Of a stretch of 64,000 bases of DNA, positions 1-64,000 are shown piece by piece (the first letter of the stretch is position 1; each line of letters starts with the position of its first letter). This stretch comes from Candidatus Bathyarchaeota archaeon. Its GTDB lineage: Archaea > Thermoproteota > Bathyarchaeia > Bathyarchaeales > Bathycorpusculaceae. The stretch is from positions 383,357-447,356 of the forward strand of contig CAWHDT010000001.1 in NCBI GenBank assembly GCA_963828195.1, in the 5' to 3' direction. The position numbers were made by a program, and so were the translations under genes. A model generated the notes under the pieces. It worked only from the letters and a program-made list of their open reading frames with translations, did no database searches and was not told where the DNA came from.

Positions 1-2836
1 AACATCTGGCACCTGGACCGTCACAGGTACGTATAAAGAAATTTCGGATTCAGCTACCCTGACGGTTAATAACGGTTCGCCGATCAAAATCGTCATCGGA
101 ACGGCAAATGGCTCAGTTACAGCCGGATCAAACGTAACCTTCACGTGCACTGCAATAGATAGTTGCGGCAATGAATGGGATGTTTCTACTTTAACATCAT
201 GGAGTATAAACAGCTCTGCTCGCGGTACATGGTCTGCCAACATCTACACTTCAGCCACAGCCGGTACCTGGACAGTAACGGGCACGTTCGGAACACTATT
301 CAATACATACTCATTAACAGTCATTCACTCATCGCCCGTCAGCATCATACTCTCCCCTCAAACTTCAACTCTAACAGCCGGCTCTTCAGAAACTTTCACA
401 GCTACTGCCAGCGATAACTACAGTAACAATTGGGACGTTTCTGGCGCCACTGTTTGGAATATATCTTCAGGCGCAAATGGTTTATGGTCTGGCGACGTTT
501 ACACTGCAGCTAAGGCGAATGCATGGATTGTGACCGGCATATTCGACGGGCTATCAGGCACATCGTCCTTAACGGTTACTCATGGGTCTGCGACTTCGAT
601 ACTGGCAAGCCCAAAAACATCAACTATCACGGCGGGGACAACTCAAACTTTTATTACCACAGCATTCGACAACTTTGGAAACAGCTGGGATGCAACATCA
701 TCAGCGACGTTTCAAGTAGACCCACAGGCAAGTGGTTCATTATCCGGCAATATCTATAGCTCCTGTAACGCTGGAACATGGACTGTAAACGCAGAAAGCT
801 TAGGCTTAACTGATACAGCCTCATTAACAGTTACCCATTCATCACCAACCAGCATTGACGTTGATCCGGATTCTGCTTCAATAACCGCAGGTCAAACCCA
901 AAATTACAATGCGACCGCGTCGGATGCCTATGGTAATGTTTGGGATGTTACGAGCTTAACCGCATGGAATGTGAATTCTAGCGCGGGTGGCAGTTGGTCT
1001 AACAATATTTATACATCTGCTCTTTCAGGAAGCTGGGCTGTCACTGGTACCTACGACAATCTTTCCGATTATGCCTCCTTAACCGTAAATCATGCTTCAG
1101 CAGTCAGCGTTGCTGTCTCCCCTCACTCGGTAATAATGAATTCAGCCTCCACGGAAGCATTCACCGCTACAGCCTCAGACCAATATGGAAACCAATGGGA
1201 TGTTAGTAATTCGGCAAGCTGGAATGTAAGTTCAGGTGCTGGAGGCTCATGGACCGGTAGCACTTATACTTCCGCCAATGTTGGTAATTGGGCAGTCACG
1301 GCAAAAGTCAGTGGTCTATACGGCACTGCAAACCTAACTGTCAACCATGGAACTGCACTTAAAATCACAATAACTCCAAGCTCAAATTCAATTACTGCAG
1401 GCCAAACCCAAACTTTTACCGCAACTGCATCCGATTCTAACGGCAACAATTGGGACATAACCAACTCTACAACATGGAGCATCGATTCAAACGCTGGTGG
1501 TTCCTGGTTTGGAAACACTTACACTTCGAACAAAGCCGGAACATGGATTGTAACTGGCACATACTCAGGTTCCTCCAGTACTACTTCCTTAACTGTAAAT
1601 GACGGAGCCGCCGTCAGCATCAACGTGGGTCCATCCTCACCTAATGTAATAGCTGGCTTTCCTCAAACCTTTACAGCTACAGCTACCGACTCTTGCGGTA
1701 ACACATGGGACGTAACCAGCTCAACAGTCTGGACTATAGATGACGGCGCAAGCGGCACCTGGACAGGAAACACATGCACCCCCGAATTATCAGGAACATG
1801 GAACGTCACAGGTACCTTCAACGGGGTGTCCAAGTCAGTTTTCCTGACAGTAAATCATAGCACCGTAACAAGCATTCAGATTAACCCTTATGGCGCTTCA
1901 GTTACAGCTGGAACGAATGAGACCTTCACAGCCACAGCATTTGACAGTTTTGGCAATTCTTGGGACGTTACCAGTTCAACAATCTGGGACATTAACTCGG
2001 GCGCTGGTGGCTCTTGGTTTGGCAACGTTTACACCGCAGCTGAAGCAGGAACCTGGAATATTACCGCAGCCGTTGACAACTTGCAATTCACAGCAACAAT
2101 GATAGTCAGTCACGGTTCAACCGCCTCAATTGCCCTATCACCAAAAACGCAAACAATCAACTCAGGTTCCAGCCAAGCGTTCACGGCAACAGCTTACGAT
2201 TCTTGCGGTAACTCTTGGGATGTAACTAACTTAACAATGTGGAACATTGATGCAAATGCTGGTGGATCTTGGTCCAATAACGTTTACACTTGTGGCAAAG
2301 TGGGAAGTTGGACAGTTACAGGAACACTTAACTCCTTATCAGACACAGCAATATTAACCGTCAACCACGGTTCTCTATTTAACATTACAGTAAGCCCCGC
2401 TAACGTTTCAATTACCGCTGGCGCAAACCAAACCTATACCGCCACAGCATCGGATTCTAGCGGAAACACATGGGATGTTACAACCTTAGTAGCTTGGCTT
2501 GCCACTGCGGGGGCTGGAGGTAATTGGACAGGGAACATCTATACATCTTCGAATCCAGGCACTTGGATAATAACAGGCACATTAACAGGTGTATCAGGGG
2601 CAGCCGTATTGGCGGTCAATAGTTCTGCTCAAGCACCGTCGTATTCATGGTTGGATCTCAACCATGACGGCGTCGTCAACATAGCAGACATCCTTTACTT
2701 CCTTAACGCCTACCAAAACTTCGGAAGCAAAGGCATTTGCGACCCAACCTGCGATTTCAACCATGACTGCCAAATAAACTTCGAGGACCTAGTAATCTTC
2801 ATAATGGCTTACATAGCATATCAAGAAACAGCTTAA
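1..2836 (+). CDS. Large secreted/surface protein with tandem ~85-aa Ig-like repeats and a C-terminal dockerin-like domain (5'-truncated by window edge)
   Basis: Frame is open from position 2, upstream of the ORF-track start at 530. Recurring unit 'I.P....(I/V)TAG.TQTFTATA.D..GN.WDVT....W.....AGGSW..N.YT....G.W.VTG'. C-terminus has paired Ca-binding loops DLNHDGVVNIADI / DFNHDCQINFEDL. Confidence 0.85.
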   Translation, partial: TSGTWTVTGTYKEISDSATLTVNNGSPIKIVIGTANGSVTAGSNVTFTCTAIDSCGNEWDVSTLTSWSINSSARGTWSANIYTSATAGTWTVTGTFGTLFNTYSLTVIHSSPVSIILSPQTSTLTAGSSETFTATASDNYSNNWDVSGATVWNISSGANGLWSGDVYTAAKANAWIVTGIFDGLSGTSSLTVTHGSATSILASPKTSTITAGTTQTFITTAFDNFGNSWDATSSATFQVDPQASGSLSGNIYSSCNAGTWTVNAESLGLTDTASLTVTHSSPTSIDVDPDSASITAGQTQNYNATASDAYGNVWDVTSLTAWNVNSSAGGSWSNNIYTSALSGSWAVTGTYDNLSDYASLTVNHASAVSVAVSPHSVIMNSASTEAFTATASDQYGNQWDVSNSASWNVSSGAGGSWTGSTYTSANVGNWAVTAKVSGLYGTANLTVNHGTALKITITPSSNSITAGQTQTFTATASDSNGNNWDITNSTTWSIDSNAGGSWFGNTYTSNKAGTWIVTGTYSGSSSTTSLTVNDGAAVSINVGPSSPNVIAGFPQTFTATATDSCGNTWDVTSSTVWTIDDGASGTWTGNTCTPELSGTWNVTGTFNGVSKSVFLTVNHSTVTSIQINPYGASVTAGTNETFTATAFDSFGNSWDVTSSTIWDINSGAGGSWFGNVYTAAEAGTWNITAAVDNLQFTATMIVSHGSTASIALSPKTQTINSGSSQAFTATAYDSCGNSWDVTNLTMWNIDANAGGSWSNNVYTCGKVGSWTVTGTLNSLSDTAILTVNHGSLFNITVSPANVSITAGANQTYTATASDSSGNTWDVTTLVAWLATAGAGGNWTGNIYTSSNPGTWIITGTLTGVSGAAVLAVNSSAQAPSYSWLDLNHDGVVNIADILYFLNAYQNFGSKGICDPTCDFNHDCQINFEDLVIFIMAYIAYQETA

Positions 2837-3127
2837 ACGAAAACTAATCTCTACTCAAATTCAAATTTGGCGGTCGGATAGTAAAAAATTAACTGGAAAA
2901 ATCAAATGAGCTCAAAATAAGTAACCCAGCCGGCTCTTAAGTCATCAATTGCTTTAATGAAGGAGGAAAAAGAGAAATCAAAAAAAGGATTTTGAATCTA
3001 CTGCTGACCGTCTGGTCCTACTTTATAGTAATTTCGTCGGTTAAGCTTACGCTCGTTGAAGCGAACAATTCAACTTCCACTTCATTAATAGAACTTTTTT
3101 TTAATATTCTATGGCCAGGTATACTAA

Positions 3128-5380
3128 ATGAATAGAGCTACAAGTAACGGTGTAAGTATCATTGTAATTATGCTGATCTCTTTCTTCGGTGCATCTTTCA
3201 TCGCATCAGCACACGCTTCGAATATCGAAAATAATTCTTCACTGATTGGGAGTCTAGAGTCAGTCATTAACTCAGTCAATTACACTAGCGACATAGAGGC
3301 TACATACCAAGGAATGATGGTTGGGAAAACATCAATGCAGCAGTTGATAAACGCTTATAATTCACTGACCACGGCGACTGGATTTGGCGGGAGCGGCGAG
3401 GACGGTTTGCAGTATGCCACAGAAGTTTTGCAGTGGACGCCTATAATGCAAAAGTTAGGTTACGAAAACCAAACCACTATAGAGTGGGCGTTAAACAGCC
3501 AAGTAATGATGAGCGACGGTTTGCCTTATTGCTATAACGACGGCGCGACTGAGGCGTTTCTCGTTTATGACAGGTACCTGATTTTAGCCTACGGTTACGC
3601 GATCCAGTACAATTACGAGTTAAACAAATGGAATTTGACGGAAGCATACAACAGCTTCAAAGCGGGCGTCACTGAAAGCGCGGCGCCCGCACTTTTATGG
3701 TTAGATTCTACTGGTGCACCATTCACGATATCTTATGGACCTAGATATTATGACGAATGCGGTGAAACTATTGACTGCTTCTTAGATTTCTTCAGTTTAG
3801 GTATACCCACGGCACTTAATGACGCGATGGCTACTTGGCTTTGGACAAACAGTAACCTTTGGAGCGGAACAAACTACAACTATGCTTTGAACTGGCCTGG
3901 TTACGAATGCGAAGCAGGAGGTTTCCTGCAGATAGCGCTAAAACTATTGTCTGATAACAGTTCAATGCCTGACACTTCTAACTTGTTATGCGATATTGAA
4001 AATAGGTTTCTTGCAGAACAATTTTCTAGTCCGCAGTGGTTGGACGGTGTAGTTTGTCATATGGCTGCAAACAATCCACAGCTTAGGCTTGAAAACACGG
4101 TTATGGCTTGGGCAGCGATACTTGGAAGCTACGGAGAACTAACCAGCATATATCAAATTGACGTGCAAGACATGCTGATGGGAACCGGCGGAACAGCGAC
4201 GCCGGCGTGGCAGCAGCTTCTGCAAAGCTCTCTCTGTGCGGCTCTAACTTTCCATATTTGCTTGAGCACTCTGACGATTCTGGACCAGGCAACGACTCTA
4301 CAGCTACAGGAGCCGACTTACTGTTCATGCCTAGGGATTGTTCCGCAAACCGCAACCCTCGCTGTGCCTTTAGAGGAAAATTCATACGAGGACATCCAAA
4401 GCCTATTTGACCCTGACCTCTTCAACATAAACTTAACCGCCGACGTCGTCAACGTGTCCTTAGCTACAGCGGGAACTTTAGATTTTCAATTCAACCAGAC
4501 AGTTAAGTGCAGCTTCAGCAGCCCAGGAGTCTACAGTGTTCAGTTCTCGCCTGATTGGAACACTATATTGAATATTACTTTCCTATCAGCACTGCCATCG
4601 AACAGAGTGTTCATGTACTCTGCGATGCAACTAGCACTCCAGGCAAATTACGTAATTATTTCTTCTACTGATCCTAACTCACTTATCAGTCCCTCAGGTA
4701 ATGTTACGGTGAATGCAAACTCTTCGCAAACATTCACGTATTCAGCAAATGCTGGTTGCACTTTAGCAAGTGTTCTCGTGGATGGCTCTTCAGTTCCAAT
4801 AACCGGCAGCTACACTTTCAACAATGTTCAAACAAACCACACAATTTCCGTAACAAGCACTGTAAACGGCGCATTGAATCCAATTCAAATAACTAACATG
4901 CAACTCCCACCTATAGCAACACAAACAGGATTCATGATGCCAATTAATGTAACATTAACTAATCCAGACTCATTATCTGAAACTGGCAATATTCAATTAT
5001 CTGCCAATTCAATCTTATTATTTAGCACTAATGTTACACTGAATGCTTTACAAACTGAAACAATTCCATGCTACTTTAATACAAGCCTCTTAGCTGTTGG
5101 AAACTACACTTGTTCAGTCAAGTTAAATACGACAAGCCTATCTGCGCAAAGCACAGAAGCCGCAGCGGTGCAAATTGGAGTAACTTATCCAGGCGACTTG
5201 AACGGAGACTTCAAGGTTGATTTCAACGACCTAATTATTTTTGTCTCTGGCTACATTGTTTTTAACACCAATGGTGTCTATACTCCTGCAGTAGATTATA
5301 ACCAGGATGGCAGAATTAACTTCAACGACCTGAAGCTTTTTGTGCAGTATTACATAACACGCTCCGTAAACAGATCATAA
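3128..5380 (+). CDS. Secreted multidomain protein: putative alpha/alpha-toroid glycoside-hydrolase-like N-domain, InlB-B/CARDB-like Ig domains, C-terminal dockerin-like domain
   Basis: Signal peptide ending ASAHA; Trp/Tyr/Glu-rich N-half (RYYDE, YECEAGGF); 'ISPSG.VTV..NSSQTFTYSANAG' repeat-type domain; DLNGDFKVDFNDL / DYNQDGRINFNDL. A compensated frameshift at ~4235-4330 is likely. Confidence 0.7.
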   Translation: MNRATSNGVSIIVIMLISFFGASFIASAHASNIENNSSLIGSLESVINSVNYTSDIEATYQGMMVGKTSMQQLINAYNSLTTATGFGGSGEDGLQYATEVLQWTPIMQKLGYENQTTIEWALNSQVMMSDGLPYCYNDGATEAFLVYDRYLILAYGYAIQYNYELNKWNLTEAYNSFKAGVTESAAPALLWLDSTGAPFTISYGPRYYDECGETIDCFLDFFSLGIPTALNDAMATWLWTNSNLWSGTNYNYALNWPGYECEAGGFLQIALKLLSDNSSMPDTSNLLCDIENRFLAEQFSSPQWLDGVVCHMAANNPQLRLENTVMAWAAILGSYGELTSIYQIDVQDMLMGTGGTATPAWQQLLQSSLCAALTFHICLSTLTILDQATTLQLQEPTYCSCLGIVPQTATLAVPLEENSYEDIQSLFDPDLFNINLTADVVNVSLATAGTLDFQFNQTVKCSFSSPGVYSVQFSPDWNTILNITFLSALPSNRVFMYSAMQLALQANYVIISSTDPNSLISPSGNVTVNANSSQTFTYSANAGCTLASVLVDGSSVPITGSYTFNNVQTNHTISVTSTVNGALNPIQITNMQLPPIATQTGFMMPINVTLTNPDSLSETGNIQLSANSILLFSTNVTLNALQTETIPCYFNTSLLAVGNYTCSVKLNTTSLSAQSTEAAAVQIGVTYPGDLNGDFKVDFNDLIIFVSGYIVFNTNGVYTPAVDYNQDGRINFNDLKLFVQYYITRSVNRS

Positions 5381-5480
5381 CAACCCATATCCCGCGACGT
5401 CGAGGTCGTCACCGCAAATTGATAGTCTTGATCAAATTGATTTTCAAAAATGAACCCTTATCTGCTTCGAAGATCGCTCA

Positions 5481-6044
5481 TTAGCTAGATGATAATTTAA
5501 CGTTGATTACTTTCTCAGGGACTGTTTGTGAGTCAAACTTTAATAAAATAAAATAAAACAAAATTCCATTTAAGATTAACCCTGTAATTGACGCGGGTGA
5601 ACCCATTATTCCGGAAAGGAGAAATTGAATAAATTGGAAGCAAGCGGCTAAGGCAAATATCATCAATGCGGCTAAGCGGGCAAAGTTGTGCCTGACCCAA
5701 AGCCCTAAGCCTACGAGAAGAAGGTCTAATCCAATAAACCATGAAATTAATCCAATAATTGAAACACTTGTATTAGTAAGACTGCCCATGCCAAAGGGAA
5801 CCCCGGGTACCCAACTTATGGCTGATGCAACTGAGTTGATTGCTGAGCTTGTTTGTTGAACCTGATTTGCATCAGTTATCATTAAGTAAAGTCCACCGAC
5901 GATTAAAACCACCCCAAATGTGATAACTAATTTGGTAACCAGATCCGTGATAAAGCTGAAATTTGATAAATATTTTCTAACTTTATTTATTGAATCAGTA
6001 ATTGGAAAAAAATAATTGTTTAATTCTTTCTGCATTTCTTTCAC
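5481..6044 (-). CDS. Hypothetical membrane protein (~4 TM)
   Basis: Four hydrophobic segments; overlaps the stop of the PhoU-like gene by 4 bp. Confidence 0.7.
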   Translation of the reverse strand: MKEMQKELNNYFFPITDSINKVRKYLSNFSFITDLVTKLVITFGVVLIVGGLYLMITDANQVQQTSSAINSVASAISWVPGVPFGMGSLTNTSVSIIGLISWFIGLDLLLVGLGLWVRHNFARLAALMIFALAACFQFIQFLLSGIMGSPASITGLILNGILFYFILLKFDSQTVPEKVINVKLSSS

Positions 6045-7096
6045 ACAAGTATTGAATCCACAGTCAAGTTAAGTACAATTTCGGCGATGTCACAAGCGTA
6101 CTCAGCAGTTCTCCTGATGCTTTCAATGATTAAACGTGAAGTGGCACCGTCTTCAGGGTCCATTTGCGATGATTCAACCGCTTCTTTTTCTAAGGCGGCA
6201 ATTCCTTTAATACTCTCTACAATATTTTCAGCTGAGTTGTAGTCTTGCTTAAAAAGTGATTCCATCGCGGTATCAAACATTTTAATGGCAACACAGCTCA
6301 TGTTCCCAATTTTTTCTAAGGTGACATTATTCAAATTGTGTTTGAGTGCTAACACGTTCTCGGCAATATTGACAGCGTGGTCAGCGGTTCGTTCCACCGA
6401 CTTAATTACCAGACGGTAACCTAAGCAGTCTTTGCCACTTGAAAGACCAATTTCCTTGGTTATTCGCGGGTTCTGTATCGCTGCTCTCAACAATCTAGTA
6501 ACGTAAAGATTAAATCGATCCACCTCATTGTCAGTTGACATTACCTCTTTTGCCAACAATTTGTCGCCTGCTGTAAGACCAAGTATTGCATCTTTATGCA
6601 TTGACGTTGTGATAATGCTCATCCTTCTCAAAGCACTTTGAATAGTCAATTCGGGGTAGCTTAAAAGAACTTGCAATATTAATTGGGAGGACGTGTCAGT
6701 CACGATTTCAGTTCCAACAAGCATCCTCCGAACAAAACCCTTCATATCGTGCCTTTGCCTTGTAGATAACTGTTGTTTTTCAGATTTAACGTGGATTGAA
6801 TTATACCCAGCTAAATAAGCGGAAACGATCTTTCTTATGATCATGTCAGTTTCATCATCTGCAGAAACTATAATCACCGCTTCGTCCAGCCTTCGCTGCA
6901 CTGCAGGATTCGGAGGAACAATTGTTAACAACCCCCCATCTTCTGCACGGAGTTTAATAAAACTCCCCTTTTTTAATTGATTTTCAACAATCCACCTTTT
7001 GGGTAGCGATATAATGTACGTAGACCCCCCAGTAAATTGCACTTTTCTAGTTTCTTCGTCAAATTTTGCCTGCCACAAACTCAACCCTTCTCCCAA
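6041..7096 (-). CDS. phoU: Archaeal phosphate uptake regulator, AbrB-PhoU family
   Basis: N-terminal 'RKVQFTGGSTYIISLPKRW' AbrB motif; PhoU repeats (DNEVDR, ERTADHAVNIAE, RRTAEYACDIAE). Confidence 0.92.
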   Translation of the reverse strand: MGEGLSLWQAKFDEETRKVQFTGGSTYIISLPKRWIVENQLKKGSFIKLRAEDGGLLTIVPPNPAVQRRLDEAVIIVSADDETDMIIRKIVSAYLAGYNSIHVKSEKQQLSTRQRHDMKGFVRRMLVGTEIVTDTSSQLILQVLLSYPELTIQSALRRMSIITTSMHKDAILGLTAGDKLLAKEVMSTDNEVDRFNLYVTRLLRAAIQNPRITKEIGLSSGKDCLGYRLVIKSVERTADHAVNIAENVLALKHNLNNVTLEKIGNMSCVAIKMFDTAMESLFKQDYNSAENIVESIKGIAALEKEAVESSQMDPEDGATSRLIIESIRRTAEYACDIAEIVLNLTVDSILV

Positions 7097-7320
7097 TGAC
7101 CGCTAGCTTCTATATGTTGCCCTATTGAGCAACGTAATAAATCCCTTGTCTAAAGAGATTATATATAAAATCATAGTTTATGACGGCTATTTAGGAAACC
7201 AATATAACCCAAAGTTCCCACACATCCACAAAGACGGCATAGGAGAAATCACCATCTTTGCTTACGACACTATTCTACAAAACTCCACAAAAAATAATTA
7301 CCAGACCGTAGGGGAAAAAT

Positions 7321-8073
7321 TTGGGAAAAGTTGAAACCCGAAAGTTTAATCTCTGGTTTAAAAGTAATCACGTACTAAAAGATGTAGATTTCAAAGTTCA
7401 AGAAAGAGCCGTTACCGCCATTATGGGTCCTTCTGGATGTGGTAAATCAACACTTTTAAGGTCAATTAATCGAATGAATGATCTCATTATTGGTTGCCGC
7501 ACGCAAGGAGAGATAATATTTGATGGACAAAACGTCTATGCCGATGGCAGCAACGTTTATGATTTGAGGCGTAGAATAGGAATGGTTTTTCAAAAGCCTA
7601 ATCCTTTTCCCAAGTCCATATTCGAAAATGTTGCTTTCGGTCCACATATTCATAATACCGCGAAGGGTGAAAAGCTCAACGAGGTTGTTGAAAAAAGTCT
7701 TAGAGGCGCGGCGTTATGGGACGAAGTGAAAGATCGCTTAAATGAAAGCGCTCTTTCCCTTTCAGGAGGCCAACAACAAAGGCTTTGCATAGCACGCGCT
7801 TTGGCGGTAGAACCTGAACTGATTCTGATGGATGAACCCTGCAGCGCTTTAGATCCGGCTGCAACATCTCGCATCGAATCTCTAGTTAGAGTTCTCAAAG
7901 AGAAATACACAGTCATTATTGTTACTCACAACCTGCAACAAGCAATGAGGGTTTCGGAATATACTGCTTTCATGTATGTAGGTGAACTAGTAGAGTTTAA
8001 TGACACCAAAACTCTTTTTGAGAAGCCAAGAAGTGAGTTAACTGCAAATTACATAGGTGGCAAATTCGGATAA
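7321..8073 (+). CDS. pstB: Phosphate ABC transporter ATP-binding protein
   Basis: GPSGCGKST, '[22 protein letters not shown]', [26 protein letters not shown]. Confidence 0.96.
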
Positions 8074-8145
8074 TCTGCACCATTAACTGATTCGCTGAAA
8101 ATTTTTTGGAATTACTAAAAATAGCTGGAAAACATTGGTATTTTT

Positions 8146-9003
8146 TCAGCTATTTTTAGCTAACCTATTTTTTCTTCTGTTCAGAAATACGAGTGACAAT
8201 ATGATTACGCCCAAGACAGCGATTATTGCTACAATAACCAAATAGTTTCCAAGAGGTTTTCCAATTGACGAAGCAGAATTAGAAGGCGTTATTGTAGATG
8301 TTGGAGTTGGCGCAGGTGTTGTGCTTGGCGCAGGCGTTGTGGTTGCTGTAGACGAAATTATGTTGCTGCTATTTGGAACGAACAAGGGTTGTATAGTGCA
8401 GCTGTTTGTGGCAACATTGTATGCAAGCGGGTTATCACTGAAAGCATTGGGTACTGATGCAGAAACAATCCAATAGAGAAATCTGAAGCCATTATCGGGG
8501 TTGGCTGTGAAGTTAACAATTGTACCAATATTATACGTTAGTGTTCCTGCGGCTGGGGTTGTTGTTCCACCTACTGAAGTCAAAATGTTGACAGTTGCTG
8601 ATCCAGTTTGACTATATGTGGAGGATGTGGCGTTGCTAGTTGGGATGAACATTGCCTGTATAGTGATGCTGTTTGTTGTTATGTTGTATACGAGTGGGTT
8701 AATAGTGTATGTGTAAGCACCCGATGCAGAGGAAACTATCCAATAAAGGAGCTCAAAATCCCCCGTAGGGGTCGCTGTAAAGGTGGCATTATTGTCGATT
8801 GAATAATTAGTATAGTTTCCTGCTGCTGGAGTTGTTGTTCCGCCTATTGAGGTCAAGAGTTCGATAGTGGTCATGCTGTTTGGTGTGGACGTTGGTTTTG
8901 ACGAGGGAATTGGCGAAGATGATGCTGAAGTAGGATTGGCAAATGCAGCAAAAGAAGCTAAAGTCAAGACCACAAGAATTACAAAAGCTATAGTTTTTTT
9001 CAA
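8146..9003 (-). CDS. Membrane-anchored surface protein with two InlB-B-repeat-like domains and a Thr/Pro linker
   Basis: Signal peptide; duplicated 'LTS.GGTTTPAAG...FTA.P...F..LYWIV...NPL.YN......IQ..F.P'; C-terminal TM plus basic tail. Confidence 0.8.
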   Translation of the reverse strand: MKKTIAFVILVVLTLASFAAFANPTSASSSPIPSSKPTSTPNSMTTIELLTSIGGTTTPAAGNYTNYSIDNNATFTATPTGDFELLYWIVSSASGAYTYTINPLVYNITTNSITIQAMFIPTSNATSSTYSQTGSATVNILTSVGGTTTPAAGTLTYNIGTIVNFTANPDNGFRFLYWIVSASVPNAFSDNPLAYNVATNSCTIQPLFVPNSSNIISSTATTTPAPSTTPAPTPTSTITPSNSASSIGKPLGNYLVIVAIIAVLGVIILSLVFLNRRKNRLAKNS

Positions 9004-9494
9004 GGTTAACCCCTGATAGCTATTCAGTCAAACTTTTTAACTTTTGCGCGTAGGTAGTTATTAGATCCGCTAACTAAGAGAATAAATACAATTAATGAGG
9101 ATGCTGTTTTCCTGTACATCAACCTTTTCTCCTTCTCAAACAAGCAAATTAAACTACAAGAAATCTGTATTTAATACTTTTCGCCATAGAAAACGATGAA
9201 TAGGCATTAACTACACGTTCTATCTAGATGTTAGGGCGAATTCACGCCTAAAAAACGGCTAAAAGAGAACTGAAAAATCAAGATCCGGCTCTAAAGAAGT
9301 ACTAAACAGAAGAATTAGAAAAAAACTAACAATAAACTATCATTTACGTCAGACATAAGCAGAAATGGAAACTACAAAAATAACTAAAAATTTACGTTCC
9401 TCCTTCGCGTAAGAGCGTGCCTTATTTTTATGTGTGCCTATTTTTTTGGGGAAGAACTTTTTGGTTTTGGTTTCTTAAAGAAAGCCGATGTAAG

Positions 9495-9750
9495 AATGGG
9501 GTTGGTGGGGGTGGGTGGTTATTTCTCCGGAACCAGCCACTGTTTTCTCTAGAGTGTCTCAGCTTTCTTATTTTGCCTTTAAAAAGCCTAAATTGCCTTG
9601 GGGACCATTCGTTAGCAAGGTGCAGAGGTGCAAGCAGATTTCATGGCAAGTTAAGGGTGACCCGCGCCTTGCCAACGTTGATCCGCCAAGGCTACTGAAC
9701 CAGTGGTGAAGGTAGCTGCCTTATCGACAATCTTATATTGGAAGACACAG
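9495..9750. ncRNA. Candidate structured non-coding RNA (unassigned)
   Basis: GC-richer segment in AT-rich intergenic DNA with nested stems: GCCTTGG(9595)/CCAAGGC(9686), GGCAAG/CTTGCC enclosing GGGTGACCC, and GCTAC/GTAGC. No convincing ORF. Confidence 0.35.
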
Positions 9751-9950
9751 AAAATAAGAGTTGTACCAATATTCTATTTAGAACCTATACACTCGAAAAT
9801 CAAGAATGGTTGGATTTTGGTTAAAGCCAAACTTGTCTGAAAAGAGAATTTGCTACAATGTTGGCGTTTATGAAGCCGTAAGTATCCATATATAGATTAT
9901 GACGTATACGTCTAAAAAGCTCTTTAAAATTGTTTTAGCTGGCAATAAGC

Positions 9951-10115
9951 ATGATGTCAATAGATTGCGATGACTGCGGGTTCCTGAAGGATTGTAGCAA
10001 GCGCCAGCAGAAAATGGTTAAAGGCAAGAAAACATGCTGCACCCGAGAAGGCGTTCTTCCAACAGACGATGATTCCGTTTCATCCGCCGACTCTTCTGAA
10101 AACATACGGGGATGA
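9951..10115 (+). CDS. Cys-rich microprotein (54 aa), below ORF cutoff
   Basis: MMSIDCDDCGFLKDCSKRQQKMVKGKKTCCTREG...; AT-rich TTTAAAA box upstream. Confidence 0.55.
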   Translation: MMSIDCDDCGFLKDCSKRQQKMVKGKKTCCTREGVLPTDDDSVSSADSSENIRG

Positions 10116-10121
10116 AGTGAA

Positions 10122-10256
10122 GTGTACAAAACCATAGTTTTAGATTGTCAAGCTAAAGATGTTATTTTTCACTGCGGTGACTGCATCGTTTTTAAGGAAT
10201 GCACCATCACGAAAAGCACGGAAAGTTTACTGATTCAGAAAAAGCCGACAAGATAG
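10122..10256 (+). CDS. Cys-rich microprotein (44 aa), below ORF cutoff
   Basis: GTG start 6 nt after the previous stop; (M)YKTIVLDCQAKDVIFHCGDCIVFKECTITK...; shares CxDCxxxKxC with its neighbour. Confidence 0.5.
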   Translation: MYKTIVLDCQAKDVIFHCGDCIVFKECTITKSTESLLIQKKPTR

Positions 10257-10372
10257 AAATCCATAGACGCGTCAAATAATCTTCTCTAGCAAACATTTGT
10301 TCTTGCTTAAAAAAATAAAGAATCTATAGAGTTTATTTTCAAAAGTCTTATTTGGAACTTAACTCATATTGA

Positions 10373-10663
10373 TTGATACTTTACACCGTGATTCCCATGA
10401 CCCTGACAAAGCTCGAATTGTATGTCGATATTTTAAAAAATTTGGCCCAAAATGGTTCGCTAAAGATTAGCAATGACGCAAGTGAAACTAACCTCAATAA
10501 GGAGAACAAAAAACATTTAGATTTTCTTTTAGCACAAAGTTTAGTTGAAGAACGAAAAGTAAGCAAACTGCACTTGGTTTATTCGATTACTCCCAGAGGC
10601 TTATCAGTACTAAAATATTTTAATGCGTTGAATCAAGAATTTCCAATAACCGAAGAAACTTAA
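10373..10663 (+). CDS. Winged helix-turn-helix protein (archaeal HTH_45-like)
   Basis: 'KLELYVDILK...TNLN......HLDFL...LVE.......YSIT.RG..VL.YF'. Confidence 0.8.
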   Translation: MILYTVIPMTLTKLELYVDILKNLAQNGSLKISNDASETNLNKENKKHLDFLLAQSLVEERKVSKLHLVYSITPRGLSVLKYFNALNQEFPITEET

Positions 10664-10793
10664 TCACAGGGAACACTACTTTCAAATTAATGAATAATTG
10701 AAGACTTCAATACAATTCTTGAAAGAAGATAAGACGGTTAACTTCCTCCTAGCTATTCAATGTCAAAACAGCCCTTGACCTTTTTCTTTTATA

Positions 10794-11000
10794 TTACTTG
10801 TTAAAGATTAAGCAGCCCTTGGATTCTTCTAAAGAGAACCTGTCTTTGACGAATGTTTCGATTTGCTCGAAGTTATACTTGCCTTTAATTTGCAATTGGT
10901 ATCTGTCAGGGCTGTTTTGCTCAATGGAAACTAGCGATGGCTGAATTAATTGCTTAGCAGCTAATTCTTTCAATAAGCCAATCGCTTCCGTTCTCCTCAT
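10794..11000 (-). CDS. Small hypothetical protein (paralog family 'M.R.EAI..LKE')
   Basis: GAGG SD upstream; similar to 11217..11486 and 60096..60371. Confidence 0.7.
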   Translation of the reverse strand: MRRTEAIGLLKELAAKQLIQPSLVSIEQNSPDRYQLQIKGKYNFEQIETFVKDRFSLEESKGCLIFNK

Positions 11001-11216
11001 TTGCTTCCTCTCAGTTTGCAGTAAACAGGCAAGGGCTAATAACGCTTTTCAATGAAGTTGTCTGTGGTTCTATAGAGTTATATAGAATATTTTTCGAAGT
11101 TGTCCCCTTCGGTGTGATTTTGTGACCAAACGTTTCATCCATCACATTTTTTCTCGGTTTATAATTTGTGGGTTAACACAAAATGTTTTCAAAGGTTACA
11201 AAGTAGTTATTTGATT

Positions 11217-11486
11217 TTATGTGACTTGTGTTTGAGTGCACTTAGAGTTGAGGGTGTAGAAAATTAGGGATTCTTTTTCTTTTCTCATTCCTAGTTTGTA
11301 TCTTTCTAAAATGTGCTCAATGCATTTTCGAGAGTTGCGGTTTATGCTTCCCTTTAATCTGATTTGGTAGCCGTTGGCCGTTTCTATTATCTGTGAGCTG
11401 GGATGGTCGATACTTACGCTGTTGGGAAGTGATTTGCAACCATCGTTAATTTCGAAAAGTACTTTGATAGCTTCGGCCCTATCCAT
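11217..11486 (-). CDS. Small hypothetical protein (same paralog family)
   Basis: MDRAEAIKVLFEI...GYQIRLK...LIFY; GGTGA SD upstream. Confidence 0.7.
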   Translation of the reverse strand: MDRAEAIKVLFEINDGCKSLPNSVSIDHPSSQIIETANGYQIRLKGSINRNSRKCIEHILERYKLGMRKEKESLIFYTLNSKCTQTQVT

Positions 11487-11666
11487 TCCTTCACCCTGTT
11501 ATACTTTCAATTTAGGATTTAGCTATATTACTCTACTTTCGGAATTGGAATATATCAAAGTTAAGTTGACACTCTGAATGCGTCTTTGAATTAGTTATTT
11601 TGGATTTTGTTTACGTTTTCATAAATCTTAAGTCTAAATAAGTCGCATTAAGTGCCTTGATGGGCA

Positions 11667-11909
11667 ATGACAATCGATCCAAAACTAAACCACAGAATCA
11701 GCCTAATTATCCACAGCTTAGGCTTAAGCTGTTTAGGCGGCGCAATATTTCTCCAAATCCTTGTTTTCTCAAACATCCTCCTCCAAGGGTACTTCAGAGC
11801 AATAGAAGCAAATCCAGTAATCCTCTCAATTGAAATAAGCCTAACTGCCTTCACAGCCGTTTACTTCCTCTACCTCTACCAAAGAGTAATTAGAACATCT
11901 TTGAAATGA
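11667..11909 (+). CDS. Small 2-TM membrane protein
   Basis: Two hydrophobic helices; close paralog immediately downstream. Confidence 0.75.
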   Translation: MTIDPKLNHRISLIIHSLGLSCLGGAIFLQILVFSNILLQGYFRAIEANPVILSIEISLTAFTAVYFLYLYQRVIRTSLK

Positions 11910-12196
11910 TTCTCGACGTCGAGGGCTTTGATTTAGGTCCTGAATTAGAAAATTATTTAAGGCAACTCTTTCGGGTATTCACAATCTATAAATACCATGG
12001 TACACAATAGTATACTGAAAGTCAGCCATAACAAACGGTTACGTTATACAATCGCTGACAAAGAACCGTAACTGCTATCCCATTTTGGGATAATTTTTAG
12101 AAATCTTTTAAACAAGTTGTTTTAACGATGGCTGATTTTGTCTTCTCTTTTTTGTTCACGGAAAATCCGCACTCTGATAGGAGGTCAAGCAGAACC

Positions 12197-12448
12197 ACGA
12201 CAATCAGACCAAAACTCAACCACCATAAAATCAATCTAATAATTAATAGTCTAGGCCTTAGTTGTTTGGGAGGTGCCCTCTACCTACAAATTCTAGTGTT
12301 TTCCAACATTTTTGCGAAAGGATATTTCAGAGCGGTAGAACCAAACTCCAGCATCCTTACGCTTGAATTGGTACTGACCGCTTTTTCCGCACTTTACTTC
12401 CCCTACGTATATCAAAAGGTTATTCGTGTTTTGGAAAATGAGCGATAA
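12197..12448 (+). CDS. Small 2-TM membrane protein, tandem paralog (ACG at the homologous start)
   Basis: Aligns to 11667..11909 (PKLNH.I.LII.SLGLSCLGGA..LQILVFSNI...GYFRA.E.N). ACG at 12197 aligns with the paralog's ATG and follows GGAGGT. Confidence 0.65.
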   Translation, partial: TTIRPKLNHHKINLIINSLGLSCLGGALYLQILVFSNIFAKGYFRAVEPNSSILTLELVLTAFSALYFPYVYQKVIRVLENER

Positions 12449-12472
12449 ATCCTCTCCTTCCTGAGGTTTGTT

Positions 12473-13327
12473 TTGGGTGTTATCAGCGAATTGAAAATGG
12501 CCCTTGTTATTAACGGAAAGGTTATTACTTTTAGAGTATTGAAAGCTACTCGGAGAGAACGAAAAGTGCCAATGGCGTTTGTTATTGGAACAGCCGGTTC
12601 AGGGAAATCCTTGTTCACGGCAGCCTTCAGTGAATGGCTAAAAATGTCAAAACAAGATGTTGCAGTAGTCAATTTGGATCCCGGAGCATTGAAACTTCCC
12701 TATTCGCCAGATGTTGATGTCCGCAACTACGTGGACGTCGGCGATATTATGGAAAAGTATGGTTTAGGACCCAACGGCGCTTTGATTATGGCTGCAGATT
12801 TAATTGCTGATGAAATCGAAAATTTAAGCCGCGACATCGAAGAAGCTCACGCTGACATCGTTTTGGTCGATACTCCAGGGCAGATGGAGCTGTTTGCTTT
12901 CAGAGCGAGCGGGCCATACATAGTTGACGAGTTGACAAAAGAGCCTAAAGCATTAATTTACCTCTTCGACGCCGTGTTCTCAGCTAATCCCATGAACTAT
13001 GTTTCAAATATGTTTCTTTCAGCCGCAGTTTACAACCGTTTCTTCCAGTCGCAGCTTCATGTTCTCTCAAAAATCGATCTGCTACCGAAAAAAGATGTTC
13101 AGGCTATTGCGACTTGGTCAGCTAACACTAGAGCGTTGGAAGATGCGATTGAAGAGAAACTTGAAGGCACAAAACGGCTTTTCAGCCGCAACATGATGCA
13201 AGCTATCAACAGGCTTGGCTTACAATTTTTGTTGATGCCTCTTTCCTCCAAAACAAACGAAGGCATGACTAACATAAACACGACGCTTGAACGAATTTTA
13301 AATGAAGGCGAAAAATACACAACTTAA
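12473..13327 (+). CDS. GPN-loop GTPase (true start probably ~12566-12572)
   Basis: GTAGSGKS, VNLDPG, 'YGLGPNGALI' GPN loop, DTPGQMELF. Confidence 0.93.
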   Translation: MGVISELKMALVINGKVITFRVLKATRRERKVPMAFVIGTAGSGKSLFTAAFSEWLKMSKQDVAVVNLDPGALKLPYSPDVDVRNYVDVGDIMEKYGLGPNGALIMAADLIADEIENLSRDIEEAHADIVLVDTPGQMELFAFRASGPYIVDELTKEPKALIYLFDAVFSANPMNYVSNMFLSAAVYNRFFQSQLHVLSKIDLLPKKDVQAIATWSANTRALEDAIEEKLEGTKRLFSRNMMQAINRLGLQFLLMPLSSKTNEGMTNINTTLERILNEGEKYTT

Positions 13328-13329
13328 AC

Positions 13330-13956
13330 TTAGGCGCTGACCAGGGACCAGCTTGCTGCGAAGGCTCCCCGCTTAGCCCTCAAAGCCGAATCGGCACCTG
13401 CAATAATGATGGCGTCATTGTTCTCCGGCGTTAACTCCTTGAGAATTTGGTTCGCTGCCTTCGGATAATCCTTCTCAACAGAGTCACTGACTGATTCAAT
13501 GCGTAAATGGTCATCTTTAAAAACGATAATTAAGGCTTTTCGTGCGCCAGCAATGATAGCTGCATCCCTCTGATCAATTCCTGACCGCACCTTTTGACCA
13601 CTATTTTTCACCAAAAACGCAAAATTGAATTCAGATTCCAGCAATTCAGTTTTTGGAATCTCAACGCGTTTAGGAAAAACCTTTTCAAATTGACCCCACA
13701 CTTCCAAGCCTTTTTCGGTTAAACTGCAGCCTTCTTTCGAGGTTTCAATTAAATCAGCCTCTTTGAGTCTGCTTATTATTGTGCGCACAGCTCCATCGCC
13801 GACGCTGAGTTTCTTGGCTAGTTTATTTCTTCCCAGAGGCTTCTGCGCCATAAGCTCTAAAGCGTAGAAAATGTGGAATACGGTGAAGGTGGTTGAGGGT
13901 CCTGGAGCTTTTTTTCCAGCAATTTCCATTATAAACTTTTTTAGCGACACAGCCAT
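13330..13956 (-). CDS. DUF4443/DUF2111-type winged-helix protein
   Basis: 'GRNKLAKKLSVGDGAVRTIISRLK' HTH and 'SGIDQRDAAIIAGA' motif. Confidence 0.8.
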   Translation of the reverse strand: MAVSLKKFIMEIAGKKAPGPSTTFTVFHIFYALELMAQKPLGRNKLAKKLSVGDGAVRTIISRLKEADLIETSKEGCSLTEKGLEVWGQFEKVFPKRVEIPKTELLESEFNFAFLVKNSGQKVRSGIDQRDAAIIAGARKALIIVFKDDHLRIESVSDSVEKDYPKAANQILKELTPENNDAIIIAGADSALRAKRGAFAASWSLVSA

Positions 13957-14019
13957 ATTTTGCCCTAAGCTAACTAAGCGTAGGTTGGGTTTTTATAATT
14001 TGCCAAAAAAATATGCAGG

Positions 14020-14397
14020 TTAATCTTTGTATGCAACAACTGAGACCTCAACTAGAGCATCTGCTTTTAATTCTGCGCCAAATGTGGCGCGAGCGGGAAA
14101 TTCGCTCTCGAAGTACTTCGCGTATTCCCTGTTGAATTCGTCGAACAGAGCCATCGATGAAAGATACACGTTTGATAGAACGACATCTTTTAGGCTGTAG
14201 CCTGCCGCTTCCAAAATGGCTCGAATGTTCTCGATAACCTGTTTTATTTGAAGCGCTATACTTTTGGCAATGATTTTGTCTTCTTTTGGATCAATGGCCA
14301 GTTGTCCAGAAACAAAGAGGAATTTGCCTGCTTTTACCGCTTGACTGTATGGTCCTATCGGTTTAGGTGCTTTCTCGCTAAATACAGGTGTCTTCAT
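14020..14397 (-). CDS. ridA: RidA/YjgF enamine deaminase
   Basis: APKPIGPYSQAV, FVSGQL, FN..Y..YF....PAR, LVE. Confidence 0.92.
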   Translation of the reverse strand: MKTPVFSEKAPKPIGPYSQAVKAGKFLFVSGQLAIDPKEDKIIAKSIALQIKQVIENIRAILEAAGYSLKDVVLSNVYLSSMALFDEFNREYAKYFESEFPARATFGAELKADALVEVSVVAYKD

Positions 14398-14539
14398 GTA
14401 AATTCATCTTCGTGTCAGTGTTGTTTGAGGTTAAAATCTTTTTTGCAACTTGATTTCTGTCCTGTGATATTTCTATCGGAATATTTTTAACAGAAAACCT
14501 TTTAAGAAAAACGCAAAGTTACTTAAGTTCCTAATACAA

Positions 14540-15736
14540 TTGAACGGAAAGATTTCCATGAAAAAAACCGGAAAATATTTGTTCACCTCTGAGTCAGTTG
14601 GAGAAGGTCACCCAGATAAGGTGGCTGACCAAATATCCGATAGCGTTTTAGACGCAATTTTCTGCAATGACCCAAAAGCGCACGTGGACTGCGAAACGCT
14701 TGTGATGCAGGGAACCGTGATGATTACGGGTCAAATAACCACATGCACCTACGTTGATATCCCAAAAGTTGTTCGCCAAACCCTGAAAGAAATTGGGTTC
14801 GACAATGCTAAGGATGGCTTAGACTGGGAAACCTGCGGCATATTGACTTCTATAACTGCGCAGTCTCCAGACATCGCTATGGGGGTGAAGGAATTTGAAG
14901 GTCACGAGCAGGGGGCGGGTGACCAGGGAATGGTTTTTGGCTACGCATCCAATGAGACAAAAGAACTGATGCCTCTGCCGATTATGCTGGCGCATAAACT
15001 TGTTAAACGTTTAGCTGAATGCAGAAAAACAAAGATTATGCCGTATCTGCGTCCAGACTGCAAATCTCAGGTTACAGTGGAATATGACGGTTGCAAAACT
15101 AAATGTGTTAAAGCTGTTGTTATTGCGGCTCAAAACAACGGTTCAGTTGATGATGCAACTTTAAAGAAAGATATTGTTGAAAAAGTAATTAAGAACGTTA
15201 TACCAGCCGACATGATAGCTGAAGACATAAAATACGTTATCAACGGAACAGGCAGATTCGTAATTGGCGGAACACTCGCAGATTCAGGATTAACTGGCAG
15301 AAAAATCATTGTTGACACATACGGCGGAGTTGGAAGCCACGGCGGTGGCTGCTTCAGCGGCAAAGATCCCTCAAAAGTTGACCGTTCAGGCTGCTACATG
15401 GCAAGGTACATCGCCAAAAACATTGTCGCCGCAGGCTTAGCAGACCAATGTGAAATCCAAATCTCCTACGCCATCGGCGTTGCGCAACCGATCTCGGTAC
15501 TGGTTAACACTTATGAAACCGGAAAACTCTCTGATGACCAAATTCTCGAGTTAGTAAAGAAGCATTTCGACATGAGGCCAAAAGCAATCATCGACCAACT
15601 GAACCTGCTAAGACCAATATACAAGAAAACAGCAGTGTTCGGGCACTTTGGAAGAGAAGAACCAGAATTCACCTGGGAAAAAACCGACAAAGCAGAAGTG
15701 CTTCGCAAAGAACTAGCAAAAGCCAAAAAAGCATAA
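14540..15736 (+). CDS. metK: S-adenosylmethionine synthetase, bacterial/eukaryotic type
   Basis: [19 protein letters not shown], '[24 protein letters not shown]', [15 protein letters not shown]. Confidence 0.97.
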
Positions 15737-15996
15737 ATCTCCCATCTTAACTTTTCTTTTTTGAACTCTTTTTTGGTTACAAATTATCTACGACTTCTGT
15801 TACAATTTATTGTTCTTCTTGGCAATATTTTTTTAAAAGAAGAAGAAGCTGGTGGAAAGTATTTTTCTTCTTCTTCTCTGGTCTGTTGCTTTTTGTCACC
15901 GGTTTTTGGCACAAATAGTAGGCCTCTCTGCAGGTAGACCGTTTCTGGTTTCCGCTTTTTGTTACCGAAGCGGCAACGCAAATAGTGTACTCTTGG

Positions 15997-16818
15997 TCAC
16001 TGCGATTCGAATCTCGATTTTCCGCCGTTCTTTTCAACCAAGCTTGAAAGCTGCTTCATTGCTTCTTCGAGCCTTTGCATCGGCTTTTCTTCGGCTTTGA
16101 CTGCGATCGTTAAGTGAATTTCGATATGTGGCTTATTTTCTACATTTACTGGATGAGACTTTATGTAGACTCCCTTATTGGCAATCATGACTTTGTCGAT
16201 TAACGGCGCCAAATTCGATTCCATCATGCCTTCAAGAAACATGCTTTTTTCACAAAAAACCCTGTTGCCCACAGCTTGTTTAAGTATAGGCGCTATGGTT
16301 TCTGAAAAAATCGCTTCCATCTCTGAAGGCACGCCGGGCAAGGCGAACAGAACAGTTCCTTCCAAATCTACGCGTACACCAGGTGCAGTGCCGATTGGAT
16401 TATTCACGGGTTCTGTCTTTTCAGGCAAGGTTGCCATTTTGACTCTGGGCGCCGTTAATTCAATAGTTGTTGAGAGCTGCCTTTTTCTCGCGTATTCTTC
16501 GCATTTTTCCTTAACAACTGTCAACACCCTAGGGTTGATCTCCAATTTGCGGTCTAACGCTTTGGCTAAGCCCTGCAAGGTTTTATCGTCAAAAGTCGGT
16601 CCTAACCCGCCTGTACTAATTATGAACTGTGGCTTTCGCTCGACGGCTTCGCAGACGACATGGGCGATTTCATCAACAATATCTAGTGCTACAGTCATTC
16701 GCTTAACGTAAGCTCCGAGATTTGTTACTTGCTTACCAAGCCAAAACCCATTCGTGTTAAGTGTCTTCCCTATCAGTAACTCGTTGCCTACACAGATTAT
16801 TTCTACGTCTACGGTCAC
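15997..16818 (-). CDS. CinA-like molybdopterin-binding domain protein
   Basis: VGNELLIGKTLNTN, TGGLGPTFDDKT, NPIGTAPG, LPGVPSEM. Confidence 0.9.
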   Translation of the reverse strand: MTVDVEIICVGNELLIGKTLNTNGFWLGKQVTNLGAYVKRMTVALDIVDEIAHVVCEAVERKPQFIISTGGLGPTFDDKTLQGLAKALDRKLEINPRVLTVVKEKCEEYARKRQLSTTIELTAPRVKMATLPEKTEPVNNPIGTAPGVRVDLEGTVLFALPGVPSEMEAIFSETIAPILKQAVGNRVFCEKSMFLEGMMESNLAPLIDKVMIANKGVYIKSHPVNVENKPHIEIHLTIAVKAEEKPMQRLEEAMKQLSSLVEKNGGKSRFESQ

Positions 16819-17072
16819 AGCGCTTCACATCTTAGTTTTTATAGATTAGATTAGTTGTTTTCTTTTATACAGTTTGCTCGATTACCGTAAATTATGTGGT
16901 GGCTTGGCAGGTTAGCGGTTAAAAATCAAAAACTTATCGCCCTGCGTGAATCATTATCCGCACCTCAAAATTGTGGAGATGTGCAATTTTACGTATAACG
17001 TTTTAACCATTAAAATTTGAAATCTAAGATGGTCAAAGCTAACAAAGGTCGTTGCTTTTTTTAATCTGCACT

Positions 17073-17279
17073 TTATTTCTTGCTAAGATACCATTTGAGG
17101 TAGTCTTTTCTGCGGTTTTCTTTTTCTTCTTCTGCCGTTTCTTCGTTTGGCCTGTTCTTATCTCGCAAATCATTGAGTTCCTGCTGTGTCATTTGTAACC
17201 CGCAGCTTTTGCAGATGTAGCGTTTGGTGCCGATTTCGTAATGGCATTCTCCGCCGCATTCAGGACAGTATATCGTCAT
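17073..17279 (-). CDS. Zn-ribbon small protein
   Basis: CPECGG...CKSCG followed by a charged helix. Confidence 0.8.
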   Translation of the reverse strand: MTIYCPECGGECHYEIGTKRYICKSCGLQMTQQELNDLRDKNRPNEETAEEEKENRRKDYLKWYLSKK

Positions 17280-17376
17280 ATTTTTCTCTCAGGGAATTTT
17301 GTATTAAATCGGTTTTGCACAGATATTAGTCTTCGCATAGGTTTAGGTATTTTTAACCAAAAAATTGTTGAGGTTT

Positions 17377-18441
17377 TTAGACGTGCGTGTACATTTTGTC
17401 GCTGCTGTATTTTCCCGTGTCCATTTCCTGCTCAATCTCCCGTAAAAGCAAAATGCGTTTAAACGTTGGCGGGTGAGTGGAAAATAAACCGTTTATTTGG
17501 TGCCACGTACTTTTGGATTCCTTCTCCATCGCCAACTCCAATTCACGCTCATCCAAAACCCCGTCGTGGTCTAAATCGTACTCATCTTTCTTCTCCATGA
17601 CTTCTTTAACTTCCTGTTTCGCGGTTGCAGGGTCGGCGATGTAGAATGCTCTGGCTCCTTCCGGCGGCTTAGGCGAAATGGATAAGCCGTAAGTTATTTT
17701 TGCCAAGGCACTTTCCAGCTCTCTGGGCGAACCTGTCACGTAAGCAGAGAACGAATCAGCAAAATGTTCGCGAAGACGACTAAGCCTCATGACAATTAAG
17801 AACGTTAATATATAAATCACAAAAGAGATTACGCCAATCAGGATCAATATTACTCCAGAATTACTGTTGTTTTTTCCTCCTCTTCCTCCTCCTGAGCTTC
17901 CTCCGCCGCTAAACGCGCCCGATATCAAAGCTACCTCGGCAATTATGTATGCGATTAACGGCAACGCGGAAAGAACAGTCATCACAATATAGTCCTTATG
18001 TTTAATGTGGCCTAACTCGTGAGCTATCACGCCTCTGATTTCGTCTTCTTTCAAAGTCTTCAACAGCCCTTCATGCACGGCTAAGGTGGCGCTGCTTTGG
18101 GATCTGCCAAATGTAAACGCGTTAGGCGTGCTGTTCGGAACTATAGCTAACTTAGGCATTGGCAAACCAGCCTTATCTGCTAGTTCTTTAACGGTTTTTT
18201 CAAGCCACGGGTTCTCGCCGGGCTTCAGATAACGCAGCTTTGTCGATGCTTTAACCATAACTGGACCTATCGCGTACTCAAACAGTATGAAGAGCCCCGT
18301 TCCGATTACAGCAACAAGTAACCCTGCAAAAACGGGCAACTGCAAAAAGAAAACAATTACGAACACAAGAAGACCAAATATGAATGCAGCTAAGAAAATC
18401 GAAGTTGCCATTGCCAACTTTAATTGTGCCAGGCTAGCCAT
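17377..18441 (-). CDS. htpX: HtpX-like M48 zinc metalloprotease
   Basis: PNAFTFG, HELGH, SRLREHFAD, FSTHPP; TM segments; EF-hand-like DLDHDGVLDERE insert. Confidence 0.92.
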   Translation of the reverse strand: MASLAQLKLAMATSIFLAAFIFGLLVFVIVFFLQLPVFAGLLVAVIGTGLFILFEYAIGPVMVKASTKLRYLKPGENPWLEKTVKELADKAGLPMPKLAIVPNSTPNAFTFGRSQSSATLAVHEGLLKTLKEDEIRGVIAHELGHIKHKDYIVMTVLSALPLIAYIIAEVALISGAFSGGGSSGGGRGGKNNSNSGVILILIGVISFVIYILTFLIVMRLSRLREHFADSFSAYVTGSPRELESALAKITYGLSISPKPPEGARAFYIADPATAKQEVKEVMEKKDEYDLDHDGVLDERELELAMEKESKSTWHQINGLFSTHPPTFKRILLLREIEQEMDTGKYSSDKMYTHV

Positions 18442-18544
18442 CGTTAAGTCCCCTCGTTATCGCCCACAAATACAAAATTAGAGAATTAAGCCTTTCCCAA
18501 AAAATACCGTAAATCTCAGAAATTCTTAAAAATAAAAAGAAAGT

Positions 18545-19528
18545 TTAGATTGGGTACGCTCCGCAAATCTTGCAGAACTGTATCTTTGTTTTAACGTAGC
18601 TGTGGCATTTTGGACATTCGATGCCGCCTGCAACTTTTGGAAAGATGTCTTTTGGTTTGCCGAATTTCTTGCGGAATTGCTCGTAGTAGAGTAATTGTTC
18701 TTTGTCTTGTATTTCCACGTCGTCTGCCGCTTTTATCGCCTGCTTTTTCTCTGCGAAGTCTTTGTCGGTGACCATGTCGTTGAAGTATGTTCTGAGCGTT
18801 TCTGTTCCTGTTCCTGCTTCAAGTGGCGCTTTTGGTCTCCAAATAATGTCTTTAGGTATCACGTCTTCGTAGGCTTTGCGAAGTATCCATTTGCTGTATT
18901 TCACTCCATTGTACATGTTTATCTTGTATTTGATAGGTAGTTTCTTTGCCCAATTCATGAACAAAGGATCCATGTAAGGTGCACATATGGTCTCTCCAAG
19001 AGCCGCAGCCATCGTAAGTGAGGAAAATCCCATTTCCGCCCACATTTCTTCTTGCTTTTTCGCAAATTCCGCTTCAGTTAAGTGGAATTGCCATGGGTAC
19101 CCGAAAAGCTCGTCTAATGCGTCGCCTGTGAATACGCTTTTTATTCCTTTGTCTTTAAAGATGGTTAAGCCAATGTAGACGGGTAGGCTGTTTCTGATTT
19201 CCATCGGATCGAATTTTTTGAGTGCATCTACGACTTTGGGGTAAAATTTGAGTACGTCTTCTTTGCCGAACTGGTACGTTTCTTGTTTTAGGTTTAGGAG
19301 GGCGACCATTTTCTTTACGTATTCGGTGTCTTTTGGGTTTCCATGTTTAAAAGCTAAAGTAAGACATGGAATTTCAGGCTTGTACTTTACTGCTTCGTAA
19401 GCAATTATCTGAGTGTCTGTTCCGGCGGAAAATAAGAATCCGTCAGCCATGTTTTTCTTTACAACTTTGTTGACTAATGTTCTAACTTCTGGCAAAAGTT
19501 TAGTAACTTCTGATGGATCTATCGTCAT
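18545..19528 (-). CDS. Asparagine-synthase C-terminal (ATP pyrophosphatase) domain protein with C-terminal Zn ribbon; no GATase domain
   Basis: FSAGTDT (variant PP-loop), TGDALDELFGY, PYMD, KWILRKA, WRPKAP; CPKC...CKIC. Confidence 0.82.
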   Translation of the reverse strand: MTIDPSEVTKLLPEVRTLVNKVVKKNMADGFLFSAGTDTQIIAYEAVKYKPEIPCLTLAFKHGNPKDTEYVKKMVALLNLKQETYQFGKEDVLKFYPKVVDALKKFDPMEIRNSLPVYIGLTIFKDKGIKSVFTGDALDELFGYPWQFHLTEAEFAKKQEEMWAEMGFSSLTMAAALGETICAPYMDPLFMNWAKKLPIKYKINMYNGVKYSKWILRKAYEDVIPKDIIWRPKAPLEAGTGTETLRTYFNDMVTDKDFAEKKQAIKAADDVEIQDKEQLLYYEQFRKKFGKPKDIFPKVAGGIECPKCHSYVKTKIQFCKICGAYPI

Positions 19529-19760
19529 TTCTTTAGCCTCGATATACAGTGTTTGTCATCCATCCAGTATTTAAGGTTTCTTCATATGCAAACAAAAGCC
19601 AAAAAATAGTAAACATATGTGTTGAAAGTGAGCAAAATACTGAACAGTCGAGGGCTGGCGCGGAAATAACAATCAATTAGCCTCTAAACAGCACATTTAA
19701 AAGTTAAAAAACCAGAGTCATAAACAATCTCTCAAGTAGTTCCATGGAGATTTAACCCCT

Positions 19761-20513
19761 ATGAAAACAAGCTTACTTCACATGAAAATACGCAACTCAC
19801 TGCAAAGTAATATACTGGCAGCCAAACAAGCAATCCAAAAAGCCGCTAAACAAGGCCCAGCCTTGATCGCTCTGCCTGAGTATTTCACAGTTCCAAACTG
19901 CATGGCTGACTTCACTGATGCGTCAAGTATTTCCAAGGAGACCTGCAGAGAAACCCTAAATTTTCTGGCTGAAATTTCTAAGGAAATATCAGGCGTTTAC
20001 TTGCTTGGCGGCTCAGTGCTTGCAGAAGATAACGGAAAATACTTCAATACAAGCACTCTTTGGAGGAACGGCTCACTTTTAGCTAAATACAAAAAAATAA
20101 ACCCCATCCAAGCCGAAATCAAAGCGGGCGTTGCCAAAGGTTCCCAGCCACTTGTTGTGGACACGGAAATCGGCAAAATTGGTCTACTGGTGTGTGCTGA
20201 CACGTTTGACCCAGAACTCGTAAAACGAACAGCCAACTTGGGCGCCGAAATTCTTTCCCTTCCAGTTGCAGCCATGGGCACACATCCGACGGTGAAGGGT
20301 CATCCTTTAACCGAGCAGATTGCACGGGATTATGGCTTGTTTCTGCTAAAGGTTGGAAATGTGTGCTCCAGTATGAGAGGCGGACGAAGCGCAATCATTG
20401 CCCCATGGGGCGTCCTTGGCGAAGTAACCGATGCGCCCGAAGACTCGATTTTGACACGGGACCTTGACATGCTGCGGCTAAAAGAGTACCGAAGCAAACT
20501 CAGTAAATTTTAG
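19761..20513 (+). CDS. Carbon-nitrogen hydrolase (nitrilase superfamily)
   Basis: Catalytic E-K-C: LPEYF, YKKI, IGLLVCAD; GRSAIIAPWG. Confidence 0.9.
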   Translation: MKTSLLHMKIRNSLQSNILAAKQAIQKAAKQGPALIALPEYFTVPNCMADFTDASSISKETCRETLNFLAEISKEISGVYLLGGSVLAEDNGKYFNTSTLWRNGSLLAKYKKINPIQAEIKAGVAKGSQPLVVDTEIGKIGLLVCADTFDPELVKRTANLGAEILSLPVAAMGTHPTVKGHPLTEQIARDYGLFLLKVGNVCSSMRGGRSAIIAPWGVLGEVTDAPEDSILTRDLDMLRLKEYRSKLSKF

Positions 20514-21411
20514 CCCAATCATCGACTATTCGGCTCATTTCCGCAAAGTCGTATTTTACGAGCCAACTTCGGAAGTCGCGGTTTTGGACAGCAAACCTGC
20601 AGACCTGCCGCGCATTTTCAGAATCATGCACTAAAAGCAGCACAGCATCCACCTTGTGCCTGGAAACATAAGCCACGGTCTTGAGCAATGCATCAAGTTT
20701 TTCGTCGGTGGGCATTTCGGCGCTTAACTCTATGACAACAGGCTTCTTTAACGAGGCAGCAAAATCCCTTGCCAAGGTCACTGCCCAATAGTTGGTGAAG
20801 TAGTCTCTTGACGAAAGAGGCACATGAAAATAATCAACGAGGTCACCGATGGCGTTTAGGTCTAGCCCGAATCGTTCTTTAGCAAGAACCGGGTCAGGGT
20901 AAATTTCAACTGCAAAAGTGCCTTTCACCCGCGCTTTGGCTTCCGCCACAAACTTCGTTACCGTTTGGGCTCTCCACTGCGTCCAGTTTAAGCCGCTTTG
21001 TTTCCAATGCCCGACGCACCTTGGGCAAACACAGTACTCTTGGTCTGGAAAATGGTAGAGGTTCAAGGTCACGCCCAAAATGTTTTCTTTACTTAGCCCT
21101 TCGATGTAGTCTAAGACGCCCGCCCTATATTCGGGCTCGGTTGGGCAAACAAAGTCAAAAGCCAAATTTGACCGCCTGTTCTTACGGAGCGCTGGTCCAG
21201 TGTTTGACATGGCGACGCGGCTGGGGTTTTCCCTGATCGCTTTTGCATCACAGAACACGGTGACGTCGTTTTGCATACCTTCGGCGGCTGGGAAAGCTTG
21301 GCCGTCTGCCCATTTCGAGTAGTAGACGTGAAGGTTATAGCCCTCGACTTTTTCGGGCTTGTATGTAACTAACCCTATCTGCATATTCTTTACTTTGATG
21401 CGCACAAACAA
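20500..21411 (-). CDS. Hypothetical protein, possibly glycoside-hydrolase-like TIM barrel with CxCxxC
   Basis: 'FVCPTEPEYR...YCVCPRC...WR...VT.FV' resembles GHL10/DUF187-type proteins. Confidence 0.55.
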   Translation of the reverse strand: MFVRIKVKNMQIGLVTYKPEKVEGYNLHVYYSKWADGQAFPAAEGMQNDVTVFCDAKAIRENPSRVAMSNTGPALRKNRRSNLAFDFVCPTEPEYRAGVLDYIEGLSKENILGVTLNLYHFPDQEYCVCPRCVGHWKQSGLNWTQWRAQTVTKFVAEAKARVKGTFAVEIYPDPVLAKERFGLDLNAIGDLVDYFHVPLSSRDYFTNYWAVTLARDFAASLKKPVVIELSAEMPTDEKLDALLKTVAYVSRHKVDAVLLLVHDSENARQVCRFAVQNRDFRSWLVKYDFAEMSRIVDDWAKIY

Positions 21412-21436
21412 TATATTCTTGGCGCTTCACTAAATC

Positions 21437-21667
21437 TTGATTTGCATGGGCAAACAAGATAAATCCTTTATAATCATAGACACATCTAAATGTTCTCCCT
21501 GTGCCGGGCTTATCTGCGTTGGTTGCTGTCCTCAAGGTGCTTTAGAGGAAGGTAAAAACAGAAAGCCCCAAGTTATCGATATAGTCCAATGCACAAGGTG
21601 TGGTGTCTGCGTAAACTTGTGCCCGTCAAAAGCCATTACTATAAATCCTAGTAAACCACAAAAATAG
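21437..21667 (+). CDS. 4Fe-4S dicluster ferredoxin
   Basis: CSPCAGLICVGCCP and CTRCGVCVNLCP. Confidence 0.9.
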   Translation: MICMGKQDKSFIIIDTSKCSPCAGLICVGCCPQGALEEGKNRKPQVIDIVQCTRCGVCVNLCPSKAITINPSKPQK

Positions 21668-21689
21668 CCGCCTGGGAGAACTGACGGAT

Positions 21690-22736
21690 TTGGAGCAAAT
21701 TAGCCTTGCAGGCAATGCTAAGCTTATCGTGAAGGATAATGTGTTAGCCGTATTTTGTGATAATGGTTTAAAGACTGTGAGTTCAGCGTTTTATAATGGC
21801 GGGCGCAAACAGGTTAAAGCTGTCCTCAATGTGGGCGTGCCGGAAGGGTACAATGACCGTTCCTTGCACCTTGACCCGCTTGAACTAATAACCTCATCCG
21901 CAGCAAAGTTGGGTTTCACAAAAGACTATCTTGCGATGGTTACAGCTGCAAAAATAGAAAACTACAGTCTAGTAACCAAGGATGCTGATGACTTTTCAGT
22001 CACCGTTGTAGCAACTGCGGGCTGTAAACACGGGGAATCTTCAGGCGAAGAAATGAACGTTCAAGAAATCCGCGGCACCATAAACATTATAGTCCTAATC
22101 AATGCTAAACCGACGGACAGTTGTTTGGTGGCCTCGTTAATCACCGCTACCGAGGCAAAGTCGGCGGCTCTCAGAGACTTAGACGTTAGAAGCCTCTACA
22201 CAGGCGACTCAGCTACAGGCTCAATAACTGACAGCGTGACAATCGCATCGACAAGACAAGGAAAAAAAATCAGTTATGGCGGTCCAGCGTCTAAACTGGG
22301 CAAGCTGGTCGGGTATTGCTCAAGGAGAGCCGTTACCGAAGCCCTAATCAAACAGGAGCCCTTTTGGGGTTGCCGAACCGTTTTGGATAGAATTAAAGAA
22401 AGACATCTTCCACTGGAGAAAATAGCTGCCGAACTATCAAAAATTGAAGGGTTACGCCTTGATGAGAAGGCTTTGGCTGAAATTTTGAAAAATAGATCCA
22501 TCTACAATGCTTATTTGTTGGCTGCAACAAAGCTGGATGATGATTTTAAAAAAAACCTGTTACCAGCAGACCTTGGAGATGTAACTAAGTTAAGTAAACA
22601 CTTCGGTAGCCCCATGGATTCTATGTTGGATTGCTCAAAATTGCCCGGTTACGACTTGGTTGATTTGCCGCCCTTCCTCAAAAATACTTTAATAAATATT
22701 GTCAAAGAAACCCTTTCTAAGGATAACTTTGCTTAA
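21690..22736 (+). CDS. cbiZ: Adenosylcobinamide amidohydrolase
   Basis: SSA..NGG, MVTAA, GTINII, 'ITATEAKSAALRDL', ATGSITDS, YGGPASKLG. Confidence 0.88.
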   Translation: MEQISLAGNAKLIVKDNVLAVFCDNGLKTVSSAFYNGGRKQVKAVLNVGVPEGYNDRSLHLDPLELITSSAAKLGFTKDYLAMVTAAKIENYSLVTKDADDFSVTVVATAGCKHGESSGEEMNVQEIRGTINIIVLINAKPTDSCLVASLITATEAKSAALRDLDVRSLYTGDSATGSITDSVTIASTRQGKKISYGGPASKLGKLVGYCSRRAVTEALIKQEPFWGCRTVLDRIKERHLPLEKIAAELSKIEGLRLDEKALAEILKNRSIYNAYLLAATKLDDDFKKNLLPADLGDVTKLSKHFGSPMDSMLDCSKLPGYDLVDLPPFLKNTLINIVKETLSKDNFA

Positions 22737-23152
22737 ACTAAATAATTGGGTAGTCGCTGATTATGCGGGAGCTATTTTTTGAAGCACTTCCTATTCTTCT
22801 AAAAACCGAAGTATGATACAACCTTCATGTGTGACCTACCACTTCTAAAAGTTGTCACCAAAGTAAAACAAAGACGTGAACCGACCTTTCGTTTCCTTTT
22901 CAATTGCTGACCGCTAGAGGAGTGAATCTAAAGACTCAATTTAGGGTGCGAAAAGCTTTTTTTCCCTCTTTTTTAGAGGTTTAAATAAAATGCCGTGAAA
23001 AAATGGTTATTTGGCTGATTAATACCTAAATGTGCCCCTTTTATATAAATTAACCCCGATTAAAGCCCCGTGTTAAGGTGGGTTAGTACAAAACCTTATA
23101 AACAAACCGAGCGCATGCTATTAGCATAAAATTTAAAGGAGAAAAAGAAAAA

Positions 23153-25990
23153 ATGCAAATTGCTAAAAACAGAATTGCAGCTATTGCGATTGCTATATTC
23201 TTAACAGTTTCAATGGGGGCTTCAATGATGCTTATACCGTCTGCCAGCGCACATAATCCCGCATGGAATATTCCAACAAATGCTTACGTTACTGCGTTTC
23301 CTAATCCGACCGGTGTCGGTCAGCCAGTACAAATAGTTATGTTCCTCGGGCAAGCACCTTATTTCAATGCCGCGTTAACGAACAATTTTAGATACCATAA
23401 CTACCAGTTGACAATTGTTGCGCCTGACGGAACATCATCATCAGTGACTTTTGCTTACGTCTCAGACCCAACTGACGCTCAGGACTATTCCTACACACCA
23501 ACTCAAGTAGGCACGTACAACATTACCTTTAGCTATCCAGGTGAAACAATAACTAATAATACCCAACCCGTCACCAATCCAGTATCAGCATACATTAACG
23601 ACACTTATCTACCCAGCTCCAACACATGCACAATAACCGTAACACAAACACCACTACCCGCACTCGTAACTAGCACAACCGCGTCTCCAACAGCTTACTG
23701 GACACGCCCAATATACGGTGAAAACACAGCTTGGTACACTATTTCTTCAAACTGGCTCGGCACAGGTTCTCCTGTTTCATCTGCTGTCGGTTCCGGCGAT
23801 CTCTCAGGCTTCCCTGCAGGATCAACTTTGGAGAGAACTCCAGGTGATGCCGTAGGACCAGTCACCAATCACGTAATGTGGACAACACCGATGGAAGAAG
23901 GAGGAGTTGTAGGAGGAAATGACCTGCTCATCCCGGGAAACACTTACTTTGAAGGCTCAGCATACGAGAACAGATTCGACAATCCAATAATAGTCTACGG
24001 AGATCTATACTACACATTACCAGTATCATTCGCAGGAACTCAGGCTGGAGACACTGTATGCCAATGTTTAGCAACAGGACAAATTCTCTGGGAAAAGAAT
24101 GATATACCTGCCCTATCTGGCGCAATGATCTTAGACGTTGAAAACCCTGATCAACACGGAGTTTATCCAGCAGTCTTATTCACATCCAACTTCGGCGAGG
24201 TTTTTGATGCATACACAGGAGACCTGCTGTTCAACACAACTAGCGTTCCCTCAGGCACTGCAGCCCAGGGTCCAAGCGGTGAACAGTTAAGGTACGTATT
24301 CGATAATTCAGGCACTGCAGCAAATCCAGATTGGACTTTGGCTGAATGGAATGCATCCTATCTGTTCTTCCCAGCTGGCTATGCAATGACACCATCAATT
24401 TATAATGCGACTGACACAGCAAATCCCTCAGGCACTGTAACCATACCTGTTCCAGCCCCAGAAAACGGCATTAACGACCCTAACAGCAATAACCAAAACA
24501 CTAATGTTTACACAGTGAACGCATCCACCACAATCGGAAACCTTGACCGCTTTGACTGGAACATCACAGTACCCTGGCTCAACGTTATGGGCAATCAAAC
24601 TGATTCAACTGTAACTTTTACAAATGACACAACTTTAGTTGAAAAAGGCTACACCGCTAACCCTGCGACCACCAACCCTGATGCATCGAACGCAGCCTCT
24701 GTGGTTTATGCGCTTTACGACGATGTGCTGATTTGCAGAAACGGTTCTCTACCTGGCGTAGGCATAGATAATCCCTACACATTCTTCGCCGTGGACATCA
24801 ATGCATCCCATGTCAACACTTTCGGCAACATAACATGGATGCAGACATATAACCCACCAGCAGGCAACATCACTATATCAATGGGTCCAATCGATCCATC
24901 GGCAGGCGTCTTCACTGAAGGCTATAAGGAAACTATGCAATGGGTCGGATTCAGCATGGCAACAGGCCAACAAGTATGGGGTCCAACTCCATCTCAAAAT
25001 GCCCTTGACTACTTCGGCAACCCAATCTATCCATATGTAACCGGCGCAACCGCTTATGGCAACCTCTACAGCAGTGGATACGCAGGAGTACTCTACTGCT
25101 ACTCAATGACCACTGGAAACGTAGTGTGGACTTATGGTAACGGCGGCGAAGGCAACAGCACCAACAGCGGAGGTTACGTACCTTTGGGATACTATCCAAC
25201 ATTCGTTCAAGCTATCGGCAACGGAGTAATATATCTCGCAACCACTGAGCACACTATTGAAACACCCATCTTCAAATACGCATTAGCACGAGCCATTAAC
25301 GCTACAACTGGGGCAGAAATCTGGACTCTTTCAAACTACAACGGTGAATTCAGCTCAATAGCCTATGCTATCGGAGACGGCTACGCGACATTCTTCAACG
25401 GCTACGACGACCAAGTATACTGCGTTGGCCAAGGACCAACCCAAACTACAGTTAGCGCACCAAACGCAGGTCTGGCATTCGGACAACCAGTGGTAATAAC
25501 CGGTACAGTAACTGACATTTCCCCAGGCACTCAGCAAGCAGAGCAGAAAGGTGACTTTCCAAACGGCGTTCCAGTTGCATCTGACGCAATCATGAACGAT
25601 TGGATGGGCTATATTTACCAGCAGCAACCGCTCCCCACGAACTTCACCGGCGTCACAGTGACAATAAACGTCGTTGACTCTAACGGCAACTACCGAACCA
25701 TAGGCACCGCAACCACTACTTCAGCTGGCACATACAGCCTCGTATGGACACCCGACATCTCAGGCAGCTACAACGTTATCGCAACTTTCGCTGGCACCAA
25801 CGCTTACTATGGATCATCCGCACAAACCGCCTTTGATGTAATGACCGCACCATCAGCCAGCCCCGCGCCAACAGCATCCCCGACAACTGCCGCTAACCTG
25901 TACTTTGTTCCTGCAATCGCTGGACTATTCGTCTTGATCATCGTAGTAGCTATCGTACTAGCTCTATTGATGCTTAGGAAGAAACCATAA
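23153..25990 (+). CDS. PQQ-like beta-propeller cell-surface protein (Bathyarchaeia-expanded family)
   Basis: Signal peptide; PNPTGVGQ; 'PTAYWTRPIYGEN..WY.ISSNWLG'; propeller W repeats; 'GTVTDISPGT...NGVP..SD..M..WM.Y.YQQQP.P'; C-terminal TM. Confidence 0.85.
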   Translation: MQIAKNRIAAIAIAIFLTVSMGASMMLIPSASAHNPAWNIPTNAYVTAFPNPTGVGQPVQIVMFLGQAPYFNAALTNNFRYHNYQLTIVAPDGTSSSVTFAYVSDPTDAQDYSYTPTQVGTYNITFSYPGETITNNTQPVTNPVSAYINDTYLPSSNTCTITVTQTPLPALVTSTTASPTAYWTRPIYGENTAWYTISSNWLGTGSPVSSAVGSGDLSGFPAGSTLERTPGDAVGPVTNHVMWTTPMEEGGVVGGNDLLIPGNTYFEGSAYENRFDNPIIVYGDLYYTLPVSFAGTQAGDTVCQCLATGQILWEKNDIPALSGAMILDVENPDQHGVYPAVLFTSNFGEVFDAYTGDLLFNTTSVPSGTAAQGPSGEQLRYVFDNSGTAANPDWTLAEWNASYLFFPAGYAMTPSIYNATDTANPSGTVTIPVPAPENGINDPNSNNQNTNVYTVNASTTIGNLDRFDWNITVPWLNVMGNQTDSTVTFTNDTTLVEKGYTANPATTNPDASNAASVVYALYDDVLICRNGSLPGVGIDNPYTFFAVDINASHVNTFGNITWMQTYNPPAGNITISMGPIDPSAGVFTEGYKETMQWVGFSMATGQQVWGPTPSQNALDYFGNPIYPYVTGATAYGNLYSSGYAGVLYCYSMTTGNVVWTYGNGGEGNSTNSGGYVPLGYYPTFVQAIGNGVIYLATTEHTIETPIFKYALARAINATTGAEIWTLSNYNGEFSSIAYAIGDGYATFFNGYDDQVYCVGQGPTQTTVSAPNAGLAFGQPVVITGTVTDISPGTQQAEQKGDFPNGVPVASDAIMNDWMGYIYQQQPLPTNFTGVTVTINVVDSNGNYRTIGTATTTSAGTYSLVWTPDISGSYNVIATFAGTNAYYGSSAQTAFDVMTAPSASPAPTASPTTAANLYFVPAIAGLFVLIIVVAIVLALLMLRKKP

Positions 25991-26129
25991 ATCCGCGCAA
26001 AAGAAAAAAACCAATTTCCCTTTCTTTTCTTTTTTATTGTAGTTATCGGCAAATCAAATTTTAAATTATATTAATCTCAAAATCCATTAATGACAAAGTT
26101 AACTCGGCTCTATGAGGCGCAAAAAATAA

Positions 26130-26945
26130 TTGCTTACAGATAAACCGCTTAAAGAAAAAATTCATCAAGCCAACGTTACAGTCCATCGGCAAGAAGCACA
26201 GTACTACGAGATAATACATCCAGAAGTGTACAGTAAACAAGAACAAAAAAGAATAACCGTTAAATTGGAAACGATAAGTAAACTTGTTACAAATGACCAA
26301 AAATACGTTCTTGATGTAGGCGCGGGAACAGGCAATTTAACGGGCAAACTTTTGCGGATGGGCTACGATGTTACCGCCATCGAGATCTCGCCAGAAATGT
26401 GCAGAATCCTGCAAAAAAAATATAGTACCTACTTGAAAAATAACAAGTTAACGATCATCAATTCACCAATAGAAAATGTTTCTTTTGATGAGGGCAAATT
26501 TGACCTAGTAACATGTTACTCGGTGCTGCATCATCTGCCTGATTACATCAACGCAGTTAGAAGCTTCTCCGTTTATCTAAAGGAAGGCGGCGTAATTTAC
26601 ATTGACCATGAAGCATCTCCTTTTTATTGGAAAAAAGAATCAAGCAGTTTAGCCGACTTCGTCAAAAACATCTACTTCCATTCAAACCCCCTATTTAACA
26701 GCTTATACTTTCAAATCATCGGGTTAAAAGTTCCCACAATCGATTATTCCCTTTCGGATTACTGGCACAAAAAAGAACACTCATTAAACCACCAGACCTT
26801 ACAGCAAATCTTCAAAGAAGAACATTATGAATACGCCAAACGCACAGACTACTATCAAAACAGCACATGGATCCCAAACCCGCTCTCCATAGCTTATCGA
26901 CTACTCTGTAAGCCTGAAATGAGTTTTTGGATAGCGAAAAAATAA
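26130..26945 (+). CDS. Class I SAM-dependent methyltransferase
   Basis: VLDVGAGTG, FDLVTCYSVLHH, LKEGG. Confidence 0.9.
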   Translation: MLTDKPLKEKIHQANVTVHRQEAQYYEIIHPEVYSKQEQKRITVKLETISKLVTNDQKYVLDVGAGTGNLTGKLLRMGYDVTAIEISPEMCRILQKKYSTYLKNNKLTIINSPIENVSFDEGKFDLVTCYSVLHHLPDYINAVRSFSVYLKEGGVIYIDHEASPFYWKKESSSLADFVKNIYFHSNPLFNSLYFQIIGLKVPTIDYSLSDYWHKKEHSLNHQTLQQIFKEEHYEYAKRTDYYQNSTWIPNPLSIAYRLLCKPEMSFWIAKK

Positions 26946-26960
26946 AAAACCCACTAATAA

Positions 26961-28337
26961 TTAAGCGATTCCTGCGTTTTTCTGTCCGGTCGGGTGTAAA
27001 CGACGTTTTGCAAAGTTCCAAGCGCCCTCACGTCTGACCCGCTTAACTATTTGTTTAGGCGTCATGTGAAATTCTTTGAAGAACCGCCTCTGTATAGCCA
27101 AAAGCGAATCGTAATCAAACTCCTGTGACTTCACACTTAGCAAGAACTCATCGAGTTTTGTGTAGTTTTTGTTTTCCAGCAGTTCCTGGTAGAGTTTGCT
27201 GTCAGGGTACGCGATGAAAATGTTGAATTGGCACCAGTCAGGGTCAAGCTTCTTAGCGAACTTGAGCGATTCCTCCATGTCTTTGAGGGTTTCATCGGGT
27301 AAACCGAGCATAAATGAGCAGGCAAATTTTATTCCGTTCTTTTTGCATAGTTTAACCGCGTTTTCCGCCTGCTGCGGCGTTGTGTTCCTGCCGATTCGCT
27401 TAAGAATTCTTGGAGAAGCTGATTCTACCCCGAACCAAATCGTTTTGCATCCGGCTTTGCTCATCAACTCCAAAAGCTCTTGGTCCACTAAATCCAGCCG
27501 TGTATCGCATACCCACTGTAAATCAAGCTTGTGCTGTATCATCAGGTTACAAAGCTCAATGGTTTCTTTTTTGCGGAGCGTGAAGTTGTCGTTGATGAAG
27601 TAGATGCCTTTTGTGCCGTATTTGCTTTGCATATCCTGTATTTCGCCAATAACTCTTTTTGGGCTGAAACCGCGGCACATGTTCCCCCAAAGCTTTCTTG
27701 TCTCGCAAAAACCGCAGTTGAACACGCAGCCACGGGAGATACTCATCACGTCGGCTGGTTTAGCACTTAGAAACTCAATTGTTCTGTCGTAGAGTTCAAG
27801 CGGCAACAGATGCCTCGCGGGATAAGGGATTTCATCCATGTTCTCGATGAATTTGGGTTGGTTTAAGATGTTTTTGCCTGCTCTTCTGCATGCAACTCCG
27901 GGGATGGCCATAGCCGCTGGCTCGTTGCCCGTTGCTATGCAGGTTGCGAGCTGAGTGATTGCCCTCTCGCCCTCGCCCATAACCACGTAGTCGATTTCAG
28001 GATACGCAAGCAGGCTTTCAGGCATGTAAGAAGCGTGCCATCCGCCCACAACAATCTTGCATTTAGGCTGGGCTTCTTTAATTGCTTTTGCGGTTTCAAT
28101 GCAGCGAGGATAAGTCGCTGAACCGCATGTTATGCCAACAATCTGCGGATTAATTTTCGTTACGAATTGCTTAACTTCATCTATTGATTTTTTCATTAAG
28201 TAGTTGTCGAGCATTTGCACTTCGAAACCTGCTTTTTCAAGTGCTGCGGCAACATACATCAAGCCTATTGGAGGCAACCGTTTGCCAAGGTACCATGCGC
28301 CGTTTTTGGGCGGAGCAGTCGTCATTAAGAGAATCAC
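26961..28337 (-). CDS. B12-binding radical SAM protein
   Basis: PPIGLMYVAA, GGWHAS, GEGE, SRGCVFNCGFC, DNF, GVES. Confidence 0.93.
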   Translation of the reverse strand: MILLMTTAPPKNGAWYLGKRLPPIGLMYVAAALEKAGFEVQMLDNYLMKKSIDEVKQFVTKINPQIVGITCGSATYPRCIETAKAIKEAQPKCKIVVGGWHASYMPESLLAYPEIDYVVMGEGERAITQLATCIATGNEPAAMAIPGVACRRAGKNILNQPKFIENMDEIPYPARHLLPLELYDRTIEFLSAKPADVMSISRGCVFNCGFCETRKLWGNMCRGFSPKRVIGEIQDMQSKYGTKGIYFINDNFTLRKKETIELCNLMIQHKLDLQWVCDTRLDLVDQELLELMSKAGCKTIWFGVESASPRILKRIGRNTTPQQAENAVKLCKKNGIKFACSFMLGLPDETLKDMEESLKFAKKLDPDWCQFNIFIAYPDSKLYQELLENKNYTKLDEFLLSVKSQEFDYDSLLAIQRRFFKEFHMTPKQIVKRVRREGAWNFAKRRLHPTGQKNAGIA

Positions 28338-28593
28338 GTGAGACTTTTCTCCTCAATGCGGAATGATTTATTTCGAAGGTAAGCGGGCATGCTTTTGCCT
28401 CTCCATCAATGTTTGGGTTAAAACTTTGACTATGCGCAAGTTAATAGCTTTAACGGAACATATCAGTGACAAACGTTTCGTCTAGTTTTTGCTGTTTTCA
28501 AGTTTGATTCAGGCTTCGAGAAATTATGATGACGTCTGAGATTGAACTTTAACTACTATTTGACTAAAGCCTTTCAGAATATGCTGACTTCTC

Positions 28594-28809
28594 TTAATTT
28601 TGATTCTCGACTAAAAACAGGTACATGAATATCATGCTTAAAACAAAGGCAACCATCCCAAGCAGGATAAACGTTAAAAACGGTACGCCGCTAAAGAACC
28701 GGCTGTATAACGGCACTTGATCAATGACTATTCTCGCAACTATATACAACCAAAGAAGAAAAGTGTACAGCCAAAGCGTAGCGAACACCGCTTTCTTTTT
28801 CCTAATAAT
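28594..28809 (-). CDS. Small 2-TM membrane protein
   Basis: Hydrophobic ORF; GGAGGT followed by in-frame ATT ATT codons (28809/28806) upstream of GTG at 28788. Confidence 0.6.
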   Translation of the reverse strand: MIRKKKAVFATLWLYTFLLWLYIVARIVIDQVPLYSRFFSGVPFLTFILLGMVAFVLSMIFMYLFLVENQN

Positions 28810-28945
28810 CTAAACCTCCAACAACAGCATTGATGACTCAGCATACTTTGAACTCGCGCACATTAAAGAATCTTCACCCAGTTTTTACCTTCATCCCACT
28901 TAATGCAAAGAAGCTCTTCTTTCAATCTCTGATTAATCCGTGCCG

Positions 28946-29557
28946 CTATGCTGAGTTAATCTCTATTTTCGTGACAAGGTATGCCCAATACGAGCCAGGT
29001 GTAACCAAGCCTTGAGGTCCAACAATCGCCACAGTTAGTGGACCAGTGCCTGAAGCTAAACTCGTATCGTTGCAGTAGTAAGCAATTATCACCGTCAACG
29101 GCTGCGAAGCTTGTACTGCGGCTCCTGCATTTGGGTCATAAGTGTTTTGTTCTTGCCCCTGCACCTGTTGATATGTAAAGGTGACTTGATAGCCATCTGA
29201 TCCTGTAACCGTAACATTCTCCTCACTTGTAACACCTCCAACCAAATCCAAGAGCGTCAAAATAGGCACCCCTGTGTAGTTTCCTACAGAAATTTTTCCC
29301 TCATCATTAATGTATCCCCCACTCGCTGAATAGGATTTTAAGTCAGCGAGCTCACCCGAGTTCAGTGTCTTTTTTTGTCCATCAGCCCCTACGAGAGTCA
29401 ATTTTAGAGTTGGAAGGGAAGCCTTCGATTTTGTGGCGTTTGAAGCCGGCCGATAGATTTGCCAGGAAACCAAAACCGCTACTACAACAAAGATGACAAT
29501 AAGAATCGCTAAAAGCTTCTTGTTGGATTTGCTTTTAGCTCCCAAATCTGACTTCAC
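28946..29557 (-). CDS. Membrane-anchored molybdopterin-oxidoreductase-like domain protein
   Basis: N-terminal TM; YTGVP...LL..VGG, GSDGY, IIAY, GPL..AIVG, W...V..IEI. Confidence 0.7.
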   Translation of the reverse strand: MKSDLGAKSKSNKKLLAILIVIFVVVAVLVSWQIYRPASNATKSKASLPTLKLTLVGADGQKKTLNSGELADLKSYSASGGYINDEGKISVGNYTGVPILTLLDLVGGVTSEENVTVTGSDGYQVTFTYQQVQGQEQNTYDPNAGAAVQASQPLTVIIAYYCNDTSLASGTGPLTVAIVGPQGLVTPGSYWAYLVTKIEINSA

Positions 29558-29870
29558 CTGATAATCATCCTTAACTCGTATTCAGCGCTAAACACATAAA
29601 AAGATATTCAATCATGAAGCAGTCTTGCACAAAATTAATTTTAAGCAGGGTTAGCTCGTGTTCATCAACTTGTGACCTGCCCTCCGAATTTCTTTCAGAA
29701 AAGCGTCATTTAGCGAACAAAAAATGGCAAATCCTGGCAACTTGAAATGCTGCTCGTAGAACTTGCTTTTCTTCAGAAAAAGTTTCTCTTTTACATTTTC
29801 CACAAAACATTAAATACCGTGCGTTACTAGGGCATATTATAGGTTTGAACAAGCCAAGATCGGTGTCTTC

Positions 29871-30383
29871 GTGAAGAAACACATTTTTGCATTGACCGTT
29901 TTCTTGGTGCTTCTATGTTCATTAACAAGTTTTGCCGCTGCCTCGCAGACATTTACCGTCTCACCTGAAAGCAAACAAACTGTAAGCGTGAATTTAAGTC
30001 AAGGCGATTTCGTTAATGGCTCACTTTCTGTGTCAGGCGGCACTGGAACAGGCGTCAATTTTGCCGTGACTGACCCAAACGGAAAACAATTATTGAGTTA
30101 CAACTATACCTCCTACCAAAGCTTCTCTTTTTCTGCCCAAATTAATGGAAACTACACGTTGAGTTTTGATAATTCATTCTGTTCCTGCGTAGGCGGCAAA
30201 AATGTAACTTTGGAGTACTCTGTTAATAACAAACCAACTCAAGTAAACCTACAAAGTGGATCCAACGGAGGGTTCCCCATTGCAACAGCAATCCTTCTAG
30301 TCGCTGTAATTCCAGCGATAGCGGCGGTTGCAATCTCAATAAGGCACTTGAGAGGCAACACGAATAATAAAACGGAACTTTAG
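29871..30383 (+). CDS. emp24/GOLD-like domain membrane protein
   Basis: 'V.GG....VNF.VTDPNG...F.F.A...G.YTLSFDNSF....K.V.L.Y.V'; signal peptide and C-terminal TM. Confidence 0.75.
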   Translation: MKKHIFALTVFLVLLCSLTSFAAASQTFTVSPESKQTVSVNLSQGDFVNGSLSVSGGTGTGVNFAVTDPNGKQLLSYNYTSYQSFSFSAQINGNYTLSFDNSFCSCVGGKNVTLEYSVNNKPTQVNLQSGSNGGFPIATAILLVAVIPAIAAVAISIRHLRGNTNNKTEL

Positions 30384-30438
30384 GAAAAAACCGAAACTAA
30401 CGCAAAAAATAGCTTGGCAAGAGGCTATTTTGAAAAAA

Positions 30439-30455
30439 GCGCCGGGAGGGGGATT
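30439..30455 (-). repeat. 17-bp copy of the tRNA-Ser 3' end (att-like scar)
   Basis: GCGCCGGGAGGGGGATT is identical to 35666-35682. Confidence 0.75.
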
Positions 30456-30604
30456 CCAGCCTCATTTTACCCGTAAAAAAATCTGTGAAGAATTGGACCG
30501 GGCTAACCCCCAAAACGTTCATTAATCGGCTGACTGAAAAATCATGTTTTAAGCAGGAATGGACACAAGTGTTTGCTCATAGTCCTTTTTGCAATGCGTT
30601 GTTT

Positions 30605-33600
30605 TCATTGTGCAATTTTGTAGTTTTCTTTTCCGTTCTTATTTATTTTTGGAATGGTTATGGTGAATTTTGCTCCTTTTCCCGGCGTACCGTTCTCTTG
30701 GATTTGCCAGCCGTAAACATCCATCATCTTTTTGGTCAAAAATAACCCAAAGCCAGTGTTGCCCCCAGTGCTGAAACCCTCCGAGAAAAGACGCGGTTTA
30801 TTCTCAGTTGGCACACCATCACCGTCATCCTCATAAACCAACTTTAAACAATCTTGATCAGCCCTCTCAAAGTGCACTTTTATAGTTGTGGTTTTTTTAC
30901 CGTATTTTATAGTGTTATCAATTAAATTAAAGAACATCTGCCTCAAAAATGAGTCAGCCAGCACTTTTAACCCGCGGCATTCATCCATCACCGTTGGGAT
31001 AGATCCTGAAAAAAGAGCCACCGCTTCCTTTAGTTTCTCCTCCACATCGACAAAAGTTAGCTCTTCCTCACCTAATTGCTCATACATTTTGGCAAAATCA
31101 AAAATCCTAGACGTCTCTTTAACAGCCAGCTCTATCTTACCTAACCCATCAACAATATCTACCTGATCACTATGCCTTTTTTTAAGCAAATACACGTAAC
31201 CATTTACAGCGGAAAGTTTATTACGAACGTCGTGTCTAGCTAAACTTCCAACTACTCGAAGTTTTTCATTTAACTCCGCAATTTTATCCAAACTATTTGA
31301 CAACGATTCTAAGGAAAACGTCAAATCAGCCTCTGTTTCTTTCTGCGCGGTTATGTCTGTAGCAATACTTGCAGCACCAGCAAATAAGCCCTTTTCATTG
31401 AAAATAGATGTTCGATTCAAAATTATTGGCACAAAAGTGCCATCTCGCTTTTTGGCTGAAAACTCAGTTGACCAGCTTTCACCTGCCATTAGCCTTTGTT
31501 TTACCTGATCCGTACTATCTGGTAAAGCTCCACCCAATAGCTCAGCGACCTTGTGGCCCAACGTTTGTTCTTTTGTCCAACCATAAAGTTTTTCTGCACC
31601 GTTATTCCAGAAGCGAATTATTTGGTTGTTATCCACCATTAGGATAGCTTGCCCTACCTGATTTAGCAAATCAGCCTGAAACTTTACTTTCTCTTCCGCT
31701 TTTTTGCGTTCGGTAATGTCTATGATTGATCCTTCTAACATCCCTTGTTTAGAGTATAGTTTAACCGAAGTAAGGCACGTTCTAATCTCGCCCTGTTTGT
31801 TTACCATCTTGCATTCAAAATCTTTAACATACCCATTGGTCATAAGCAGGCGAACCATTTCTTGCCGTTCAAGTGGGTCAACCCAAAAAGTCACTGACTG
31901 CTTACCCTGCATCTCTTCGCGAGTGAAGCCAAAAATACTTTGATACTTTTCGTTAAAATCAAGAATTTCAGATCCATCTAACTTAGTTCTAAATATTCCC
32001 ACTTCGGAGTTATTGAAAATATTATAATACTTTAATTCTTCTTCTTGAAGTTCTTGTTCTGTTTTTTTGCGTTCGGTAATGTTTCTTGCGATTGCCAAGA
32101 TTGCCTGTTTTCTCTGATAGATTATTAGTTTGGAACTGATCTCCACTGGAATTTCGTGTCCATCTTTGGCGGTGTGCACTGTCTCAAAAACCTGCGTTTT
32201 ACCAGAAGCTATACGACTCATGAGATTTTTGACTTGCTCTTGGCTCAGATACTTATCAATGCCTTTAATCCCCAACAACTGCAACTCTTCTTTAGAATAG
32301 CCTAACATCTCAATCGCAGTATCGTTCACATCAATAAAGTTTCCATCAAAATCAATAACCCAAGTCGATTCACTCATTCCGTTTATCAAATCTCTATAAT
32401 TTGCCTCACTTTCTACTAGTGCCTTTTCGGTTTTTTTGCGCTCAGTTGTATCTCTTATTATTGTTTGATAGCCAACAACTTTACCGTCTAGCCATATTGG
32501 GTTGCTGTTGTACTCGATGCTTCTTTTCCCGATTGGCGTCATCATTTCCATTTCATTATGAGCTGAGTTTCCCGCGGCAATGTTCTTTAGTCCTTCGACC
32601 ATTTTTTGAGTGTATTCCATTGGAACAAGCTTGAATATTCTGTTTCCTACCAGGTCATTTTCTTTAAAACCAAACTGCAATATCGCCTTATTCACTGAAG
32701 TTATTTTACCCGTAAAATCAAACGTAACGATAACGTCCGGCGCGTTTTCGAAAAGATTCTTGTACTTCTCTTCAGATTCCGCTAAGGCACGTTCAGCTTT
32801 TTTGCGCTCGGTAACGTCAATTATTGATCCCTCAATCGTTTCCTGTTCTGGATAAAGCTTAGACGACGATAAACACGTCTTGATCTCGCCCTGCTTGCTG
32901 ACCAGTTTTATTTCAAAATCCACCAATTGTCCCTTAGCTTGAAGGATTTTTACCAACTTTTGCCGCTGGCCCGCGTCAGCATAGTATACCGTTGCTAGTG
33001 TACCCTGCATTTCTTCACGAGTGTAACCGAGAATCTGAAGAAGCTTGTCATTAGACTCTATAATTTCGGAACTTTTTAGCTTAGTCCTGAACATTCCGAC
33101 TTCAGCGGTGTTGAAAAGTCGGAGGTACTTTGATTCTGACTCTGCCAGCAGTTTTTTTGAGTTTTTGCGTTCTATGGTTTTAACTATTGAATGTGATAGT
33201 TCGCCATATACCGTTTCGGGGTTGCCCTGCTTGTTAATGTACGCGTCGGAACCAAAGTTTAATGCTTTGATGGCTACTTCCTCTCTTCCCTTTCCAGTAA
33301 AAAGTATGAAAGGAATTTCGTTGCCTTGGTCTCGCAGTTCTTTAAGGAATTGGAGCCCGTCTTTTTGGGGCATTTCATAATCAGAAATAACAACATCGTA
33401 CTTTCCAGTTGCTAGTCTTTTGAAAGCTTCATCCACACAACACGCATGGTCAATTTCGAAGTTACCCATATCCATTAGGATTAACTTTGAGATTTCAAGA
33501 ATAGTCGGGTCATCGTCAACATGCAAAAGATGAATAATGTCCTTATTGTTTGAGGAAGCCAAATCCGCTGCATTAACAATTACTCTGCTATCCCGTTCAA

Positions 33601-33637
33601 CCGTTTGCAAAGCCATCCAACCAAGATAGACATTCAT
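30605..33637 (-). CDS. Hybrid REC - multi-PAS - histidine kinase
   Basis: LHVDDD...ISDYEMP...LFTGKGREE receiver; ~5 PAS/PAC blocks (DITERKK); H-box RHDVRN; NLIDN, DDGDG, GFGLF. Confidence 0.93.
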   Translation of the reverse strand: MNVYLGWMALQTVERDSRVIVNAADLASSNNKDIIHLLHVDDDPTILEISKLILMDMGNFEIDHACCVDEAFKRLATGKYDVVISDYEMPQKDGLQFLKELRDQGNEIPFILFTGKGREEVAIKALNFGSDAYINKQGNPETVYGELSHSIVKTIERKNSKKLLAESESKYLRLFNTAEVGMFRTKLKSSEIIESNDKLLQILGYTREEMQGTLATVYYADAGQRQKLVKILQAKGQLVDFEIKLVSKQGEIKTCLSSSKLYPEQETIEGSIIDVTERKKAERALAESEEKYKNLFENAPDVIVTFDFTGKITSVNKAILQFGFKENDLVGNRIFKLVPMEYTQKMVEGLKNIAAGNSAHNEMEMMTPIGKRSIEYNSNPIWLDGKVVGYQTIIRDTTERKKTEKALVESEANYRDLINGMSESTWVIDFDGNFIDVNDTAIEMLGYSKEELQLLGIKGIDKYLSQEQVKNLMSRIASGKTQVFETVHTAKDGHEIPVEISSKLIIYQRKQAILAIARNITERKKTEQELQEEELKYYNIFNNSEVGIFRTKLDGSEILDFNEKYQSIFGFTREEMQGKQSVTFWVDPLERQEMVRLLMTNGYVKDFECKMVNKQGEIRTCLTSVKLYSKQGMLEGSIIDITERKKAEEKVKFQADLLNQVGQAILMVDNNQIIRFWNNGAEKLYGWTKEQTLGHKVAELLGGALPDSTDQVKQRLMAGESWSTEFSAKKRDGTFVPIILNRTSIFNEKGLFAGAASIATDITAQKETEADLTFSLESLSNSLDKIAELNEKLRVVGSLARHDVRNKLSAVNGYVYLLKKRHSDQVDIVDGLGKIELAVKETSRIFDFAKMYEQLGEEELTFVDVEEKLKEAVALFSGSIPTVMDECRGLKVLADSFLRQMFFNLIDNTIKYGKKTTTIKVHFERADQDCLKLVYEDDGDGVPTENKPRLFSEGFSTGGNTGFGLFLTKKMMDVYGWQIQENGTPGKGAKFTITIPKINKNGKENYKIAQ

Positions 33638-33839
33638 GATTAAATTCGCAATAAATCAGTTATGAATCCCAAATACTGATTGAAGGTCACCGATTTGAAT
33701 AAAACAAGAAAGGCGCGCTTTCGACGCAAATAGGTGCATGCTCAAATATCTGGCGGAGTAGATATAGCCTGTTTCTTGAAAAATAGCTCTGCTACTCCGA
33801 ACGCGTAATAGGACAACAATGGCGATGAAAATTTTTGCC

Positions 33840-34391
33840 CTAAAGATTCGCTCTTATGTCCTGGAACAAGTCTGGAAACTCTTTTAGCCACCTTTTGTAA
33901 GATGCTCTTACAGAAACATCCGTTATTTTAAGGGCAACTGCTATTACTCTTTGTATTTTTATTTCGCCATATCTAAAGCCCAGAAGATAAAATAATCCTC
34001 CTACTATGCACCTAAAGCTTTTTCCATTGCAAAACGAGAAACTTCTCTTGCAAACTTGATTTAAGATTTCGACGGCATCCCTAGTTATTTTTCTTACAGT
34101 TTTCTTGTTTGTCCAAAGAAAGTGAGCAGCAAACATGATTTCTTGAACTTTCAGAAGCGAGTGCGTGATGCGTTCTAAGTCGGGGAGTCGATCATCATTT
34201 AAACTCGAATTAAACGTAATGTCCTCTTTTAGCTTCGCTACTTCGCTCTTATCAACAGCAAGATTGGCTGCATAAGTATTCTTCTTCAAGACAGCAGCCA
34301 TTTTTGCCCTCATTTTTACCTCCTCTTCAATAAGAATTCCAGTTGGATTACCCATTTTTCCTTCACCGCGTAATTTATCGCTCAAACTCAA
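33840..34391 (-). CDS. TFIIB/cyclin-repeat-like protein (single repeat)
   Basis: 'A.EIL......F.NGKS.R.IVGGLFYLLG......QR.IA.AL.ITDVSVRASYK.W' resembles the TFB C-terminal cyclin/HTH repeat. Confidence 0.6.
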   Translation of the reverse strand: MSLSDKLRGEGKMGNPTGILIEEEVKMRAKMAAVLKKNTYAANLAVDKSEVAKLKEDITFNSSLNDDRLPDLERITHSLLKVQEIMFAAHFLWTNKKTVRKITRDAVEILNQVCKRSFSFCNGKSFRCIVGGLFYLLGFRYGEIKIQRVIAVALKITDVSVRASYKRWLKEFPDLFQDIRANL

Positions 34392-34870
34392 AATCTCTTG
34401 CTAATAGCATTTTTTTCTGTCAATAGTTTCTTCGTTCTTGTTTGGAGAAAAACAGCAATGCTTTCTTCAGTAGCCATTTCAGTAGCTTTCTGTTCTTTTA
34501 TTTTGCTTTTTATTGTTTCCAGAAGCTTTTTTACATCAACTGGCTTAATTAGATAGGCATCAGCACCATCATTCAAAGAACTAATCGAGTTTTCTAACAT
34601 CGGATATCCAGTGAGCATAATCTTCATCATCTTTGGCGAAGTCTCCCGCAGCGCCTTAAGAAGGCTGGTGCCTTCCCCGTCTGGAAGCTTGATGTCCAAA
34701 ATCGCCAAATTGTAATCGATTTCGTAAGACTTTTCAATCGCCTCTTTTACAGAGTGGGCCACCTCGGTTCGGTACCCTTCAGACTCCAGAACTGCACTTA
34801 AAGATTCGGTGATCCCTTCGTCATCATCTACAATTAGAATTTGCGATTTTTCATGCGTCATAACCTTCAC
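34388..34870 (-). CDS. Response regulator (receiver domain)
   Basis: ILIVDDD, ILDIKLPD, MLTGYP, YLIKP. Confidence 0.93.
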   Translation of the reverse strand: MKVMTHEKSQILIVDDDEGITESLSAVLESEGYRTEVAHSVKEAIEKSYEIDYNLAILDIKLPDGEGTSLLKALRETSPKMMKIMLTGYPMLENSISSLNDGADAYLIKPVDVKKLLETIKSKIKEQKATEMATEESIAVFLQTRTKKLLTEKNAISKRF

Positions 34871-35226
34871 CTCCTTACCTCTCCCGTTTTGTATTGGTCA
34901 CGTAATTTTCTAACCTGGTACGGAAAATTGATTGGTTGTTCACATTCAAAGTTGATTCCCAGCTTTTTACAAAAAATTTCAAGTATAGTTTCCTCAAGTA
35001 TGACTGCTGCCCCAAGAATCTGGCGCCTCCCAAAACCCATTATGTTCCTAAGTTCCTGCGAAAAAATTTCAGGTCTGATTGCAATTTCACCCATCGGGTA
35101 GTCTTGTTCTTCAAAATAATTCCAAACAATAGTTGCATTTGAGTCTCCTAAACAGTATTTGATTGTTTCTTTGGTAACCTGAACAAGGAGTTCATCGAAG
35201 TCGTTAACTGACTGAATTTGCTCCAT
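34867..35226 (-). CDS. Small archaeal signalling-associated domain protein (NitrOD5/DUF3227-like)
   Basis: 'F..LL......TI...LG......V..Y......EI..RPE.FS..L..I.G......A.ILE..IL......L'; first gene of the regulator operon. Confidence 0.6.
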   Translation of the reverse strand: MEQIQSVNDFDELLVQVTKETIKYCLGDSNATIVWNYFEEQDYPMGEIAIRPEIFSQELRNIMGFGRRQILGAAVILEETILEIFCKKLGINFECEQPINFPYQVRKLRDQYKTGEVRR

Positions 35227-35663
35227 GAACGTACACCGATTTATGTGTTAACATCCACACGGATTTCTATTTTGGAACGTCTCATACTTAATCCATCTTA
35301 TTGGAGACTAAATTCAGTATTAACAACTTGTGCGTAACAACTAGCATGTGTAAAAACACATGACGGAAAAAAAGAAGGAGCCAAAAACGCGAAAGATGGA
35401 TGTTGATATCGACAGTCACTTGCTAGACCAAAATAGACCTTGATCTCCTTTCATGAATTTTGTCTGGTTATACAACTTTATAATAATTCCATTTTTCTAA
35501 AAAAGAAAAAAACGGGTGATGCCACGGCATTTTCGAGGTACAATCCCTGTACCATGTTTTGCCTTTTTTTGATCAATAAAATTCCAGCCCAAATTCTAGG
35601 AGGTTTTGAAAATAAGCGCAATTATTGCTTACTTTTTCAAAATAATCTCAAAAACAGCTTAAG

Positions 35664-35778
35664 TGGCGCCGGGAGGGGGATTTGAACCCCCGCGGCCCCG
35701 AGAGGCCACAAGCTGCTTGGTGCTTGCCTTCGGCAAACATCTCCAGGCTTGCTCCCTGCCTGGCTAGGAGACCCCGGC
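35664..35778 (-). tRNA. tRNA-Ser(GGA) with canonical 37/38 intron (35715-35740) and encoded CCA
   Basis: Reverse complement GCCGGGG...CAAGC CT GGA G^[26-nt hairpin intron]A GCTTG, long variable arm, GGTTCAAATCC, CCCGGCGCCA. Confidence 0.93.
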
Positions 35779-36071
35779 ACAAACGGAATCAGCAGGCATC
35801 GAAACTGATTCGCACCCTTTTCTCTGACTTAAGCTTAATTTAAAGCTTTATCGAATTATTTCTTAAAGGTATTTTAATTTTTATCGTTGATTCTCTTGCA
35901 CGGGCTTAGTAAAGTGATTTAGTTATATTTTTTAATGATGCCCAGAGTAAGGATAAATTTATAAAAACTATTTCATAACAAAAGTTAGAAACGAGCAGGG
36001 AGCGATATATGAAACCGTGAGTCAATGACGCGACTCCCCATTTTAAAAGAGTAAATTTTATTGGAACGCGT

Positions 36072-36185
36072 ATGGGTAAATGTTTTCTCTGTAAAAAGAA
36101 AAAAATATTGTTGCTTTTAAGATGTGGTATTGCTCTGTGCGAAGACTGTTATGTCGTGCTAGAACTTTACGAAAATATTCCATAA
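36072..36185 (+). CDS. Possible Zn-finger microprotein (37 aa)
   Basis: MGKCFLCKKKKILLLLRCGIALCEDCYVVLELYENIP (CxxC...CxxC). Confidence 0.35.
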   Translation: MGKCFLCKKKKILLLLRCGIALCEDCYVVLELYENIP

Positions 36186-36977
36186 GAAAAAAATGGATAT
36201 GTTTTTAGGTTAAATATCGTTGCAAGTAAACGGCGCTATTATCGCTGATATTTAAATTGCCTCGAAAATTCGAGGTCTGAGTTTTAAAATAAGCTTAAAC
36301 AATTTTGCCCGCTCAACCTATCTTTTATCCTCAGGTCGCGGGCGGACTTGCACTTAAATAAAATTCAATGGATTTGATGATTAGGTAAACGTTAAGTTGA
36401 GTGAAGCCGACTGCGTCCGCCATTTTTGGCTTGTTGAGTTTTCGGTTTCTTTGGCGCATGATTCAAGGCATGCTTTTTGCTATCAGGTTTGTGAGTTGTG
36501 ATTTTGTTTTTTTCGAATTTATTCCAGCCGCCCTCATCAATATTTGGCTGAACAAAACGGTTAGGGTTTTCAACTGTGTTTTGTTGGAGGATTTCTTTAA
36601 AATTTAAAGCTTTAAAATCTCGTGTTGCATGAATAATGGTGACGCGTTCTGAACTTAGAGATGTGTAGTCGTTTGCTGAAACTCCTCAGCTCGTACTTTG
36701 TCGTTGAAGCGTTGGCTCTATAAAAGCTTCTATTCAGCCTTAAGTTTCTCTATTAATTCTTTCTGCGCTTTAACTTTGGCTTCTGTAGAATCGTTTTTCT
36801 GGGTCTTGGGTGAATGATTGTTATTTTGCATTCTGCTCTCTCTATGCACACATTTTATACTTAAATGATTATTGCTTGATGCGCTGTTTAGAAAATTCCT
36901 GGTGCAACCATATTTTGAACGTTTTTTCCCCAACTAACCCAAACTTTTTCAGTAGCAGGCTATTCGTGAAAAGTCAG

Positions 36978-37259
36978 CTAAGTTGGTTGCAGTGTTACTT
37001 CAAAAACGTAGCCTTCAAGGGTTGGCTCATCATCACGTTTTAACAGGGCTACGGCTAAATCTGGAATTCGAATTCGCCCGCTTTTGTACATTTTTGCAAG
37101 AAAGCTTTGACTAGTGCTTAACCATCCGACAGGGGTTGCTGTAACTTTTAGTACCTCAGAAGGCTCCATCTTGTATTTCCATCGAATTAACTTGGGTATC
37201 TGTATTCTATTTTGTTTCTGCAATTTTGCTGTAAACCTGACAGTTCGATTTAACGGCAA
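36978..37259 (-). CDS. Double AbrB/SpoVT-like DNA-binding protein
   Basis: Two 'F.AK.....RI.IP' half-domains. Confidence 0.7.
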   Translation of the reverse strand: MPLNRTVRFTAKLQKQNRIQIPKLIRWKYKMEPSEVLKVTATPVGWLSTSQSFLAKMYKSGRIRIPDLAVALLKRDDEPTLEGYVFEVTLQPT

Positions 37260-37629
37260 ACTAGACGCATCCTTTTTTTGTAAAACTTGGAGAGAACGAC
37301 CTTAAAAGTTGTTTGTACCTGTGTATACATCCTCATACTTCCATGTACTTTGGCGTACTTCTGTGTACGCAACCTACAAACAATTTAAGCTTTGCCACAA
37401 AAAAGCAACCCAAAACAGCCCCTCAAAAATGGCGGCAAAAACATTTTCTTCTCTCCCGATCGACACACAAAGAACGCTCAATTAAACTTAATTTAAAACA
37501 AACCAACAGTTTCAGAAAATCAATTTTTAATTGTTCTCACGTTTTAACGAGAGTAACGTTTTGGTTGGATAAGGTTTTTATTAGCGTTTGAAACTTAAAT
37601 TCGACCGTTAAGACAAAGGATGATTCAAG

Positions 37630-38424
37630 ATGGCCCTACAAAAAGGAGATTTCATTTTAATTAATTATACAGCAAAAGTTAAAGAAACAAACGAGGTTTT
37701 CGACACAACCTACGAAGATGTTGCTAAGAAAGAGCACCTCTATAAAGAAGGTAAAATGTATGAGCCTAAACTGGTAGTTGTAGGCGAAAGCTGGGTTCTC
37801 AAAGCTTTAGATGACAGTTTAACAACAATGGAGACAAACAAGCCTGCAACTGTCGAAATTTCACCTGACAAAGGCTTTGGACAAAGAGACCCCGCAAAAG
37901 TTAGGCGGGTACCGCTAAAACAATTGTTGGCAAAAGAAATTAATCCAGTTGTTGGCGCACAGATAGAATTTCAAGGTAAAGACGCAGTTGTACGCTCGAC
38001 AGGCGCCGGACGAGTGCTCTTGGACTTCAATCCACCGTTGGCTGGAAAAACCCTGATTTACGACGTCGCAGTCACAACGAAACTTGAAAGCAACGAAGAA
38101 AAAATCGGCGCCCTTATCCACCGCAGAGTACCCGTGGTCGAAGAAAAACAGTTCACAATAACCATACAGGATAAAACCCTAACCATCGACATGCCAGAAG
38201 TAGCATTCTACATCGAAGGCATCCAAATCGCCAAACGCGGCGTCGCCCTAGACATCCAAAAATTCCTTCCAGACTTAGCTGAAACAAAATTCGTTGAAAC
38301 CTTCAAAGCCGAACCCAAACCTGCCCCACTGGTACCTGCACCTGCCATAGACGCACCCAAGCCAACACCAGAAACGCCCACGCCGCCACCAGAAGCACCC
38401 AAAGCAAAGGCTAACCCACCTTAA
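37630..38424 (+). CDS. slyD: FKBP-type peptidyl-prolyl isomerase (long archaeal SlyD-like)
   Basis: GDFILINYT, VFDTT, ISPDKGFG.RDP, DFNPPLAGKTL; Pro-rich tail. Confidence 0.92.
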   Translation: MALQKGDFILINYTAKVKETNEVFDTTYEDVAKKEHLYKEGKMYEPKLVVVGESWVLKALDDSLTTMETNKPATVEISPDKGFGQRDPAKVRRVPLKQLLAKEINPVVGAQIEFQGKDAVVRSTGAGRVLLDFNPPLAGKTLIYDVAVTTKLESNEEKIGALIHRRVPVVEEKQFTITIQDKTLTIDMPEVAFYIEGIQIAKRGVALDIQKFLPDLAETKFVETFKAEPKPAPLVPAPAIDAPKPTPETPTPPPEAPKAKANPP

Positions 38425-38485
38425 AAAAAGTAACCATCATTTTTTTCTTTAAATTTTATTGTTTTCAAACTTTTTATGATAATTC

Positions 38486-39553
38486 TTAGCCGATTATTCC
38501 TGTTGCCTTTGCAGTTTTCTCGCAGGCTTCAAAATCAAGATTTAACTTTTGAAGGATAGTGTAGCGTTCAGGCCTTATTTTCGCCGCAATCTGCAGCGCT
38601 TTAACCGCATCAACGTCTTTAACGCCCAATTCGCTTGCTGTTATTGGTGCACCTATCAGCTTGAGTGTTTTTCTTATTTTTTGCCAGTTAGCCCCTTGAA
38701 GATAAGCGGTCAAAATTGAGCCTACGCCGCATTGTTCGCCATGCATGGCTTGGTGTGAATTAAACATGTCCAGCGCGTGGCTAAAAAGGTGTTCTGAGCC
38801 GCTGCAGGGGCGACTGCTCCCGGCGATACTCATGGCTACGCCGCAGCTTATCAAAGCCTCTAAGAGCACGTGTAGTCCTTCATCTTTGTGGGAGACTATT
38901 AGTTCGGCGTTTTCCATAACCAGTTTTGCGCTCATTAGGGCTAAGCTGGCGGCGTATTCGCCATAATACTCATTTTGTTCCGTATGCCCCAGTTTCCAAT
39001 CGTTAACTGCAGTGATTTTGGCGATGACGTCTCCGCAGCCGCTTATGACAAAACGCCATGGTGCTTCAGCAATAATGTCGGTGTCAGCAATTATTGCCAG
39101 AGGTGCCTGCGCTAGAATTGAGTAAGGCTTGTCTGAACCCTTGATTGAGGCTAAGGGGCTTGCGATGCCGTCATGAGAAACGGTGGTGGGCACGCTGATG
39201 AAGGGAATGTTTTGGCTTCCTGAACTTATTTTGGCAGCGTCAATTATTGTTCCGCCGCCGACACCGAAGAGCACTTGTGGTTTTGAAGCTTCTATTTTTT
39301 CTTCAATAATTGTTAGGTCTTTTATCGCCATTGCTTTTATTTGTAAAATATCAACCTGTAATCCTGCACCTTCAAGTAGCCCATAAATTGTTTTTCCCGC
39401 GACATCGTAGCTTTTTGATCCAACAATCATCAACGCTTTCCCTTTGAGGCCTAGCCGCTTGGCAACGTCGGGAACGCATTGCAAGGTTCCTTTTCCAACA
39501 ATGACCTCGCGGGGAAGCTGCATGTAATGGTAACTTAAAGTCAAACCAACCAC
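38486..39553 (-). CDS. egsA: NAD(P)-dependent glycerol-1-phosphate dehydrogenase
   Basis: GVGGG..ID.AK, PTT.SHDGIAS, GSSRPCSGSEHLFSHALD, HGEQCG, RPERYTIL. Confidence 0.96.
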   Translation of the reverse strand: MVGLTLSYHYMQLPREVIVGKGTLQCVPDVAKRLGLKGKALMIVGSKSYDVAGKTIYGLLEGAGLQVDILQIKAMAIKDLTIIEEKIEASKPQVLFGVGGGTIIDAAKISSGSQNIPFISVPTTVSHDGIASPLASIKGSDKPYSILAQAPLAIIADTDIIAEAPWRFVISGCGDVIAKITAVNDWKLGHTEQNEYYGEYAASLALMSAKLVMENAELIVSHKDEGLHVLLEALISCGVAMSIAGSSRPCSGSEHLFSHALDMFNSHQAMHGEQCGVGSILTAYLQGANWQKIRKTLKLIGAPITASELGVKDVDAVKALQIAAKIRPERYTILQKLNLDFEACEKTAKATGIIG

Positions 39554-40060
39554 TGTTAACTTGCAACATTAATTTAACTCCAATCCTTTAAAACTTTGGG
39601 AACTTGCACCTAAAACCGAGGCAGTTTAAGTAAGCTGGGACGGCAGTTACCACGTTTTTAAGTTTTTTTCAAATTTACTGGACGCAGAAAAATCAGACAA
39701 CGTCAGGCGCATAACAATAAGCAATCTTGACAAGTTAAAACCTGACGTAGTGCGACATTGAAAGCAGCGGCGGATGTAGGCTTTGAGCACTGCCCAACTT
39801 ATTGATAAAACGAAAACTGCATTACCCAATTTAACGAGGTCTAGTCCTAAAGAAACCTGGAAAATTTTGTCATCTCAAGATCGTAAAAAATTATTGCTGC
39901 TCTTAGTGAAGCAAACGTTAGGCAATAGAGCAACGGTGTGACGTAGGGGCGATGATATTAACGCGGTCGAAGGCTATTTTTGAGTGGCTACAATAAAACT
40001 TGAGAAAAGTGTGCGTTAGAGATTTGTTTTTACATTTTCAATCTGTAGGAGCATGAATTA

Positions 40061-41246
40061 ATGCCTATTTCGTTGTTGTTTATAGGTCACCTAAGCATCT
40101 CAGCACAAGCTCTTTTACCTTACTTGAGTGAAAATGGTTACGACGTTAAAGTCGTAAACACTTCAGATTGGTCGTCTGAAAATAAAATTTATGGAACAAA
40201 TATTTCAGTCTACAATTTGTATGAGGCTAATAAAATTCATGCCCTTTTCAAGGGTCCGCTGGACTGGTACAGAAAAGCCATGTTATACAGTATGGCAAAA
40301 AACTTGAACCTTAAACGGGGCAGGCTCGCTCGGATTATTGGAAAGACCGAGCCAGATTTAATTTATGGACATTGGGGGTCTTACAGTCTTCCTGAGATTG
40401 GTTTAGCGCAAAAATTTCATGTGCCCACCGTTTACGAATTCCTCACGTATCCTTGTAGTAGCATCCAGTTGGGTCACGAAATTGAGAACTTTTTCAATAA
40501 ACGAACAGTGAATAACATTGATGGACGCGTATTTCCAACTCAACGCATGTCTAACTATATGAAAAGAGTGTTCGGCATGCATTTGGGAGAAAACTTGATT
40601 TATCTGGAATGTTTCCCCGAGAAATTCTATTACCGAAGAAGGTTACCTCTTCTATCAGAGGTTGACGGTCAACCGCATAGTTTTCACGGGCGTTAATGAC
40701 CGCGATATTCTTCAGCAAATAGAACAGATGGTCTCAAAGAAAATCCATGTTCACCTATGCAACGATATGTACAATCTGAGCCAAACTATGTGGCGTGAAA
40801 ACGCTTGGGAAGATCCGACGGGAGAGCGTGCTTTCAGAAACTCGGGTTTTATCCACTATTTCAACAGATTTGCATACCCAGAAATTGCTGACGGTACTTT
40901 TGCGACATTTTTGACACAGTTTGATGCATGTGTGGTTACCTATAATTTCTGGCGTACTTCTGGTGCAAACAGGTTTAGCAATAGCATTCCCAGTAGGTTT
41001 TCTACTGCCCTACTCGCTGGAATTCCAATCATCGTTCCAGAAGGTTATCTGCAGGGGTGCGCGGGAATAATAAACAAACATCAAATCGGTTTTGCGTATC
41101 AAAATTATACTGATCTGCAAAATAAATTATGCGATAAAAGTATGCTGAACTATTATCGGAAAAAAGCCATTGAAAATGCCCCCTCGTTCTCTCTTGAAAA
41201 CAATTTCTCGAAAATAGATAAGTTCCTTAAGCAGATAATTGAATAA
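40061..41246 (+). pseudogene. GT-B glycosyltransferase split by a frameshift at ~40678 (pseudogene or sequencing error)
   Basis: ORFs 40061..40696 and 40662..41246 overlap. Joining gives '...DGQPH(I)VFTGVN...' and the C-terminal 'PSRFSTALLAGIPII...IINKHQIGF'. Confidence 0.7.
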
Positions 41247-41491
41247 CCTGTTTTCTAAGAAGTGAGATCATCAATTATTCCATTTTGCTTGCTCACCCCT
41301 AAGTCTATCGATGTAGACCAAAAGGCAAAAGAACTAAGCCAAAAAAGATTGAGAATTATCGTAAACTAAACTTGCAAACAGTTATTGTAACAACCGACCG
41401 TTATCTAGAAAAATATTGTGATTTGCTATCTAATTTGAACGTTACAGTTATTACTTCCGACAAACTTACTGAGGTGCTGGACGGGAAATTT

Positions 41492-41595
41492 GGGCGAGTA
41501 AAAAAGGCTTAAAAATACTTTTTCTCGATGCTCAGTACGGATAGAGCACCAGCCTCCTAAGTTGGGGGTCGAGGGTTCAAATCCCTCCCCGCCCG
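41492..41595 (+). tRNA. tRNA-Arg(CCT) with a 29-nt BHB intron between positions 9 and 10 (41501-41529)
   Basis: Removing 41501-41529 gives GGGCGAG TA GCTC AGTACGGATA GAGC A CCAGC CTCCTAA GTTGG GGGTC GAGGG TTCAAAT CCCTC CCCGCCC G. The junctions form a full bulge-helix-bulge. Confidence 0.8.
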
Positions 41596-41621
41596 CGTTG
41601 AAATTTCCCAACAAAAAATGG

Positions 41622-41649
41622 GGATTCGCTTAATTTATTAAACGAATCC
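41622..41649. repeat. 28-bp palindrome GGATTCGCTTAA-TTTA-TTAAACGAATCC (att/dif-like), left border of island
   Basis: 12-bp arms with one mismatch; the same arms flank the IS1182 at 57976-57987 and 59838-59849. Confidence 0.6.
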
Positions 41650-42239
41650 AAAATCAAGTTAAAACACTGAATCACAGGTCATCGAGGCCAAATTAACATC
41701 TGTTCCGTTGTCGAGCCTAAATCTAAAGCAATCGAACAAGAGCTCCATGCTTTAGCTAGTAAATTGGTGCTGGCAGCCCCTCACACATTATTATTTTCAA
41801 AGGCTTTGAACTCTTGTGGAGCTGGAACCATAGAGACCCAAACTGCTTCAGGTGTAAATCCAATAGTTTCGTTTAGCTCCAGTTCAAATTTTTGCTGCTT
41901 TATCGCTTAATTTCAAAAAGTCCATTAGTAATGTCCAACTAATAAGGCCTCAAAATGAAAAAGCAAGATTTTGAATGGAGAATTGCAGAGGCTATGCAGT
42001 AGTTTGCGGTTTTTGTTGCATTCTTAACTTAAACTGTGGTTGGAGCTGCCTTATAATTGAACATCTTTCAGGTAATTAGTTTTAAATAGAAATCTCAATC
42101 AAGGGTAAACCCCCCGGGAGGCACCTACCGTTAAAAAACTCACGCTCCTTATTCCAGAAAGTGCGGGTTTTTCCACTTCGCTACTTCGGCCAACGCGAAG
42201 GGAAATTAGGAAGTTAGTTGAAAACCAATACAAAGAGAT

Positions 42240-43748
42240 GTGACTTTGGAGGAAAAACCAGTAAGTAAATCGTTTCTGGCATTGCCGCCACCCTTGAACG
42301 CTGTTTGCCCTTCGCTTCCTTGCCCGAGCCTTAAAGGATATTACGTTTGGGCAGAGAAACTCTTCGAGTCACATCGTTGGGAAGAAGCCTTGGTTGCTTA
42401 TAGTGAATGCTTAAGACTGGATCCCTCAAGCGAAAACGCAATGTACAAACGAGGTTTAACTAAGGGGCATCTCAAAAACGTGGAAAGCTCTCTTAGCAAC
42501 TTAAGCTCCGTTCTGCTGCATCGCATTCTTAAAGAGGCTCATTTCTATAAACAAAACATTTTGGAAGCAAGAAGTCAAGAACCAAAAGAGACAGCATTGC
42601 TTCAAGCTATCCCTGAGAGCTCCGAGTTCTTTGAGGCCATATCCGACTTTCAAGAACTTGGAAAAACTCTCCAGAGAGCCTTTGATAATTTGATAACAGA
42701 GCAAGAATATGAACAACTTAACAAAGATTTTTCATCAATTGACACAGCGATTACTACAATGATTTGCTCAGACAAGTCTCAGGAAACCAAGCTTGTAGAA
42801 AAAAGTGGAATCAGCGAAGGAGTAATCAAGCTTTCTGATGTCCAGGGGCTTGAAAAGGTAAAAGAAAAGTTGCGCAATAATGTGGTACTTTCTATCAAGA
42901 GACCTGACTTGTTTGCAAAATACAAGAAGAAGCGTAGTTTCGCAATTCTTCTTTATGGTCCACCTGGCTGCGGAAAAACATTGTTGGTTAGGGCTTTGGC
43001 TGGCGAAACGGGTTCCAAACTTGTTTCTGCCAAACTTCACGAACTGATGGACTGTTGGGTTGGAGAGACTGAGAAAAACGTGCATAGGCTTTTTGCCGAT
43101 GCCAGGGAAATGATAAAGAAGGAGCATACTTCAACTATTATTTTTCTTGATGAAGTTGACGCTATTGGAGTTAACAGGCGTTTGGTAACTCGTGAAAGCC
43201 ACGGTTCTCATCGGGATGCGCTCAATCAGCTGCTTATGGAGATTGACGGTGTAGAAAAGAACCCTGAGGGGCTATTCATTATAGCTGCTTCAAATAGACC
43301 ATGGGGAATTGATCCTGCACTAAAGCGCAGCGGCAGAATAGGCGAATGTATTTACATTCCCGCACCGTCATGTGCGGCTAGAGAGGATTTGTTTCATTAT
43401 TATGTTGGAAGCTGTGTAGCAGAGAATCTGGATTTTGACATGTTAGCTAGAGATACGGAAGGATGTTCTGCCGCAGACATAGAAGCCATAGTTGAAGAAG
43501 CTAAGATGCAGCCAATCCTTAGAGAGCACCAGACTGGGACCGAAAGCTCACTTTGTATGAGCGATTTTAAGGCAGTACTAACTGATCCTGTTCTCGGCAA
43601 AGGCACATTGAAGGACTGGTATATTTCGGCTGCGAAAGAGTTATCTCATGAAAACATGGATTCTGAACGTTACAAACCTTTAATTGATGACATAAAAAAG
43701 GTTACTCAACGGAGCGGTAATGGTTCAATTATAACTCCTTCAATTTGA
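42240..43748 (+). CDS. TPR-containing AAA+ ATPase (Vps4/CDC48-like single AAA module)
   Basis: TPR-like 'WEEALVAYSECLRLDPSSENAMYKRG'; GPPGCGKT; IIFLDEVD; ASNRPW.IDPALKRSGR. Confidence 0.88.
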   Translation: MTLEEKPVSKSFLALPPPLNAVCPSLPCPSLKGYYVWAEKLFESHRWEEALVAYSECLRLDPSSENAMYKRGLTKGHLKNVESSLSNLSSVLLHRILKEAHFYKQNILEARSQEPKETALLQAIPESSEFFEAISDFQELGKTLQRAFDNLITEQEYEQLNKDFSSIDTAITTMICSDKSQETKLVEKSGISEGVIKLSDVQGLEKVKEKLRNNVVLSIKRPDLFAKYKKKRSFAILLYGPPGCGKTLLVRALAGETGSKLVSAKLHELMDCWVGETEKNVHRLFADAREMIKKEHTSTIIFLDEVDAIGVNRRLVTRESHGSHRDALNQLLMEIDGVEKNPEGLFIIAASNRPWGIDPALKRSGRIGECIYIPAPSCAAREDLFHYYVGSCVAENLDFDMLARDTEGCSAADIEAIVEEAKMQPILREHQTGTESSLCMSDFKAVLTDPVLGKGTLKDWYISAAKELSHENMDSERYKPLIDDIKKVTQRSGNGSIITPSI

Positions 43749-43848
43749 TTTCGTCGATGTGATTTTAGAATCGAATTTCTCAAAACTGTGCGGAAATCGT
43801 CCGTTTATTTTTTATAGGGTTTCAGTTTAACATTGATCGGTAACTCTG

Positions 43849-44715
43849 ATGCAGGATGAGAACATGCAGTCCAAGAAGTGGAAAGTGACTAAGCGAACTC
43901 TAGTTTTTGGCTCCAAATATGTTAAGGTATTTGAAGATCGAGTCGCTTTGCCAGATGGAAAAGTTATAGAAGATTATACACTTGTTAAGAAGCCTGATGC
44001 AATCATAGTAGTTGCCACGGATGTTTGCAGCAAGCTTGTGACGCTTAAGGAGTACAAGCATGGAATCGGCGACTTCCAAGTTGCCTTGCCTTCAGGATAC
44101 AAAAATCCTAAAGAGCCAATTGTCGCTGCCGCAAGAAGGGAGCTTCTGGAGGAGACAGGATTCGGCGAAGGCGCGTTTCGTGGTGTCGGGGTTTTATACG
44201 ATGATCCAGCTAAGGACCTGCGCAAAACCTACGTCGTTAGAGCCATAAACGTTTATCCGCTCAGAGAACAGCAGCTTGAGGAAACCGAAACAATAAGTGA
44301 AGTCAAGCTTTTGTCAATAAGCGAGTTAAGAGACCAAATTGAAAAGAAGCAGTGGCAGGCTGCAACCTCTATTTCGGCGCTCGTTATTTCTGGGTATTTG
44401 TTTGAGAATCTTCCGGTAAACCGTGAGGAGGAAAGAATGATGGTTTTGACATCCACTTTGCTGTCTGCCAGAGAAGTTTACAAAACCGCAAAGAAGTGGG
44501 TTGACCAAAATGTGCCACAGGTTAGCGCTTTAGTTAGGCCTGGTGCGCCTGAGTTAGATAAGCATGTGGACCTTTGGCGGGTTCCCCTGCTAATTAAGGA
44601 CCGTAATGGAAAAGACTTAGACATTGGACGACTAAGCGTAAATTATGAGAACAAAGTGGTTGACCATGAGGAAATCTCACGTATACTTTTTCTCGTTGAA
44701 CATTATAGACATTAA
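43849..44715 (+). CDS. NUDIX hydrolase (ADP-ribose pyrophosphatase-like) with an extra ~93-aa C-terminal domain
   Basis: Nudix box 'PSG.....E....AARRELLEETG'; V.LPDG; EYKHG; internal SD+ATG at 44437. Confidence 0.85.
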   Translation: MQDENMQSKKWKVTKRTLVFGSKYVKVFEDRVALPDGKVIEDYTLVKKPDAIIVVATDVCSKLVTLKEYKHGIGDFQVALPSGYKNPKEPIVAAARRELLEETGFGEGAFRGVGVLYDDPAKDLRKTYVVRAINVYPLREQQLEETETISEVKLLSISELRDQIEKKQWQAATSISALVISGYLFENLPVNREEERMMVLTSTLLSAREVYKTAKKWVDQNVPQVSALVRPGAPELDKHVDLWRVPLLIKDRNGKDLDIGRLSVNYENKVVDHEEISRILFLVEHYRH

Positions 44716-45429
44716 GCTCTAAATGATACGGGGAACTCTTTAACAATTCCGTGGTCATTGCATATTTGAATTAAGCCTTTATTTGGTTCTATCAACGTGT
44801 AATGTCGTTCCTGTTGGCTACTATCTATCCTTAGCACAGTCGTTCTGCCAATTTTAGAAAGAGTGTAAGCGCCTTGGAGATGACCACTCAATGCTAGATC
44901 AGGATGCACCATTTCAACAACATGCGTTGCCGTTTGCAGGCCAACAGTCAATGTGACTTTACCTTCATACTCTGGCAGCATTGGGCTCTCATGTGTACAC
45001 AGCACGTTTACCCCCGACACACTTTGCGTTAATTCCAAAAAAATCAGCGGAGGACCTGCGTGGAACACCCTCCTTGATTTTAGGAGGATCAGAAATTACT
45101 CCATTGATGAAGCCAAACTTCAAACCGCCAATAGTCTGAACTTGACCATCTTGCTGTATTATGCTCGATTTATCGGGGTTTCTCAGAGATTCTAGCAATT
45201 CAAGGTTTTCATGATTACCATAAATAGCATATACTTTGATGCATTGAAGTAATACTTGCCAATCTTCTGGCTTCCATGCATGACCCCAGTCCCCCAGGCC
45301 GATCAAGACGTCAGGTTTTTCTTTAGCGATTATTTTCTTTAGCCATTGAAATGCCCTTGATTCATCGACGCCTTTATGAAGTTCGTCCTCAAAATGGAGA
45401 TCACTAATTACTAAAATCAGGCTAACCAT
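44712..45429 (-). pseudogene. Calcineurin-like metallophosphoesterase split by a frameshift in a 7-T run (~45040)
   Basis: ISDLH, GLGDW and YGNHE lie in 44989..45429; THESP and SGHL lie in 44712..45068. Removing one T restores the frame. Confidence 0.8.
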
Positions 45430-45598
45430 GTGATTTCTTTAACATAATTCAAATATATAATTTTGTCAAGGAAGCATTCTAAATTGTTCCTGATCCGACT
45501 ACTGACTAAAACTGGACACTCTTCTGAAAGGCCATGATACTTACTGAATTCAGTTCTACTCATGACTTCTTATGAATACAAAAGTGCGAGAATCTTCT

Positions 45599-46303
45599 CT
45601 ATGCTCCTGGCTCATGACTCTTCAAAGTGAATCCAACAATACCCATAACATAATCAACCATCCAAGGAGACCATATGAAAAAATGGACACTAAGCCTCTC
45701 TAATGTGTCAAGGTTCAAAAGGAGTCTACTTGATACTCCTTTAGTTGGATCATATCGCGTGTTAATCGAAACGATGTCTTTGTTCTCGGACGGTACGAAA
45801 CGAATTCGTTGAGTATCTCCCAAAAGGAATAATCCAATTGAATCATACACCTCACAAATCATAACACCTCCAGGTCTTAGAACTCGGAACGATTCTCGCG
45901 CGATTGCTTCAAAATCCTTAAGGATAAAATGACCAAATGAATCACCTAGATAGACAACCGCATCGAAAGTTTCGTTCCGAGCGCTAATTTCCTTGGCATC
46001 TCCAATTATCAACGCCGGTCTATGAGTTGTCCCTCCATTGGAGTTAACATTCTCAACCATTTTCCTTTGAACGTCAATACCTATGATATTATACCCTGCT
46101 TTCTCAAGGCCAAACAGATAGGCACCTGTGCCACAAGAAAGATCCAAGACCTTTGAATACTTGTCAGGTAAATGTCTAAGTATTGTAGGAAGACCTTGTT
46201 CGATTCTCGCCTTGGCAAAGTCTGAAAGCGGAAGATAGTGGGACCAATACAACCGATAGAATTCTGCAACCCATTCTGGAAATGACTCCTTAAAACCTTT
46301 CAT
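45599..46303 (-). CDS. Class I SAM-dependent methyltransferase
   Basis: VLDLSCGTG, GDA, FDAVVYLGDSFGH, LRPGG. Confidence 0.88.
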   Translation of the reverse strand: MKGFKESFPEWVAEFYRLYWSHYLPLSDFAKARIEQGLPTILRHLPDKYSKVLDLSCGTGAYLFGLEKAGYNIIGIDVQRKMVENVNSNGGTTHRPALIIGDAKEISARNETFDAVVYLGDSFGHFILKDFEAIARESFRVLRPGGVMICEVYDSIGLFLLGDTQRIRFVPSENKDIVSINTRYDPTKGVSSRLLLNLDTLERLSVHFFIWSPWMVDYVMGIVGFTLKSHEPGA

Positions 46304-46683
46304 GCTTTCCCATAATTTAACAGTTGAGCAAAATCGTAATTAAAAAGGCTCATGATTGGGCAAAAGGCGCGCTGACAAATTCGCAATTTGAGTTCACAAA
46401 TAATTGCGATGCAAGCAATTAATATAAAAGGAAGTTTAATTGAGCTGAAGGCAGGTTAATAACCGCAAAGATGCCGTCAGATTGTATCTAAGAGGGCACT
46501 TCATATTTTTCTAAAGTTCAAGATGTACGTGACCTCAGTTATGCAATGAGATTTGGAATTAGAAATTCCATTGGCTTTTACTTTGTAAAGAACATTGAAG
46601 AATAAGAGATTACTGTTAAGTAACACGAACAAACTTTATTATACATTATTCAATCAAGGCAGCTAACATTGAATCGGTGACTT

Positions 46684-47475
46684 GTGGTGAATTATCACGA
46701 AAAAAGAAAAAACGGTCACATCTTAAGTGCCCCAATTAATGACTTTTACAGACTACAAAAACCCCAAACGAGTGATTTAAAAGCCGTCATATTTGATCTT
46801 TTTGATACTCTGCTACTAATTGGGGAAGAAAATGAAGATTATGCACGAAGTCTACGGAAATTTCACGATTTCCTTTATAGCCAGAAGTTTAACTGTTCTC
46901 AAGCGAGGCTTAACCGAGTCTTTTTTGACGTTGTTGACAAAATTAACAGAGAGACAAGTTCTTCGTTGGAAGAACCGCATTTCAGAGTATACGTTTCAAG
47001 AATCGCATGGGAACTAGGTTATGTCTTGCCGGAAACTGATCCCTTGATTTCGGAAGCCGTACGCGTTTTCTACATGGAATTCAAGCATCATTTGAAAATA
47101 GACAAAAGTGCTTTTGAAGTTTTAGAAAGCTTGCAGAAAAAGTATAAACTGGGCTTAATTTCTAATCTTACCTTTTCCGAATGTGCATGGGAACTGTTGG
47201 ACGAATACAATCTGAAAAATTTCTTCGAAACTATTTTGGTTAGTGGAGACATAAACGTGAGAAAACCAAGTCCAGAAATATTTAAAAAAGCTCTCAGTAG
47301 TTTAGGCGTTACCCCTTCTCAAGCTATCTTTGTAGGCGATAATTTGGAAAATGACATCCGAGGATCTGTGAGCATTGGAATGAGATCGATACACATCAGA
47401 AGAGGAATCGAACTTTCGAGTGTCAAACCAGATTTTACAATTAATCAACTCAAAGAACTAATATCACTGCTCTAA
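46684..47475 (+). CDS. HAD-superfamily hydrolase
   Basis: FDLFDTL, LISN, RKPSPEIF, FVGDNLENDI.G. Confidence 0.92.
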   Translation: MVNYHEKRKNGHILSAPINDFYRLQKPQTSDLKAVIFDLFDTLLLIGEENEDYARSLRKFHDFLYSQKFNCSQARLNRVFFDVVDKINRETSSSLEEPHFRVYVSRIAWELGYVLPETDPLISEAVRVFYMEFKHHLKIDKSAFEVLESLQKKYKLGLISNLTFSECAWELLDEYNLKNFFETILVSGDINVRKPSPEIFKKALSSLGVTPSQAIFVGDNLENDIRGSVSIGMRSIHIRRGIELSSVKPDFTINQLKELISLL

Positions 47476-47599
47476 GATCAGAGCAATATGATAAATCGAA
47501 ATGAAATCAAGGTTGTTTTTTAAACCTTTTAGATGTTGTCCAAGTGCCCAATGATGAATTCAGATGTAAACCCTCATCATTTTAAAATGAAAAATGATA

Positions 47600-49207
47600 C
47601 TAATCCGGCGGTAACTCCTTAAAAGATAAAGAGATATCAATCCCGTCTTTCCATTTGTGATACGCTCTCGAAATAAAATAGAGCCCCCCTGATCCAACGA
47701 AGAATGAAAACAATATGACAAGCGGCAACGGGTTATTTGTTCCTCCTAAGATGGGGTTCAAACCTACATCAAAAGCTAAGAAAACAAAGAAAACAAAGGA
47801 AATTGCTCCTACTATGGTAACAACGGGAATCGCCCCAATTTTATAACGAGCAATTGGCGACCTACTGTACAATTGTTTTCGGGCGAAAGGAAAAATAGCC
47901 CCCGCTAACGCCGAGATTGCAAGACCAATTGTCCCCATTAAAGTTGCATTAAGAAGCGCAAAAACTATTCCATAGTAGGTGCTGCCAACTAAACCCACAA
48001 ACAGTAGCACTGACATCACAATAATTGCATTAACGGGCGTGTGCGTCTTATCATTAACTTGTGACAATTTGGATGGAAGAATTCTATCGAAAGACATCCC
48101 CATAGCTACTCTGCTCCACCCGAGTAAAAGAGGCGGGATGAGAATTAAAGCCCAAGCGATCAGTCCGATGTTAATAAGTAAAGCTATTAAGACATTATTT
48201 GCCAACAAACTAGCTAGCAAGAAAGGATTTACAATAACTGGAATAGTATAGAGCGACGGGTGAGCATACGCAAGGTAGCTTAAAGAATTCAGCCAATTGC
48301 GACCCACTGCGCTTGAAAAAACTAACATCAAAGAAGCAAAGATACCGGTATTCAATATGTTATTGCCAATGGTGGATATCAACATTGATTTTCGTACTTT
48401 CCTCAATTCCCCGGAAAAATAGCCGGACCATTGATACCCAGAATTCAGGTACCAAGCATAAGCAACAGCCCCCAAAGTTGCTCCAGTAGACGGTACCCAA
48501 GCGAACCCATTGGACTTTGCTAAAACAGTTACGCTTTGGTAGGTTGTGTAGTGGCCAAAAAATTTATCGAAAGTACTTGCAAATTGAGAAATACTCGTTA
48601 ACGAAAGAATTGAAATTGTAGCAAAAATTCCTGCCATACCTATTATCCAATAAACAAGTTGTTGCTTCAAATAAAACCTAGTACCGATGATTACAATAAC
48701 TGCCGAGTAAATCAACAAAATAGTTCCAACAATTATAATCCAAAAAGGATCAGTGAAGAAACTCTTAGACCAACTAATTAAGCCTGCGTTATTAGTTATC
48801 AAGCCAAAGCTAAAAAAAGCTGAAAATACTCCATAAGAAATTGTAAAGTTAATGAAAGCCCCATTAGAAACTGCAGAAAAAATCAAAAATGCCCCATTGA
48901 CTGAAGATGCAACAGCTGGGTGCAATAGTCTACTTACCCATACATAATCGCCTCCTGACTTGGGCATACTCCAGGCAAGTAATGAATATAGTAGAGAGTG
49001 AATTAATATGAAGGGAAGAATCAGAAAAAAAACGAGCGGTATATTCGCCCCGGGCCACACGTATGGTAGAAAGGCTGCGGCTGCTGCAATTGAAAGACCA
49101 GTATTCGTTAAAGCCATAGTTGTGACTAAAGCCTGAAATGCTGAGATTTCTCTAACTAAACCAGTTGCACGACGGACAAAGATGTTATCAGATACCATAT
49201 ACACCAC
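47600..49207 (-). CDS. APC-family amino acid/polyamine permease
   Basis: 'FVRRATGLVRE', MPKSGGDYVWVSR, SFDRILP; ~12 TM. Confidence 0.9.
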   Translation of the reverse strand: MVYMVSDNIFVRRATGLVREISAFQALVTTMALTNTGLSIAAAAAFLPYVWPGANIPLVFFLILPFILIHSLLYSLLAWSMPKSGGDYVWVSRLLHPAVASSVNGAFLIFSAVSNGAFINFTISYGVFSAFFSFGLITNNAGLISWSKSFFTDPFWIIIVGTILLIYSAVIVIIGTRFYLKQQLVYWIIGMAGIFATISILSLTSISQFASTFDKFFGHYTTYQSVTVLAKSNGFAWVPSTGATLGAVAYAWYLNSGYQWSGYFSGELRKVRKSMLISTIGNNILNTGIFASLMLVFSSAVGRNWLNSLSYLAYAHPSLYTIPVIVNPFLLASLLANNVLIALLINIGLIAWALILIPPLLLGWSRVAMGMSFDRILPSKLSQVNDKTHTPVNAIIVMSVLLFVGLVGSTYYGIVFALLNATLMGTIGLAISALAGAIFPFARKQLYSRSPIARYKIGAIPVVTIVGAISFVFFVFLAFDVGLNPILGGTNNPLPLVILFSFFVGSGGLYFISRAYHKWKDGIDISLSFKELPPD

Positions 49208-49302
49208 TTTCAGGTTTAAGTCGTGCGTTCTATTTTCGTCATTTCTTATATATAAAACATGAGTAGATCTAATTGTTTAAGAAATAAAGGGTAAAGCGTA
49301 TT

Positions 49303-50511
49303 ATGAATATAAACAAAAAAGCATTTGATATGATGAAACAGTTTGGTTACAAAAGTGGCTTTCGAATAAAACTCGACGAACAGTCAATCAGGTTTTTCGA
49401 CGATAATCCCAACCACATCTACATTTTTGAGTTTTTAAACGCAGGCGTGAGTTTTCTTGGTTTTCTATGTGATAGAATCGATGGTGGTTCAGCAAACGAC
49501 CAAATAATTCGTTTTATCAAAAGAGTAAACAAATATTATAGAAGAACATTTTATGAAGCTGGAATACACGAGGGGCTTTTGTTCGTTAAAATATGCTTAC
49601 GTTACCCTTCAATTGACCGATTAGACAAAAATTGGACTAAGTACGTATTCTTTGAAACTACCGACAATTTATTTTACCTGAGTTACTTTCTGAAAAAAGT
49701 CATTACCGGCAAACTATCGCCTGAAAGTTTAGCAGAAAGATTTCAAACAAACTACAATCGAAGAATCGCCGCTTTGTTTAATGGAGCAAACGATTGCTTA
49801 GCAACGCACGATATTCTGGATAATTTTTGGGACAAAGTAGACTTTAGAGTTAGTAAAGCACCCTGTAAGGGGGCGAGATGTGCTGATTTTCTTCAATCTC
49901 GATACTTGTCACTCGAGCTCAACTCGCAAATAAAATTAATGAATTGCATTGACCAACTGATACAAAACGAAAGTCATATGTTAAACAGCAAGAACATAGT
50001 GTATCATCACACCGAAACGGGAAACATCAACAGTATATTCAAAAACGGTATTCTGATAGAAAAGGCATATTCGCGAGACTTAATCTATCAAGAAAAGCTC
50101 AATAAATATAACAGGTTAATTGATGATGAACTGCCTAGTGATCTTCCCCGTCGAGAGAAGGCAATTTTCTTTACGCCTTTTCTTTCAAAAGTCCCCAGCG
50201 TCGTCGTTGATCTTGGAGTAATTTCATCGGGAACCAAATTTGCGGCAGCAAATCAAACTATAGGTGATATAGTGTTTGGATTCATTGACAGGTCGGCTGA
50301 AGATGAAAAGACAGGTCGAAAGATGGCTATTGAAGCTGCCGAAAGCGCTCACGAATATCGTCCAGGGTTTGCCAAACCTGGTGAAGAAATTGAAATATGG
50401 ACAGACAACGATATCTCACCCTCCGCCATTATTTGTGCAATAAAGGATTGGAAAGAAAATATAATAAGCAACCCTTATTCACATTTGCGAAAGCAAGGCA
50501 ACGATAATTAA
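49303..50511 (+). CDS. Hypothetical protein with C-terminal ADP-ribosyltransferase-like domain
   Basis: 'IVYHHTETGNINSIFKNGI', 'AIFFTP' and 'EIEIWTDNDISPSAI' match the H-x-T / strand-2 / terminal-E layout of ART-fold proteins. Confidence 0.5.
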   Translation: MNINKKAFDMMKQFGYKSGFRIKLDEQSIRFFDDNPNHIYIFEFLNAGVSFLGFLCDRIDGGSANDQIIRFIKRVNKYYRRTFYEAGIHEGLLFVKICLRYPSIDRLDKNWTKYVFFETTDNLFYLSYFLKKVITGKLSPESLAERFQTNYNRRIAALFNGANDCLATHDILDNFWDKVDFRVSKAPCKGARCADFLQSRYLSLELNSQIKLMNCIDQLIQNESHMLNSKNIVYHHTETGNINSIFKNGILIEKAYSRDLIYQEKLNKYNRLIDDELPSDLPRREKAIFFTPFLSKVPSVVVDLGVISSGTKFAAANQTIGDIVFGFIDRSAEDEKTGRKMAIEAAESAHEYRPGFAKPGEEIEIWTDNDISPSAIICAIKDWKENIISNPYSHLRKQGNDN

Positions 50512-50519
50512 GTAACCGA

Positions 50520-51485
50520 GTGACCACTAAAATGGGGCGAACTAGAATTTACTTCAGTACTGATATACACGGATCTACTCGTTGTTTCAAAAAATTTCTA
50601 GCAACACCCCGATTTTATAGCGCAAATGTTCTGATTTTAGGCGGAGATATTACTGGCAAGGCTCTTGTCCCCATTATTGAACAGCCACACGGAGGCTTTC
50701 GTTGCACTTATGATAGCCAAAAATTCCAATTGAAGAATTTGCAAGAGGTTAATAATCTAAAGGAAATTGTTGCTGATTCGGGATACTATACTTGTGTGTT
50801 GAGTGAAAAAGAATTTGAAGAATTGGATGGCAATTCAACAAAAACCGATGAGCTTTTCAATCGGGCTGTTGCAGAAAGAGTCAGAGAATGGATCTTCCTT
50901 GCCGACGAAAAGCTTCACAATACTGAAGTTAAATGTTTTATTTCGCCAGGGAATGACGACGACTTACGGATAGACTCAATTCTTAGCTCTTCAAAATATG
51001 TAGTGAACCCCGCAGAATCAGTGGTCAAGATAGACAATGAAAATGAGATGATATCATTGAGTCATTCAACTCCTACTCCCTGGGAAAGCCCCAGAGAAGC
51101 TGAGGAGAACGTATTGAGAGAAAAAATCGAGCGAATGACCAGTTGTGTCAAAAACATCAGGTCTACAATATTTAATTTTCATGTTCCACCTATCAATACT
51201 CTCTTAGATCAGACACCCAAAATAGATACATCCTTCAAGATCGTAATGCGATCAGGAAGCATTCAGATGATCTCTGCAGGTAGCTCCGCATGCAGAGATG
51301 CAATAGAGCAATTTCAGCCAATGTTAGGTCTTCATGGTCATATTCACGAATCGCGTGGAATAATAAACATAGGAAGGACGATGTGTGTAAACCCCGGTAG
51401 TGAATACAGTGAGGGGATTTTACGTGGTTTCATTGCCGATTTGGAAGGCGATAAGGTAAAGTCTTATCTTTTAACTTCTGGTTAA
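50520..51485 (+). CDS. Icc-like metallophosphoesterase
   Basis: TDIHGS, GGDITGK, PGNDD, HVPP, LHGHIHESRG, NPGSEY. Confidence 0.9.
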   Translation: MTTKMGRTRIYFSTDIHGSTRCFKKFLATPRFYSANVLILGGDITGKALVPIIEQPHGGFRCTYDSQKFQLKNLQEVNNLKEIVADSGYYTCVLSEKEFEELDGNSTKTDELFNRAVAERVREWIFLADEKLHNTEVKCFISPGNDDDLRIDSILSSSKYVVNPAESVVKIDNENEMISLSHSTPTPWESPREAEENVLREKIERMTSCVKNIRSTIFNFHVPPINTLLDQTPKIDTSFKIVMRSGSIQMISAGSSACRDAIEQFQPMLGLHGHIHESRGIINIGRTMCVNPGSEYSEGILRGFIADLEGDKVKSYLLTSG

Positions 51486-52255
51486 TCAATTTGCTGATTA
51501 TTCATTTTGAAATCATCTTCTTCAGGAACCTCGAACCATTGAAGTCTTGTTCCGAATCGATTTCTGATCTGCCATTTAAGATTCTTTGGGGCTTCTTCTA
51601 TCAACATATTCAGCGCCTCTGTTCTCATTTTAACGGTTTTCTCTTCACGAGTCGTTAATCCAAAACTGTCAATAATTGACAAAATTCTCAAAAGATTAGA
51701 AGTGAAAGTCTTGTATATCCCCCAGTTTTCAGCGCAAAGTTTTGCAAGGTAAGGTCCATTTATTTTTTCGCCATCGCTTAACCCTATTTCATGATCCAGA
51801 AAAAGTAAAACAATATCTTTGAAATCTTTGTCGGTAATTTGAACAATTTGAAGTTTGGTGGCTAATAGATCAGCAATAGAAAGTGTATATTGATCAGGTA
51901 GAAATCTCGCTCTGAAATCAAACTTGTGGCACATCTCAAATCGATCTAGAAATACATCAATTTTCCTTTGATTTGGAGAATCGATGAACATCAGCCTCTT
52001 ATGACCCATCAGCGCGTTGAACGTAACCCGAGGCGAGTAACCATTCTCTTGAAAAATTCTGTTTATTTCTCTTGAGTGCCTGGAAAGGCCCATGAAATCA
52101 AGATCAAGATGTTTTCTGGCAAAATTTCTCTGCCTTGACGAGGGGCATCTCAAGCATATTGCTACTCCGCCTAAGAGCCTCAAAAATACATGTCGTTTTG
52201 CACTTTCGTCAATGATTCGTCTGGCTTCGTTAATAGGATCCTCTAATAAATTCAT
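51482..52255 (-). CDS. Nucleotidyltransferase-fold protein
   Basis: 'RLLGGVAI...DLDF', 'IDVFLD.F.MCH', 'DLLATKLQIV.I..KD..D' (GG...DxD NTase signature). Confidence 0.75.
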   Translation of the reverse strand: MNLLEDPINEARRIIDESAKRHVFLRLLGGVAICLRCPSSRQRNFARKHLDLDFMGLSRHSREINRIFQENGYSPRVTFNALMGHKRLMFIDSPNQRKIDVFLDRFEMCHKFDFRARFLPDQYTLSIADLLATKLQIVQITDKDFKDIVLLFLDHEIGLSDGEKINGPYLAKLCAENWGIYKTFTSNLLRILSIIDSFGLTTREEKTVKMRTEALNMLIEEAPKNLKWQIRNRFGTRLQWFEVPEEDDFKMNNQQID

Positions 52256-52456
52256 TACAATAAATAGGGTATACGGATTTAATTAGAACTTTCGGTTGGT
52301 GATGCAGTGTAGTCTTTTATCACCTTACCACTTTTTGTTCTGCATGCAATCAACGATGATGAGACTTCAGCAGCGTAGCAGGCACCAAAAAAACTATAAG
52401 TTGCTTTGAATCTAAAACATAATTACTACAAATAAAAAAACAGAGGAGGTCGGAAA

Positions 52457-52534
52457 ATGAAAAAAACACCGAAGATTTTGTTCACCCCTAAAAAGAATTG
52501 CTTAAGTATGCCATCAAAAGAGAACAAGCAATAG
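52457..52534 (+). CDS. Putative RiPP precursor peptide (25 aa) MKKTPKILFTPKKNCLSMPSKENKQ
   Basis: AGAGGAGGT SD 6 nt upstream of ATG; ends 20 nt before the radical SAM gene; not in the ORF track. Confidence 0.7.
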   Translation: MKKTPKILFTPKKNCLSMPSKENKQ

Positions 52535-52554
52535 ATGCTTCAAATTATTAAGAG

Positions 52555-53862
52555 TTGTTTAGATTTGACACCTTCAGGAGGCATAAATTGAGATTTGATG
52601 TACCTTCCGTAGCTCAGATAGAGCTGACTTATGAGTGTAATAACCACTGCTGCTTTTGTTATAACTACTTAAGAGACGGGAAAGAAAATAAGTCATATAA
52701 AAATGAACTTAATACTAAACTATGGAAGGACATCATTTTAAAATTAAAAAAAGCAGGAGTTTTTCATGTATTATTTACCGGGGGAGAGCCCCTGCTCAGG
52801 GAAGATATAGCTGAATTGGTAAAGTTTGCAGTTCAGAACGGGCTTTCTTGCACAATTAATACAAATGGCAGGAAAATAACCGAAGAACTTGCAAATTTAT
52901 TGGAAAAATATGATGTTAATTTGAATATATCTTTGCATTCACTCAATCGAAGCATGCACAACTTTCTGACCAATACGGCTTCTTTTGACCAGGTTATTGA
53001 AAATTTTGGAATATTAAGCAAGCATAACATAATTACCTCTTTTAATACAACAGTCACAACAAAGAATCTTAAGGATTTGGATCCCACAATCGATTTTGTT
53101 ATCAATAATCTTAACGCAAACTTTACCGCAACCAGATTTATTTCCTGTGATCCATCACAGAAATACCTGGAACTAAAGGGAAAAAATATTTTAAAACTCA
53201 AGAAAATAATAAATGAAAATGTCAAAAAATACAAGAACAGAGTCAGATTGTTAACTTCTATTCCTTTATGTTCGTATCCGGAAGAGCCATCATCAACACA
53301 ATGCACCGCCGGAAAAACTTGGATTACCATAGATCCAGAAGGTTACATCAGGCCTTGCACGCATAGCCCTTCAAAATTCGGGAATGCCATTAATGACGAT
53401 ATAGCTGAAATTTGGCATTCCAAAGAGATGTCAGATTGGGTAAATAATATTCCCCAAAAATGCATGAGCTGCGATTTTCTTGAAGACTGCGGAGGCGGGT
53501 GTAAGGCTTCCGCAGAAATCTGTCACAAACCTCATGATCCTTTAATAACATTTAGAACAAAAAATATTAGCTCAAGCTTAGTGAGCTATGAAAATGAGCC
53601 CCTCTCGTTAAACGAACCTTACAGATTTATCGAAAAGCCCAGAATTAGGAAAATGGACGACGAAAATATAATATTATTCACATTGAATAAGTCGTTCGTT
53701 CTTAACAATGAAGCTTATATGGTAATCAAGAACTTAGAAGGCGATTTTTCAGTCTCTGACTTGATAAAAAAATTTCCTGAAAACTGGAAAGAAGACATAA
53801 TTACTTTATTTCAAGAATTAAATAATGAGAATGTGTTAGGGAAGAACAATGCTGGGCAATAG
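52555..53862 (+). CDS. Radical SAM/SPASM peptide maturase with C-terminal PqqD/RRE-like domain
   Basis: CNNHCCFC; TGGEPLLR; NTNG; SPASM 'CTAG......DPEG.IRPC' and 'CMSCDFLEDCGGGC'. The last ~75 aa have the 3-strand/3-helix RRE pattern (LNNEAYMVIKNLEG..SVSDL...DI...FQEL..ENVL). Confidence 0.88.
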   Translation: MFRFDTFRRHKLRFDVPSVAQIELTYECNNHCCFCYNYLRDGKENKSYKNELNTKLWKDIILKLKKAGVFHVLFTGGEPLLREDIAELVKFAVQNGLSCTINTNGRKITEELANLLEKYDVNLNISLHSLNRSMHNFLTNTASFDQVIENFGILSKHNIITSFNTTVTTKNLKDLDPTIDFVINNLNANFTATRFISCDPSQKYLELKGKNILKLKKIINENVKKYKNRVRLLTSIPLCSYPEEPSSTQCTAGKTWITIDPEGYIRPCTHSPSKFGNAINDDIAEIWHSKEMSDWVNNIPQKCMSCDFLEDCGGGCKASAEICHKPHDPLITFRTKNISSSLVSYENEPLSLNEPYRFIEKPRIRKMDDENIILFTLNKSFVLNNEAYMVIKNLEGDFSVSDLIKKFPENWKEDIITLFQELNNENVLGKNNAGQ

Positions 53863-54355
53863 ATTAATTTTCATTAATGCCGTAAAAGAGCTTAACAGCA
53901 TTGTTTTAGGACCACATTTGAAGGATTACTTAATCTGCGATGAAACTAAGGAAGCGCTTGAAAAACTGAACGATAACCTTCTTCTTGATTATCTTGGGTT
54001 TAATGACGAATTCCTTGTAAAAATAAATAATTTGTCAAAGCAGTCATCTGATCCGCTTATTTTTAGCTTACTAGTTTTAAATTTTGTATTGGAAATCTCA
54101 AAATACGACATCGATTTGATTAATAGTGATAAAGCAAAATTCGGTTTTAACGATTCTCTTATGCAAAGTTGTCCCGAAAAAAAAGAGAATATTTTTAGCG
54201 AATGTCTAGTAAATTCAATAGAATCTATCAAGACGAAAATGTTCGAAAATCTAAGCACTTGCGAATTCAGTCGGCTCGATGGGTTTCTTAAAAAAAAGGA
54301 AAACGCAGAACTGTTCTTAAACCTTGTAAGAGGCCTGGACTATGAAGATATTTGA
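53849..54355 (+). CDS. Hypothetical helical protein in the RiPP operon
   Basis: Overlaps both neighbours by 14 nt (translational coupling). Confidence 0.7.
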   Translation: MLGNRLIFINAVKELNSIVLGPHLKDYLICDETKEALEKLNDNLLLDYLGFNDEFLVKINNLSKQSSDPLIFSLLVLNFVLEISKYDIDLINSDKAKFGFNDSLMQSCPEKKENIFSECLVNSIESIKTKMFENLSTCEFSRLDGFLKKKENAELFLNLVRGLDYEDI

Positions 54356-55262
54356 CATAATTAAAATCAATTTTTTTAAAAGAGACAAATATAAAGGAGC
54401 CTATCAGATACTTTCAGAAAGAGGTTTCAAGCCATATTATACTGCAATGTTTATTGACGTTGACACCTGGAAAATGATGGGCGGAATTAAAGATAAGTCT
54501 CATGCGCCAAGAGACTACGCTATAGCTTGGTTTTTATGTCACTACATTTCCATAGCTGACGACATTGTAGAACAGCTCTCTTCAAACAAAGAGTATGTAC
54601 TGACAAACTTATACGGGCAATCATTGCAGATAGATGATCCCATCTTAGAGCTTCATAATTCATATGATTCTATGCTCGAATTAGCCTCGGAATGCCCTTC
54701 TAGTAACAAAGATCTAATTTGTAATATCTTCTCATTGATGCGGTATTATTTCGCAGAATCATTTGCATTAGAAAAAAAGAATGGATTCAATTTGACTGTT
54801 AAGGAATATGAAGACTACTGCAGTCTCAAAGCCGGAACTTTGGGAAGATACCTCTCAGAAATATATGGACTGCTTTACAATTTGCCTAGAAATAAGAGAG
54901 TTGAATTGAATTATTTCTTCGACCACTTATATAGATCAATCCAGATATTCGATGATTTCGAAGACATATTGGATGACTATAAGAAAAATCCTAACCTTTT
55001 TTTTGTCGTACTGAACCAATACGAAGAAGAAAAAGAAAAGGTTTTCAATTATCTTGAAAAGGATACTTTAACGCGAGTCAAGATGAGAGTTTCAGATGTG
55101 AATCCTTCTTTCTATGGAAAAATTAGAAAGTTAGCTCCCAAAACGACAAAAGGGGTCCAAGAGATTTACGGAAAAGAGCTTAAGAAAGCGTTCAAAAATT
55201 TCAAGTATCTATATCGATATTATAGAACTGTTTCCAAAATCAGTAAGAATATCAAATTATAA
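54342..55262 (+). CDS. Class I isoprenoid-synthase-fold protein (putative peptide prenyltransferase/terpene synthase)
   Basis: Asp-rich motif 1 'IADDIVE', 'Y..YC.LKAG' and motif 2 'QIFDDFEDILDD...N.N'. Confidence 0.72.
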   Translation: MKIFDIIKINFFKRDKYKGAYQILSERGFKPYYTAMFIDVDTWKMMGGIKDKSHAPRDYAIAWFLCHYISIADDIVEQLSSNKEYVLTNLYGQSLQIDDPILELHNSYDSMLELASECPSSNKDLICNIFSLMRYYFAESFALEKKNGFNLTVKEYEDYCSLKAGTLGRYLSEIYGLLYNLPRNKRVELNYFFDHLYRSIQIFDDFEDILDDYKKNPNLFFVVLNQYEEEKEKVFNYLEKDTLTRVKMRVSDVNPSFYGKIRKLAPKTTKGVQEIYGKELKKAFKNFKYLYRYYRTVSKISKNIKL

Positions 55263-55433
55263 ACGCATATCTGCGGTTCATGAATAAATCATATGGCTCT
55301 CATTTTGGATTATTTTCGTGCAGTTCAGTCGCTCTTATCCTTTTCAGGTTAACCAAATTTGACTAACGCTTTATTGTACTCATATCAAGATCTCCGATAA
55401 CTCATAATCAAGCATTCTGCGCGGAACCGTCAT

Positions 55434-57441
55434 TTGAGTGATTTAACAAAAAGTGGTTTGGGCAAAGCATTTAAGCGAATAAGTTGGAATATGAAACTTG
55501 GAGTTACTTTGTCCCAATTCGATTCATATAATGGGATTCTTTCGATAACGGTGACAGCGAGAGTTCCAAGTAAGTGGGAGTCGTCTTTTTTTAGCGGAAG
55601 CGCAATTACCAACTCAGAACAAGCACTTACTAATTTATTTGAAAACAACCCGGAATTAAAATTGGTACAACACTCGGAATTCTTAGAGTGTAAGGAAATA
55701 TGCAATGGGAAAAAATTCCTGTCGGTCAACGAAAAAACCAAAGAATGCTCTTACCAAACAAGTAGTATTGATGATTTCCCAAGCCCCAAGTTGTTCGAAT
55801 TTCCTCAGCATCCAGATCCAGATCCGAAGAAATCAAAATCGGGAGGGCTAGACTATATTTTGAACGCAAGGCGCGGGAATCAAATTCGTGGGCGCGGAAT
55901 TCTCAGAAATTTCCATCGCAATGAATCGCAGCTTGATAACGGAATTTGTCACAATGAATTTGTATGTGTTCCCATGAATTGTTATGTCCCTACGAACTGC
56001 TACCTCCCTACAGCCTATGATGAAACTGGTAAACTTGTAACAAGACGACTTCTGGGAGAATTCACATCGAGCTACCAAGTTCTTGCAGAACTCTTGCTTA
56101 TGCTTGGAAGAAGGCGAAGCTATGTGTTTTCGCCAGATCTTTCTAAGAGGGTATTCAATGTTTTACTCCCGCCTGCAGTACTTTCTATCCCTGACTCTAA
56201 GGCGAGAGAGGGATATTTGATGATTCCAATCCTAACCTTTTTTGGGCAGCCTAAAGGGGGTTTTCGAAGAACTATATCGTTGAGCATGGTTTTAATTCCC
56301 GAACGGATGGAGCTTGGCGTTCCACGGATTTTATCGATCGATGAAATGAGTCTGCTGCTGTCTACCCAAGATCGCTTCGGGTCGAACTTATGATAATCCC
56401 CCAAAGTTTATTGTTAACGGAGCACTTTGTAAATCCGGAATTATTTCTGACAAAAAGCGAAATTCTTCCGGGAAGCTGGATTTACCAAGATTAGACGACC
56501 TTCGATCTGAAATTTTGAAGTGGGTATTTAGACTGCTCTTTTCGGAAATCGATGGATCTAAGGAGGGAAGCGATATTTGCCGAAATAAACTGGTGGCTGA
56601 TCAAATATATACATCCGGAATTCATTCTAGAGTTCAAAGCGGAAGTTTTCTTATTGAAATGCTCGGAATTTCCAAACTCGATGCTTTGCAAATTTTTGAG
56701 AATTATCGTACAGGCGACATCACAACATTGCTTGAGAACAAGCTACAATCCCTTGTTAGTGCTCCGTATGTAGGATCAGAACCTCAAATTTCTTTAAACC
56801 CTCGCAAACTGCTTGTCTACCCCAGGGAGGATACTTTAGCTGAACAAGGTTGTCTCATGGCATACGAGCCAATAACCAGCTGGCTCGTAGGCGTTATTCC
56901 GTCTCAAATTGAAAACTGGCCCAAAAGTTCAATTAAAAATCTCTTTGATTGGAACCTGTACATTTGCATTTCACTCTCTGTAGTAAAGGAAATGTCTTTT
57001 GCTTTTTATCATGAAATAGAGTCGAAAGATAATTCGGATCATTTGGATTCGCTATTGGACATATCAAAAGAGTTTGTTGAGGATTTTGAAGAATTCTATG
57101 ACATAGATTTTGTTAGTCCTCCTCATAAGTTGGCATTTGAGATTGCAAGAAAAAGTGAGGGGATAGATGAAGAGTACGAACGTCTTAAAGATAAAATTGA
57201 TGCGTTGAGCGATGATATGACAGTTACGGCAAGCAGTTTAGTCAATAAACTTGTTGCAGTTCTCGCGGCAGGCACTATTGAATCAACGTTATTTGTTTAT
57301 TATGCGCCGAATTTTGGAACGTTAGGAATACTTTCTTTTGTTGCGATCCTGGGGATTCTCTTTGCAACGTTAGCGGGTATTCTCAAATTTTGGAATCATC
57401 TTGAATCCCTGTTCAAGCGGTTGGCTTCCAATAACAAGTGA
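55434..57441 (+). pseudogene. ~670-aa hypothetical protein with C-terminal coiled coil + 2 TM, split by one frameshift at ~56350-56390
   Basis: The frame of ORF 56515..57441 is open back to 56350 and overlaps the end of ORF 55434..56393; two hydrophobic helices at the C-terminus. Confidence 0.6.
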
Positions 57442-57526
57442 ACTACGATCATATCTTCGTCACTGTAAAACTATTTACCAGATATTTTTTCCTATGCCAA
57501 GGGGTCGATCTTCAGCGCATGACGAT

Positions 57527-57644
57527 AAGGGTAAGAGGCGCAAGTAGTCGGATCGCGTTCAAAATGAAACTGACATGACGACCTATGGATTTCTCCTAGC
57601 AGATTACAATGCGATAGCCGACTATTCCCTCCGAACTTGCCCTT
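57527..57644 (+). other. Long imperfect hairpin followed by a T-run
   Basis: AAGGGTAAG/CTTGCCCTT, TAGTCGG/CCGACTA and ATCGCGTT/AATGCGAT nested pairings; T9 at ~57648. Confidence 0.5.
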
Positions 57645-57810
57645 TGATTTTTTTTATAGCGAAGCCTGCAGCGCTTCCGCTAAACTTTCAATTAAGTAAA
57701 AAAATAGCTTAACAATAAAAAGAACTAGTAGTTTTTTCTCGTTAGAAGCCGCGCATCCTTTCGACGGCACTACTATGTAAAATGTTTATCAAGAAAGGGA
57801 AAAAACGTGT

Positions 57811-57905
57811 GATGTCGCAACATAGCCGAGGTACAAATCCTTGTAGCCAATGGTTCCAAACCATTCGGGTTCAAGACCCAGATGGGATCCTCCCCCACTC
57901 ACCAC
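57811..57905 (+). ncRNA. Candidate multi-hairpin, tRNA-like small RNA
   Basis: TTTATC box ~25 nt upstream; hairpins CGAGG-TACAAAT-CCTTG, AATGG-TTCCAAA-CCATT, GGG-TTCAAGA-CCC, TGGG-ATCCTCC-CCCA; ends ACCA then a T-run. Confidence 0.4.
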
Positions 57906-58065
57906 CTTTTTCGGCTCTTCATAGAAGTTAAAAGTATTTGCGGGATAATCCCCACCGGCAAGTCAGAATGAATAAGGATTCGCTTAAATTCCAGACTGTG
58001 CGAAAACTCCATAGATTTTTGAGGGAGCAATAAACATAAATACGTAATAGCTCTAATAGAGCACT

Positions 58066-58275
58066 ATGCCAAGGAAAGTTAATTTTCAAACCACCAACGA
58101 GCTAACTGTGAAAGGAATCGTCGGCTTCGTCAAGAGAAAAGTCACTCCTCACGGAACTGGCGCCAAAGTAACCTGCCCAAAGGAATACCTCGGAAAAACC
58201 GCCTACCTCATCATAACAAACGAGCCCTGGCAACCAACCGCGGAAACTGACAACAAGGAAAGCGAACAACCATGA
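58066..58275 (+). CDS. DUF2080-type transposase-associated protein (IS passenger)
   Basis: 'KVTPHGTGAKVTCPKEYLGKTAYLII'; overlaps the transposase start. Confidence 0.8.
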   Translation: MPRKVNFQTTNELTVKGIVGFVKRKVTPHGTGAKVTCPKEYLGKTAYLIITNEPWQPTAETDNKESEQP

Positions 58276-59744
58276 GCGAGCACATAAACGGAACACACCG
58301 AGACCAAACCGTACTCTTCCCAGACAAACTTGATGACTACGTTGACAGGGAAAATCCAGTCAGGTTCATAGACGCTTTCATCGACAGCCTCAATTTGGAA
58401 AAGCTCGGCTTCAAACACTCCATCCCAAACGAGGAAGGAAGACCGCCCTACAACCCATCAGACTTGCTCAAGCTGTATGTCTACGGCTACCTGAATCAGA
58501 TAAGGTCAAGCCGAAAACTCGAAAGAGAATGCCACAGAAACGTTGAAGTGATGTGGCTAATGAAGAAACTCACCCCTGACCATAAAACCATCGCTGACTT
58601 CCGCAAAGACAACGTCGGCTGCATCAAACCCGTGTTCAAGGAGTTCGTCTACCTCTGCCGCTCACTAGATCTCTACGATGCCCAGCTCGTCGCCATAGAC
58701 GGGAGCAAGTTCAAGGCCGTGAACTCCACAAAGAGGAACCTCAACGAGAAGACGTTACCAGAGAGGTTGAAGCGCGTCGAAGATAAGATAGCTCAGTACC
58801 TGAAGAACTTGGAGGAGAACGACGAGGCTGAACAGGAGGTTAAGGACGATGATAGCAGTACCGCCGCTGTGAAGATCGACAGGTTAAGGGAGAAGCTCGC
58901 CGAGCTTGAAGAGAAGAAGCAGGAGTATGTCCGGTCTCAGAATTTGATGATGGAGACAGGGCAGAAGGAGGTCTCCCTCACCGACCCTGACAGCAGACTG
59001 ATGATGACCGACAGTCAGAAGTTGGATGTCTGTTACAATGTTGAGTCTGCAGTAGACTCCAAGAACCACCTTGTGGTCGATTACGACATCACAAATGACG
59101 CCAACGACAGGTACCAACTCGCAGGAATGGCTCAGAAAGCGAAGATGATTCTGGAGGTGGAGAAGCTGGATGTTACGGCAGACAAGGGATTCTGTACAGG
59201 GAGTGAGCTGAAGAAATGTGAGGAGAATGGGATAACCGCATACGTCGCCATACCGGAAGAGACCATGCCCAACAAGAAGTTGGGAGTACCAGCGCCTGAA
59301 TTCTACTCGCAAAGATTTGCGTATGATCCTCTCAGAGACGTATACGTCTGTCCCGCCAATCAGGTGATGGGCTTCTGGAAGGGCAGATGGAAGAACCGCG
59401 GCAGGCTATACAGGACAGCAGCGTGCGCCGCATGTCCTCTCAGGAGCAGATGTACGAGGAGCAAGCAGGGCAGGATAATTTTCAGGTCGGAGTATCAGGA
59501 TGTCATCGACAGGCTCAGGGCGAGGCTCAAGAGCGATGAGGGATCTGGCAAGCTCAAGAGGAGAAAGGAGATTGTCGAGCACCCGTTCGGCACGATGAAA
59601 AGGGCGTTCAATCAGGCATACCTGTTGCTCAAAGGCCTGAGGAAGGTGAACGGAGAGGTCGGATTCACGATGCTGGCTTACAATATGAGAAGAGTCATCA
59701 ACATTCTTGGAGTTGGAATGCTAATAAGCTTGGTGAAGTCATAA
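58272..59744 (+). CDS. IS1182-family DDE transposase
   Basis: GRPPYNP..LLKLY.YGY, SSRKLE, PDHKTIADFR, IDGSKFKA, TDPDSRLM, ADKGF, VEHPFGTMK. Confidence 0.96.
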   Translation: MSEHINGTHRDQTVLFPDKLDDYVDRENPVRFIDAFIDSLNLEKLGFKHSIPNEEGRPPYNPSDLLKLYVYGYLNQIRSSRKLERECHRNVEVMWLMKKLTPDHKTIADFRKDNVGCIKPVFKEFVYLCRSLDLYDAQLVAIDGSKFKAVNSTKRNLNEKTLPERLKRVEDKIAQYLKNLEENDEAEQEVKDDDSSTAAVKIDRLREKLAELEEKKQEYVRSQNLMMETGQKEVSLTDPDSRLMMTDSQKLDVCYNVESAVDSKNHLVVDYDITNDANDRYQLAGMAQKAKMILEVEKLDVTADKGFCTGSELKKCEENGITAYVAIPEETMPNKKLGVPAPEFYSQRFAYDPLRDVYVCPANQVMGFWKGRWKNRGRLYRTAACAACPLRSRCTRSKQGRIIFRSEYQDVIDRLRARLKSDEGSGKLKRRKEIVEHPFGTMKRAFNQAYLLLKGLRKVNGEVGFTMLAYNMRRVINILGVGMLISLVKS

Positions 59745-59976
59745 AAAAGCGAAAACAAGTGACAAAGGATTCCGAGCAATAGCTTGAGGGATAGATGCTT
59801 TTAGGCTTTAGCGCTGAGTTTTGACGCAGTCTGATAATTAAGCGAGTCCCAGCGGGCCCGCTTCTTTGTTTCTTAAAAACGCAGCTATTTGGTTGTGGTT
59901 GTGTAAGTGTGACAACAACGTTTCATATACTTCCATTGCTAATGTGAAGCAACCTCGCTGGCAAAAGTGTGACTTT

Positions 59977-60102
59977 ATGGCTTGTTGTCAAAACTGTGGA
60001 AAAAACATCGCTAAGCCCGATAAGAAGATTGAGAACGACTTGTTTTGTGTCGCGTTATACACTTGTGACCGTTGTGGCGCAAGCTTCAAGGTAACCTACT
60101 GA
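59977..60102 (+). CDS. Zn-ribbon microprotein (41 aa)
   Basis: MACCQNCG...YTCDRCGASFK; ATG at 59977 is more plausible than the ORF-track start. Confidence 0.6.
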   Translation: MACCQNCGKNIAKPDKKIENDLFCVALYTCDRCGASFKVTY

Positions 60103-60371
60103 ACCGTTTTTGTGGCTTCTTTAGGCCTGTAGATAACCACTTCGTCTTCTTCCTCTTTTAACGCTAGACTGTATTTTTCGGCAATATTTCTGACCTGCCG
60201 TTTAGTTTCAGCATCAAGAACCGTTTTAATATGCACTTGATACCCTACCGCGTTTTGATCATCCGTCCTTGAACGGAATAAGTCAACTGAATCAGGTGTC
60301 ATAAACCCGCAAGTACTAGTGATTTCTTTTAAAAAAGTGATTGCTTCCTCTCTTTTCATACTGCAAATCAC
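60096..60371 (-). CDS. Small hypothetical protein (paralog of 10794/11217 family)
   Basis: MKREEAITFLKEI...GYQVHIK...IAEKYSLALKEE...VVIY. Confidence 0.72.
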   Translation of the reverse strand: MICSMKREEAITFLKEITSTCGFMTPDSVDLFRSRTDDQNAVGYQVHIKTVLDAETKRQVRNIAEKYSLALKEEEDEVVIYRPKEATKTVQ

Positions 60372-60472
60372 CGTGTATACTCTGTCTCATGTTTCAATAT
60401 AAGCTTTGGCACTTTCCCTCTGCGAACATTAAAATAATGCGGCTGGCTCGATTTCTCGTCTAAACCATCGTT

Positions 60473-61954
60473 TTAGCCAAACAAGTTTCTAATATATTTC
60501 AAAATAAGCTGCGGCTGATCAAATGCTGTCTTCAAAGCTTTCTGAGGATTTTTAATATGATTAAGCAAAGACAATTTCTTATACTGCTCAAGTGCCTTCG
60601 CGGCGATCTCTTTCACTTCTTGAGACGTAAAATCCTCTGTTGAAATCAACGGCATGCCTTTCGGTTGCCGTGCCTCAGCAAAAGAGTTCCAGCTTAAATC
60701 TCCCTGGATGTATCCTTTCGCCACACATTCACTGTAGAGTCTGGTTCCATAGGACGGCGTAGCGATGAAAAGATGCATGCCCACATCGAAATCATGTTTG
60801 AGCTTTAACGCGAAATCAACGGTTTTCTGCATGTTCTCTTTCTTTTCCCCGGGAAAACCAATAATGTAGAAGCCCCCCGTTTTTAAGCCGATGTCTTTGC
60901 AGATTTTCGCGACTTCCACAACTCGATTTAAATCCAAGCTCTTGCAGATTACATTGTTTAAGATTTGCTGGTCGCCTGACTCAACGCCGAAAAAGACGCT
61001 TTGGCAACCTGAAGCTTTCATTTTTTTCAGAAGATTCAAGTTCAAGCAGTCCGCTCGCACCCCGTTTGGCGTCTCCCACCCGATCTTGGTTTTTTTCTCG
61101 ATTAAGCCGTCGCAGATGGCTTCGAACCTTGCTAAGTCAAAAGTTAAGTTGTCATCTTCAAAAAAAACGTTCTTTACGTCAAACTTTTCAACAACAAACT
61201 GGATATGGTTAAGCACGTAGTTAGCGGAGTGTGCTCTGAACCGCTTTCCCATGTGCAGGTGGACTGAGCAGAAACAGCAGTTAAAGGGGCAGCCCCTGCT
61301 CGTAATCATTGAGATCGCCCGAGTTCTGAAGCTGCGGTACCCTATCTTTTTTGGGCTCAGGTACTTCTCCATATCTACCAAGTCGTAAGCTGGGTAGGGA
61401 AGCTCATCCAAGTTTTCGATGAAAGGCCTCGGCGAATTTACTTTGATTTCTCCGTTTTTGCGGTAGGCAATGCCTAGAATTTCGCTTAACTGCTTTTTGC
61501 CTTCAAAATACTGCGCTACTTCGGGCATTGCATATTCGCCTTCGCCAGTCACCGCGATGTCAACGCTTTTTGCTTCTTCAAGAAACTCTTTTGGAACCGT
61601 CGTGACGTGAGGACCGCCCACAACTGTCAAAATGTTTTGATCAACCTCTTTTGCTAGGTTGCTTATTTTAACCGAGTTTCCAATTTGGCAAGTGAATGGT
61701 CCCGCTACGCCAACAATGTCGGGTTTGCGACTGTAAATTTCCTGCTTTATGCGATCAAACGGCATGCCAACGTTTACCGCTTCGCCTTTTTTGACGAATA
61801 ATTCTTCACTCATAAACGCATCTAAAATTTCTGTTTTGTAACCTGCCTTCTCCAGCGTCGCTGCGATGTACATTAAACCAAGAGGCAAATTGCCTGAGGG
61901 CTGTTCAGAGCCTCGATAAAATATTTGTGGCGGATTAATGAGAAGCACTTTCAT
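60473..61954 (-). CDS. B12-binding radical SAM protein
   Basis: MKVLLINPP, PLGLMYIAA, GGPH, GEGE, TSRGCPFNCCFC, FEDDN, GVESG. Confidence 0.93.
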   Translation of the reverse strand: MKVLLINPPQIFYRGSEQPSGNLPLGLMYIAATLEKAGYKTEILDAFMSEELFVKKGEAVNVGMPFDRIKQEIYSRKPDIVGVAGPFTCQIGNSVKISNLAKEVDQNILTVVGGPHVTTVPKEFLEEAKSVDIAVTGEGEYAMPEVAQYFEGKKQLSEILGIAYRKNGEIKVNSPRPFIENLDELPYPAYDLVDMEKYLSPKKIGYRSFRTRAISMITSRGCPFNCCFCSVHLHMGKRFRAHSANYVLNHIQFVVEKFDVKNVFFEDDNLTFDLARFEAICDGLIEKKTKIGWETPNGVRADCLNLNLLKKMKASGCQSVFFGVESGDQQILNNVICKSLDLNRVVEVAKICKDIGLKTGGFYIIGFPGEKKENMQKTVDFALKLKHDFDVGMHLFIATPSYGTRLYSECVAKGYIQGDLSWNSFAEARQPKGMPLISTEDFTSQEVKEIAAKALEQYKKLSLLNHIKNPQKALKTAFDQPQLILKYIRNLFG

Positions 61955-62185
61955 TCGGGTTACCAATGATTCTAAAGTTGACCTGTCCGAGATATTTAAA
62001 TTAAACTTCTGAATCAACTTCTCAACGCATGTTCATACTATAACCTGTTTTTTGTGTAAATGTTCATAAGAAATCATCTTCCCTTTTAATTAGTTAGCAT
62101 GTTACTGTTACGGTACAATCACATAGGTTTATGAGCGGTTATTCGGCAGTTTATATCAACAACTTTTGCGATGTTTTAGTAGGAG

Positions 62186-62506
62186 GTGAATTTTTTGAGT
62201 ACACGTGAAAAAAAAGGCAAGATGACCGTCGCTGAAGCAGGAAGGAAAGGCGGAGAAAAAACGGCTCAAACTCATGGTCGAGAGTTTTACGAGGAGATTG
62301 GACGTAAAGGCGGCGAGAAAGTTTCTTCGGAGCGCGGTCCAGAATTCTATAGCGAGATAGGAAGCAAGGGTGGGTCTGAAAGGGCGAAGCAGCATGAAGG
62401 CGCGATAGAAGCAAGAGGAAAAACAAGTCTTGAAGAAGCAGGGCATCGGGGTGGACAAAGAGTCCGAAAACTAATCCAAGCGGGCAAGGAACGCGAAGAA
62501 GAATAA
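62186..62506 (+). CDS. KGG-repeat / Em-GsiB-like stress protein (long form)
   Basis: MTVAEAGRKGG, HG.EFY.EIG.KGG repeats; GGAGGTGA SD (start probably TTG ~62195). Confidence 0.88.
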   Translation: MNFLSTREKKGKMTVAEAGRKGGEKTAQTHGREFYEEIGRKGGEKVSSERGPEFYSEIGSKGGSERAKQHEGAIEARGKTSLEEAGHRGGQRVRKLIQAGKEREEE

Positions 62507-62584
62507 AATCTATTTTTTGTGATCACAGGTCAATTCCCGCTCTTTTGATATCAAATACTTAACTTTTAAACGGGAGGTGAAATA

Positions 62585-62779
62585 GTGGCAAGGAATGAGA
62601 AAAAAGGCAAGATGACCGTTGCGGAGGCTGGACGAAGAGGCGGACTTAGGACAGCGGAAACCCATGGAGAAGAATTCTACAGCGAAATAGGCCGCAAGGG
62701 TGGAAAGATTGGAGGACCTAAAGGCGGTCAAAGAGTTCGCAGGCTTATAGAGGAAGGAAAAGCCCGTGAAGAAGAGTAA
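62585..62779 (+). CDS. KGG-repeat / Em-GsiB-like stress protein (short form)
   Basis: MTVAEAGRRGG...HGEEFYSEIGRKGG...GGQRVRRLIEEGK. Confidence 0.88.
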   Translation: MARNEKKGKMTVAEAGRRGGLRTAETHGEEFYSEIGRKGGKIGGPKGGQRVRRLIEEGKAREEE

Positions 62780-62990
62780 ACATCGCTTTCTTAGTTAACT
62801 TTGAGGGCGGATCTAAAATTCTGCTTTTAACCGAATGTAAAGTTAAAACTTCATTTCTGAGTTAAATTTTCTTATTTTTGTTGTTACTGTGCTTTGACAG
62901 CCACATATGTTTAAAAAGTTTTGTTCAGCTAGAAAATTGAGGAGATAGTAGAGTTTTGGGGAATAAGCGGAAACGTGTTTTGGAGGTGAT

Positions 62991-63245
62991 GTGATGGTTG
63001 AATCAAAAAAGAAAGGTAAGATGACGGTTGCTGAGGCTGGTCGGATGGGCGGAGAAAAGACGTCTGAGACTCATGGTTCTGAATTTTACAGCGAGATAGG
63101 AAGTAAAGGCGGATCGAAACGAGCAAAGCAGCATGAAGGTTCGCTGGAGGCCAGAGGGAAAACAAGCCTTGAAGAAGCAGGGCATATAGGAGGGCAAAAA
63201 GTTCGCAGGCTTATTCAGGCTGGAAAAGAATATGAAGAGAAGTAG
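62991..63245 (+). CDS. KGG-repeat / Em-GsiB-like stress protein
   Basis: Same motifs; GGAGGTGA SD. Confidence 0.88.
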   Translation: MMVESKKKGKMTVAEAGRMGGEKTSETHGSEFYSEIGSKGGSKRAKQHEGSLEARGKTSLEEAGHIGGQKVRRLIQAGKEYEEK

Positions 63246-63539
63246 AAAGTTTATTGAATTTTAAGCATTTCGTATTCTAAATAAATCTTGTTTTCATAAG
63301 GAACGTGAAATGCATTGACGAAACCAGATCCAGCTTCGAAGCTGGGCGGAATGCAGGCGGAAAAGCAGTTAAAGTCTGAAGGTCATAGGCGAGATTTCTT
63401 ATGCGTGTGAGGCAGTATGGCAGCATAGTGTGAGTAAAGTTGGTGCGAGCTTAATTAGAATGAGGGTATCTGGGAGTCTTCCCAGTTTAATTTTAAAGAA
63501 ATTATCTAAATTTTTAGTTAGCTTATGTTTGGAGGTGAT

Positions 63540-63713
63540 GTGATGGTTGAATCAAAAAAGAAAGGTAAGATGACGGTTGCTGAGGCTGGTCGGATGGGCG
63601 GAGAAAAGACATTAGCGAAACATGGTTCTGAATTTTACAGCGAGATAGGAAGTAAAGGCGGGCAAAAAGTTCGAAAACTTGTTGAAGAAGGTAAGGCACG
63701 CGAGGTAGAATAA
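63540..63713 (+). CDS. KGG-repeat / Em-GsiB-like stress protein (short form)
   Basis: SD and first ~23 codons are identical in DNA to the 62991 gene. Confidence 0.85.
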   Translation: MMVESKKKGKMTVAEAGRMGGEKTLAKHGSEFYSEIGSKGGQKVRKLVEEGKAREVE

Positions 63714-63770
63714 CTTTTAAAATTTTTTATTTTTCCTTTTAAATGGTTTAAGATTTGGAGGTGAAAGACA

Positions 63771-64000
63771 ACGAGTAGGGAAGAAGCTCAAACAAGCAGG
63801 TATCCAGGCATTGGGGGACGCCGTCAATACACAAACAGAAGTGGAAAATCTGGCCACGTTAGCCCAGCTATAGTAGAAAAATTTCTTGCTGGCATGCATT
63901 ACCCCGCAGAAAAAAAAGCGTTGGTCAATAAAGCAGAAGATAAAAATGCGCCAGACGATGTAATGGATCTGTTAAACAGGCTGCCCGCTAAAACCTATAA
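63771..64000 (+). CDS. DUF2795-domain protein (3'-truncated; ACG at expected start)
   Basis: After GGAGGTGA + 6 nt: ACG AGT AGG GAA... reading 'SPAIVEKFLAGMHYPAEKKALVNKAEDKNAPDDVMDLLNRLPAKTY'. Confidence 0.75.

Follow-up and report, generated by a model that had tools for sequence, protein, structure and literature searches.

We found that positions 41492-41595 very probably constitute the single functional tRNA-Arg(CCU) gene in the genome of a soil/bog Bathyarchaeia archaeon, carrying between tRNA positions 9 and 10 a 29-nt BHB intron that is predicted to be spliced out by EndA and RtcB. Positions refer to the window, that is, the whole 64,000-nt stretch of DNA that was analysed. Protein-spliced introns at odd positions in archaeal tRNAs were already known, and the 9/10 case extends them.

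Gene anatomy, splice junction and uniqueness

In the precursor, acceptor nucleotides 4-7 would pair with CTCG at the 3' end of the intron to form a central helix. Nucleotides 1-3 would pair with D-stem nucleotides 11-13 to form an outer helix, and the intron hairpin would serve as the inner helix. A two-subunit EndA would then cut each 3-nt bulge on the 3' side of its second base, and ligation of the exons by RtcB would give a 76-nt tRNA. The features of the locus are as follows (a slash marks a predicted cut).

41438-41454, plus strand: promoter-like block AACGTTACAGTTATTAC, with a TATA-like TTATTA at -44 to -39 from the mature 5' end
41479-41485, plus strand: leader box GGACGGG (consensus GGRCGGG), a near copy of the 5' acceptor strand, 6 nt before exon 1
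41491-41534, plus strand: whole hBHBh' motif, with predicted cuts after 41500 and after 41529
41491-41494 with 41531-41534, plus strand: outer helix (U41491-A41534, G41492-C41533, G41493-U41532, G41494-C41531)
41495-41498 with 41524-41527, plus strand: central helix, CGAG with CTCG, 4 bp
41499-41501 and 41528-41530, plus strand: bulges UA/A and AU/G, 3 nt each, on opposite strands of the motif
41502-41507 with 41518-41523, plus strand: inner helix, AAAAGG with CUUUUU, 6 pairs, one of them G-U
41492-41500, plus strand: exon 1 of tRNA-Arg(CCU), GGGCGAGTA (5' acceptor strand G1-G7, then U8 and A9)
41501-41529, plus strand: BHB intron, 29 nt, between tRNA positions 9 and 10
41501, plus strand: nucleotide 3 of the 5' bulge (intron)
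41502-41523, plus strand: inner hairpin (intron)
41524-41527, plus strand: CTCG, 3' strand of the central helix (intron)
41528-41529, plus strand: AU, nucleotides 1 and 2 of the 3' bulge (intron)
41530-41595, plus strand: exon 2, starting GCTCAGTACGGATAGAGC (G10 to discriminator G73; D arm, anticodon arm with CCU, variable loop, T arm and 3' acceptor strand; matched by the Rfam tRNA model and part of the ARAGORN cloverleaf of the spliced product)

The first-pass annotation had proposed a tRNA-Arg(CCU) with a BHB intron at 9/10, and we found the 29-nt insert, a strict 3-4-3 motif and each helix and bulge that it described. The window motif has two 3-nt bulges, a 4-bp helix between them, and flanking helices h and h'. 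In tRNA numbering, the outer helix consists of three exon-exon pairs (nucleotides 1-3 with D-stem nucleotides 11-13) plus U-1:A14. Read 5' to 3', the bulge lies 3' of the central helix on each strand; canonical anticodon-loop introns have the same arrangement. As a chance control we shuffled the intron 200,000 times, and 26 of the shuffles gave a fully paired (4/4) central helix together with 4 bp or more of in-register inner helix.

The archaeal splicing endonuclease cuts after nucleotide 2 of each bulge. Applied to the window motif, this rule removes 41501-41529 and leaves a 76-nt product that ARAGORN folds as a tRNA-Arg(cct) cloverleaf. The standard cloverleaf predicted at first pass was thus borne out, and to the nucleotide: the product is identical to natural uninterrupted genes in all five sister-species loci tested (L035, L036, L038, L062 and L080). 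In uninterrupted orthologues exon 1 is contiguous with exon 2, and the expected mature junction would be GGGCGAGUA/GCUCAG. With the window bulge (AU/G), only a 9/10 junction restores the orthologous sequence. In four relatives the 3' bulge is AA/G, which would allow the junction there to be numbered 8/9 just as well. The acceptor stem contains a mismatch, A6.C67. Because uninterrupted orthologues have the same mismatch, it is a trait of this tRNA and not a sign of decay. Downstream of the discriminator base, 41596 is a C that could be C74; the window reads CGT at 41596-41598 where most relatives encode CCA, and similarity to relatives stops at these positions. The exons are separated by 29 nt, share a strand and have a single promoter-like block upstream, which is not the arrangement of a split, trans-spliced tRNA.

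Standard gene finders did not report this gene as a tRNA-Arg(CCU). ARAGORN found no tRNA in the whole window and, with its intron option, none in the unspliced 130 nt. The Rfam tRNA model matched only 41530-41587 (model positions 10-63 of 71; 40.5 bits). The expectation that scanners would report a truncated tRNA therefore held for Infernal with Rfam and failed for ARAGORN, which made no call at all. tRNAscan-SE 2.0 is described as adding 60 nt to its candidates so as not to lose introns close to their termini (PMC8450103).

Several other tRNA genes of this genome are interrupted. Those on contigs C1, C3, C5 and C9 were mostly missed or mis-called by Rfam or ARAGORN; they include a Gly(CCC) gene with an anticodon-stem insert (C1:329179-329284), multi-insert genes at C3:225014-225185 and C9:157258-157411, and further genes with non-canonical or multiple inserts (C5:405076-405181 and C5:608173-608279). 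Within the window, a tRNA-Ser(GGA) gene with a 26-nt intron adjoining the anticodon (35664-35778, minus strand) was missed by the Rfam scan at the gathering threshold, scored 35.3 bits in a whole-genome search and was found by ARAGORN with the intron option. After Rfam and ARAGORN scans of the assembly, the Leu(CAG, CAA, UAA), Thr(UGU), Trp and Tyr tRNAs were unaccounted for. There is also a candidate selenocysteine tRNA (UCA) at C3:100933-101016, called SeC by ARAGORN and scoring 29.4 bits with Rfam, just over threshold.

We looked for a second gene that could supply the same tRNA. The assembly (9 contigs, 96% complete) gave 44 Rfam tRNA matches and 45 ARAGORN calls, and none was a second tRNA-Arg(CCU); the Arg tRNAs called by ARAGORN were CCG, GCG, UCG and UCU. 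An intact copy elsewhere had been named at first pass among the results that would refute the reading, and we found none. A search of the assembly for the uninterrupted 5' part returned only an unrelated tRNA with 3 mismatches.

It is conceivable that the locus is a dead attachment scar or pseudogene, with the 9-nt exon a coincidence or relic and AGG read by tRNA-Arg(UCU), which exists at C5:745681-745758 (ARAGORN). The tRNA is a hot spot of integration, partial 3' copies of it lie on C5, and in two relatives (G077 and G093, described below) the same 5' part truly is a truncated remnant beside an integrase-bearing element. We nevertheless regard this reading as very improbable. Remnants of that kind are truncated or degenerate and have an intact copy elsewhere, whereas the gene in the window reaches the discriminator base with nothing missing and is the sole CCU gene found. 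Many congeners share its exon 2 at 100% identity, although the EgsA protein encoded next to it is only 72-89% identical in them. Conservation of the promoter block, and compensatory changes that have kept the intron pairing across three families (see below), also speak against a remnant.

The partial copies on C5 are three 3' fragments resembling tRNA-Arg(CCU) within 38 kb (C5:481932-481977, C5:484741-484787 and C5:519206-519228). One combines a CCU anticodon with a degenerate T stem, one is of UCU type, its sole difference from the window gene being C34 to U, and one is limited to T arm and acceptor. They may be ends or marks of integrated elements.

Conservation of the intron motif and the splicing enzymes

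Exon 2 was matched in 107 of the 120 species genomes of the genus. From these matches we fetched and classified 79 orthologous loci: 14 (in 13 genomes) have the 9/10 intron, 34 have no intron, 29 have a D-loop insert about 24-93 nt long, and the remaining 2 are partial or of another kind. We also searched the order with a pattern that joins exon 1 to the D arm across a gap of 18-48 nt. It matched 26 of 401 genomes, from 3 families and 11 of 117 genera; a reversed control pattern matched none. Besides the window's own genome, the matches comprise 18 of 247 genomes in family f1, 2 of 25 in f6 and 5 of 60 in f7, and two of the 26 genomes (G077 and G093) have truncated remnants. The first-pass annotation had called for orthologues that share the 9-nt exon and a covarying BHB. 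Such orthologues exist across the order, with covariation in 27 sequences. The f7 genes examined (L201-L203 and L205) have the 9/10 intron plus one or two further inserts. Two of them (L201 and L202, in G145 and G040) have two extra inserts, one in the anticodon stem and one adjoining the anticodon.

The BHB motif is maintained in the 27 distinct sequences. Pairing was found in 93.2% of cells, compared to 45-60% when the partners were slid by 1-3 columns. None of 500 shuffles reached the observed pairing or the observed covariation score, a measure in which related sequences inflate the counts. Four pairs change on both sides, and one of these is in the central helix: pair 6:(n-4) is A6-U in 18 sequences and G6-C in 9. 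There are two classes. Class A has exon GGGCGAG and intron end CTCG-AN, with the central helix 4/4 paired in 18/18 sequences. Class B has exon GGGCGGG and intron end ACCG-AN, with 3/4 pairs in 9/9 sequences (G7 faces A). Pairing reaches 100% in the outer helix and 90.7% in the inner helix. In the outer helix, two pairs change on one side only (including G-U to G-C) and the third is invariant; that is, there is no two-sided covariation. Nucleotide 2 of the 3' bulge varies (U, C, A or G), as does the first intron nucleotide in class B, which fits the expectation for unpaired bases. Covariation support from the genus alone was weaker than from the order-wide set. The L074 allele has no inner pair in strict register, and an inner helix in a 2-nt-bulge (2x1-loop) register fits the genus data equally well (92.3% paired versus 91.8%), so that these counts do not separate the two registers.

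This pattern bears on whether the 29 nt are removed at all. The tRNA might work with an extra hairpin retained between positions 9 and 10, and the lowest-energy cloverleaf-like fold does keep four arms and extrude the insert as a hairpin. However, if the hairpin were retained, there would be no need for acceptor nucleotides 4-7 to find complementary bases at its 3' end (CUCG; ACCG in class B), for that end to covary with nucleotide 6, or for 3-nt bulges whose cutting restores the exact uninterrupted sequence. An insert at the 8-9 junction would also disturb tertiary contacts in the core. We give retention next to no weight.

The genome contains genes for the enzymes that splicing of this intron would need. 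There are two EndA paralogues, of 184 and 183 amino acids, both matching PF01974 and encoded on contigs C5 and C3 at L101:1231-1785 and L102:1234-1785, and there is a gene for RtcB. An (alpha-beta)2 EndA pairs a catalytic subunit, which has a Tyr-His-Lys triad and a Crenarchaea-specific loop, with a structural one. The first paralogue is closest to the catalytic alpha subunits of crenarchaeal enzymes (2cv8, 3p1z_B and 2zyz_B; Sulfolobus, Aeropyrum and Pyrobaculum). It aligns with them end to end and has no gap across GIPKPKIPEFDAPL, which we take to be the Crenarchaea-specific loop. The second paralogue is closest to the M. jannaschii enzyme, and its matches to beta-subunit families are weak. 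It has a Thr at the presumed catalytic His site, as placed by reading the translation and not by alignment. From their sequences, the two paralogues look like a crenarchaeal-type two-subunit (alpha-beta)2 EndA. Non-canonical introns are reported to be cut only by (alpha-beta)2 and epsilon2 enzymes (PMC5829648; PMC3239211), and these two types are again given as the cutters of such introns in PMC12397907.

Folding of the precursor and a conserved leader box

The BHB occupies nucleotides 1-7 and 11-13, so that neither the acceptor stem nor the D stem can form alongside it. For the whole precursor we calculated -18.9 kcal/mol for the BHB conformer, -27.3 kcal/mol for a cloverleaf-like conformer from which the intron projects as a side hairpin, and -35.6 kcal/mol for the minimum-energy fold. 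Nor is the BHB the local minimum-energy fold, which pairs GGGCG with UGCUC. Because it is not the predicted minimum, the motif must compete with the acceptor and D stems. In addition, once both cuts are made, the 9-nt exon would be held by only three outer base pairs in this model. We counted the energy disadvantage against the proposal of a spliced 9/10 intron, together with the 3-bp central helix of class B, the L074 allele, the tie between registers and the A6.C67 mismatch.

The region upstream of exon 1 contains two conserved elements. A consensus AACGTTAnrGTTATWAC, corresponding to the promoter-like block, lies at a constant distance in 20 of the 20 upstream regions compared, from three families. 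The block may be a BRE/TATA element, in which case the usual archaeal promoter spacing predicts that the transcript starts near -15 and that the leader box, just downstream, falls at the start of the leader. A stop-to-stop frame at 41303-41511 that reaches into the intron was considered as a gene and rejected; it has no Pfam match, and promoter plus leader explain the conservation better. Further upstream, a family-4 glycosyltransferase gene is apparently split into overlapping frames at 40061-40696 and 40662-41246 (window 40061-41246, plus strand), of which only the first has Pfam matches, and weak ones.

The leader box is associated with the 9/10 intron. GG[GA]CGGG was present 3-8 nt upstream of exon 1 in 27 of the 29 alleles with the intron (the other two have GGCGGG), and in none of the 63 alleles without it. 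Among intron-bearing alleles the box is constant while the spacer and flanks vary. Four alleles have the same promoter and leader and no intron, and in these the box has decayed by 1-3 substitutions. Two D-loop alleles with that promoter have other sequence in place of the box. In two f7 genes (L201 and L202) the upstream box is GGCGGGTAA, a fuller copy of exon 1. The association could also be inherited linkage, because all intron-bearing alleles share one ancestor, and the box and the 3' acceptor strand offer no covariation test of their pairing because both are nearly invariant.

RNAfold paired the box with the 3' acceptor strand in the minimum-energy fold of all seven precursors folded. With the box paired in this way, the BHB conformer of the G000 precursor equalled the cloverleaf (-27.3 kcal/mol each), and in the six other precursors it came within 0.3-2.1 kcal/mol of the cloverleaf.

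Based on these folds and on the association of the box with the intron, we tentatively suggest that the box is a surrogate acceptor strand that aids splicing and tethers the 5' exon, a possibility that we regard as less likely than not and which predicts that the box is transcribed. The box would pair with the 3' acceptor strand of the tRNA, and the true nucleotides 1-7 would be released to build the BHB. The 9-nt 5' exon would stay tethered to the tRNA body during cutting by EndA and ligation by RtcB. Strand exchange would then restore the real acceptor stem, and RNase P would remove the leader.

The same folds allow a variant in which the intron is removed from a relaxed substrate, consisting of central helix, 5' bulge and inner helix, in a cloverleaf-like precursor. 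For two precursors (G000 and L210), the minimum-energy fold with the box keeps the D arm and forms the central and inner helices as a side hairpin, with no outer helix. Enzymes of the (alpha-beta)2 type are reported to tolerate motifs that lack one bulge or one helix (PMC3239211). The outer helix, moreover, is only 3 bp of exon sequence and has the one-sided changes described above. These changes (including G-U to G-C) nevertheless leave the outer pairs pairable in 27/27 sequences, which speaks for a complete motif, and we think a relaxed substrate unlikely, while taking it seriously. The data fit both forms of the substrate, and the relaxed one refines the proposal of a spliced 9/10 intron without displacing it.

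The proposed tether resembles what is known of split tRNAs (Nanoarchaeum equitans and Caldivirga maquilingensis), in that the box would hold a short 5' piece to the tRNA body. In split tRNAs, complementary leaders are described as holding the pieces together and creating a BHB at the leader-exon boundary (PMC4390854). Unlike split tRNAs, the window gene lies entirely in cis within 105 nt. Its proposed tether also differs from their paired dedicated leaders: it would be a copy of the acceptor strand, located in the leader, that pairs with the 3' end of the tRNA itself.

Alleles, integrating elements and known introns

Within the genus there are three alleles of tRNA-Arg(CCU), with no intron, the 9/10 intron or the D-loop insert, and integrase-bearing elements appear to swap them. 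We compared the alleles to a tree of the EgsA protein with 61 rows, 12 of them intron-bearing. The tree omits genomes with no determined allele or no clean EgsA. For G077 the label is that of its intact D-loop copy, and for G096 that of its C16 copy. The allele types were scattered on this tree no better than shuffled labels. The tree gives no support for a single gain of the intron within the genus: 12 changes are needed to explain the 12 intron rows, and well-supported branches force at least 6 of these. The scatter could reflect allele replacement, or it could mean that one gene makes a poor species tree. G019, whose EgsA is the closest among the relatives (89% identical), has an uninterrupted tRNA-Arg(CCU) gene. 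Its DNA homology to the window ends at 39824 and resumes at 41530, the start of exon 2; 39825-41529 has no counterpart.

Tyrosine-integrase genes abut or overlap tRNA-Arg(CCU) in relatives. The arrangement is clearest in G077 (L217; G077:C18:12450-18500) and G093 (L216; G093:C6:227400-230300). In both, the 5' part of a 9/10-intron gene breaks off within the anticodon loop. Next comes a segment of 2.6 or 5.7 kb that contains a tyrosine-integrase gene (PF00589), and beyond it lies an entire D-loop-type gene. The integrase frame runs antisense into exon 1 and the insert of the D-loop gene, the insert overlapping the start of the frame, and the truncated 5' part marks the opposite end of the element. 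This layout implies that the 5' half of the D-loop allele comes with the integrating element in at least these two genomes. Judging from the same arrangement, the 9/10 allele is in both cases the resident allele, apparently displaced by the element. No element link was found for the 9/10 intron itself.

In G016, an integrase frame (PF00589; L032:1578-2504) begins inside the 3' part of an intron-bearing tRNA gene and runs downstream. It resembles integrases whose attachment site lies inside their own gene.

We considered where the intron might have come from. Integration and recombination have been proposed to create new introns (PMC4390854; PMC3293823). As at tRNA attachment sites of archaeal integrative elements, integrases of the relatives adjoin tRNA-Arg(CCU) and partial copies mark the ends of elements. 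This model applies directly to the D-loop-insert allele of sister species and not to the 9/10 intron. Three D-loop inserts (L193, L194 and L041, in G097, G068 and G013) contain a 16-21-nt copy of the tRNA's own sequence from anticodon loop to T stem. No shuffle out of 1000 scored as high as these self-copies, which, from sequence, look like the scar of a duplication or recombination. A corresponding origin for the 9/10 intron, by copying of the T arm and 3' acceptor strand of the same tRNA followed by decay, was not supported: when 14 introns were aligned locally to the mature tRNA, the shuffle fractions were 0.085-0.999. D-loop inserts served as the positive control, and for 3 of 7 no shuffle out of 1000 scored as high. 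Transposition of the intron was rejected, as blastn-short searches for copies in the genome gave only matches of at most 16 nt, which is chance level.

Like the non-canonical BHB introns of Thermoproteales, Thaumarchaeota, ARMAN-2 and Asgard archaea, the 9/10 intron is short and has a 3-4-3 BHB that is built in part from exon sequence. Its genome also resembles those of other hosts of such introns in having other non-canonical and multi-intron tRNA genes and an EndA that appears, from sequence, to be of the (alpha-beta)2 type. As with D-arm introns of Asgard archaea, gene finders miss the gene (bioRxiv 10.64898/2026.10.13.758758). It differs in that the motif consumes the 5' strands of both the acceptor stem and the D stem, and in that a conserved upstream box is present. 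It differs also in position. Among the positions that a review names (3/4, which is called extreme, 20/21, 22/23, 25/26, 29/30, 30/31, 45/46, 53/54, 56/57, 59/60, 'etc.'; PMC4090602), 9/10 does not appear. Positions of non-canonical introns have been called 'seemingly random' (PMC8450103). We found no mention of 9/10 in the literature searched, which did not include the primary catalogues of intron positions, and 9/10 is possibly an uncommon, unrecorded position.

There is a practical consequence for annotation. Bathyarchaeia genomes processed with ARAGORN or Rfam will seem to lack tRNA-Arg(CCU), an apparent absence that arises because ARAGORN misses the gene and Rfam truncates it. There is also a structural puzzle. 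The precursor must choose between the tRNA fold and the splice-site fold, and the 9-nt exon needs to be retained during cutting and joining. The leader box, if it acts as suggested, offers a concrete mechanism for both exon retention and fold choice; an intron so near the 5' end would then be viable only with a dedicated cis-acting helper element. Finally, the genus provides a natural experiment, with the same gene in three states, that bears on the origin and spread of non-canonical tRNA introns.
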